Origin: Eledone cirrhosa
Taxonomy: Eukaryota
Direction: 5' to 3'
Length of the DNA: 64,000 nucleotides
Assembly: GCA_964016885.1 (NCBI GenBank)
Contig: CAXHJY010000645.1
Location: 1-64,000 of the forward strand
Shown: positions 1-64,000 of the stretch, in pieces
Layout: the number at the start of each line of letters is the position of its first letter
Numbering within the stretch: the first letter of the stretch is position 1
Translations under genes and position numbers: made by a program
Notes under the pieces: generated by a model
What the model saw: the letters and a program-made list of their open reading frames with translations, nothing else
What the model was told of the DNA's origin: nothing
Database searches by the model: none

Positions 1-402
1 TACATACATACATATATACATACGCACACGCATATATACATACATATATAGAAATAGTAAAAAAATTAAATAAGAATAAATAAATACACACACACACACA
101 CATATATATATACATATACACTCATATATATATACATACACACACATATATATATATACATATATATATAAATATATATATACATAGACACACACACACA
201 CATATATATATACATATACACACACATATATATATACATATACACACACACATATACATATACACACACACATATATATATATACATATACACATACACT
301 CACATATATATATACATAAACACACACACACACACATATATATATATACATACACACACATATACATACACACACACATATATATATATATAAACACACA
401 CA

Positions 403-451
<49 letters not shown>

Positions 452-779
452 ACATATATATATATGTATGATATAAAAGCGGGCAAAACTATAAACAAGC
501 AAAAGAGACTACCGGAAGTTAATGGTGGTCTCTTTTATGTTGTCCTCCATTTTGAAATTCATTCAATGGTGCAATTTTGTATAAAGACAATGACCGAGAG
601 AGAGGGGGTTGAAGATGGTGGGGGCTGTTGATTGGGAGAGGGGGGTGCAGGGGAGGGAATAGAGGGAGAGGGGGCCTATGAACGATGGGGTAGGGGGGTG
701 AAACAAGGATATATATATATATGATAGATAGAGATGAAAACAGATTCACATATATAAACACACAACAGTAGTGAATGAA

Positions 780-890
780 TATATGGATAGATAGATAGAT
801 GGAGATATATATAGAGATATATAGATAGATGGAGATATATATAGAGAGAGAGATAGATAGAGAGATGGAGATATATATAGAGAGATACAG

Positions 891-925
<35 letters not shown>

Positions 926-1016
926 TAGATAGATAGATGGAGATATAGATAGATGGATATATATATATATATAGGGAGAGAGATAGATAGATGGAGATAT
1001 ATAGAGAGAGATACAG

Positions 1017-1049
<33 letters not shown>

Positions 1050-1170
1050 TAGATAGATGTAGATATATATATAGAGAGAGAGATGAATGGAGATATATAT
1101 ATATATAGAGAGATAGAGATGGATGGAGATATATATATATATAGAGAGAGAGAGATAGAGATGGATGGAG

Positions 1171-1205
<35 letters not shown>

Positions 1206-1320
1206 TGGATGGAGATATATATATATATAGAGAGAGATAGATGGAGATATAAATATATATATATATATAGAGAGAGATAGATGGATGGAGATATATATAT
1301 ATAGAGAGAGATAGATGGAG

Positions 1321-1351
<31 letters not shown>

Positions 1352-2240
1352 TAGATGGATGGAGATATATATATATAGAGAGAGATAGATGGAGATATAT
1401 ATATATAGAGAGAGAGATAGATGGAGATATATATATATAGAGAGAGAGAGATAGATGGAGATATATATATATATAGAGAGAGAGAGATGGATGGAGATAT
1501 ATATATATATAGAGAGAGAGATAGATGGATGGAGATATATATATATATAGAGAGAGAGAGAGATGGATGGAGATATATATATATAGAGAGAGAGAGATAG
1601 ATGGATGGAGATATATATATATATATAGAGAGAGAGAGATGGATGGAGATATATATATATAGAGAGAGAGATAGATGGATGGAGATATATATATATAGAG
1701 AGAGAGATAGATGGATGGAGATATATATATATAGAGAGAGAGAGATAGATGGATGGAGATATATATATATATAGAGAGAGAGAGAGATGGATGGAGATAT
1801 ATATATATAGAGAGAGAGATAGATGGATGGAGATATATATATATAGAGAGAGAGAGATAGATGGATGGAGATATATATATATATAGAGAGAGAGAGAGAT
1901 GGATGGAGATATATATATAGAGAGAGAGATAGATGGATGGAGATATATATATATATAGAGAGAGAGAGAGATGGATGGAGATATATATATATATATAGAG
2001 AGAGAGAGATGGATGGAGATATATATATATAGAGAGAGAGATAGATGGATGGAGATATATATATATATAGAGAGAGAGAGAGATGGATGGAGATATATAT
2101 ATATATAGATAGAGAGAGAGAGATGGATGGAGATATATATATATAGAGAGAGAGAGATAGATGGATGGAGATATATATATATATAGAGAGAGAGATAGAT
2201 GGATGGAAATATATATATATATATAGAGAGAGAGAGATAG
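780..2240. repeat. Compound minisatellite (GA)n-TAGATGGATGGAGA-(TA)n
   Basis: Dozens of tandem units with a fixed GATGGATGGAGAT core and variable GA/TA runs. Confidence 0.95.
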
Positions 2241-2356
2241 ATGGTGTGTGATAAATATATAGATAGAGAGAGAGAGAGAAAGAGATAGATACATGGTGTG
2301 TGATAAATATATAGATAGAGAGAGAGACATAGATACATGGTATGTGATAAATATAT

Positions 2357-2413
<57 letters not shown>

Positions 2414-2701
2414 TGGTGTGTGATAAATATATAGATAGAGATAGAGAGAGAGATAGATACATGGTATGTGATAAATATATAGATAGATAGAGATAGATAC
2501 ATGGTATGTGATAAATATATAGATAGAGAGAGATAGATACATGGTGTGTGATAAATATATAGATAGAGAGAGATAGATAGATACATGGTGTGTGATAAAT
2601 ATATAGATAGATAGAGAGAGAGAAAGAGATAGATACATGGTGTGTGATAAATATATAGATAGATAGAGATAGATACATGGTGTGTGATAAATATATAGAT
2701 G

Positions 2702-2761
<60 letters not shown>

Positions 2762-3125
2762 TGGTGTGTGATAAATATATATATATATAGAGAGAGATAC
2801 ATGGTGTGTGATAAATATATAGATAGAGAGAGAGAGATAGATACATGGTATGTGATAAATATATAGATAGAGAGAGAGATAGATACATGGTGTGTGATAA
2901 ATATATAGATAGAGAGAGAGAGAGATAGATACATGGTGTGTGATAAATATATAGATAGAGAGAGATAGATAGATACATGGTGTGTGATAAATATATATAG
3001 AGAGAAAGAGATAGATAGATACATGGTATGTGATAAATATATAGATAGAGAGAGAGTGAGAGATAGATATATGGTGTGTGATAAATATATAGATAGAGAG
3101 AGATAGATAGATACATGGTGTGATA
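2240..3125. repeat. Compound minisatellite, core ATAGATACATGGTGTGTGATAAATATATAG
   Basis: Tandem core separated by variable (GA)n/(GATA)n. Confidence 0.95.
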
Positions 3126-3206
3126 GCTGATGGATGGAAAGACAGATATAGATTGAGGGAGACATATGCTGAGAGTGTGATTTGAATTATGAGAGAGAGA
3201 GAGAGA

Positions 3207-3280
<74 letters not shown>

Positions 3281-3349
3281 AGAGAGAGAGATTTGAAAAT
3301 ATGATATTATACGAAATAACTACAGAAAGATGGATAGATTGCTAGACGG

Positions 3350-3443
<94 letters not shown>

Positions 3444-3556
3444 ATATATATATGTATATATATTTGTATATATATATATGTATAGCTTGATAGATAGAGA
3501 AGTATATAAATAGATAGATGAATGGATATAAAGACATCTCTCTATTTAACTATTTG

Positions 3557-3640
<84 letters not shown>

Positions 3641-3666
3641 CATACACATATATATACATATATACA

Positions 3667-3712
<46 letters not shown>

Positions 3713-4525
3713 TATACACATATATATACATATATATAAATATATATATATATACACACATATATACATATACATATATATATATATACATATATATAAA
3801 TATACATATATATACACACATATATATATACACATATATATATATACATATATATAAATATATATATATATATACACATATAATATATATATACACATCA
3901 TATATATACATATATATAAATATATATATATATACACACATATATATACATATACACACGCATATATATATAAATATATATATATATACACACATATATA
4001 TACATATACACACATATATGTATAAATATATATATATATACACACATATATATAAATATATATATCCACACATATATATATACATATATATATACATATA
4101 CATACATGCATATATATATATATATATATTTATACATGAAAGAGGGAGAGAGAGCGAGAGAGACAAAACGATAGAGAGAGAGAGAGAGAGTGAGAGAGAG
4201 AGAGATAGAGAGAGAGAGAGATGTTTTATAAACAACGAAAGAAAAAAAGAAAGAAAGAAAGAAAGAAAAGAAAAGAAAAAGGAGGGGGAAAAAAGAGACT
4301 GAAAGCATGAAAGGAAGGATAAAAGAATGAGAATTCTTGAATTCCACAGTACTCCAGAATATAAAAACATCAAAGGGGTTTTTATGTTTTGTATCGTCTT
4401 TAGAAACAAATAGAATCCACACTGTAAAGTTGTTTGTCATTAAAGTGAAACACTGAGTCTGAACCGTCATCGACACCTCCCCTGGTTTTTTGTCTCTCTC
4501 TCCTTTTTTTTCTCTTTTTCTGCCC

Positions 4526-4605
<80 letters not shown>

Positions 4606-4750
4606 GGAGAGTATAAAAGTTTTAATATAGATGAGATTCTACAGGACTAGAACTGTTTCATTCTTTAGAAATCATCAGGAATCTCTTATACTCTGCTATG
4701 TATTGAGTACCTTACTTACTGTGGTTACCTCCGATTCAACCCGGAATAAC

Positions 4751-4751
<1 letters not shown>
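4606..4751. mobile_element. Short PLE-derived element (family F1) between (TA)n tracts
   Basis: Homologous to 26129-26298; contains an HHR; TA runs on both sides. Confidence 0.7.
4633..4685 (-). ncRNA. Type I hammerhead ribozyme (F1)
   Basis: GAGATTC-CTGATGA-tTTCtaaaGAAt-GAAA-CAGttctagtcCTG-TA-GAATCTC. Confidence 0.8.
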
Positions 4752-4791
<40 letters not shown>

Positions 4792-5084
4792 CAAAGGATA
4801 GTTAGTTTAATATATATACATATCTATATATATATATATATCATTCTCTCTCTTTCTCTGTCTGTCTCTTTCTCTGTCTCTCTCTCTTTCCGTCTCCCCC
4901 CTCTCTCTCTCTCTCTAAAGGATAGTTACTTTAATATTTACATATCTATATATATATCATTCTCTCTCTCTCTCCGTGTCTCTCTTTCTCTCTTTCCGTC
5001 TTTCCCTCTCTCTCTCTCTTCCCCTCTCTCTCTCTTCCTCTCTTTCCCTCTATCTCTTCCTCTCTCTCTTTCTCTCTCTCTCTG

Positions 5085-5129
<45 letters not shown>

Positions 5130-5786
5130 CGTTCTCTCCCTTTCTTTGTCTCTCTCCTCTCCCTATCAATAGAATCCACACTGTAAAGTTGTTTGTCATT
5201 AAAGTGAAACATCACGTATGAACCGTCATCGTCACACCCGCTGCTCTCTCCCCCCCCTCTCTCTCTCTCACACACATTCTCTACCTAACATTCTCTCTTA
5301 CTATATCTCTCACACTCTCACACTCACACACACTCTCTCTTGCACTAGGTATGTGGGTAGATTGATAGATTGATAATGGATAGATAGGTGAAGGGGGATT
5401 GGTGGAATTAGAGATGGATCGATAGATAGATGGATAGAAAAATACACAGAAGGAGAATTACTTCTAAAAGCCGTTATCGTCACCTCCTCTGATTTTTTTG
5501 TTTGTCTCTCCGTCTTACATTCTTTCAATGAATAGATAGACGCGTGTATGTATATTGAATGTCAGGAGGCCGGACTGGTGAAATTCCTTCAAAGATATAT
5601 TTCAGCAAACACTATGTACAGTTCAGTGGCAAGGTTCCGTAAGATCCTGGTGAGATCATCAGGTGTTTATTGCATAATAGTTATATAATAAAGGAAAATG
5701 TTTTCGAAGGCGATCAATAAGGGCCAGTTGTCAGTTTGTTGTCAAATTTTATTTCACCTGACTCCGCTGACAAAAGATGCGAAGGC

Positions 5787-5932
5787 GCAGGCTTATGCCA
5801 TTCTATTTCAAGCTGAATCTCCCTGAGAACTACGTAAAGTGTAAGTGTGTCTGTGGAATGCACAGCCACGAGCATGTTGTCAATTTAATCGTATCAACAT
5901 GAAGATTCGTCGTCACAACCGACGGAGTGCCA
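5787..5932 (+). mobile_element. 3' fragment of an octopus-type SINE/LINE-tail repeat
   Basis: Ends CCGACGGAGTGCCA; the reverse-complement terminus recurs at 61342-61381. Confidence 0.55.
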
Positions 5933-6076
5933 TTGCTTTTGTCTTTTAACCCTTCCACTCAACATATACAAACTATTAATTTATGAAAACTTAAATTTCG
6001 TGGTTGGTTCGATGGATCTTATATGAATTAGTCCTGTAGGCTATAGACTTTAGTATTGACCAATCGGGTCTGCTAA

Positions 6077-6146
<70 letters not shown>

Positions 6147-6158
6147 AGTGTGTGTGTG

Positions 6159-6196
<38 letters not shown>

Positions 6197-6203
<7 letters not shown>

Positions 6204-6532
6204 AGATCAAAAGCTTGTTAAAAGAGTTCCAAGTATTTTATTATGCGCATTTCAAAAACAAATATCATTTATAATCAACATATTTTGATTTAAAACTTCA
6301 CTATTCACAAGTGTTTTTTAAGCTTCATGTCATGTATCCCTTTTTTATCTGATGAGAACGCAGATATCATCCCATGATGATATTTGTTTTTGAAATGCGT
6401 ATAATAAAATACTTGGAACTCTTTTAACCATCTTTTGATCTTATATTATTTATACTTCAGTCCTACAAACTTTAGAGTGCTGCTTATCTGATATTTGCAT
6501 TGCTTTATTGTGCTACAATAAAACTCATCTCC
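6197..6532 (+). mobile_element. Fold-back PLE-derived element (F2)
   Basis: Inverted arms 6197-6268 / 6378-6448 plus an ~85-bp 3' tail; flanked by (TA)n; homolog at 30446-30710. Confidence 0.75.
6343..6409 (+). ncRNA. Minimal type I hammerhead ribozyme (F2)
   Basis: TTTTAT-CTGATGA-[16-bp stem II, loop CCAT]-GAAA-TGCGTA-TA-ATAAAA. Confidence 0.8.
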
Positions 6533-6592
6533 TATATATATATATTTATATATATATATATATATATGTGTGTGTATGTATGTGTATATATA

Positions 6593-6623
<31 letters not shown>

Positions 6624-6750
6624 GTGTGTATATATGTATATAATGTGTATATATATGTATGTGTATATATATGTATGTAAGTATATATATATATATAGTA
6701 TATATATATATATATGCATTTATATATTTATATATGTGTGTGTATGTATG

Positions 6751-6781
<31 letters not shown>

Positions 6782-7100
6782 ACTATATGTGTCTGTATGT
6801 ATGTATATATATGTATGTGTATATGTATATATATATATATGTGTATATGTATATAAGTATATGTATGTGTATATATATATATGTATATTTATGTGTGTGT
6901 GTATATATATATATATGTGTATGTATATGTGTATAATATATCTATGTGTGTATATATATATATATATATATGTGTGTGTATGTATATGTGTATAAGTATA
7001 TGTATGTGTGTGAATATATATATATATATGTGTATGTATATGTGTATAAGTACATGTATATGTATATGTATGTGTATATATATATGTACATGTGTATATG

Positions 7101-7157
<57 letters not shown>

Positions 7158-7241
7158 GTATATATATTTATATGTATATATATGTACGTATATATATTTA
7201 TATGTATATATATGTACGTATATATATATATATATATGTAC

Positions 7242-7285
<44 letters not shown>

Positions 7286-7286
7286 G

Positions 7287-7317
<31 letters not shown>

Positions 7318-7350
7318 GTACGTATATATATATATATATCTATATATATA

Positions 7351-7434
<84 letters not shown>

Positions 7435-7577
7435 TATATATATGTGTGCTTACCAAGGTAGTTAGTACAATTTCAGTTCATCTAGCTGAGGTGTTTTGGA
7501 ATATATTTCTGCTCAAATGTGTGTATTTGCGTTTAAGTATTACCTCACACACACACATATACATATATATATATATA

Positions 7578-7670
<93 letters not shown>

Positions 7671-7830
7671 TTGATATATACACAAATATATATATTATAT
7701 ATATTATTTATATTATACATATATTATATATATTATATATATAATATATGCATATATAATATATATGTATATATGTATTTATGATATATATATATATTAT
7801 ATATGTATATATATATACATATATAGTGTT

Positions 7831-7867
<37 letters not shown>

Positions 7868-8396
7868 TGTGAGTGTGTATGTGAGTATGTGTGTGTGTAT
7901 ATAATTCAAACAAGGAATTCAGCACACATATATACGCACATATTTTCAATATACACAGCAATACGATTCCTAGATCCAACTGTACAACTCTATATACTAA
8001 GGTTTGCTGGAGGCGTGACTGGAGCAGACTGTACCGAGATGATGCAGAGGTGGTGAGTTTAAGCTGATGCAGTAGATCCTGGCTATGAAGGTGATGGGGG
8101 TGAGCGAGGAAGTGGTATAACAAAGTATACTATAGAGGTTCCCCCGACAACCCAGCAACTTCAGGACACAACCCCGATCTTGTTCTGTGCCGAAAACGCC
8201 TCTTTTGAGTTGCCCGCCTTCATTTTTCCTGCTTTTTCCTGCTTTTTCTCCCCCCGATTGACGTTTCGCCCCCCAGCGAAATATTTGCTATGAAAGAATC
8301 GTTGCCTAACCACGCCATTATCATCACCATCATCACCATCACGATCACCACCACCATCATCATCATCATTGTAATGATGATAATCATCATCATTCT

Positions 8397-8432
<36 letters not shown>

Positions 8433-8640
8433 TAATATCGTTGTCGTCGTCGTCGTAGCCATCGTCATCATTGCCATCATCATCATCATCGTCATCATCA
8501 TCATCATCATCGTAATCATCGTCAGCATTATCGTTATCGTCATCTGGTAACATTACATATGGTAACATTGTTTTATTTAAGAACCTTTAAGTTATGTTCC
8601 AAACACCTACACTGCCTTTCGTTAGAAATATGGTAACCAA

Positions 8641-8850
8641 AGGTGGATGGCAGTATCGGTAGAGCGTCTGACGCCATGCTTTGCAGCAAAGAGTTACGGC
8701 CCTTACCATTCTGAGTTCAAATCCCGCCGAGGTTAACTTTGCCTTTCATCCTTACGAGGTCGATAAAATAAAGTACCAGTAATGTACTGGGGTCGATTTA
8801 ATCGACTTTCCCCTTCCTCCAAATTACTGGCCTTGTGCCTATACTAGAGA
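8641..8850 (+). mobile_element. tRNA-derived SINE (copy 1 of a tandem trio)
   Basis: A-box-like TGGCAGTATCGG, B-box GAGTTCAAATCC, body AACTTTGCCTTTCATC..GTCGATAAAATAAAGTACCAG. Confidence 0.85.
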
Positions 8851-9047
8851 AAGGGCGGTGGATTGGCAGTATCGGGAGAAGAACGGACGCTATGCTTTTT
8901 CAGCATGGAGTTACGGACTTTTATAATCTGAGTTCAAATCCCGCCGAGGTTAAGTTTGCCTTTTATCATCAAGGGGTCGATAAAATAAAGTATCAGTAAT
9001 GTATTGGGGTTATGGCTGGCCTTGTACCCAAAGCAGAAACAATTATT
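8851..9047 (+). mobile_element. tRNA-derived SINE (copy 2)
   Basis: Head AAGGGCGGTGGATTGGCAG, B-box, AATTATT tail. Confidence 0.85.
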
Positions 9048-9237
9048 GGTGAATTGGCAGTATCGGTAGAGGGTTGGACGTTATGCTTTCTAGCATAGTT
9101 ACGTCCCTTTATGGTCGGAGTTCAAATCCCGTCGAGGTTAACTTTGCCTTTCATCCTTATGGGATCGATAAAATAAAGTACCAGTAATGTACTGGGTTAA
9201 TTGCTGGCCTTGTGCCAAATGTAGAAACAATTATTAT
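9048..9237 (+). mobile_element. tRNA-derived SINE (copy 3)
   Basis: Head GGTGAATTGGCAGTATCGG, B-box, (ATT)n tail. Confidence 0.85.
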
Positions 9238-9295
9238 GTATTATATACGAAAATTGGTTGATTTTTATTTCTTTTATTAATTCGCTGAATGCTTC

Positions 9296-9368
9296 CACTG
9301 GCCCAACCAAATTATTTGGCGGGCCACATTTAGCACGTGGCACCCGGGCCGTAGTTTGCTCATCCCTG
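9296..9368. mobile_element. hAT/Charlie-like MITE terminal fragment
   Basis: GGCGGGCCAC...GGGCCGTAGTTTGCTCATCCCTG resembles Charlie-type ends (CAGGG). Confidence 0.45.
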
Positions 9369-9663
9369 GTTTAAATTATAACAAATAGAAACAACGGCAT
9401 CGGGAAGACAAGGAGCAACAACTGAAAGAAAAACAGAAACATCAACAATAAAAATAAACCAAGCAACAGAGTTAAAAATAAAATAAAGAGAGAAATCTGT
9501 CTAAAATCACGCAAGAAAAAAAAAAAACGAGTTGGCAGCCATGTTTAATGGAAGAGAGGAAAAGTAAAGACAAAAATGCGAATAGGCGGGAAAAATGTTA
9601 CGGCCATTTTTACAGACGGTTTCAGAGATGGCTTCACGAAGATACACATGCTTACACACACAC

Positions 9664-9713
<50 letters not shown>

Positions 9714-9970
9714 GCGCGCGCACGCACACGCACACGCACACACACACGTATATATATATATACACACACAGAGAGTTACACACATATATCCACACTGATA
9801 GTCACAGACAGGAACATGTATAGATACAGATATATATATACGAACACACAGACACACACAAATATATATACATATATTTATATATATATATATATATATA
9901 CAGCTATACGCATATATATATATACATACCCACACACACACATCTCTCGCTCTCTCTATATATATACATT

Positions 9971-10021
<51 letters not shown>

Positions 10022-10042
10022 GATTGCACGCTCACACATACA

Positions 10043-10110
<68 letters not shown>

Positions 10111-10122
10111 ATGTAGAAAAGT

Positions 10123-10175
<53 letters not shown>

Positions 10176-12169
10176 ATGCAATTGCACGCTCACATGTACT
10201 GGTGTATGCCGGCATTTAGCAGCTCGGTAAGTTAAGGTTGGGTGGGGTTTAGGTTTTAGGGGTTTCGGGTGAGAACTGATGAGCTCGGTGAGGGCGGGGT
10301 GCAGATAGAGGCAGGCCTTGACATGATGGGGTGGGTGAAGGCGGGCTGCAGATCGGGGGAGAGGCGTTGACAAGCATCGGCATGCAATGGCGGGAATAAT
10401 TCCAATAGAGTGATAGCAAATGATTGCTGGGTTGATTCTGTTAGTGGTGGTGTTGTTGTTGTTGTTGGTGGTGGTGTTGGTTGCTTCAGCTACCATCGCA
10501 GTATTTCCAAAGCCGTGCCTCAAACTCACCCCACCACACCACATCACACCACAGCCACCTCCACCACCACTAACACCAGCTCCATCACTATCATGACCAA
10601 AACCGCCACCACTACAACCAACCCAACTACTCCCACAAGGCCCCCACGCACCCCACCACCACCACCTTCTCCCACCGCCGCCGCCGCCACCACCACCACC
10701 ACCACCACACTTCACCCACCATCACCACCACCTCCATAAATCTCCACGCCCACCCCCACCACCACCACACTCCACAACCACCACCACACTCCCACCACCA
10801 CCACATTCCCACCCGTACCATCACCACCATCACCACCACACTCCACCACCACCACCGCCACACTTCACCCACCGTCACCACCACTACCACACTCCACCAC
10901 CGCCACCACACTCCACCACCACCACACTTCTCCACCACCACCACACTCCACCATCATACTCCACCACCACCACCACACTCCACCATCATATTCCACACTC
11001 CACCACCATACACCACACTTCACCACCACACTCCACCACCACCACCACCACTGCCACCACCTCAAAAATAAAAACCAAACAGTTTGACTTCGTGATCGAA
11101 GAATTTGTGACGGTTTAATTTTTCGATGTTGAACGGCTGTGTTGAAAATCTGCGCCGTCACGCGATGGTTTTTGTAACCATTCACCTCCACCACCACCAT
11201 TATCTCTCCCACCACCACCACCACTATCTCTCCCACCACCACCACCACACCGCCACCACCATCATTCTCTTCATAGGATTGGCTATGGTCGCCACCAACA
11301 CCACCATCACTACTACCACCACCACCATCACTACTACCACCACCACCATCACTACCACCACCACCACCACCATCACTACTACCACCACCACCACCACTAT
11401 CTCTCCCACCACCACCACCACCACCACCACAACGCCACCACCATCATTCTCTTCATAGGATTGACTATGGTCGCCACCAACACCACCATCACTACTACCA
11501 CCACCACCATCCCTACTACCACCACCACCATCACTACTACCACCACCACCACCACTATCTCTCCCACCACCACCACCACCACTATCTCTCCCACCACCAC
11601 CACCATCACCACACCGCGACCACCATCACTACTACCACTACTACCACTACTACCAGCACCACCACCACCATCACCACGACCACAACCACCATCATCATCA
11701 CCACAACCACTACCATCACCACTACCATCACCACCACCACCACCACTCACTTCACGATATCGGCTAAGATCGCCATCGCCACCATCAGCACAAATCACCA
11801 CAATCACCACCACCACCACCACCACCACCACCACCACCACCGCCACCACCACTCTTCACAATATCGGCTGTGCCGCCACCATCTCTCGCACAACCACCAA
11901 CAACATCATCAATACCACACAGCCAGCATAACCCACCCAACATCAACACCACCACTATCACCACGACGAAGACGACCTCCACCACCACCACCACTTCGAC
12001 CACCACCACCACCACCACCACCACCACTACCACTTCGACCACCACCACCACCACCACCACTATCATCAGGTCTAACTTCCCAATGTCGGCTACCACCATC
12101 TCTACCACCAACACCACCACCACTTCGACCAGCACCACCACCACCACCACCACCATCACGTCTAACTTC

Positions 12170-12969
<800 letters not shown>

Positions 12970-13027
12970 ATATATAATCAGGTTTAGCAAATAAATTAAA
13001 AAAACTTAACTTTACTCACTATGGTTA

Positions 13028-13109
13028 CCTTTACCGAATCGGTTTCGAGTCTCAAAAATAAACGGAGTCCTTACGGCATCCGTTGCAAAGAAAAACTCTC
13101 GTCAGAAGG
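13028..13109 (-). ncRNA. Type I hammerhead ribozyme (F5)
   Basis: CCTT-CTGACGA-GAGTTT..AGACTC-GAAA-CCGattCGG-TA-AAGG; all three stems present. Confidence 0.85.
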
Positions 13110-13460
13110 ATCTTTTCACTCGGAGAATATAAAATTCCCGAGTTCAAATTACGAACTGGCGCTATTCAAAATTGTTCCCGAGATGAGAATAAATGAAGTG
13201 GAGGCAATTCCTTCAAGTGCCGTGTGTAAAGATAGAAGCAAAGGCAGGGAGGTCAGTCTACTTCCGCCATATATATATATAGGGATTGTAATGTCCAGCA
13301 GTTACTGTAGGTTCACCAGAGTGACCACTTGCCATTACCACATCAGACGTACGGCGTGCTTTTGATTCCAGAGTCGGACTAGATCGATACAGATCGAACC
13401 TTCAGGCGATCGGTAGAGAAAAGCGCGTCACTACTCAATAAACGTAATGAAGACATAACG

Positions 13461-13558
<98 letters not shown>

Positions 13559-13559
13559 C

Positions 13560-13616
<57 letters not shown>

Positions 13617-13967
13617 GTGTGTGTTCAGTAAAACTTGTTTTGGTAAAAAAAAGGGAGTAAGCAGGCGAAAGCTCTCTACATTCGTAATTTATAGTTACGC
13701 TGGAGATTCAGTAAAAGAATTAACATACACACATATATATATATATATATATATACATGTATATATATATGTGTGTATATATGTATACATATGTGTATAT
13801 ATATGTATATATCTAAATATATGTGTATGTGTATGTATATATCTCTCTCTATATATATATGTGTATATGTGTATATATCTATATATATGTATGTCTGTAT
13901 AGATGTATATATATTTATATATATAAATAAGTATATATATGTATGTATATGTATATATATATCTATG

Positions 13968-14012
<45 letters not shown>

Positions 14013-14187
14013 ATGTGTGTATATGTATATATGTATATGTATATGTGTGTATATGTATATGTGTATATTTATATGTATATATGTATACATGTATGAATAT
14101 ATATGTGTGTATATATGTATATATATACATGTATATATATATACAGATATACATATATACATATATACATATATACATGTATATATA

Positions 14188-14219
<32 letters not shown>

Positions 14220-14673
14220 CTTGTGTGTCATTGTGTGTCTGTAATGTGAAAATTTCGTTAAAACTGTCCACAGCGTCATCGCGTGACACGGTAAACGTGT
14301 CGTTCCAGTCCAGCTCTACCCCACCCCACCCCACCCCAAACACTACACCACCGCCATTACACCACTCTCGTCATCATCATCATCATCATTGTCATATACG
14401 CTGTATTGTTCATCCAACCCCACCCCTTCACCACCACCACCACCACCACCACCTCTTCTGACGCCTTGTCCACCATTGCTACTACCGCCACCACACCGTC
14501 CTCACCACCCCCACCACCACGTCTGCCTCCTCTACAATCACCATGACCTTATTTTTCTCTTTCTTCTTCTTCTTCTTCTTTTCTTTCTTCTCGTTCTTTT
14601 TTCTTCTTTTTCATTTTCTTCTTCTTTTTCTTCTGCTTTTTCTTTTTCTTTTTCTTCTTTTTTCCTCCTCTCC

Positions 14674-14725
<52 letters not shown>

Positions 14726-15424
14726 CACTACCACTGCTGGACCACCACCAACTCTTCTTTATCTCCCTCCTCTTCGTTTTCTTCCTCTTCCTAGCTTGTA
14801 TTGTTGCTACTGTTGTCGTTGTTGTTGATTCCATTAAAGTTGTTAGTGTTCTTGTTGTTACTGTTGTTGTTGTTGTTGTTATTCATGTCATTTCACCAAC
14901 TATTCCGTGTTTGTGGTTCATTTTTTTCCGCCATTTTTTCCTCTCCATTTCTTCACATTTTTTTTCTTCATATTCTAAACAATTAATTTCTTATTGAAAT
15001 CTCTTAATTGGATTTTAATTTTCATTATCATTTTTACCGTTTCAATAATTAATAATCTTGGCATTGGACTGGCTGAGTCGCGCATAGTGCCTTGCGGTGT
15101 TTGTTACGGCTCGTCACGTTCTGAGTTCAAATGCCAGACCCACACCGTGCTTCAAAATCCCACCACAATCTCCACCACCAGATACATGTTGGCTCTTATC
15201 CTTTAGGGTTGGTTAATAAAATGAAGTACGAAGTAGGAAGCAAGGACTATATTGTTGTAGCGGCTACGCTTCATAATTAAGTACGTGTAGGTGCACCTGG
15301 TCTCGCACGGGAGGGCATCACATCACATCACATTACACCACATCACACTCTATATTTATCGAGTGTTTGGGATAATGATTAGTGTGGTCCCCGCCACATC
15401 AATCCTGTCATATATATATATATA

Positions 15425-15720
15425 TTGTTATACTTGGGGAGGGTCATATTGTTGTAATAATATTGCCAGAAATAATAACAGAACACACTCACTGTTTGGT
15501 TGGTTTTCGCTTCTGCATCTTTTATATCTCCATAGTTAATTTATTTGGCAATCAACGTTTATCATTGACTGACCAACGGTTAAAAATACAGATATAAATA
15601 TAAATATAAATATAGTCTAACAAATTTCTTTCGTTGCACATCTGCAACATCATCAGTGTTATTATTATCATGTTCCCTCCCATTGTGTTGTATTGTAATG
15701 TTCATGCCATTTTTATTTTA
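15425..15720 (-). mobile_element. PLE-derived element (F6)
   Basis: Homologs at 58112-58400 and (diverged) 60495-60730; carries an HHR. Confidence 0.7.
15618..15661 (-). ncRNA. Minimal hammerhead ribozyme (F6)
   Basis: TAACA-CTGATGA-t-GTTGCAgatgTGCAAC-GAAA-gaaa-TT-TGTTA. Confidence 0.7.
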
Positions 15721-16148
15721 TTTATTTAATAAAATCCACCCCCCCTTCCTCTCTTCCCCCTCTCTCTCTTCCCCTTCTCGCTCCACATAGCGATCCAACA
15801 ACAACCACAACCACCAATAATATTAAATTATCTCCCTTTTCTTAACCAGCTTTACTTCCTTTCGTCATATCAAGTTGTTGTATTGCTCACTCCTATGCAA
15901 ATTTAGCTACCTTACTTTATACAAGGGTGTACCTCATAGGATGTATCTTCGTTGCTTTAATAATAGCCGCGCCCAGTAGAACATATCACCACTGCGCACA
16001 TTTATATAGGTTTAGCTGGTCCCGTATGATGTTCCATCTCATGAAGTTACAAGGACCTTTTAACGATAGGGACCCCTGTTTTATCACAGGAAGCATGAAA
16101 TGAAGTGTCTTGTTTAAGCAAACAACGTACCGCTCTTTTTTATACTAT

Positions 16149-16718
16149 ATAACCTCGGGTTAACCTATGTCTTGTCTTGTTAATGGCCATTAACTTAACG
16201 GTTTGACAAAACATGATCGATAATCTCGGGTTAACCCATGTCTTGTCTTGTTAATGGCCATTAACTTAGCGGTTTGAAAAAACATGATCGATAACCTCGG
16301 GTTAACCTATGTCTTGTCTTGTTAATGGCCATTAACTTAGCGGTTTGACAAAACATGATCGATAACCTCGGGTTAACCTATGTCTTGTCTTGTTAATGGC
16401 CATTAACTTAGCGGTTTGACAAAACATGATCGATAACCTCGGGTTAACCTATGTCTTGTCTTGTTAATGGCCATTAACTTAGCGGTTTGACAAAACATGA
16501 TCGATAACCTCGGGTTAACCTATGTCTTGTCTTGTTAATGGCCATTAACTTAGCGGTTTGACAAAACATGATCGATAACCTCGGGTTAACCTATGTCTTG
16601 TCTTGTTAATGGCCATTAACTTAGCGGTTTGACAAAACATGATCGATAACCTCGGGTTAACCTATGTCTTGTCTTGTTAATGGTCATTAACTTAGCGGTT
16701 TGACAAAACATGATTGAT
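16149..16718. repeat. 71-bp tandem repeat, 8 copies
   Basis: Unit ATAACCTCGGGTTAACCTATGTCTTGTCTTGTTAATGGCCATTAACTTAGCGGTTTGACAAAACATGATCG; starts at 16149, 16220, 16291...16646. Confidence 0.97.
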
Positions 16719-18752
16719 AAAATAGGACGTGGTCATTGCCACCAACTTCAACGTCGAAATTCTACAAACTCACCACCACCACCACCATAACAACCACAAC
16801 AACAACAGCAACAACAACCAACGTAAGAAGTCTTAATATTCTGAAATTTGTAAAGCCCGCCACCAGCCATCACATCCACCACCACCATCACTATAACCAC
16901 TTTCACTACCACCATCACGAACACCTAGCCCACCAATACCACCACCACGTTCTAAACCACTACGAACACCACCACCACCACAACCACCTTCACCACCAAC
17001 AACACTACTACCACCACCACCACCACCACCACCGCCACCACCACACCACCACCACACCATAACACCAACACACCACCAAACCATAACACCAACACACCAC
17101 CACCACACCAACACACCACCACCGCACCATAACACCAACACACCACCAAACCATAACACCAACACATCACCACCACGCCATAACACCAACACACCACCAA
17201 ACCATAACACCAACACATCACCACCACACCAACACACCACCACCGCACCATAACACCAACACACCACCAAACCATAACACCAACACACCACCACCACACC
17301 AATACACCACCACCGCACCATAACACCAACACACCACCACACCATGACACCAACACATCACCACCACGCCATAACACCAACACATCACCACCACGCCATA
17401 ACACCAACCCACCACCACACCACCACCACACCACCACCAAACCATAACACCAACACACCACCACCACCACACCAACACACCACCACCGCACCATAACACC
17501 AACGCACCACCACCACACCACCAAACTATAACAACAACACACCACCACCACACCTCACACCACAACCAAACTATAACACCGCCACACAACCACCACACCA
17601 CCACTACACCACCACCACACAACCACCACACAACCACACCACCACACAACCACCACACATCCAACACAGCACAACACCAACACACCACCAAACCATAACA
17701 CCAACACATCACACCACCACCACTCCACCACTCCACCACCACACCACCACTCCACCACCACACCACCACCACACTATAACACCAACACACCACCAAGCCA
17801 TAACACCAACACACCACCGTCACATCACCATCACACCACACGACCACACGAACACAGCACCATCACCACACCACACCACACTGTCACATTACCATCACCG
17901 CACAATCACCCACACACCATCGCTACCACTGACACAACACACTACCACAACACCACACCACCACACACCACCACCACCACACCACCACCACTACACCACC
18001 ACCACACCACCACCACCACACCACCACCACCACACCACCGACACACAGACAGAATCTATCAGTCGTAATTAAATCACTGTTGATGAGCTGGGCAAAAGTC
18101 AGTTCATTGCATTCATTGCATTTTAACACAATATGGTAACTCTCGTTGAAAGGAGAAAAAATCACGCACAATTCTCGCTCGTTCACGCAAACTACCGCGC
18201 AACATAAAACACAATAGAAATTTATTTCTAGATGGACAGTTTGTTTTATCATATCCTATTTTATTTTAAATATTTCTCTTCGTTTTTATCCCCCCTTTAT
18301 TCTTTGCTTTTTGCTTTTTGGCTTTTCCGCCATTTTAAAAATGTTGTTGTTATTTTTAGTTTCTAGAATAACGCCATGTTCTTATTTATTTTCTATTTGT
18401 TTGTTACATATAGTTTCTATTGCATTAAAAAAAATAGTTATCCATTTTTTTCTGTATTTTTTCTCTTCATGTTACCGATGTTGTCGTTTATTTTAAAATG
18501 GACGCTACAATTTTCCTTTTTGTTAACGGCCTCTCTCGTCAGTTTTTAAAATACTAGAAATTTTTTTTCAAAACGATGACGCGTTTGTGTATATATGTGT
18601 GCGTGTGTGTATCTGTGTGCGTGTATATATATATATATGTGTGTGTGTGCGTGTGTATATATAGGTGTGCGTGTGTGTATGCGTGTGCTTGTGTGTATGT
18701 GTGTGCTTGTGTGTATATGTGTGTATGTGTTTGCGTGTATGTGTGTGTATGT

Positions 18753-18807
<55 letters not shown>

Positions 18808-18905
18808 ATATATTTATATGTATGAGTATATGAATGTAAATCTGCAGCAAAAACAGACACATTTACAAAAATACACATACATTCACCACAGATTCATCAC
18901 ATATA

Positions 18906-19025
<120 letters not shown>

Positions 19026-19366
19026 TACATTTAAACACAGCATAGCAAATGGAACACCAGTCGCTGTTTTGCTATAGATTTTCACCATCCTTTTCCTTCC
19101 TTTTACACACACACACACACATTCACACAAACACACATACACATTTACACAAACACACACGCAGACACATTCAAACACAGCGTAGCAAATGGAAACGCCA
19201 ACCGTTGTTTAGCTATAGGTTTTTTCATCATCCCCTTCCTTCCTTTTACACACACACATACGCATACATTCACACAAACACACACATACATAGACACTCA
19301 CACACAGCTTAGCAAATGGAACGCGAGCCACTGTTTGGCTATCATTTTTTCACCATTCCCTCCTTC

Positions 19367-19416
<50 letters not shown>

Positions 19417-19775
19417 TTGTGTGACGGACGGAAGTTGCTGAAATTTATATTTTTTAATATGTTGTTGATGCTGCTGCTGCTGCTTTCTAGAATAACGCTA
19501 TTTCATTTTTTAATTTTTGTTTGTTTGTTACGTATTATAATTTCTATTGCCTTTTTTTTAAAAGAAAAAGTAGTTATCTATTTTTTGTGGGTGTTTTTCT
19601 CATATTCGCGTTGATGTCGTTGATTTCAAAATGGACGCTACTGTTTTCCTTTCTGTTAACGGTTTCTCTCCCATTTTCTTTGTTTTTCAAAATTATATTT
19701 CTTCTTTGCGTTATTCTCCCATATTTCTTCTTCTTCTTCTTCTTCTTCTTCTTCTTCTTCTTCTTCTTCTTCTAA

Positions 19776-19828
<53 letters not shown>

Positions 19829-19889
19829 GTTTTTTTCTTTCATTATTGTTTCTGAGATATATGCCTATTATCATTATTATTGTTATCAT

Positions 19890-20040
19890 GAAGCATAGAG
19901 TTACGTCCCTTTATGATCTGAGTTCAAATCCCGCCGAGGTTAACTTTGCCTTTCATCCTTACGGGGGTCGATGAAATAAAGTACCAGTAATACACTGGAA
20001 TAATTGCTGGCCTTGTGCCAAATGTAGAAACAATTATTAT
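19890..20040 (+). mobile_element. 5'-truncated tRNA-SINE
   Basis: B-box and body match the 8641-9237 family. Confidence 0.85.
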
Positions 20041-21099
20041 TGTTATCATTATCATCATTATCATCATCATCAGTATTATTATTATTATTATTATTATTGT
20101 TATTATTATTATTATTATTATTTGTATTGTCCCCTACATGTCGGCCCTTGTGGCCAATAGATGAAATCATTATTATTATTATTATTGTTAGTCTTATTGG
20201 TGATTTCAAGATGGACGCTACTTTGTTTCTTTGCTTCCATCTTTTTATTAATATTTTTTTCCTCCCCTAAATTTATTTTACCCTCTCTTTCGCCACCATT
20301 TTTTTTTTGATATTCCACTATATTTTCTGTGTTGTTTGTCTGTTGTTTTTTTTATTATTATTTCTGTTCTTAATTTCTAGATGGACGCCATTTTACTTGT
20401 GTTTTTTTTCGCTATATTTTATTATTCCTTTGACATATTGTTTAGTGGAGTTTTTTTAACGTTATTTTTCCTATTCTTATTGGTGTTGTTGGTGATTTCT
20501 AGGCGACGCCATTTTGTTTTTTAATATTCTAGTTTCTACGGTCTTTTTGGCGTTTTAACTTGTTTTAATAACGTTATTTTTAGTATTCTTCTTGTTGCTG
20601 TTGTTGTGGTTGTTGCTGTAGTGGTTGTTGTATTTGTTGTAATTGTTGTTGCTGCAGTTGTGGTTGTGGTTGTTGTTGTTGCGATTGCTATGGTGGTTGT
20701 AGTTGCTGTACTGGTTGTTGTGGTCGGTGTTGTAGTTGTTGTTGCTGTAGTGGTTGTTGTGGTTGCTGTTGTTATTGTTGGTATTGTCTTCATTGTTGTT
20801 ATTATTGTCGTTGTCGTTGTCGTTGTCATTGTTATTGTCGTTGTCACTAACTATATTAGAGTCAAATAATTTTCTCCTTTTCACTCATTCAATCGTCATC
20901 TATTTTGTTTCCTTTCGTTTTCCTTTCATTTTTTTCCCTTTCCCTTTCATTTCTTCCTTCCTTCGTTCCCAAGTTCGTTTACACGTTCAACCCTGTTGAT
21001 CTCCTCCTACACACCACAATGTTCTCTTACTTCCACACACCAACGCCGGCCCACTCGTCATCCCGTGTCCTCTCTTCCTCGCATTCAAGCTTGTCGTTG

Positions 21100-21132
<33 letters not shown>

Positions 21133-21440
21133 GTTTATAGTAGTATTAGTAATGGTAGTGGTAATGGTAGTTGTAGTAATGGTAGTAGTAGTAGATATGG
21201 TAGTGGTAGTGGTGGTAGTAGTAGTGGTAGTAGTAGTAGTAATGGTAGTGGTGGTAGTAGTAGTAGTAATAATGGTAGTGGTAGTAGTAGTGGTAGTGGT
21301 AGTGGTAGTAGTAGCAGTGGTAGTGGTAGTGGTAGTAGTAGTAGCAGTAGTAATGGTAGTGGTGACTACAGTTTCCTCAATGCATTATGCAAAGATATAT
21401 AAATACACACACACAGATATATATTCATATATATATATAT

Positions 21441-21575
21441 AACGAAGGAAATGTGGTAAGGAACGCGATGGACCATAACGCACCAAAGTACTCAATACTT
21501 AGCGCAGTAGAGTGGGTAATAGGAACGAGTAGGACCCCGACGGCTGAGCTCAGCCGTCGGGGTCCTACTCGTTCA
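21441..21575 (-). mobile_element. Hairpin-plus-tail element (family F9)
   Basis: Perfect palindrome GAACGAGTAGGACCCCGACGGCTGAG/CTCAGCCGTCGGGGTCCTACTCGTTC plus an ~80-bp tail; further copies at 22257, 44803, 49172 and a fragment at 26328. Confidence 0.7.
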
Positions 21576-21737
21576 TATATATATATATATACGGGACTTG
21601 GCGATTTCTTTTCCGGCCGCGTTTGTCTCAGTTAATGCCATCACTCTTACCTTTTTGTAGGTGGTCGTGATGGCATTTTTTGCCAGCTTATTGTAGGTCT
21701 GTGGGTCAACCTCATAAATAAATACTTAAATACTGAA

Positions 21738-22013
21738 TTGCGGAATATAAAAAAATCCCCTAGTCTGCATGTCTCCTCCGATAAAACCAAAAACGTTTAT
21801 CGGGTAGACCCACAGACCTACAATAAGCTGGCAAATAATGCCATCACGACCACCTACGAAAAGGTAATAGAGATGGCTTCGACTGAGACAAACGCGGCCG
21901 GAGAAGAAATCGCCAAGTCCCTGAAATTACATGACCGAACCGAACCTTTAAGGGTAAAGACCTCGCACTTTACCCTGAAGGACCATAAGGGAAACTTTCT
22001 CAACAAACCATCA

Positions 22014-22014
<1 letters not shown>
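21738..22014 (+). pseudogene. Penelope-like element ORF fragment (region leading into the RT domain)
   Basis: SDKTKNVY..YNKL..NAIT..Y..IAKSLKLHDR..FTLKDHKGNFLNKP matches, from recall, the DKT...LKDHK pattern of invertebrate PLE proteins; cut off by (TA)n. Confidence 0.7.
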
Positions 22015-22060
<46 letters not shown>

Positions 22061-22198
22061 GTGTTTCCGTAGGAAAGAAAAAGGAAAAGAAAGTGCTCTA
22101 TGTAGACAACAGAGCTTTTTAGTTATGTAATAAACAACATAAGATAAATATTTCATTTACCAAAGGTTTCATAACTATCTTATGTTGTTTATTACATA

Positions 22199-22256
<58 letters not shown>

Positions 22257-22258
<2 letters not shown>

Positions 22259-22445
22259 CGAAGTGTGGTAAGGAACCAGATGGACGATAACGCACCAGAG
22301 TACTCAATACTTAGGGTAGTAGAGTGGGTAATAGGAAAATGTTTGACCCCGATGGCAGAGCTCAAGGCGTTTCGACGGCTACTTCTGGACAGAAATAGCC
22401 GTCGAAACGGCTTGAGCCCTGCCGTCGGGGTCAAACATTTTCCTA
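22257..22445 (-). mobile_element. Hairpin-plus-tail element (F9)
   Basis: ~55-bp inverted arms plus a tail; TA-flanked. Confidence 0.7.
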
Positions 22446-22514
22446 TATATATATATATTTATATTATATATATAAATATAATAACAAACACACGTATGTC
22501 TCTATCTATATATA

Positions 22515-22587
<73 letters not shown>

Positions 22588-23676
22588 TATAAAAACATAA
22601 ACGTAAATATATATATACACACACATATATTTATAAATACATAATCACCCCCACCCCCACACACAGACACCGCCCACACACACACACAGACCCCCCCCCA
22701 CATATATATATATAGACACAGACAGACAGCAAGCCACTCAACCCTCCGTCTCTAGTGTCCATCTATTACTTACGAACCAATCAAACATAATTCGAACTGA
22801 TTTCACCAATAATATATTGATGAAGGGTCAATTTAGATCTCTTTGTTCCTCCCTGTCTCCCCTCTGACCTCTCTCGTATCATTTCATACTCTCCCCCTCT
22901 CTCTATTATATGATCCCTCTCTCTCTCTCCCTCTGACCTCTCTCGTATCATTTCATACTCTCCCCCTCTGTTATATGATCTCTCTCTCTCTCCCCCTATC
23001 TTTCTCTCTCGTATCATTTCATACTCTCCCCCTCTCTCTGTTATATGCTCCCCCGATCTCTCTCCCCCTCTCTTTCTCTCACGTATCATTTCATACTCTC
23101 CCCCTCTCTCCGTTATATGATCTCTCTCTCTCTCCCCCTATCTTTCTCTTTCGTTTCATTTCATACTCCCCCCCCTCTCTCTCGTATCATTTAATACTCT
23201 TCCCCTCTCTCTGTTATATGCTCCCCCGCTCTCTCTCCCTCCTCTCTCTCTCTCCCCCTCTCTTTCTCTCTCGTATCATTTCATACTCTCCCCCTCTCTC
23301 CGTTATATGATCCCTCTCTCTCTCCCCTCTGACCTCTCGTATCATTGCATACACTCCCCCTCTCTCTCTCTCGTATCATTCTTCACTCTTCTCCCCACTC
23401 CCACTCTCCCCACCCCCACTCTCCCCAACCCCCTCTCTCCACCACCCCCTATCTCTCATATGATTCCTATCTCTCTCTCTCATAATTCCTCACTCTTCTC
23501 CCCCTCCTCTCGTATCATTCCCCACACTCCCCACCCTCTGTCTCTTACTATCTCTGAACTTCTTTCTCTGCCTTGTTCTCTATTAATATTCCCCTATCGT
23601 TTACTCTCTTTTTCTCTTACTCAATACCTCTCTTCTCCCCCACCATTTGTCTGTCTGTGAAAAGATATATATATAA

Positions 23677-23895
23677 CAGGCATGTCAAACTGAGGGTCCC
23701 CCCGAGGCCCACATGGGTCACATATGTGTTGTCTGAGGGTCACACACGTCAACTATTTACGCACATTACAACTAAATTTGTTAAATTTCATATTACGAAG
23801 ATAAAACATGCCCGAACTGTAAAAACCTTTCTGCGGGCCGCGGTGTGCTTGTAAAGGGCCGTAAAAGCCCACGGACCGCATGTTTGACATGCCTG
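23677..23895. mobile_element. hAT-type MITE
   Basis: 14-bp perfect TIR CAGGCATGTCAAAC/GTTTGACATGCCTG; imperfect 8-bp flanks ATATATAA/ATATAGAC; its 3' part is duplicated at ~24040-24134. Confidence 0.75.
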
Positions 23896-24619
23896 ATATA
23901 GACAAAGAATCGACCCCAATACTAGGGTCAATTTTTTGTCTATATGTACCAGGGTACATTTTTTGTCGACCTCGAACGAATAATAGGCAAAGTTGACCTC
24001 GGTGGGATTTGATCTACGAGACTAAAATCTTTTTTTTATTTTATATTACAAAGATAAAACATGCTCTTACTGTAAAAACCCTTGTGCGGGCCGCAGACGT
24101 ACTTGTGCGGGCCGCATGTTTTTGATATGCCTGATATAGACAAAGGATCCACCCCAGTACTAGACTGGTACATTTTTTGTCGACCTCGAACGAATAAAAG
24201 GCAAAATTGATCTCGGTGGGACATGAACTAAGAGACTAAAATCTTTTTTTAAATTTTATATTACAAAGATAACAGCCGGGGCTGTGGGGAGGCTAGCAGG
24301 TGGGGCCCCATTTGTTCATAATACGGAGAGATGGAGGAGGCGATGACAGTGGGAGTTCGACTCTTGTTTCTGGTTTGCTGAGAAGATAATTATGGAACAA
24401 CACGAATGAAAGGCAAAGTTGATTTCCGTGGGATTTGAAATGAGAGAGCAGAGAGACGAATTGAGTAACACAAGGCATTGTGTCTGACGTTCTAACGACA
24501 ATTATAATTTGTCGCCGAAAGTAAAGAATCTTGCTCAAGGACACAATTTGTTTATGGATCAGTAATAAGAAACTCTGTATAGCCGCTCACAATGCTTTGT
24601 ATTTCATGCATGTGTGTAT

Positions 24620-24678
<59 letters not shown>

Positions 24679-24693
24679 CATATATATATATAT

Positions 24694-24740
<47 letters not shown>

Positions 24741-24874
24741 TATATACACATACATACATATATATATATATATATACATATATATGTAATTTATATAAAT
24801 ATATATATATATACGTGTACATACACACAGACACACACACATATATACACATATACATATATATACACACACAC

Positions 24875-24907
<33 letters not shown>

Positions 24908-24944
24908 CACACATATATACACATATACATATATATACGCACAC

Positions 24945-25021
<77 letters not shown>

Positions 25022-25484
25022 CACATATACATATATATATATATACACACATACATATACATATATATATACACATATACACACATATACATATACACAT
25101 ACATATACACATACATACACACACATATATATATACACACACACACATACATGATATAGGGGAATCGCTTGGTCTGTTTCTAATATAATTTCTCTCAGTT
25201 GATTTTCCAATCAATGGCGGTTTGTCTTCCTTCCCGACATCCTGTGAAATTATGGCTACACAGGAGACAAGATGTCGTCGACGTGAGAATGGCGGACAGG
25301 CTCACTGATTGGCGGAGCGGGGGGGCTGGTTTGTTGGTTGGATGGTTGGTGTGTTGGTGGGTTGGTAGCTGGGTGGGCTGGTTGGTTGAGGGGTTGGTTT
25401 TGATGGGTCGATGGTGAGCCTGGTGGGTTTGTTGGATAGCGATACTTGGTAGGTGTTTATGTGTGTGTGTATGCGTATATACGA

Positions 25485-25515
<31 letters not shown>

Positions 25516-25589
25516 CACACAAACATACATGTATATATATATATATGTATGTATACAATGTCTTGTATATATATATATATACATTCGTA

Positions 25590-25624
<35 letters not shown>

Positions 25625-25896
25625 AGAGGCAGGCAGGTAGGTAGATAGACATGTAGGTAGGGGTCAGGGGGTCAGACAGACAGATAGATAGGTTGATTGA
25701 TTCAATTAATCGATATTTAGAAGACGAAAATTATGTATGGCGGTCCATCCCATAGAAAATTCCTAGAATTCAAAGTAATATTTTTGTCACTCTTACTCTC
25801 CATTTCAATATTAAACATTTATACTCTGCTATGTATTGTGTACCTTACACACACACACACCTACACACACACCTACACACACACACACACACACAC

Positions 25897-25975
<79 letters not shown>

Positions 25976-26063
25976 GAAGAAACAAGGGACTGTAAAAAAA
26001 AGCACAAACAATGGACAGTTCCCTCATCAGTTGTCTGCTGGAGTTCACCGTTATTTCAACGCA

Positions 26064-26129
<66 letters not shown>

Positions 26130-26132
26130 AAA

Positions 26133-26183
26133 GGCTTCTACAGGACTAACACTGTTTCATTCGGGAGAAATCATCAGGAAGCC
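26133..26183 (-). ncRNA. Type I hammerhead ribozyme (F1) in fold-back element 26129-26298
   Basis: GGCTTC-CTGATGA-tTTCtcccGAAt-GAAA-CAG..CTG-TA-GAAGCC. Confidence 0.8.
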
Positions 26184-26452
26184 CGAATGAAACAGTTCTA
26201 GTCCTGCAGAAGCCTTTTCTATATTAAATATGTATACTTTGCTTTGTATTGAGTACCTTACTTACTGTGGTTACTCCCGATTGAACCCGGGATACACTTA
26301 TATATATATATGGAGAGAGAGAAAAATGTATGACCCCCGACGGCAGAGCTCAAGCTGTTTCGACGGTTACTTCTGGAGTGGTTAGCCGCACACTAATACA
26401 TGGATGTTCTCTCTACACCATACACACACACACACACACACACACAGACATA

Positions 26453-26535
<83 letters not shown>

Positions 26536-26749
26536 ACGCACACGCACACAGACATAGACACACACACATATATATATATATGTATATATGCACATATATA
26601 TACACACAGACAGGCTGACATGTATTTACACTATAAAAACCGGTTATTGTGATCTGGGACGAAGATTTTTTCGATTTTCCGTTAACAATAACTCTGATTG
26701 CTATTAACAAAAAAAAATGGTTGATATGATTTTGTGTGATCACAATCAG

Positions 26750-27800
26750 CTTTTAGTGTGTATGTGTGTATGTGTGTGTGTGTGTGTAAGTGTGTATGTG
26801 TATATGTGTGTGTATCTCTGTACGGTTGTGTGTATGTGTGTTTGTGTGTGTGTGTGTGTGGTGCTGTGGATGTTTTTGTATGTATATGTGTGTGTATGTG
26901 TGTTTGTGTGTGTGTGGTGCTGTGGATGTTTTTGTCTGTATATGTGTGTGTATGTGTGTTTGTGTGTGTATGGTGCTGTGGATGTTTTTGTATGTATATG
27001 TGTGTGTATGTGTGGTGCAGTGGATGTTTTTGTCTGTATATGTGTGTGTATGTGTGTGTGTGTGTGTATGTCTGTACGGTTGTGTGTAAGTGTGTATGTG
27101 TGTGTGTGGTGGTGTGGATGTTTTTGTATGTGTATATGTGTGTATATGTCTGTATATGTGAGTGTGTGTGTATGTCTGTACGGTTGTGTGTATGTGTGTG
27201 TGTGTATGTTTGTGTGTGTATCTCTGTACGGTTGTGTGTAAGTGTGTATGTGTGTGTGTGGTGGTGTGGATGTTTTTGTAAGTGTATATCTGTGTATATG
27301 TCTGTATATGTGTGTGTATGTGTGTGTGTATCTCTGTACGGTTGTGTGTAAGTGTGTATGTGTGTGTGTGGTGGTGTGGATGTTTTTGTATGTGTGTATA
27401 TGTCTGTATATGTGAGTGTGTGTGTACGTCTGTACGGTTGTGTGTATCTGTTTGTGTGCTGGTGTGGATGTTTTTGTCTGTATATGTGTGTGTATGTGTG
27501 CATGTCTGTACGGTTGTGTGTGTGTGTTTGTGTGCTGGTGTGGATGTTTTTGTCTGTATATGTGTGTGTATGTGTGTGTATGTGTGTATATGACTGTACG
27601 GTTGTGTGTGTGTGTGTGGTGGTGTGAATGTTTTTGTAAGTGTATATCTGTGTATATGTCTGTATATGTGTGTGTATGTATGTGTGTGGTGTGTGCGGTG
27701 GTGTGAATGTTTTTGTCTGTATATGTGTGTGTGATGTTGTGTATCTGTGTGTGTTTTTTGTGTATATGTATGTGTGTGTGTGTGTTTTTGTGTATATGTG
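26750..27800. repeat. Compound (TG)n satellite with alternating CTGTACGGTTG and GTGGATGTTTTTG motifs
   Basis: Recurrent motifs within a TG/TA matrix. Confidence 0.85.
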
Positions 27801-28096
27801 TATATATGTGTGTGTGTTTCTGTCTTTTTGTATGTGTGTGTGTATGTGTGTATGTGTGTATGTATGTGTGTATGTGTGTATGTGTGTACATGTGTGTATA
27901 TGTATGTGTATGTGTGTATATGTGTATGTGTGTGTATGTGTATGTGTGTGTGTGTGTATGTGTGTGTATATGTGTATGTGTGTGTATGTGTGTGTATGTA
28001 TGTGTGTGTATGTATGTGTATGTGTGTGTCGAACAAGCAAACGGAAACTATGAGCCAAGATATCGCTAGGAGGATCAGGAGCCATGATATGGCTTG

Positions 28097-28133
<37 letters not shown>

Positions 28134-28164
28134 GCTGAGAGAGAGAGAGAGATAGAGATAGGCT

Positions 28165-28197
<33 letters not shown>

Positions 28198-28266
28198 GCT
28201 GAGAGAGAGAGAGAGAGATAGAGATAGGCTGAGAGAGAGAGAGAAAGAGAGAGAGAGAGATAGGCT

Positions 28267-28300
<34 letters not shown>

Positions 28301-28452
28301 GGCTGTGAGAGAGAGAGAGATAGGCTGAGAGAGGGAGAGAGATAGGCTGTGTGTGAGAGAGAGAGAAAGAGAGAGATAGGCTGTGAGAGAGAGGGAGAGA
28401 GAGAGAGGCTGTGTGGGTGAGAGAGAGAGAGAGAGAGAGAGGCTGTGTGTGT

Positions 28453-28484
<32 letters not shown>

Positions 28485-29814
28485 TGTGTGTTTGTGTGAG
28501 AGAGAGGATGGGAGTTAAGAGGGAGACAGAGGTAATTTGAGAGGGGAAAATGAGAGGGGGATGAAAAGAGAGAGATAGAGAGATATATAGAGAGGGAAAT
28601 AGAGAAAGTATTTGAAGAGGGATGGTGGGAGGGAGTTAAACATGGATGCTAGTGGTCTATAGTGAAAGTAGACACAGTACTATGTTGACTTTGGTAATGA
28701 TGATGGTGACGGTGGTGATGGTGATGGTGGTGATGGTGCTGATGGTTGTGGTGGTAGTGGTGGTGATGGTTGTGGTGGTGTTGGTGATGGTGGTGGTGGT
28801 GACGGTGGTGATGGTGGTGGCGATGGTTATGGTGGTGGTGGTGGTGGTGGTGATGGTTGTGGTTGTGGTAGTGGTGATGGTTGTGGTGGTGTTGGTGATG
28901 ATGATGGTGACGGTGGTGATGGTTGTGGTGGTGTTGGTAATGATGATGGTGACGGTGGTGATGGTGGTGGCGATGGTTATGGTGGTGGTGGTGGTGGTGG
29001 TGATGGTTGTGGTTGTGGTGGTGGTGATGGTTGTGGTGGTGTTGGTGATGATGATGGTGACGGTGGTGATGGTTGTGGTGGTGTTGGTAATGATGATGGT
29101 GACGGTGGTGATGGTGGTGGCGATGGTTATGGTGGTGGTGGTGGTGGTGATGGTGGTGGTGGTGTTGCTGATGATGGTGATGATAGTTGTGATGATGATG
29201 GTGGTGGTGGTGGTGATGGTGATGATGGTGATGGTGGGGGTTGGTGGTGATGCTTATGATGGTGGTGTTGGTGATGGTGGTGATGATAGTTGTGATGATG
29301 ATGGTGGTGATGGTTATGGTGGCGGTGATGACGATGGTAGTGGTGATGGTGGTGACGATGGCGATGGGGATGATGGCGACGGTGGTAGTGATGTGCGGTG
29401 ATGGTGATGGTGATGGTGATGGTGGTGGTCATGGCGGCGACGGTGAAGAAGAGAACCAACGAGGAGGAGTGTGGGGGGAGGAGGGAGGGTGGGGAGGGGG
29501 ATGGGTTCAGCATACATTAACAGTAGTAGCAGTAGTAGTAGTAGTGGGAGGAGGCGGATGAAGGGGAGAATGAGGACAAGGATGAGTTTCAATGATAGAA
29601 ACATTGGAGAAGACTTGGGCGGAGGTGGCGTAGGGTGCTTTATAAAGAATGGCGACGATGCTCGGTGGTGGTGGTGTAGTGGAGGATGTCTGTGGAGGCT
29701 GGGAGGATGAGGTGGGCGGGGGTGGGGTGTTCGGAAGGAAATAGGAAGGAAATAAGAAGGAAATTGAATGAAGCTAGGAAGGAAGAGATATGTATGCCGT
29801 TAACAACTTAGTGA

Positions 29815-29863
<49 letters not shown>

Positions 29864-29893
29864 AACAAATATATATGTGTTTATTTTATATCT

Positions 29894-29961
<68 letters not shown>

Positions 29962-29990
29962 AACAAATATGTGTTTATTTTATATCTTAT

Positions 29991-30039
<49 letters not shown>

Positions 30040-30093
30040 CATACCTATATGTGTATATATACATATATATAATAAATACATACATACACCCAT

Positions 30094-30126
<33 letters not shown>

Positions 30127-30152
30127 CATAGACACACACACACTCACACACT

Positions 30153-30190
<38 letters not shown>

Positions 30191-30321
30191 CATATGTATG
30201 TATATATAGACCGAGCTGTGAATCCGAATACGGTTTAAACATTTGTTCTCGGTATGGTGAACTAACTGTTGTGTTACTACTTCTATATATACACACACAC
30301 ACACATACACACACACACACA

Positions 30322-30412
<91 letters not shown>

Positions 30413-30603
30413 GTGTATATATACACATCCCATATATATATATGTAGGAGGTGAGTTTTATACTTTTATTGTAGCACAATAAAGCAATGCAAATATCGTA
30501 TAAGTAGCACTCAACAGTTTATAGGACTGGAGTATATATAATATAAAATCAAAAGATGGTTAAAAGAGTTCCATGTATTTTATTATCGCATTTCATGTCT
30601 CCC

Positions 30604-30674
30604 TATTTCATCTGATGAGAACGCAAATATCATCCCATGATGATAATTGTCTTTGAAATGCGCATAATAAAATA
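30604..30674 (+). ncRNA. Minimal hammerhead ribozyme (F2) in fold-back element 30446-30710
   Basis: TATTTCAT-CTGATGA-stem II-GAAA-TGCGCA-TA-ATAAAATA. Confidence 0.8.
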
Positions 30675-30706
30675 CATGTACTCTTTTAACCATCTTTTGA
30701 TGTTAT

Positions 30707-30757
<51 letters not shown>

Positions 30758-30962
30758 GTACGTATATATATATATATGTGTATATATATATATATACATA
30801 TATACGTGCATATATATATATATATGTGTGTATATATATATATATACCTACATATATATATATATGTGTATATATATATATATTTATACATTTATATATA
30901 TATATACATACATATATATATATATATGTGTATATATATATGTATATACGTACATATATATA

Positions 30963-30998
<36 letters not shown>

Positions 30999-31489
30999 CG
31001 TACATATATATATATCTGTATATATACAGAGAGGGAGAGAGAGATATATGGTAGAGAGAGAGAGACGGGGCCGATTCATGGGTTGTATATGTATGTGTGT
31101 ATATATATGTGAGTGTATGTATGTGTGTATATATGTAAGGGTTTTTTTGTTGTTGTGTGTATTCGCGTATTTCCACCTGTATGTGTGTATGTATCTGTGT
31201 GTGTGTGTGTGTATGTATGTGTGTGTGTGTGTGTGTGTTTGCCTGTATGAAGTCTGTCTGCTTATGTATTTATATTTCTATGTGTTGGTTCCTGTAGCGG
31301 TTGTAGTAGTAGTAGTCGTTGTAGTAGTAGTGGGTTGTTGTTATTGTACTAGTAGTAGTAGTAGTAGTAGTGGGTTGTTGTACTATCACTAGTTGTCGTT
31401 ATTGTAGTAGTAGTAGGTCGCTTTTATTTAGATCGTCGTTCCGCTGAATCATGGCTGACCTGGGGTTAAACAATAACAGCAACAATAAC

Positions 31490-31680
31490 AAGGACACATT
31501 AGATAATGTAGTCCTAGATACACTGTGTCTGTATATAAGACAGGACACATTAGATAATGTAGTCCTAAATACACTGTGTCTCTATATAAGACAGGACACA
31601 TTAGATAATGTAGTCCTAGGTACACTGTGTCTGTATATATTACAAGACATATTAGATAATGTAGTCCTACATACACTATG
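31490..31680. repeat. 51-bp tandem repeat, ~3.7 copies
   Basis: CAGGACACATTAGATAATGTAGTCCTAGATACACTGTGTCTGTATATAAGA. Confidence 0.9.
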
Positions 31681-33285
31681 TCGGAGGGATGGTCATATTT
31701 AGAAACTTGTTGATCATACGTCTACTGGTTGAGGACTGACCTAGGGCTAAACAACAACAGCTATAATCACCACCACCACTACCACCACCATTACTTTTGC
31801 CACCACAACCACCACCACTACCACCACTACTACAACCCACTAAAACCACCACCACCACCAATACCACCAACACCATCAAAATCCCCATCACTACCACGAC
31901 CAATACCACCACCACCACCACCACCACCACCACTACAACCTCTACCACCAATACCATCATCAAAAGAGCTACCATTTCCATGTTTCCACTACCATCACCA
32001 ATACACACACATATAGTCTAACAGCACTACCACAACCACCACCACCACTAATACCACCTCCACTAATACCACCACTACAACTACCTCCACCTACTATACT
32101 ACGCACCAACCACCAACACCAACACCAATCACAACCACGAACTACCACCATCACCAACAACAACCACCACCACCAACACCAATCACTAACATCCATCATT
32201 CCCCAACATTACCATCAAGAACAACAACCACAACAACATCAAGGCCCTCCACCACCCACCTACCCGCCACAAATCACCAACAAACACCACCACCACCACC
32301 GCCACACCATCACCACCCGCCAACCCATAACGAATCACCAACAACCAGCTCCAAGCCCCTCCTCCACCACCAACCAATCACCACCACCACCACCAATAAC
32401 AACAACCACCCTCAATGCTACACTTATAATAACTACTATCCACCACCACCAAGCCCGCCCCTCCTCCACCAACACCACTACTACCACACAACCACCACCA
32501 CCACCACCGAGCCCCCATCATCACCACCACCAACACCAATCCCTCCCCCACCACCAACCATCGCCAAGCCACCCTCATCCCCCACCATCCACCAACAAAC
32601 ACCACCACCGCCAATAATAACAGCCACCCTCAATGCTACAGCAATACTAACTACCATCCACCACCACCAAGCATCTCCCCCACCTGCCAATTCACCACCC
32701 GCCAACCCGCCACAAATCACCAACAAACAACACCACCACACCATCACCACCACCACCCGCCAACCCACCACAAATCACCAACAAACACCACCACCACCAA
32801 GCCCCGCCTCCCCCACCAACCACCCAGCCAACCAATCACCACCACCAACCCGCCACAAATCACCAACAAACACCACCACCACCACTACCCCCCCCCCAAC
32901 CAACCACCACCCACCAACCCGCCATAAACCACCAACAAACACCACCACCACCGCCACCAAGCCCCCCCCACCAACCAACCAACCAACCACCACCCAACAA
33001 ACCGCCACAAACCACCAACAAACACGACCACCGCCAAGAACAACCACCCCACCCCCACCCCCAATACTACAACTATACTAACCACCACCACCACACCACC
33101 AACAAGCCTCCCCCTCCCCCCACACACCACCCCCCATACATTCCCTACCCAACCCCACTCCCAATAATAATATGAAAGCAATAATGATTCCTGTCTTTGA
33201 AATCGATGAGAGAATTAGAAAACTCAAACAAATATTGTTTCAAACGCGGCCATGAATTTTTCAGACAATCCCTTTTCTGCTTTTG

Positions 33286-33317
33286 ACTTCCGGTCGCTTG
33301 CTTCCGGTCGCCATCTT
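33286..33317. promoter_or_regulatory. Candidate ETS+ETS+YY1 motif cluster
   Basis: ACTTCCGG, CTTCCGG and CGCCATCTT within 32 bp of a CpG-containing unique island. Confidence 0.35.
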
Positions 33318-34069
33318 CGTTTTTCTAATTTTCGCTATAGTTTTCCTTCTCTTCTTTGTGTGTGTTCGTCCGTTCTCCTTTTATAACCAATGCAATTATT
33401 ATTATCGTCATCATCATCATCACCATCATCATCACCATCACCATCGCCATCATCATCACCATCATCGTGATAGTCATCACCATCATCATCATCGGCATCG
33501 TCATTGTAATCGTCAGCATCATACAAATAAAAATAATCATCATTATCATCATCATCATCATCATCATCATTAGTTATCATCACCATCACCATCACCATCA
33601 CCAACACCATTATAATCGTCAGCATCATACAAATAAAAATAATCATTATCATCATCATCATCATCATAATAATCGTCAGCATCATACATAAAAATAATCA
33701 TCATCATCATCATCATCATCATCAGTTATCATCACCATCACCATCATCATCATCGTCATCATTATGAATCCTCAGCATCATACAAACAATCATCGTTATC
33801 ATCATCATCATTCTATTAATCATCATTATTATTATATTAACCATCATCACCATCGCCATCTTTAATAATCATCATCATCATCAGCATTATAAGCGTCATC
33901 ATACAAACAAAAAAATCATCATTATCGTCATCACCATCATCATTATATTAACCATCATCATTAAAATCATCATCATCATCATCATCGTTATAGTTACCAT
34001 CACCATCACCATCATCATCATCATTATAATCATTATAATCGTTATCATAAAAAATAATAATAATAATCA

Positions 34070-35935
34070 TCATCATCATATTAACCATCATCGTCAACAT
34101 CATTATATTAACCATCATCATCATCATCATTATATTAACCATCATCATCATCATCATTATATTAACCATCATCAACATCATCATTATATTAACCATCATC
34201 ATCATGTTAACCATCATCATCATCATCATTATATTAACCATCATCATCATCATCATTATATTAACCATCATCATCATTATATTTACCATCATCAACATCA
34301 TTATATTAACCATCATCATTATATTAACCATCATCATCATCATCATTATATTAACCATCATCATCACCATCATTATATTAACCATCATCATCAACATCAT
34401 TATATTAACCATCATCATCATCATCATCATTATATTAACCATCAGCATCATTATATTAACCATCATCATCATCATCATTATATTAACCTTCATCATCATC
34501 ATTATATTAACCATCATCATCATCATTATATTAACCATCATCATCATCATTATATTAACCATCATCATCATCATCATTATATTAACCATCATCATCATCA
34601 TCATTATATTAACCACCATCATCATCATCATTATATTATCCATCATCATCATATTAACCATCATCATCATCATTATATTAACCATCATCATCATCATTAT
34701 ATTAACCATCATCATCATATTAACCATCATCATCATCATTATATTAACCATCATCATCATTATATTAACCATCATCATCATCATCATTATATTAACCATC
34801 ATCATCATTATATTAACCATCATCATCAATATCATTATATTAACCATCATCATCATCATTATATTAACCATCATCATCATTATATTAACCATCATCATTA
34901 TATTAACCATCATCGTCATTATATTAACCATCATCATCATCATCATCATTATAACCATCAGCATCATTATATTAACCATCATCATCACCATTATATTAAC
35001 CATCATCATCATCATTATATTAACCATCATCATAACCATCATTATATTAACCATCATCATCATCATCATCATCATTATATTAACCATCATCATATTATAT
35101 TAACCATCATCATCATTATATTAACCATCATCATCATCATCATTATATTAACCATCATCATCATCATTATATTAACCACCATCATAATTATATTAACCAT
35201 CATCATCATCATTATATTAACCATCATCATCATATTAACCATCATCATCATATTAACCATCATCATCATTATATTAACCATCATCATCATTATATTAACC
35301 ATCATCATCATTATATTAACCATCATCATCATCATCATTATATTAACCATCATCATCATCATTATATTAACCATCATCATCAATATCATTATATTAACCA
35401 TCATCATCATCATTATATTAACCATCATCATCATTATATTAACCATCATCATCATCATTATATTAACCATCATCATCGTCATTATATTAACCATCATCAT
35501 CATCATTATATTAACCATCATCATCATCATCATCATTATATTAACCATCATCATCGTCATTATATTAACCATCATCATCATCATCATTATATTAACCATC
35601 ATCATCATCATCATCATCATTATATTAACCATCATCATCATCATTATATTAACCATCATCATCATCATTATATTAACCATCATCATAATCATCATTATAT
35701 TAACCATCATCATCATCATCATCATTATATTAACCATCATCATATTATATTAACCATCATCATCATTATATTAACCATCAGCATCATCATCATTATATTA
35801 ACCATCATCATCATCATTATATTAACCATCATCATCGTCATTATATTAACCATCATCATCATCATCATTATATTAACCATCATCATCATCATTATATTAA
35901 CCATCATCATCATCATTATATTAACCATCATCATC
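34070..35935. repeat. Satellite ATTATATTAACC(ATC)n
   Basis: Many tandem units with a variable ATC count. Confidence 0.97.
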
Positions 35936-35960
35936 GTGATGACTACCATGGTGGATTCGC

Positions 35961-36162
35961 AAGGGCGGTGGATTGGCAGAATCGGTAGGGGGTAGGACGC
36001 CATGCTTTGACGCATCGAGTTACGGCCCTTGTCATTCTGAGTGCAAATCCCGCCGAGATTAACTTTGCCTTCCATCATTACGGTGTCGATAAAATAAAGT
36101 ACCATAATGCACTGGGGTAATTGCTGGCCTTGTGCCAAAAGTAGACAACAATTATTATTATT
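35961..36162 (+). mobile_element. tRNA-SINE with an intact head, opening the array
   Basis: AAGGGCGGTGGATTGGCAGAATCGG..; headless copies follow at 37377, 38924, 40292, 41603, 43161, and a truncated one at 44584-44623. Confidence 0.85.
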
Positions 36163-36168
36163 GGTGAA

Positions 36169-37376
36169 ATCGGACGTCTTTCGCTCGCTCCCAGTAAGTC
36201 GCTTTATTTACCTGGTATAATTATTTGTTGTTAAATCTTTGTTGTGTAAGGAATATAAACCCTAGGACTTTGCCCTGTGAAGGGGAAAGTATAATATTTG
36301 GGCCTTTTGGCCCAAATATTTTAACCTTATTTGAACATTTTACTTTTGAAAATTTAAAAAAAAAAAAAACATGGCTGAGCCACGCCGCCCAGAAATGTGT
36401 CTGCTGTCGTGGGACAAAGGTGTAAAAGTTTAGAGGAGGGTTAGTGAAATTCATACAACAAACACCACCACAAACAACGTGAACAAATACAACAATGTTG
36501 CGTCGAGGACCAGGCATGCCGTGGCTGAGGCTGCGACATCTCTGGTACCTTCTTGACGGTGAACAGGTGTGGTCGCCATTTGCCAGACGCCATTTTCGCC
36601 AGCTCGTCTCATTGACAGAGCTGCAGTCCTGAATCAGGAAAAGACCGAAGTATAGCGATTGGAAGCAGGAATGTCTCCAAGCGCTCACCGCCCTCTACCA
36701 GCTGGGCACTAGTATCGGTGGAACATGCACCTCGGCGTTCTATAGATGGCTAGTGGAGGGAAAGGGCGCCGACGCAGTTTTCATCTGCCTGGTGGCCATG
36801 GCGAAAGAGATTGTGTGGTGGCCATGGCCGAAGAGATTGTGTGGTGGCCATGGCGAAAGAGATTGTGTGGTTGACATGGTCGAAGAGATTGTGTGGTGGC
36901 CATGGCGAAAGAGATTGTGTGGTGGCCATGGCGAAAGAGATTGTGTGGTGGCCACGCGCGAAAGAGATTGTGTGGTGGACAAGGTTGAAAGGGTTAAAGA
37001 CGGACACTTTCCTCTTCGGATAATCCCTGATTAACTTTTTCAAGTTTCACTTGAAGAGGAAAATCAGGGTGGAGAGGTAAGTTTGTTGAAAGGTGGGTAA
37101 AAGTAACGAGTCTGGTCCGAGTGAACGGGCCCGCTCTGAGTATGCGCCTGTAGACTGAGAGAGGGCGCTTGCCCTGGTGATCAGGATGGCCGTGGTCATT
37201 TTTGTGTGATTTTCGCCACGAGTGACCCCTAAGGTTTCCCCTCTTTTGGGGGAATTTTTGTTTGATTTTTTTTTATATCTAGCCCGGTTTTGTTATAACC
37301 TATTTACACGACCAAAACCCACTTTGTATCGTCCTGTACTGTACTGTGGCGTCTCTAATGTTTTTCTTCGTGTTAG
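36169..37376 (+). mobile_element. Internally deleted L1/Tx1-clade LINE remnant, unit 1
   Basis: Structured 5' leader, ATG at 36371, then ORF2-like pieces GPGMPWLRLRHL, AKEIVWWTR, KFVERW, and a 3'UTR; stop codons present. Confidence 0.7.
36791..36990. repeat. 26-bp VNTR, 7 copies
   Basis: GAGATTGTGTGGTGGCCATGGCGAAA. Confidence 0.97.
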
Positions 37377-37569
37377 GGCAGTATCGGTAGAGGGTGGGCA
37401 CCATGCTTTGACGCATACAATTACGGCCCTTGCCATTCTGAGTTCAAATCCGGCCTAGATTAACTTTGCCTTTCATCATTACCGGGTCGATAAAATAAAG
37501 TACCATAATGCACTGGGGTAATTGCTGGCCTTGTGCCAAAAGTAGACAACAATTATTATTATTGGTGAA

Positions 37570-38923
37570 ATCGGACGTCTTTCGCTCGCTCCCAGTAAGT
37601 CGCTTTATTTACCTGGTATAATTATTTGTTGTTAAATTTTTTTTGTTGTTTAAGGAATATAAACCCTAGGACTTTGCCTTGTGAAGGGGAAAATATAATA
37701 TTTGGGCCTTTTGGCCCAAATATTTTAACCTTATTTGAACATTTTACTTTTGAAAATTTAAAAAAAAAAAAAACATGGCTGAGCCACGCCGCCCAGAAAT
37801 GTGTCTGCTGTCGTGGGACAGCGGTGTAAAAGTTTAGAAGTGGGTTAGTGAAATTCATACAACAAACACCACCACAAACAACGTGAACTAAGACAACAAC
37901 AATAAGAACACTAATTTAAAAAATAAATTACCACACCAACTACAACAATAACAGCGTCAACCAAAATACAGACAACAGAAAAAAAAATGACAACAAATGT
38001 AACAACGTTGCGTCGAGGACCAGGCATGCTGTGGCCGAGGCTGCGACATCTCTGGTACCTTCTTGACGGTGAACAGGTGTGGTCGCCGTTTGCCGGACGC
38101 GTTTTTCGCCAGCTCGTCTCCTTGACGCAGCTGCAGTCCTGGATCAGGAAAAGACCGAAGGATAGCGCTTGGAAGCTGGAATGTCTCCAAGCGCTCACCG
38201 CCCTCTACCAGCTGGGCACTATCGGTAGAACATCCAACTCGGCGTTCTATAGATGGCTAGTGGAGGGAAAGGGCGCCGACGCAGTTTTCATCTACCTGGT
38301 GGCCATGGCGAAAGAGATTGTGTGGTGGACAAGGTTGAAAGAGATTGTGTGGTGGCCATGGCCGAAGAGATTGTGTGGTGGCCATGGCGAAAGAGACTGT
38401 GTGGTGGCCATGGCGAAAGAGATTGTGTGGTGGCCATGGCGAAATAGATTGTGTGGTGGCCATGCGAAAGAGATTGTGTGGTGGCCATGGCGAATGAGAT
38501 TGTGTGGTGGACAAGGTTGAAAGGGTTAAAGCGGACACTTTCCTCTTCGGCTAATCCCTGATTAACTTTTTCAAGTTTCACTTGAAGAGGAAAATCAGGG
38601 TGGAGAGGTAAGTTTGTTGAAAGGTGGGTAAAAGTAACGAGTCTGGTCCGATTGAACGGGCCCGCTCTGAGTATGCGCCTGTAGACTGAGGAGTGGGAAA
38701 ACTGAGAGAGGGCGCTTGCCCTGGTGGTCAGGATGGCCGTGGTCATTTTTGTGTGGTTTTCTCCACGAGTGACCCTCAGAGGTTTCCCCTCTTTTGGGGA
38801 AATTTTGTTTGATTTTTTTTTATATCTAGCCCGGTTTTGTTATAACCTATTTACACGACCAAAACCCACTTTGTATCGTCCTGTACTGTACTGTGGTGTC
38901 TCTAATGTTTTTCTTCGTGTTAG
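37570..38923 (+). mobile_element. Tx1-like remnant, unit 2 (has an extra ~106 bp)
   Basis: As unit 1, with additional sequence at 37889-37994. Confidence 0.7.
38298..38522. repeat. 26-bp VNTR, 8 copies
   Basis: Same unit. Confidence 0.97.
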
Positions 38924-39117
38924 GGCAGTATCGGTAGAGGGTGGGACACCATGCTTTGACGCATACAATTACGGCCCTTGCCATTCTGAGTTCAAATCCG
39001 GCCTAGATTAACTTTGCCTTTCATCATTACCGGGTCGATAAAATAAAGTACCATAATGCACTGGGGTAATTGCTGGCCTTGTGCCAAAAGTAGACAACAA
39101 TTATTATTATTGGTGAA

Positions 39118-40291
39118 ATCGGACGTCTTTCGCTCGCTCCCAGTAAGTCGCTTTATTTACCTGGTATAATTATTTGTTGTTAATTTTTTTTTGTTGTGTA
39201 AGGAATATAAACCCTAGGACTTTGCCCTGTGAAGGGGAAAGTATAATATTTGGGCCTTTTGGCCTAAATATTTTAACCTTATTTGAACATTTTACTTTTG
39301 AAAATTTAAAAAAAAAAAAAACATGGCTGAGCCACGCCGCCCAGAAATGTGTCTGCTGTCGTGGGACAACGGTGTAAAAGTTTAGAGGAGGGTTAGTGAA
39401 ATTCATACAACAAACACCACCACAAACAACGTGAACAAATACAACAATGTTGCGTCGAGGACCAGGCATGCCGTGGCTGAGGCTGCGACATCTCTGGTAC
39501 CTTCTTGACGGTGAACAGGTGTGGTCGCCATTTGCCAGACGCCATTTTCGCCAGCTCGTCTCATTGACAGAGCTGCAGTCCTGAATCAGGAAAAGACCGA
39601 AGGATAGCGATTGGAAGCAGGAATGTCTCCAAGCGCTCACCGCCCTCTACCAGCTGGGCACTAGTATCGGTGGAACATCCAACTCGGCGTTCTATAGATG
39701 GCTAGTGGAGGGAAAGGGCGCCGACGCAGTTTTCATCTGCCTGGTGGCCATGGCAAAAGAGATTGTGTGGTGGCCATGGCGAAAGAGATTGTGTGGTGGC
39801 CATGGCAAAAGAGATTGTGTGGTGGACATGGCCGAAGAGATTGTGTGGTGGCCATGGCGAAAGAGATTGTGTGGTGGACAAGGTTGAAAGGGTTAAAGAC
39901 GGACACTTTCCTCTTCGGCTAATCCGTGATTAACTTTTTCAAGTTTCACTTGAAGAGGAAAATCAGGGTGGAGAGGTAAGTTTGTTGAAAGGTGGGTAAA
40001 AGTAACGAGTCTGGTCCGAGTGAACGGGCCCGCTCTGAGTATGCGCCTGTAGACTGAGGAGTGGGAAAACTGAGAGAGGGCGCTTGCCCTGGTGGTCAGG
40101 ATGGCCGTGGTCATTTTTGTGTGGTTTTCGCCACGAGTGACCCTCAGAGGTTTCCCCTCTTTTGGGGGAATTTTGTTTGAATTTTTTTGACTTCTAGCCC
40201 GGTTTTGTTATAACCTATTTACACGACCAAAACCCACTTTGTATCGTCCTGTACTGTACTGTGGCGTCTCTAATGCTTTTCTTCGTGTTAG
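39118..40291 (+). mobile_element. Tx1-like remnant, unit 3
   Basis: Near-identical to the other units. Confidence 0.7.
39743..39889. repeat. 26-bp VNTR, 5 copies
   Basis: Same unit. Confidence 0.97.
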
Positions 40292-40485
40292 GGCAGTATC
40301 GGTAGAGGGTGGGACACCATGCTTTGACGCATACAATTACGGCCCTTGCCATTCTGAGTTCAAATCCGGCCTAGATTAACTTTGCCTTCCATCATTACCG
40401 GGTCGATAAAATAAAGTACCATAATGCACTGGGGTAATTGCTGGCCTTGTGCCAAAAGTAGACAACAATTATTATTATTGGTGAA

Positions 40486-41602
40486 ATCGGACGTCTTTCG
40501 CTCGCTCCCAGTAAGTCGCTTTATTTACCTGGTATAATTATTTGTTGTTAATTTTTTTTTGTTGTGTAAAGAATATAAACCCTAGGACTTTGCCCTGTGA
40601 AGGGGAAAGTATAATATTTGGGCCTTTTGGCCTAAATATTTTAACCTTATTTGAACATTTTACTTTTGAAAATTTAAAAAAAAAAAAAACATGGCTGAGC
40701 CACGCCGCCCAGAAATGTGTCTGCTGTCGTGGGACAACGGTGTAAAAGTTTAGAGGTGGGTTAATGAAATTCATACAACAAACACCACCACAAACAACGT
40801 GAACAAATACAACAATGTTGCGTCGAGGACCAGGCATGCCGTGGCTGAGGCTGCGACATCTCTGGTACCTTCTTGACGGTGAACAGGTGTGGTCGCCGTT
40901 TGCCAGACGCGTTTTTCGCCAGCTCGTCTCCTTGGCGGAGCTGCAGTCCTGGATCAGGAAAAGACCGAAGGATAGCGCTTGGAAGCTGAAATGTCTCCAA
41001 GCGCTCACCGCCCTCTGCCAGCTGGGCACTAGTATCGGTGGAACATCCACCTCGGCGTTCTATAGATGGCTAGTGGAGGGAAAGGGCGCCGATGCAGTTT
41101 TCATCAGCCTGATGGCCATGGCGAAAGAGATTGTGTGGTGGACATGGCCGAAGAGATTGTGCGGTGGCCATGGCGAAAGAGATTGTGTGGTGGACAAGGT
41201 TGAAAGGGTTAAAGACGGGCACTTTCCTCTTCGGCTAATCCCTGATTAACTTTTTCAAGTTTCACTTGAAGAGGAAAATCAGGGTGGCGAGGTAAGTTTG
41301 TTGAAAGGTGGGTAAAAGTAACGAGTCTGGTCCGAGTGAACGGGCCCGCTCTGAGTATGCGCCTATAGACTGAGGAGTGGGAAAACTGAGAGAGGGCGCT
41401 TGCCCTGGTGGTCAGGATGTCCGTGGTCATTTTTGTGTGGTTTTCGCCACGAGTGACACTCGGAGGTTTCCCCTCTTTTGGGGGAATTTTTGTTTGAATT
41501 TTTTTGACTTCTATCCCGGTTTTGTTATAACCTATTTACATACCAAAACCCACTTTGTATCGTCCTGTACTGTGGCGTCTCTAATGTTTTTCTTCGTGTT
41601 AG
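40486..41602 (+). mobile_element. Tx1-like remnant, unit 4
   Basis: Shortest VNTR (3 copies). Confidence 0.7.
41113..41205. repeat. 26-bp VNTR, 3 copies
   Basis: Same unit. Confidence 0.97.
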
Positions 41603-41796
41603 GGCAGTATCGGTAGAGGGTGGGACACCATGCTTTGACGCATACAATTACGGCCCTTGCCATTCTGAGTTCAAATCCGGCCTAGATTAACTTTGCCTTT
41701 CATCATTACCGGGTCGATAAAATAAAGTACCATAATGCACTGGGGTAATTGCTGGCCTTGTGCCAATAGTAGACAACAATTATTATTATTGGTGAA

Positions 41797-43160
41797 ATCG
41801 GACGTCTTTCGCTCGCTCCCAGTAAGTCGCTTTATTTACCTGGTATAATTATTTGTTGTTAAATTTTTGTTGTGTAAGGAATATAAACCCTAGGACTTTG
41901 CCCTGTGAAGGGGAAAGTATAATATTTGGGCCTTTTGGCCCAAATATTTTAACCTTATTTGAACATTTTACTTTTGAAAATTTAAAAAAAAAAAAAACAT
42001 GGCTGAGCCACGCCGCCCAGAAATGTGTCTGCTGTCGTGGGACAACGGTGTAAAAGTTTAGAGGAGGGTTAGTGAAATTCATACAACAAACACCACCACA
42101 AACAACGTGAACAAATACAACAATGTTGCGTCGAGGACCAGGCATGCCGTGGCTGAGGCTGCGACATCTCTGGTACCTTCTTGACGGTGACCAGGTGTGG
42201 TCGCCGTTTGCCGGACGCGTTTTTCGCCAGCTCGTCTCCTTGACGGAGCTGCAGTCCTGGATCAGGAAAAGATCGAAGGATAGCGCTTGGAAGCTGGAAT
42301 GTTTCCAAGCGCTCACCGCCCTATACCAGCTGGGCACTAGTATCGGTGGAACATCCACCTCGGCGTTCTATAGATGGCTAGTGGAGGGAAAGAGCGCCGA
42401 TGCAGTTTTCATCTGCCTGATGGCCATGGCAAAAGAGATTGTGTGGTGGCCATGGCGAAAGAGATTGTGTGGTGGCCATGGCCGAAGAGATTGTGTGGTG
42501 GCCATGGAGAAAGAGATTGTGTGGTGGCCATGGCGAAAGAGATTGTGTGGTGGCCATGGAGAAAGAGATTGTGTAGTGGCCATGGAGAAAGAGATTGTGT
42601 GGTGGCCATGGCGAAAGAGATTGTGTGGTGGCCATGGCGAAAGAGATTGTGTGGTGGCCATGGAGAAAGAGATTGTGTGGTGGCCATGGAGAAAGAGATT
42701 GTGTGGTGGACATGGCGAAAGAGATTGTGTGGTGGACATGGCCGAAGAGATTGTGTGGTGGACAAGGTTGAAAGGGTTAAAGACGGACACTTTCCCCTTC
42801 GGCTAATCCCTGATTAGCTTTTTCAAGTTTCACTTGAAGAGGAAAATCAGGGTGGAGAGGTAAGTTTGTTGAAAGGTGGGTAAACGTAACGAGTCTGGTC
42901 CGAGTGAACGGGCCCGCTCTGAGTATGCGCCTGTAGACTGAGAGAGGGCGCTTGCTCTGGTGATCAGGATGGCCGTGGTCATTTTTGTGTGATTTTCGCC
43001 ACGAGTGACCCCTGAGGTTTGCCCTGTTTTGGGGGAATTTTTGTTTGATTTTTTTTTTATATCTAGCCCGGTTTTGTTATAACCTATTTACACGACCAAA
43101 ACCCACTTTGTATCGTCCTGTACCGTTCTGTGGCTTCTCTAATGTTTTTCTTCGTGTTAG
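41797..43160 (+). mobile_element. Tx1-like remnant, unit 5
   Basis: 227-aa ORF 42123-42806 reads through 13 VNTR copies. Confidence 0.7.
42421..42773. repeat. 26-bp VNTR, 13 copies
   Basis: Same unit. Confidence 0.97.
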
Positions 43161-43353
43161 GGCAGTATCGGTAGAGGGTCGGACACCATGCTTTGACGCA
43201 TACAATTACGGCCCTTGCCATTCTGAGTTCAAATCCGGCCTAGATTAACTTTGCCTTCCATCATTACCGGGTCGATAAAATAAAGTACCATAATGCACTG
43301 GGGTAATTGCTGGCCTTGTGCCAAAAGTAGAAACAATTATTATTATTGGTGAA

Positions 43354-44583
43354 ATCGGACGTCTTTCGCTCGCTCCCAGTAAGTCGCTTTATTTACCTGG
43401 TATAATTATTTGTTGTTAAATGTTTCTTGTTGTGTAAGGAATATAAACCCTAGGACTTTGCCCTGTGAAGGGGAAAGTATAATATTTGGGCCTTTTGGCC
43501 CAAATATTTTAACCTTATTTGAACATTTTACTTTTGAAAATAAAAAAAAAAAAAAAACATGGCTGACCCCGCCCCCCAGAAATGTGTCTGCTGTCGTGGG
43601 ACAACGGTGTAAAAGTTTAGAGGAGGGTTAGTGAAATTCATACAACAAACACCACCACAAACAACGTGAACAAATACAACAATGTTGCGTCGAGGACCAG
43701 GCATGCCGTGGCTGAGGCTGCGACATCTCTGGTACCTTCTTGACGGTGAACAGGTGTGGTCGCCATTTGCCAGACGCCATTTTCGCCAGCTCGTCTCATT
43801 GACAGAGCTGCAGTCCTGAATCAGGAAAAGACCGAAGGATAGCGATTGGAAGCAGGAATGTCTCCAAGCGCTCACCGCCCTCTACCAGCTGGGCACTAGT
43901 ATGGGTGGAACATCCACCTCAGCGTTCTATAGATGGCTAGTGGAGGGAAAGGGCGCCGACGCAGTTTTCATCTGCCTGGTGGCCATGGCGAAAGAGATTG
44001 TGTGGTGGCCATGGCGAAAGAGATTGTGTGGTGGCCATGGAGAAAGAGATTGTGTGGTGGCCATGGCGAAAGAGATTGTGTGGTGGCCATGGCGAAAGAG
44101 ATTGTGTGGTGGACATGGCCGAAGAGATTGTGTGGTGGCCATGGCGAAAGAGATTGTGTGGTGGACAAGGTTGAAAGGGTTAAAGACGGACACTTTCCTC
44201 TTCGGCTAATCCCTGATTAGCTTTTTCAAGTTTCACTTGAAGAGGAAAATCAGGGTGGAGAGGGAAGTTTGTTGAAAGGTGGGTAAAAGTAACGAGTCTG
44301 GCCCGAGTGAACGGGCCCGCTCTGAGTATGCGCCTGTAGACTGAGCAGTGGGAAAACTGAGAGAGGCCGCTTGCCCTGGTGGTCAGGATGGCCGTGGTCA
44401 TTTTTGTGTGGTTTTCGCCACGAGTGACCCTCGGAGGTTTCCCCTCTTTTGGGGGAATTTTTGTTGTTGGAATTTTTTTTGACTTCTAGCCCGGTTTTGT
44501 TATAACCTATTTACACGACCAAAACCCACTTTGTATCGTCCTGTACTGTACTGTGGCGTCTCTAATGTTTTTCTTCGTGTTAG
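43354..44583 (+). mobile_element. Tx1-like remnant, unit 6
   Basis: Near-identical to the other units. Confidence 0.7.
43978..44176. repeat. 26-bp VNTR, 7 copies
   Basis: Same unit. Confidence 0.97.
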
Positions 44584-44750
44584 GGCAGTATCGGTAGAGG
44601 GTGGGACACCATGCTTTGACGCAGAGAATTACATGACGGTGGAAAGAATAGCTATATCATTATATATATATATATATATATGTATTATATATATACATAT
44701 GTAATATATATATATATGTAATATATACATATGTAATATATATATATATG

Positions 44751-44791
<41 letters not shown>

Positions 44792-44802
44792 ATATATATA
44801 TA

Positions 44803-44935
44803 ACGAAGGAAATGTGATAAGGAACCAGGTGTACCATAACGCACCAAAGTACTCAATACTTAGGGTGGTAGAGTGCGTAATAGGAACAAGTAAGACCCCG
44901 ACGGCTTGAGCTCAGCCGTCGGGGTCTTACTTGTT

Positions 44936-44939
<4 letters not shown>
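44803..44939 (-). mobile_element. Hairpin-plus-tail element (F9)
   Basis: Homolog of 21441-21575. Confidence 0.7.
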
Positions 44940-44977
<38 letters not shown>

Positions 44978-44981
<4 letters not shown>

Positions 44982-45249
44982 TGTAATAAACAACATGAGG
45001 CAATTATTCCATTTACCAGAGGTTTCTTAAAAGCAAAAAATGTTGCTTTCAATCATCAGAATGAAAAAATCCTGGAGACCAGGATTTTTTCATTCTGATG
45101 ATTGAAAGCAAAATTTTTTGCTTTTAAGAAACCACTGGTAAATGGAATAATTGCCTCGTGTTGTTTATTACATAACTATTAAGCTCTGTTACCTAGATAG
45201 AGCACTCTTTTTTCCTGGACTTTTCCGACGGAATTACTTCATTTATACA
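44978..45249 (+). mobile_element. Fold-back element with tail (F10)
   Basis: ~100-bp arms centred on 45077 plus a ~70-bp tail; shorter relative at 22057-22200. Confidence 0.7.
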
Positions 45250-45386
45250 TATATATATATACAGATATGTAATATATATATACACATACATATGTAATAT
45301 ATATTTATATATGTAATATATATTTATACAGGAAATACATATATATAACTTCTACACATACATATATATATATACACACATATGCA

Positions 45387-45420
<34 letters not shown>

Positions 45421-47553
45421 GCAATGTATATATATATACACATACGTATGTAATATATATATATATATACATACACATATGTAATATATATGTATATATA
45501 TATATTACATATGTATATATGTATATATATATATATACAGACACACCCACACGTACACATACACATATGTTTCTCTCTGTGTATGTGTAGGGTGTACGGA
45601 AGTGATGATGATGATGATGCATGGATGGTTAGTTTGTGTGCAGTGGCGTGTGGCCGTGTGTGCAGCGATGTGTCGAGTGTTGATGTGTTGAGTGAGCCAG
45701 TGGAGTGGAGGTGGAGTGGAGGCTGGGGTTGTGGGACGTGGAGGTATGGAATGGTCAGTGTGTGTGTGTGTGTGAGTGTTGGTGGAACAGAGAGGGGGAG
45801 AGATGTGATGTGGTGGTGGTAGTTGTGGTGGCGGTCGTGGATGCGTGGTGGTGGTGGCGGTAGTCATGGTGGTGGAGGTGGTGATAGTGGTGTAAGAAGT
45901 GAAGGTGTTGAAAGACGTCGTGGTGGTGGAGGTGGTCGTGTTGGATGTAGTGTTGGTGGTAGTATTGGTGGTGGTGGAGGTGGTTGTGGTATTAGTGGTG
46001 GAGATTGTGGTGGAGGTGGTCGTGTTGGATGTAGTGGTGGTGGTGGTGGTGGTGGAGGTGGTCGTGTTGGTGGTGGTATTGGTGGAGGTGGTCGTGTTGG
46101 ATGTAGTGGTGGTGGTGGAGGTGGTCGTGTTGGATGTAGTGGTGGTGGTGGTGGAGGTGTTGGTGGTGGTGATGGAGGTGGTCGTGTTGGTGGTGGTGAT
46201 GGTGGTGGTATTGGGGGTGGTGGAGGTGGTCGTGTTGGATGTAGTGGTGGTGGTTGGTAGTGGTGGAGGTGGTTGTGTTGGATGTAGTGGTGGTGGTATT
46301 GGTGGAGGTGGTCGTGTTGGATGTAGTGTTGGTGGAGGTGGTCGTGTTGGTGGTGGTGGAGGTGGTCGTGTTGGTGGTGGTGATGGTGGTATTGGGTGTG
46401 GTGGAGGTGGTCGTGTTGGATGTAGTGTTGGTGGTGGTGCTTGTGGTATTAGTGGTGGTGGTGTTAGTGTTGGATGTAGTGTTGTTGGTGGTGGTGGCGG
46501 AGGTGGTGGTTGGTGGAAGTGAAAGTAATGGTGTTGATGGCGGTGGCGATGTCAGAAGTGAAGGTGATGGAAGACGTCATGGTGGTGGAGGTAGTTGTGG
46601 TAGTGGTGTTGGTGGTGGAGGTAGTTGTGGTAGTGGTGTTGGTGGTGGAGGTAGTTGTGGTAGTGGCGGTGGTGTTTGTGTTGGTAGTAGTCGTGGTGGT
46701 GGTCTTTGTGCTGGTTGCGGTCGAGGTAGTAGTGGTGGTGGTGGTAGTAGTGGTGGTGGTGGTAGTGGTAGTAGATTTTGTAGTAGTAGTAATAGTAGTA
46801 GTAATGGTTGTAGTAGTAGTAGTAGTGGTCGTGGTAGTAGTAGTAGTAGTGGTGGTGGTGGAGGTAGTAGTAGATGTTGTAGTAATAGTAGTTGTGGTAG
46901 TAGTGGTGGTAGTAGTAGTAGTGGTGGTAGTGGTAGTAGTAGTAGCAGTAATAGTAGTGGTAGTGGTGGTCGTGGTAGTAGTAGTAGTGGTGGTGGTGGA
47001 GGTAGTAGTAGATGTTGTAGTAATAGTAGTTGTGGTAGTAGTGGTGGTAGTGGTAGTGGTGCTGCTGCTGCTGTCCTATTTCGGTTATAATTATGTTAGC
47101 TACATGTTTATATTTATTTGTTTGTATATTTCATTGCTATCCCTACTGTTGTTGTTGTTGTTGTTGTTATTCTCGCCTTCCCCACCTTCCTACTACTGCT
47201 ATTGTTGTTGTTATTGCCTTCCCCACCTTCCTTCTACTGCTGCTGTTGTTGTTGTTATTCTCGCCCTCCCCACCATCACCCTCCTACCATGACTTTTCGC
47301 CTCTTGCCTCCATTCAGCCATTCTTTTATTCTATAATTCTGTCGTTCCGTTTGTTCGTTAAAATGACGGACTCAATCATTCTGTCATTCCCTTTTAATCT
47401 CTCATCTCTGTTCTTTCTTTCTTTATTTATTTATATATATATATTTATTTATTTATGTATTTATTTATTTTATTTATTTATTTATTTATTTACCCATTCG
47501 TTCCCTCATTTCATTATATATTCATGTATGTATATATATATATATATATATAT

Positions 47554-47629
47554 ACCCCACTCTCAAGCGTTAACCTAATACCACACTGTACGAACAGTGT
47601 GGTATTAGTTTAACGCTTGAGAGTGGGGT
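47554..47629. mobile_element. Near-perfect 76-bp hairpin in (TA)n (related to F8)
   Basis: Arm shares TCTCAAGCGTTAACCTAATA with the sequence downstream of the HHR at 61442. Confidence 0.6.
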
Positions 47630-47657
47630 GTATATATATATATATTATATATATATA

Positions 47658-47856
47658 TGAAAGTGAGGTTTTTTTACAAAATGAAAAATAACCGAGGTGT
47701 CCTACACAAGTGAAAGTATAAAGAAAAAAAGATGAAATCGAAAATGCAACTGGAGTCTTATTTAAAAAAAAAGATATATATTTATTTGGTTCCTTTACCG
47801 GTTTCGTAGTTCTTCTGCTTTTCAAAAATAGAGTTGAGATGGAGGGTCTGTGGTTT
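47658..47856 (-). mobile_element. PLE-derived element (F4), HHR stems decayed
   Basis: Homolog of 12762-12969. Confidence 0.65.
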
Positions 47857-48233
47857 TTCTCATACTGGGATCTTCTCGGTGCACTGTCAATATATACTGT
47901 ATATATATATATTTAGCCTAAGAAAATATCTATATGCGTGTGTAATTTATACACGCATATATTTATTTTTTAAATTTCAATTGAGTTCTTAACACGTTGG
48001 ATTGATAATGTTTTCGAATAAACTGATTAACCCGCGTGTATATTATTTTTTTTCCTCCTTTCGTGGATCGTAGTTGTCTCCCCTTCCCGCTTAGTGACGC
48101 TATAACACTTCCTCAGTCAAAAGCTGCTGGAATTTCAAATTTGCCGGTCATTCGATGCGGGAAGGAGCAACTTAACGGACATGATTTTTAACCGTGGTAA
48201 GAAATGTTTTTCTCATATCAAGGTTTAATAGGC

Positions 48234-48358
48234 TTCCACTGATGATTTATAAACGCCCACCTAAATATATTCTTACATGAATGTATATTAGGCTTCTACA
48301 TAAACTGGAAATATTCTCCGAATTTGTAGAAAACTTATAATGAAACAATTGTTTGGAA
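48234..48358 (+). ncRNA. Type I hammerhead ribozyme with a long stem II insert (F7)
   Basis: TTCCA-CTGATGA-tTTATAA...TTATAAt-GAAA-CAATTG-TT-TGGAA. Confidence 0.7.
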
Positions 48359-49024
48359 AGAGAGATATATTTTAACTTTAATTATATCTCATAAAATAAT
48401 ACAACTGGCTTTTCCACATAATACATATTGTTAGCACCCCAAACACTTAAATTGGGTTTATATTAAAATATAACCTAATGTTTGTTGAGTGAGATGGTTA
48501 CCAGTCAGAGATTAGCTTTAAACTATCTCTGTTATTGTATTAATATATATATATATATATATATATATAGGGGGGTTCTCCTACATGAATATAAATTAGT
48601 GGCCGTACTCGAAAACGAGTTGGCAGCCACCATATATATATATATACTGGGATCTTGTCGGTCCACTGTCATCCAATAGAGCTTTTTTTCTTGTGGAGTG
48701 AGAGACCCCTAGTCTTCATTAAACATCTCTCTAGGAGAAGATCACTCTCTATATAAAATTTGTGACTTCGTTTGTATCCAATGATGTACACCAGTTGTTT
48801 TGGGACAAATGCATCCGATGTTCAGAGAGTAGGATTGGCAAAGACTTTCTTCACTTAAAAATAAACTCAAGCACAGGCATCATTTGATGTGAGTTTTTTC
48901 GCAATGCATGGTATTGCTGGCCATAGGCAAGTCCCTAGCTGGACTAAAAAGCCACGTCCGTGATGCTCATGTTTAAGTATCAAGCGATGGCATAACTCGA
49001 AATCGAATTGCAGACATTATATAT

Positions 49025-49138
49025 ATCTGAGTTCAAATCCTGCCGAGGTTAACTTTGCCTTTCATCCTTACGGTGTCGATAAAATAAAGTACCAGTAATG
49101 TACTGGGTAATTGCTGGCCTTGTGCCTAAAATAGAAAC

Positions 49139-49143
<5 letters not shown>
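49025..49143 (+). mobile_element. 5'-truncated tRNA-SINE
   Basis: B-box to tail, same family as 8641-9237. Confidence 0.85.
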
Positions 49144-49171
<28 letters not shown>

Positions 49172-49175
<4 letters not shown>

Positions 49176-49373
49176 AAAAGAGTTAGGTCTTCGACGGCTG
49201 AGCTCCGGCCGTTTTGACGGCTAGATTCGAACTGATCCGGACCTAGCTGTCGAAACGGCCGGAGCTCAACCGTCGGGGTCCTGACTCTTTTCCTATTACC
49301 CACTCTACTACCCTAAGTATTGAGTACTCTGGTGCGTTATGGTCCACCTGGTTCCTTACCACACTTTCTTTGT
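49172..49373 (+). mobile_element. Hairpin-plus-tail element (F9), opposite orientation
   Basis: Reverse complement of the 22257-type element. Confidence 0.7.
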
Positions 49374-49409
49374 TATATATATATCTGTGTGTGTATGTGT
49401 GTGATTGTA

Positions 49410-49446
<37 letters not shown>

Positions 49447-49667
49447 AATTTAGCGGTTAGATAAAAATATCTCCGATAAAATCAGTACCAAATTGTAAAA
49501 AATAAAAAAAATCGTATCTGGATCGAGTTATTGATTAAATCCTTTGAAGTTCATTGATCCCAAAACCGCTTGAAACCGCTTCTGGTTCAATGAAAACAAA
49601 TCTTTTGTTTTTAAGCTGTACATATATATCTATTTTAAAAATCTCCCGTCGCATTTCTATATCAGAA

Positions 49668-50122
49668 TCTTTGTTAAGTTATGTCCCAAAATTATTTGAA
49701 AACGGTGGCTGGGTCCCGAGTCTTTTGTCAAGTTATGTCCCCAAATCGTTAAAATGTTTATATTTATCTAAACATATTCCGTCGTAATTATATGTAAGAA
49801 CCTTTGTTAAGTTATGTCCCAAAATCGTTAAAATGTGTATATTTATCTAAAAAAATTTCCGTCGTAATTATATGTAAGAACCTTTAAGTTATGTCCCAAA
49901 ATCGTTAAAATGTTTATATTTATCTAAACATATTCCGTCCTAATTATATGCAAGAACCTTTGTTAAGTTATGTCCCCAAAATTATTTGAAAATCGTGAGG
50001 ATTGGGGACCGAGTGCTTCGTTATAAATATGGTAACAAAATCGTTAAAATGTTTATATTCATCTAAAAATCTTCCGTCGTAATTTGTTAAGTTATTTGTA
50101 AGAGCCTTTGTTAAGTTAAGTT
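49668..50122. repeat. ~80-bp degenerate tandem repeat
   Basis: TTGTTAAGTTATGTCCCAAAATCGTTAAAATG..TTCCGTCGTAATTATATGTAAGAACC. Confidence 0.85.
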
Positions 50123-52607
50123 CCAAAAAACTAGCTTAACAATGGTTTCTGTTGTTGGCACATAGCCAAAGATTTGGCGGGAGGGAAAGTGTAACAAGAC
50201 GAAAACTATCACCACCAACAACACCATCACCATCACCACCACCACCACCACCAATACCACATCTAGCATCAACACCAGCATCAATACCACCTCCACCACC
50301 AATACCACCACCGCCACCACCAATACCACCACCTCTCTATCACCCCACCACCACCACCACCACCACTACCTCTACCATCAGCACTACCACCACCACTACC
50401 ACCACCACCACTACCACCACCACTTCCCCACTATCACCCCCCCACTACCACCACCACTACCCCACTATCACCACCACCACTATCCCACTATCACCACCAC
50501 CACCACCACCACCCCACTACCAATACCACTACCCCACTATCACCACCACTACCCCACTATCACCACCACTACCCCACTATTACCATCACCACTACCACTA
50601 CCATCACCCTCATCACCACTACCACCATTAACCCCCCCCATACATTAAAGCCTCCATGACATCACCCCCTCTCCTCAAACCACTACTCTTATTCTGCTTC
50701 CCCTTACCCCTACTTCCTGTTGTCGTTTTCATTTCCGGTCCGGCTTCGTTGCTATCATTTTAAGTATTTTTTTCTTTTGTTTTCGTTTTAGGTAGTAGTA
50801 GTAGTGGTAGTGGTGGTGGTAGTGGTAGTTGTAGTAGTGGTTGGGGTAGTAGTATATAGTGGTAGTGTTGGTTGTGATGGTGGTAGTGGTAGTGGTGGTG
50901 TCTTGTTGTTGGTGGTGATGATGGTGGTGTTGGTAGTAGTGTTGGTTGTGATGGTGGTAGTGGTAGTGTCTTGTTGTTGCCGGTGATGATGGTGGTGTTG
51001 GTGGTAGTTTTGGTTGTGGTAGTGCTGGTTGTGATGGTGGTAGTTGTAAATGTGTGTTGTCGGGTTACTGCAATGTGTTGTTTGGCTGTTGTCTTTTAAT
51101 ACGCTATGTTGTTAAATTGTGTTGTGTTGTGTTGTCTTCTGATGTTACACGTTGTTGTGTTGTGATGCCATACGCTGTTGTGATGTCTTACACTGTGGTG
51201 TTGTGTAGTTTTGTGAAATCGTACCTTGTGATGTGCTGTGTTGTTGTGATGTTGTGTGTTGTCTAACGTTCTGTTGCATTGAAATGTCTTAGGATGTTGT
51301 GTTGTGTTGTGATGTGATGTCTTCTGTTGTGTTGCGATGTGATCTCTTCTGTTGTTGTGATGTATTGTGCTCTGTTGTGATGTATTCTGTTGTGATGTCT
51401 TCTGTTGTGATGTATTATGTTGTGATTTGTGTGTTGTGATGTGATGTCTTGGGATGTTGTGATGAGTTATGATGTGATGTCTTCTGTTGTTGTGATGTGT
51501 TGTGATGTGATGTCTTCTGTTGTTGTGATGTCTTGTGTTGTGATGTGTGTTGTCTAACGTTGTTCTGTTGCGTTGTGATGTCTTAGGATGCTGTGACGTG
51601 TTGTCATGTGATCTCTTCTGTTGTGATGTGTTGTGATGTGATGTCTTCTGTTGTTGTGATGTGTTGTGATGTCTTCTGTTATGTTGAATTGTGTTGGGAT
51701 GTCTTGTGATGTGATGTCTTGTGTTGTTGTACTGTGTTGTCATGTGATCTCTTCTTTTGTTGTGATGTATTGTGTTGTGATGTTGTGATGTTGTCTAACG
51801 TTGTTCTGTTGTAGTGTGATGTTTTACAGTGTTGTCATGTGTTGCGATGTCTTAGGCTGTTGTGATATGTTGTGCCACCACCACCACCACCACCACCTCC
51901 ACCACCACCACCACCTCCACCACCACCACCTCCTCCACCATCACCACTACTCCACCACCACCACTCCACCACCGCCACTCCACCACAATCCACCACCAAC
52001 ACCAACAGCAACAACATCTCAACCACCACCAACACCACCACCACTAACACCACCACCACCACCACCACCACTAACACCACCACCACCACTAACAGCCCCC
52101 CAACATCATCACCACCACCACCACCAACCCCACCACTACCACCACCACCACCACTACCAGCACCACTATCACCACCACCACCACTATCACCACTATCAAC
52201 ACCACCACCACCACTATCACCACAACCACCACTATCACCACCACCAACACTACCACCACCACCACCACCACCAACACCACTACCAACACCACCAACACCA
52301 CCAACCCCACCACCACCACCACCACCACCAAACAGCTAATGATGATGAAGTCGAGAAAGATCTTTATTTAGGTTCAATACACGCTTCACTGGATGTTTAC
52401 ACCCCGCACCCCTACCTTCCACCACACTCCACTGCGCCCCACCCCTCCGGGGCCCATACAGACACACTTCCGCTTTTTAGTATCCCCTCTTCCTACTCTA
52501 ACTTCCTCTACATATCTTTGTCTTCCCCCTACCGGACTTGACTTAAACTAACCCCACACTTTCATTCATACTTAACCACCCCTATTTACACATATATACA
52601 CGTATAT

Positions 52608-52647
<40 letters not shown>

Positions 52648-52858
52648 GCACACACACATATATATATACACACATGTACACACTTATATATATACATACA
52701 TATATACATATATATACACGTATATATATGTGTATTCGTACACACGTACGTAACTTCACAAATACATACATACATACATACGTACAGACATACACGCACG
52801 CATAGGTAACGTCATATATACACATATACATACATACGTATATACATACACACATAGA

Positions 52859-52921
<63 letters not shown>

Positions 52922-53005
52922 GTACATACATGCGTCGATACGTGATACAAACAAATTTATATATGTATGTACACACACACACAAACACATATATATATGT
53001 ATGGT

Positions 53006-53044
<39 letters not shown>

Positions 53045-53162
53045 ATTGATGTATGTATATATATATATATATATACACACACATGATTGCACAGATACTG
53101 GAAAAAGAGTTAAACACATCAACATACTCTTCAAAAGCTTTATACACTCATGTGTATGAATG

Positions 53163-53270
<108 letters not shown>

Positions 53271-54483
53271 CACACATATACATATACACACGCACACACA
53301 TATATATATATACATATACACACACATATATATATATATACATACACACACACATATATATATATCCACACATACATATATATATATACACACATACACA
53401 CACATATATATGTATATATACACATATACACACACACATATATATATATACACACATACATATATATATATATACACACATACACACACATATATATGTA
53501 TATATACACATACACACACATATATATATATCCACACATACATATATATATATACACACATACACACACATATATGTATATATATACATACACACATATA
53601 TATATATCCACACATACATATATATATATACACACATACACACATATATATATATATACATACACACACACATATATATATATCCACACATACATATATA
53701 TATATACACACATACACACACATATATATATATATACATACACACACACATATATATATATCCACACATACATATATATATATACACACATACACACACA
53801 TATATATATATATACATACACACACACATATATATATATATCCACACATACATATATATATATACACACATACACACACATATATATGTATATATACACA
53901 TATACACACACATATATATATATCCACACATACATATATATATATACACACATACACACACATATATATATATATACATACACACACACATATATATATA
54001 TCCACACATACATATATATATACACACACATACACACACATATATATGTATATATACACATATACACACACATATATATATATCCACACATACATATATA
54101 TATATACACACATACACACACATATATATGTATATATACACATACACACACACATATATATATATCCACACATACATATATATATATACACACATACACA
54201 CACATATATATGTATATATACACATATATACACACACATATATATATATCCACACATACATATATATATATACACACATACACACACATATATATGTATA
54301 TATATACATACACACACACACATATATATATATCCACACATACATATATATATATACACACATACACACACATATATATGTATATATATACATACACACA
54401 CACATATATATATCCACACATACATATATATATATACACACATACACACACATATATATGTATATATACACATATACACACAC

Positions 54484-54550
<67 letters not shown>

Positions 54551-55740
54551 TATATATATATATATACACATATAGACAAACATGGTTTTTAGTCCTGATT
54601 TCTATGGGACATCTCACCCCTTCTCATTTGTCACATCCAAGTCTTGATGCATCAACAACCACCCCACCTCCACCGCCACCACGAAGGCAGCCATCATCAC
54701 CACCATCATCACCATCACCATCATCACCATCACCATCATCACCACCACCATCACCACCACCATCATCACCACCACCATCACCACCACCATCATCACCATT
54801 ATCACCATTATCATTATCATCGTTATCATCATTGGTGGAGTTGACAGTCATTATCATCACCATCATCACCATCATCATCACCATCACCATCATCATCACC
54901 ATCACCATCAATCAACATCATCCTCATCACCACCATCATCATCATCACCATCATCATCACCATCACCACCATCATCACCACCATCACCATCACCACCATC
55001 ACCACCATCATCATCATCACCATCATCACCATCATCACCACCATCACCACCATCATCACCATCACCATCAATCAACATCATCCTCATCACCACCATCACC
55101 ATCACCATCATCATCACCATCTTCACCACCATCTCCATCATCACCATCATCACCATCACCACCATCACCACCATCATCATCATCATCACCATCATCATCA
55201 TCCTCATCACCACCACCATCATCACCATCACCACCACCATCACCATCATCACCTCTCATTATCATCTATGTAGTTAACAATCATTTCACCTCCACAACCA
55301 TACACTACAACTGCCACCACCACATATACACCAATGTCATCACCACCACCACCACCACCACCTCCACCACCACCACACCACCACCACCACCACACCACCA
55401 CCACTACCACCACCACCACACCACCACCACCACACCACCACTGCTACCATCACGACCACCACCACCACAACCACCACTATCACCACCACCACTACTACCA
55501 CCACCACCACCACCACCACCACCACCACCACTACTACCATCACCACTACCATCACCACCAGCCCCATTACTGCCACTCCCACCCCACTCATAGCCCCACT
55601 CTCCCTCATTGCACATCATTCACTCGAAGTTAATCAGTCAGTCACTCAATCAGAGCAGTCACTCAAACCCTCATTCGCAGACCACTGCCACTACTACTAC
55701 TACTACACTACTACTACTACTACTACCACTACTAGTACTG

Positions 55741-55771
<31 letters not shown>

Positions 55772-55829
55772 ATTACCACCACCACTATCCATAATACTAC
55801 TACCACTACTACTACCACTACTACTATTA

Positions 55830-56180
55830 TCACTCTCTCTCTCACTTTCCCACAGCATCTCTCTCTCTCACTTTCCCACAGCATCTCTCTCTCTCACTTT
55901 CCCACAGCATCTCTCTCTCACTTTCCCACAGCATCTCTCTCTCTCAGTTTCCCACAGCATCTCTCTCTCTCTCTCACTTTCCCACAGCATCTCTCTCTCA
56001 CTTTCCCACAGCATCTCTCTCTCTCTCTCACTTTCCCACAGCATCTCTCTCTCACTTTCCCACAGCATCTCTCTCACTTTCCCACAGCATCTCTCTGTTT
56101 CCCACAGCATCTCTCTCTCTCTCTCTCTCTCAGTTTCCCACAGCATATCTCTCTCTCTCTCACTTTCCCACAGCATCTCT
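55830..56180. repeat. Minisatellite CACTTTCCCACAGCAT(CT)n
   Basis: Tandem units with variable CT. Confidence 0.95.
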
Positions 56181-56451
56181 CTCTTTCTCTCTCTCTTCTT
56201 CTCTCACATGTTCTGTCATTCACCCAACCCGCTCACAACCCACCCTCTCTTTCACCCAGCCCGCACTGTGTCTCACCCTTCGATTTTCTCACTCTCGTCA
56301 CCCACCCGTCTCTCTCACCCAATTTTCTCACCCACCGCCATCTTGTTCGCCCCAGTTCTCACAATACACATTTTTTGAATCACAGCACTTTAAACCTCAT
56401 TCACTGAAATTTAACCAACACAACAACAGCAAACACTATATATACTGTGTG

Positions 56452-56488
<37 letters not shown>

Positions 56489-56562
56489 ATTTATATATAT
56501 ATATATACACACACATAAATATATATATATATATTTATATATATATATATACACACACATAA

Positions 56563-56614
<52 letters not shown>

Positions 56615-57117
56615 TAAATATACACACATACATATATATATATTTATATATACATATATATATATATGTACCTACATACATATATATACATATTTATATA
56701 TATATATATATACATATTTATATATATATATATATACATATTTATATATATATATAATTACACACACATAAATATATATATATACACACATACATATATA
56801 TATATTTATATATATATATATGTACCTACATACATATATATACATACATATATATACATATTTATATATACATATTTATATATACATATTTATATATACA
56901 TATTTATATATACATATATATACTTACATATATATATATATACATATATATACATACATATATATATATATATACATATGTATACATATCTATACACATA
57001 CATATATATATCAATACACATACATACACATACATACATATATATATATATATATACGCATACATATATATATATATATACACACATATATATATATACA
57101 CATACATATATATATAT

Positions 57118-57149
<32 letters not shown>

Positions 57150-57183
57150 ATACATATATACATATATATATATACACATACAG

Positions 57184-57228
<45 letters not shown>

Positions 57229-57433
57229 TATATACATACAGTGACACCAATGCTATATAAAAGTTACAATAGCCATGTTGTCTTCCAAGCAATGGACGCA
57301 TTACACTAACAAGTCGTTGACTTTAACAATGGCCGTTATTTGTTGCCAGGACAATACTGTCACTATAATTAGTTCTTTAATATTATTATGTCTGACTGTC
57401 TGTCTGTCTGTTCTTCCACCTTCACTGTCTCTT

Positions 57434-57464
<31 letters not shown>

Positions 57465-57657
57465 GTCTCTCTCTGACTCTCTGTCTCTCTCTGACTCTCT
57501 GTCTCTCTCTCGCTCTCTGACTCTCTCTCTCTCTGACTCTCTCTCTCTCTCTTTCTCTCTCTCTCTTTCTTTCTCTGTCTCTCTCTCTGTCTCTCTCTCT
57601 CTCTGTCTCTCTCTCTCTCTCTCTCCCTCTCTTTCTGGACATCTATATATCTCCCTT

Positions 57658-57688
<31 letters not shown>

Positions 57689-57733
57689 TTCTTTCTCTCT
57701 CTCTCTTTCTTTCTCTCTCTCTTTCTTTCTCTC

Positions 57734-57793
<60 letters not shown>

Positions 57794-57889
57794 GAGAGAG
57801 AGAAAGAAAGAGAGAGAAAGAAAGAGATAGAGAAATTAATAAACATTCGTTGTACTGCCTCTCTGTTTTGTCCCTGTTCAAATTTTTCC

Positions 57890-57932
<43 letters not shown>

Positions 57933-58005
57933 AATAATAATATATATATATATATATATATGTATAATAAATATATATATATAATAAATATATATATAGT
58001 AAATA

Positions 58006-58049
<44 letters not shown>

Positions 58050-58073
58050 TATATATACATGAACGGTATAGAA

Positions 58074-58112
<39 letters not shown>

Positions 58113-58311
58113 TGTTGTTATACTTGGGGAGGGTCATATTGTTGTAATAATATTGCCAGACATAATAACAGAACACACTCACTGTTTGGCTGGTTTTCAC
58201 TTCTGTATCTTTTATATCTCCATAGTTAATTTATTTGGTAATCATTGTTTATCATTGACTGACCAACGGTTAAAAATATAGATATAAATATATATATATA
58301 TATATGTAGTC

Positions 58312-58355
58312 TAACAAAGGTCTTTCGTTGCACATCTGCAACATCATCAGTGGTA
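58312..58355 (-). ncRNA. Minimal hammerhead ribozyme (F6) in element 58112-58400
   Basis: TACCA-CTGATGA-t-GTTGCA..TGCAAC-GAAA-gacc-TT-TGTTA. Confidence 0.65.
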
Positions 58356-58482
58356 CTTTTATGTTCCTCGTGTTGTATTGTATTTCTACGCCATTTTTAT
58401 ACATATCTCTCTTTATATATATATATATTCTCTCTATCTCTCTCTATATTTCTCTCTCTCTCTCTATATATATATTTCTCTC

Positions 58483-58526
<44 letters not shown>

Positions 58527-58770
58527 CTCCTCTCTCCTCCAATACCACCACCACTACCATCACTACAATCCTCCCAACCCCCACCACCACCATTACCACC
58601 ACTACCCCACCCCACCATTAACTATCGTTTGTAGATGATGTTTAAACCCTTTAATCTGACAAATGTCGTTTAAGATGCCATTGACAGACAGAAATGAGAA
58701 GATATGCTGGTCACGTGTCACGTATTTATGCATGTATGTATGCATGTATGTGTATATATATGTATATATA

Positions 58771-58801
<31 letters not shown>

Positions 58802-58864
58802 GTGTATATATATAGATATATATATGTGTTTGTATATATATATATGTGTATATATATATGTGTG

Positions 58865-58902
<38 letters not shown>

Positions 58903-59199
58903 TATATATGTGTGTATGTATGTATGTATATGTATATATATATATAGATATGTATGTATGTATATGTATGTATATATATATATGTGTATATATATGTGTG
59001 TATGTATGTTTATGTATATATATAGATATATATATATGTGTATATATATGTGTGTATGTATATGTATAGATAGATATATGTGTATATATATGTATGTATA
59101 TGTATATATGTATATATATATATATATATGCATGTATGTATATGTATATATTTATGTTGTATGGTATATATCTCTCTATATATATATATAATGTGTGTG

Positions 59200-59257
<58 letters not shown>

Positions 59258-59389
59258 CATGTACGTCTGTGTGTCACTGGCTATGTGTTTTTGTGCCCTA
59301 ACTTAACAGTTCGACTGAATGAAATCGATAAATTTGTAACAACCATAGAAAAATCAAAGGTGGTCGATATGATTGGCTAATTCCCATCA

Positions 59390-60440
59390 AGCTAGTGCTC
59401 CAGCATGGCCACAGTCTAATGACTGAAACTATAAAAAGAATAAGCACTGTGTTTGTATGTTTGACTAAATCTCTTGAAAGGAAAGCCCCAGCATGGCCCA
59501 CAGTCTTTATATGATTGACTAAATCTTTTCCTGGCGGTGCCCCAGCCTGGCCACAATCCAATAACTGAAACCAATAAATGAGTACTGTTTTTATAAGATG
59601 GACTAAATCTTTTCCTGGCCGTGCCCCAGCATGGCCACAATCTCATAACTGAAACCAATAAATGGGTACTGGGTTTATATGACCAACTAAATCTTTTCCT
59701 GGCGGTGCCCCAGCATGGCCACAATCTAATAACTGAAACCAATAAATGGGTACTGGGTTAATATGATTGACTAAATCTTTAGCTGGCGATGCCCCAGCAT
59801 GGCCACAATCTAATAACTGAAACCAATAAATAAATTAGTATTGGGTTTATATGACCAACTAAATCTTTTCCTGGTGGTGCCCCAGCATGGCCACAATCTA
59901 ATAACTGAAACCAATAAATGGGTACTGGGTTAATATGATTGACTAAATCTTTAGCTGGTGATGCCCCAGCATGGCCACAATCTAATAACTGAAACCAATA
60001 AATAAATTAGTATTGGGTTTATATGACCAACTAAATCTTTTCCTGGTGGTGCCCCAGCATGGCCACAATCTAATAACTGAAACCAATAAATGGGTACTGG
60101 GTTAATATGATTGACTAAATCTTTAGCTGGCGATGCCCCAGCATGGCCACAATCTAATAACTGAAACCAATAAATAAATTAGTATTGGGTTTATATGACC
60201 AACTAAATCTTTTCCTGGTGGTGCCCCAGCATGGCCACAATCTAATAACTGAAACCAATAAATAAATTAGTATTGGGTTTATATGACCAACTAAATCTTT
60301 TCCTGGTGGTGCCCCAGCATGGCCACAATCTAATAACTGAAACCAATAAATAAATTAGTATTGGGTTTATATGACCAACTAAATCTTTTCCTGGTGGTGC
60401 CCCAGCATGGCCACAGTCTAATAACTGAAACCAATAAATG
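59390..60440 (+). repeat. SINE-tail-derived 84/88-bp satellite, 13 copies
   Basis: CAGCATGGCC anchors spaced 88, 54, 84, 84, 84, 88, 84, 88, 84, 88, 88, 88. Confidence 0.95.
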
Positions 60441-61441
60441 AATGAAAGATCTATGGAATGCTAACAAACACTCAATGTGTTCCTTAAAATCTTAGTCGGG
60501 AGTTGTCATATTACCAGAGAGGTATAATAAAACATACTCACTATTTAGTTTGGATTTCACTTCAGTATATTTTTATATATCTATAATTAATTCAGTGAAC
60601 ATACAATGTTTATCAGTTAAAATATATAAATATATATATATATATAGTTTCTCAGAATTCTTTTGTCACACAACTGTGACACCATCAGTAATGTTTCTAT
60701 GATCCTCCCGTTGTATTGCTGTAATGTTTTCTTATTAAAAATTAATTTTTTTTCTTTTCTTTTCTTTTTTAATAGGCTCCTAATCTAATCTGGCCGAATT
60801 TACACTCGCAAATAACAACCAGGGCCGCCCCTAGGAACATTGGATTTGGTGTACTTCATATTTGTTTTGGTTGCTGAATACAATCAGGGGTCACTGCTTC
60901 TCCTGAAGGTCAATAATTCTCTTCTAACTCGAGAGGGAGCACATTTCCATATTTGATAAAACAAAAAAAAAAAAAGGATTATACAATTTAGAAAAAAGAT
61001 TACTTTTAAACATATGTTTGATAAACAATTTGAAATGATAAACTATTTGAAATAAAGAGTTTTCATACTCAGAGACATAACACGCTACCCGGATAGAATT
61101 TTCACCCTTTCACAAGATTGTCAGTTCAACACCCAAAGTCTTTGCCTTCACGGAGTCGTCCATGTTTCCAGAATTCTGGGGTAAGTAAAAAAAGTTTGAT
61201 TTTTTTTTCTTCATTTGTACCTTTCGTTTACTAACCATATATCTTGAATGGTGGACAGGGTTGTGGGGAGATTAAAAAAAAATATTACTGATTTTGTATA
61301 TATGCTTTTGTTGGTTTGTATTTAGTATTAACATTTCCTTCTGGCACTCCGTCGGTTGCGACGATGAGTGTTCCAGCTGATACAATATTTTTTCCAACTC
61401 CATCCCGCCCGTCCCCTAAATCTATCTTATTTCTCATTATT

Positions 61442-61477
61442 TCTTCTGATGAAGGACTAGCGTCCGAAACGTTAAGA
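61442..61477 (+). ncRNA. Minimal type I hammerhead ribozyme (F8)
   Basis: TCTT-CTGATGA-a-GGACtagcGTCC-GAAA-CG-TT-AAGA; AACGTT palindrome. Confidence 0.85.
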
Positions 61478-61571
61478 CCCTCTTCCTGCTATCTCAAGCG
61501 TTAACCTAATATATACCTTCCGTATGCTGTACCGATTGTGTTGTTATTTCTGTTTAGCTTTTACACACGCA

Positions 61572-61634
<63 letters not shown>

Positions 61635-61674
61635 GATATTAAATAAATGGAAACTATATTTATAAAACCATATT

Positions 61675-61739
61675 TATTTCATTATACATATTTCAGGGAT
61701 ACCACATTAAATTATGGTATGCCTTCATCAGACAAAATA
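61675..61739 (-). ncRNA. Minimal hammerhead ribozyme (F3)
   Basis: TATTTTGT-CTGATGA-AGGCATACCAT..GTGGTATCCCT-GAAA-TATGTA-TA-ATGAAATA. Confidence 0.8.
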
Positions 61740-61752
61740 CAATATATAACAG

Positions 61753-61799
<47 letters not shown>

Positions 61800-63739
61800 C
61801 TCTCTCTCTCTCTCTCTCTTTATATATATATATATAATGTGTCTATATATGTGTGTATATATATATATAATGTGTATATATATATATAGGATGCATATAT
61901 ATATATATATATAATGTGTATATATATATATATAGGATGCATATATATATATATATAATGTGTATATATATATATATAGGATGCATATATATATATATAT
62001 ATAATGTGTATATATATATATATATAGGATGCATATATATATATATATATATACATACATAATGTGTATATATATATATAGGATGCATATATATATATAT
62101 ATATATATATAATGTGTATATATAGGATGCATATGTATATATATATATATATACATATATGTGTGTGTATATATATATATAGGATGTACATATATGTGTA
62201 TATATATATATATAGGATGTATATATACATGATATATATATCTGTGTGTGTGTGTGTGCTTATATATATGTCTGTATATGTATGTACATGTATATGTCTG
62301 TGTATAGGGACCAGCGAGGGAACCGTCTCTCCTTTAGCTAGACTCGACCTGATAGAATTTACAACCGAAACCTCCTCATACCACCTCACACACACCCTGG
62401 CCCCTATTTTTTATGGTGGGTGCTGGGAGGTGGGAGGGAAAGAAATGGATGGACCCATTGTACTAGTTTTAGCGGAGGAAGGTGCTGGGGTGACTTGGGG
62501 CTAAACCACCACAGCAACAACAACAGCAAGGCAGACTGCAACTCACCCATTTACAACTTAACTCAGTCGACAGTAGCTCCATTAACAATGATAAGCTATT
62601 GAAAAAAATATATACAATAATTATAACAAACCCAACCACTACCCTTACACTAATACCAACACCACCACCACTACTACGCCATCACCACCACCACCACTAC
62701 ACCATCACCACCACCACCACACGCTCAACATCACTACTACACCATCACCACCACCACCACCACCACTAGACGCTCAACATCACCACCACACCATCACCAC
62801 TACCACCAACACCACCACCACTACCACCAACACCACCACCACTACCACCAACACCACCACCACTACTGCACGCACAACACCATTATCGCCACCACACTAC
62901 CACCACCACAACCAGCACCACTGCCACCACCACCACCACCACAACACCAACACCACTGCCACCACCACCACTGCCACCACCACTACACGCTCAAGATCAC
63001 CACCAACACCACCACCAGTACACCACCACCACTACACTCACAACACCATTCTCGCCACCACACTACCACCACCATAACCAACACCACCATCACCACTACT
63101 ACACCATCACCACCACCACTACACGCTCAACATCACCACCACAATCACTACACCACCAACACCACCACCACCACTACTGCTCGCACAACACAATTCTCGC
63201 CACCACACTGCCACCACCACTGCCACCACCACCACTACACGCTCAACATCACCACCAACACCACCACCAGTACACCACCACCACCACCACCACCACCACT
63301 ACCACTACACTCACAACACCATTCTCGCCACCACACTACCACCACCATAACCAACACCACCATCACCACCACCACCAATACTACCACTACCACAACACCA
63401 GCACCACTGCCACCACCAACATCGCTGCCACCACAACACCACCACCACCATCACCACTACCACCACCATTACTATCACCACCAACACCACCACCACACCT
63501 ATCACCACCATTACCACCACCACCACCACCACCACCACCACTACCACCACCACTACCACCACCACCACCACTACCACCACCACCACCACCACTACCACCA
63601 CCACCACCACCACCAATACCACCACCACCATTAACGATGATAAGCGATAGAAAAAAAAAATATACAATAACAATAGCAACGACAACAACAAACATAATAA
63701 ATATATTATCTGTAGCAGCAGCAGCAGCCATAACAATAT

Positions 63740-64000
63740 TAACAGTAACAACAACAGTAACAACAACAGTAACAACGACAGTAACAACAACAGTAACAAC
63801 AACAGTAACAGCAACGACAGTAAAAACAACAGTAACAACAGTAACAACAACTAACAACAACAGTAACAACTAACAACAACAGTAACAACAACGACAACAG
63901 TAACAACAGTAACAACTAACAACAGTAACAACAGGAACAGTAACAACAGTAACAACAACAGTAACAACTAACAACAACAGTAACAACAGGAACAGTAACA
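63740..64000. repeat. (AAC)n-AGT compound microsatellite
   Basis: AACAACAGT repeats to the window end. Confidence 0.95.

Follow-up and report, generated by a model that had tools for sequence, protein, structure and literature searches.

The window analysed here is the first 64,000 nucleotides of contig CAXHJY010000645.1 from the 3.0-Gb Eledone cirrhosa assembly GCA_964016885.1; the contig is unplaced, 133,122 bases long and rich in microsatellites. Positions 35961-44632 hold six head-to-tail units of 1311-1558 bp, each made of a 5'-clipped SINE and a LINE remnant, with seven SINE pieces alternating with six LINE remnants, all on the plus strand. Measured from SINE start to SINE start, the units are 1402, 1547, 1368, 1311, 1558 and 1423 bp long, and from one SINE anchor the periods are 1401, 1548, 1368, 1311 and 1558 bp, reproducing those of an earlier note on this DNA except for the last, which had been given as 1557. 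With the VNTR and the first 115 columns left out, the units are 95.9-98.4% identical to one another, far above chance, and each carries 2-16 private substitutions. The SINE makes up about 14% of a unit and the LINE-derived part comes to about 1.0-1.15 kb, VNTR aside.

The left flanking SINE (SINE A, 35961-36162) is complete, with an intact head, an (ATT)n tail and a private T>G change in its B box, and the last piece (44584-44632) stops about 49 nt in, in line with the intact first and truncated last SINE described before. The five inner SINEs (37377-37563, 38924-39111, 40292-40479, 41603-41790 and 43161-43347) lack the first 14 nt, starting at nt 15, and retain the B box and most of the A box. 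The family has A- and B-box-like motifs (judged against the box consensus), a length of about 200 nt, an (ATT)n tail and many dispersed copies, including 21 near-full ones in the loci fetched. By boxes, size, tail and dispersal it would belong to the tRNA-type Pol III kind, in agreement with the earlier reading of these pieces as Pol III-type SINEs; ARAGORN found no tRNA in it, and Rfam returned sub-threshold matches only.

The LINE remnants occupy 36163-37376 (unit 1), 37564-38923 (unit 2), 39112-40291 (unit 3), 40480-41602 (unit 4), 41791-43160 (unit 5) and 43348-44583 (unit 6). Unit 2 has the longest form, and we aligned it to three full-span parent copies of the same LINE family, described below. 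Its first part (37565-38005), about 440 nt long, covers the 5' UTR with the beginning of ORF1 and is followed by a 4.26-kb deletion (junction J1) that takes the rest of ORF1, the endonuclease and the reverse transcriptase (RT). The second part (38006-38280) is ORF2 downstream of the RT, retained as 28 and 247 nt on either side of a 21-bp gap, and ends at a 354-bp deletion (junction J2) within which, judged by position, the zf-RVT motif falls. The third part (38281-38923) is the end of ORF2 with a 17-bp gap, the VNTR and a 3' UTR that lacks its final ~23 nt as well as the (ATT)n tail, so that the remnant directly abuts nt 15 of the next SINE. Relative to the parents the remnant has thus lost 4.26 kb, 354, 21 and 17 bp together with the LINE 3' terminus and tail. 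Two further deletions are polymorphic within the array, one of 106 bp in five of the six units, unit 1 included, and one of 16 bp in units 1 and 5. The earlier description of ORF2 C-terminal-like pieces with no RT or endonuclease is borne out by this alignment to parents bearing EN, RT and zf-RVT, and by a Pfam search that gave no match for either of two unit ORFs tested.

Three junctions (J1, the 21-bp gap and the 354-bp gap) keep the reading frame, an outcome with a chance of about 1 in 27 when counted post hoc, and the 354-bp gap has GT..AG ends in a weak splice context without a pyrimidine tract. We read both features as chance; the original insertion may have come from a spliced RNA, which would still be a single event.

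The internal VNTR noted earlier consists of a 26-bp ORF2 stretch lying between two TGGTGG words, which is single in each of the three parents. It is present in 7 copies in unit 1 (~36786-36984), 8 in unit 2 (~38293-38516), 5 in unit 3 (~39738-39883), 3 in unit 4 (~41106-41199), 13 in unit 5 (~42414-42767) and 7 in unit 6 (~43973-44170). The same note had a structured leader and an ATG joined to the ORF2 pieces. The ATG is the start of the parent ORF1, and its frame closes after 20 codons in units 1-5 and after 17 in unit 6, which is frameshifted by a 1-bp deletion after the ATG; it therefore does not read through in frame into the ORF2 pieces. Among the 19 parent 5' copies in which the ATG was found, it opens frames of 76-222 aa in 7. 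The leader is the parent's ordinary 5' UTR, and its fold is modest (z -2.16, with 7 of 200 shuffles equally good). A protein-coding role for the units was considered and rejected, given that ORF1 either meets a stop at codon 21 or is shifted out of frame and that the two ORFs tested lack a Pfam match; the longest ATG-initiated ORF of each unit, whose size follows that of the VNTR between 74 and 227 aa, also counts against it.

At either end the non-SINE part matches a dispersed family of high abundance, with 5696 and 3200 first-look candidates, 40 of which were scored each time. Three loci carry both LINE ends about 5.9 kb apart and were taken as the full-span parents. These have an ORF1 with a CCHC-like motif, followed by an ORF2 with EN, RT and zf-RVT; four of eight parent ORF pieces matched Exo_endo_phos, RVT_1 or zf-RVT above the Pfam cut-offs, and the other four matched nothing. 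A longer-protein search gave four matches, one of them from Argonauta hians at 59%, and a homologue 71% identical to the parent led to relatives that are EN-RT-zf proteins of about 1150 aa. For this homologue the closest solved structure was human L1 ORF2p (E 3e-50), ahead of R2. The Pfam domains, the homologues and L1 ORF2p as the best structure together place the parent, from its sequence, in the L1/Tx1 group, and the homology to L1/Tx1 proposed earlier for the peptides holds at this group level, within which the Tx1 clade proper is a candidate placement. In Octopus vulgaris, 13 recently active L1-Tx1 families have been annotated (PMC13282606, Table 1). The parent LINE and the SINE may already be named in Repbase or in the repeat libraries of paper supplements.

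The parent LINE prefers (ATT)n sites, SINE tails included. ATT-type repeats precede 21 of 23 parent 5' ends and terminate 24 of 27 parent 3' ends, both being raw counts taken without a formal background; the 21 of 23 lie above the 20% that the available portion of PMC4494074 uses for a one-flank-type target preference, a property common in the Tx1 clade and not defining it. A same-strand SINE lies directly upstream of 8 of the 23 parent 5' ends (one of them rearranged) and within 320 bases downstream of 9 of the 27 parent 3' ends; the substrate for SINE-SINE crossover is thus common beside ordinary parent copies. Private deletions of more than 100 bp occur in 7 of the 27 dispersed 3' copies and in 4 of the 23 5' copies (within the 1.9 kb examined), making a deleted copy normal for the family.

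We searched the 3.0-Gb assembly for patterns specific to the array. The J1 pattern with up to 3 mismatches had 6 matches, all in the array (a stricter form had 5, missing unit 2); the J2 and LINE-SINE junction patterns had 6 each and the VNTR dimer pattern 29, again all within the array, at 36.4-44.6 kb of the contig. There were zero matches to any of the four patterns elsewhere in the assembly, and this confinement of three junctions and the VNTR implies that nothing moved as a unit. The earlier note had reasoned that dispersed copies would indicate a mobile composite and a single locus a macrosatellite; a single locus is what the assembly holds. The 354-bp gap is absent from all 27 dispersed 3' copies. 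No target-site duplication was found at the array, whose flanks share only a low-complexity 10-mer that does not abut its ends. Both array boundary patterns occur once in the assembly. Searching with flank DNA for another allele returned only a young dispersed repeat among the 40 candidates scored out of 8436, and no empty or single-unit allele was found in the assembly searches.

The SINEs themselves carry a probable record of exchange. The first SINE differs from the inner SINEs at 11 of 81 columns 5' of column 96 (about position 36057) and at 3 of 107 after it (Fisher p 0.009, the breakpoint having been chosen after the data were seen), in keeping with the distinct variants ascribed to it before. 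Compared with 21 other near-full SINEs, first and inner SINEs each carry their own changes before the breakpoint; after it they have five variants in common, three of which occur in 0 and two in 1 of the 21 other copies. The pattern fits inner SINEs composed of the 5' half of a right-hand SINE and the 3' half of the left-hand SINE, as expected from unequal crossover between direct repeats, and would put the crossover at 36055-36058 in the coordinates of the first copy, with the breakpoint set post hoc. The terminal remnant, which would be the 5' part of this right-hand SINE (SINE B), agrees with the variants of the inner SINEs at three sites and with the family at one.

The units are 5-8% away from the column majority of the family and 6-9% away from their closest fetched copy, more than the 3.5% median distance of the fetched family copies themselves (chosen as best matches to the array); the cassette had thus decayed before it was amplified. 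Units differ from one another by 2.3% over the 5' part; the figure for the 3' part is 5.5%, with T-runs there that align poorly. The informative sites group the units in mutually incompatible ways ({1,3,6} versus {2,4,5}, {1,5}, {2,3} and {3,4}), which demonstrates later exchange between them.

We also compared unit 4 with 4 of 10 sequencing runs, of which one (X1) is perhaps the assembly's own sample. In X1, unitigs run across the SINE-LINE junction, across J1 together with the 21-bp gap (31 letters on the short side) and across J2, and those over J1 and J2 have as many mismatches to unit 4 as unit 5 has. One has an A at 41085, which among the units is private to unit 5. The LINE-SINE junction was not among the X1 pieces listed. 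Three RAD runs (X8-X10) gave 0-1 reads at 41085, a site adjacent to J2 at which parent-family reads swamp the signal. Read joints of the 'goes back' type stem from the genome's many SINEs and were left aside. The junctions are thus supported by X1 unitigs, and the number of six units rests on the assembly, since none of the listed reads and contigs reaches across the whole array and the contig is unplaced.

Taken together, the array is a single-locus product of one decayed, internally deleted L1/Tx1-group LINE copy and a SINE, probably brought to six copies by DNA-level unequal crossing-over that began between two flanking SINEs, a route that the earlier note had offered as one option and that the hybrid inner SINEs support. 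The LINE would have come to sit behind the (ATT)n tail of one SINE, with a second SINE behind the LINE, in an insertion order that we infer. Deletions of 4.26 kb, 354, 21 and 17 bp, along with loss of the LINE end and of the second SINE's head, would have followed, probably by slippage or end-joining, as most of the deletions sit at 4-6-nt microhomologies. The 26-bp ORF2 piece between the TGGTGG words gave rise to the VNTR, presumably by slippage. The two SINEs, lying on the same strand, would then have paired out of register and crossed over immediately 3' of the B box, which duplicated the cassette and created the hybrid SINEs, and further unequal exchange and conversion would have produced the six units, whose mosaicism is observed. 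The array likely has no function and likely cannot retrotranspose. Several points count against this model: only 49 nt of the right-hand SINE remain and the crossover lies near nt 96, so that this SINE must later have lost its 3' part; two of the three late SINE differences (columns 123 and 125) need later mutation; and plain neutral deletion predicts neither the three in-frame junctions nor the GT..AG ends.

Much the same traces would be left if recombination between the SINEs had looped out a circle that was copied by a rolling-circle mechanism and then put back through homology, so that the multimer arose all at once; hybrid inner SINEs, confinement to one locus and the absence of a target-site duplication are expected on this route too. 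We consider it unlikely, because the 2-4% differences between units, the incompatible sites and the nested polymorphic deletions need repeated later exchange anyway, and because no copy of the type that a circle could seed occurs elsewhere. Still less likely is that the six-fold repeat is in part an assembly artefact, a shorter array over-expanded or built from mixed haplotypes. The unplaced, 133-kb, microsatellite-rich contig would favour this, as would the lack of a listed read piece spanning a whole unit and the possible identity of X1 with the assembly's own sample; the 2-16 private substitutions per unit, the range of 3-13 VNTR copies, the X1 unitigs that bridge three junctions (one with the unit-5-only A at 41085) and the single occurrence of both boundaries speak against it.

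Least credible of all is the idea that the parent LINE acts in trans to mobilise, as one unit, a non-autonomous mini-LINE or an SVA-like composite of SINE, LINE and VNTR, perhaps by way of a spliced RNA. The retained LINE 5' UTR and most of its 3' UTR, the B box and most of the A box in the inner SINEs, the GT..AG ends of the 354-bp gap and the three in-frame junctions could be cited for it, but dispersed copies of the junctions or VNTR are absent from the assembly, no target-site duplication was found, and the splice sites are weak and without a pyrimidine tract. The last ~23 nt of the LINE and its (ATT)n tail are missing as well, leaving no intact 3' end for target-primed reverse transcription. 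Pol III stops at T-runs, and its transcripts would end in the stretches of T4-T9 that follow each SINE within about 150 nt. The earlier proposal of a miniature non-autonomous LINE family accordingly reduces to a single decayed copy with private deletions, whose junctions are found nowhere else in the assembly and whose LINE 3' end is lost, and the alternative of a mobile SVA-like chimera likewise finds no support, for want of dispersed copies, tail and target-site duplication. SVA, the hominid SINE-VNTR-Alu element, is dispersed, has tails and target-site duplications, and is mobilised in trans; the array resembles it in combining parts of SINE, retroelement and VNTR origin and departs from it in being undispersed, tailless and free of target-site duplication or any sign of trans mobilisation. 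We see only a slim chance that a spliced, frame-keeping mini-LINE behind Pol III SINE boxes, with its own VNTR and present six-fold, represents a young SVA-like element or a small-RNA source, one that is transcribed (serving, for instance, as the template for piRNAs or siRNAs directed at the parent LINE and SINE) or has already given rise to copies that the assembly lacks.

The array is a TE-derived macrosatellite of a known kind, an ordinary local satellite and not a new mobile element. In the 'first steps' model, TE-derived satellites begin by unequal crossover between dispersed repeats (PMC6947457), and the table of that review includes the LINE-1-derived PROsat and the CR1-derived chicken satellites; that review and PMC9659126 cover satellites built from TE parts as well as minisatellites that arise from motifs lying between short repeats. 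Like the satellites of PMC6947457, the array has a monomer assembled from TE sequence, which crossover between homologous TE copies probably duplicated before it expanded, and an inner minisatellite whose motif is bounded by short direct repeats; unlike those described in the available part of that review, it has only six units at one locus in an octopod genome, and its monomer combines a SINE with a LINE that has several deletions but retains both ends. It shares a SINE within the monomer with the SINE-derived satellites of squamates, whose short loci have heterogeneous units and whose authors cite unequal recombination among abundant SINEs (PMC10702118), but these, as far as that text was available, are multi-locus and based on SINE parts, whereas here the SINE is a minor share of a unit at one locus. 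The parent LINE resembles the Tx1-clade elements Kibi, Koshi, Keno and Tx1-Mar (PMC4494074) in ORF1/ORF2 layout and microsatellite preference, and differs from target-preferring Tx1 LINEs in its target, (ATT)n not being among the targets given in the available portion of PMC4494074. The literature covered, which excludes Repbase, Dfam and subscription papers, holds no report of the array or of an (ATT)n-targeting octopod Tx1.

The array is a clean worked example of the birth of a satellite from TE debris, in which parent, deletion points, VNTR seed and crossover interval can all be read. Of more use is the finding that an abundant LINE of the L1/Tx1 group, with its preference for (ATT)n, stacks up behind the tails of SINEs, since SINE-LINE-SINE cassettes ready for unequal crossover should then be common in this genome.

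Three head-to-tail SINEs of the same family as the array SINE were found at 8642-9242 of the window. Since they differ from one another and share 82-87% identity with the first SINE of the array (35961-36162), they likely represent independent insertions.

The left end of the array adjoins a 2.5-kb (ATC)n-derived satellite (33404-35935), and a separate minisatellite, with a 71-bp unit present in 8.1 copies at 98% matches, is located at 16149-16720. By inspecting the sequence by eye, we also identified two MITE-like palindromic pieces with long inverted repeats, at 44790-45200 and 49170-49310, the latter of which (49.2-49.3 kb) looks like an inverted relative of the 44.80-44.94 kb segment. Between them lies a young dispersed repeat of ~660 bp (47912-48570); of its 8436 candidate loci, 40 were scored, and most of these carry it with 96-99% identity, often recurring at ~1-kb spacing, as on another sequence of the same assembly (G000:C4:226104974-226107654).

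Within unit 2 of the array, the ORF1/ORF2 reading frame is preserved across three deletion junctions (38006, 38034 and 38281), and the 354-bp gap is bordered by GT..AG ends; we attribute both features, probably, to chance.

The parent of these remnants is an abundant 5.9-kb LINE of the L1/Tx1 group with a preference for (ATT)n sites: among the dispersed copies retrieved (L008-L030 and L034-L063), (ATT)n was present at 21/23 5' ends and at 24 of the 27 3' ends. Copies were found stacked with SINEs and with older related LINE copies. The terminal ~25 nt are alike between the SINE and the parent LINE, a similarity which hints that the two may be partners.
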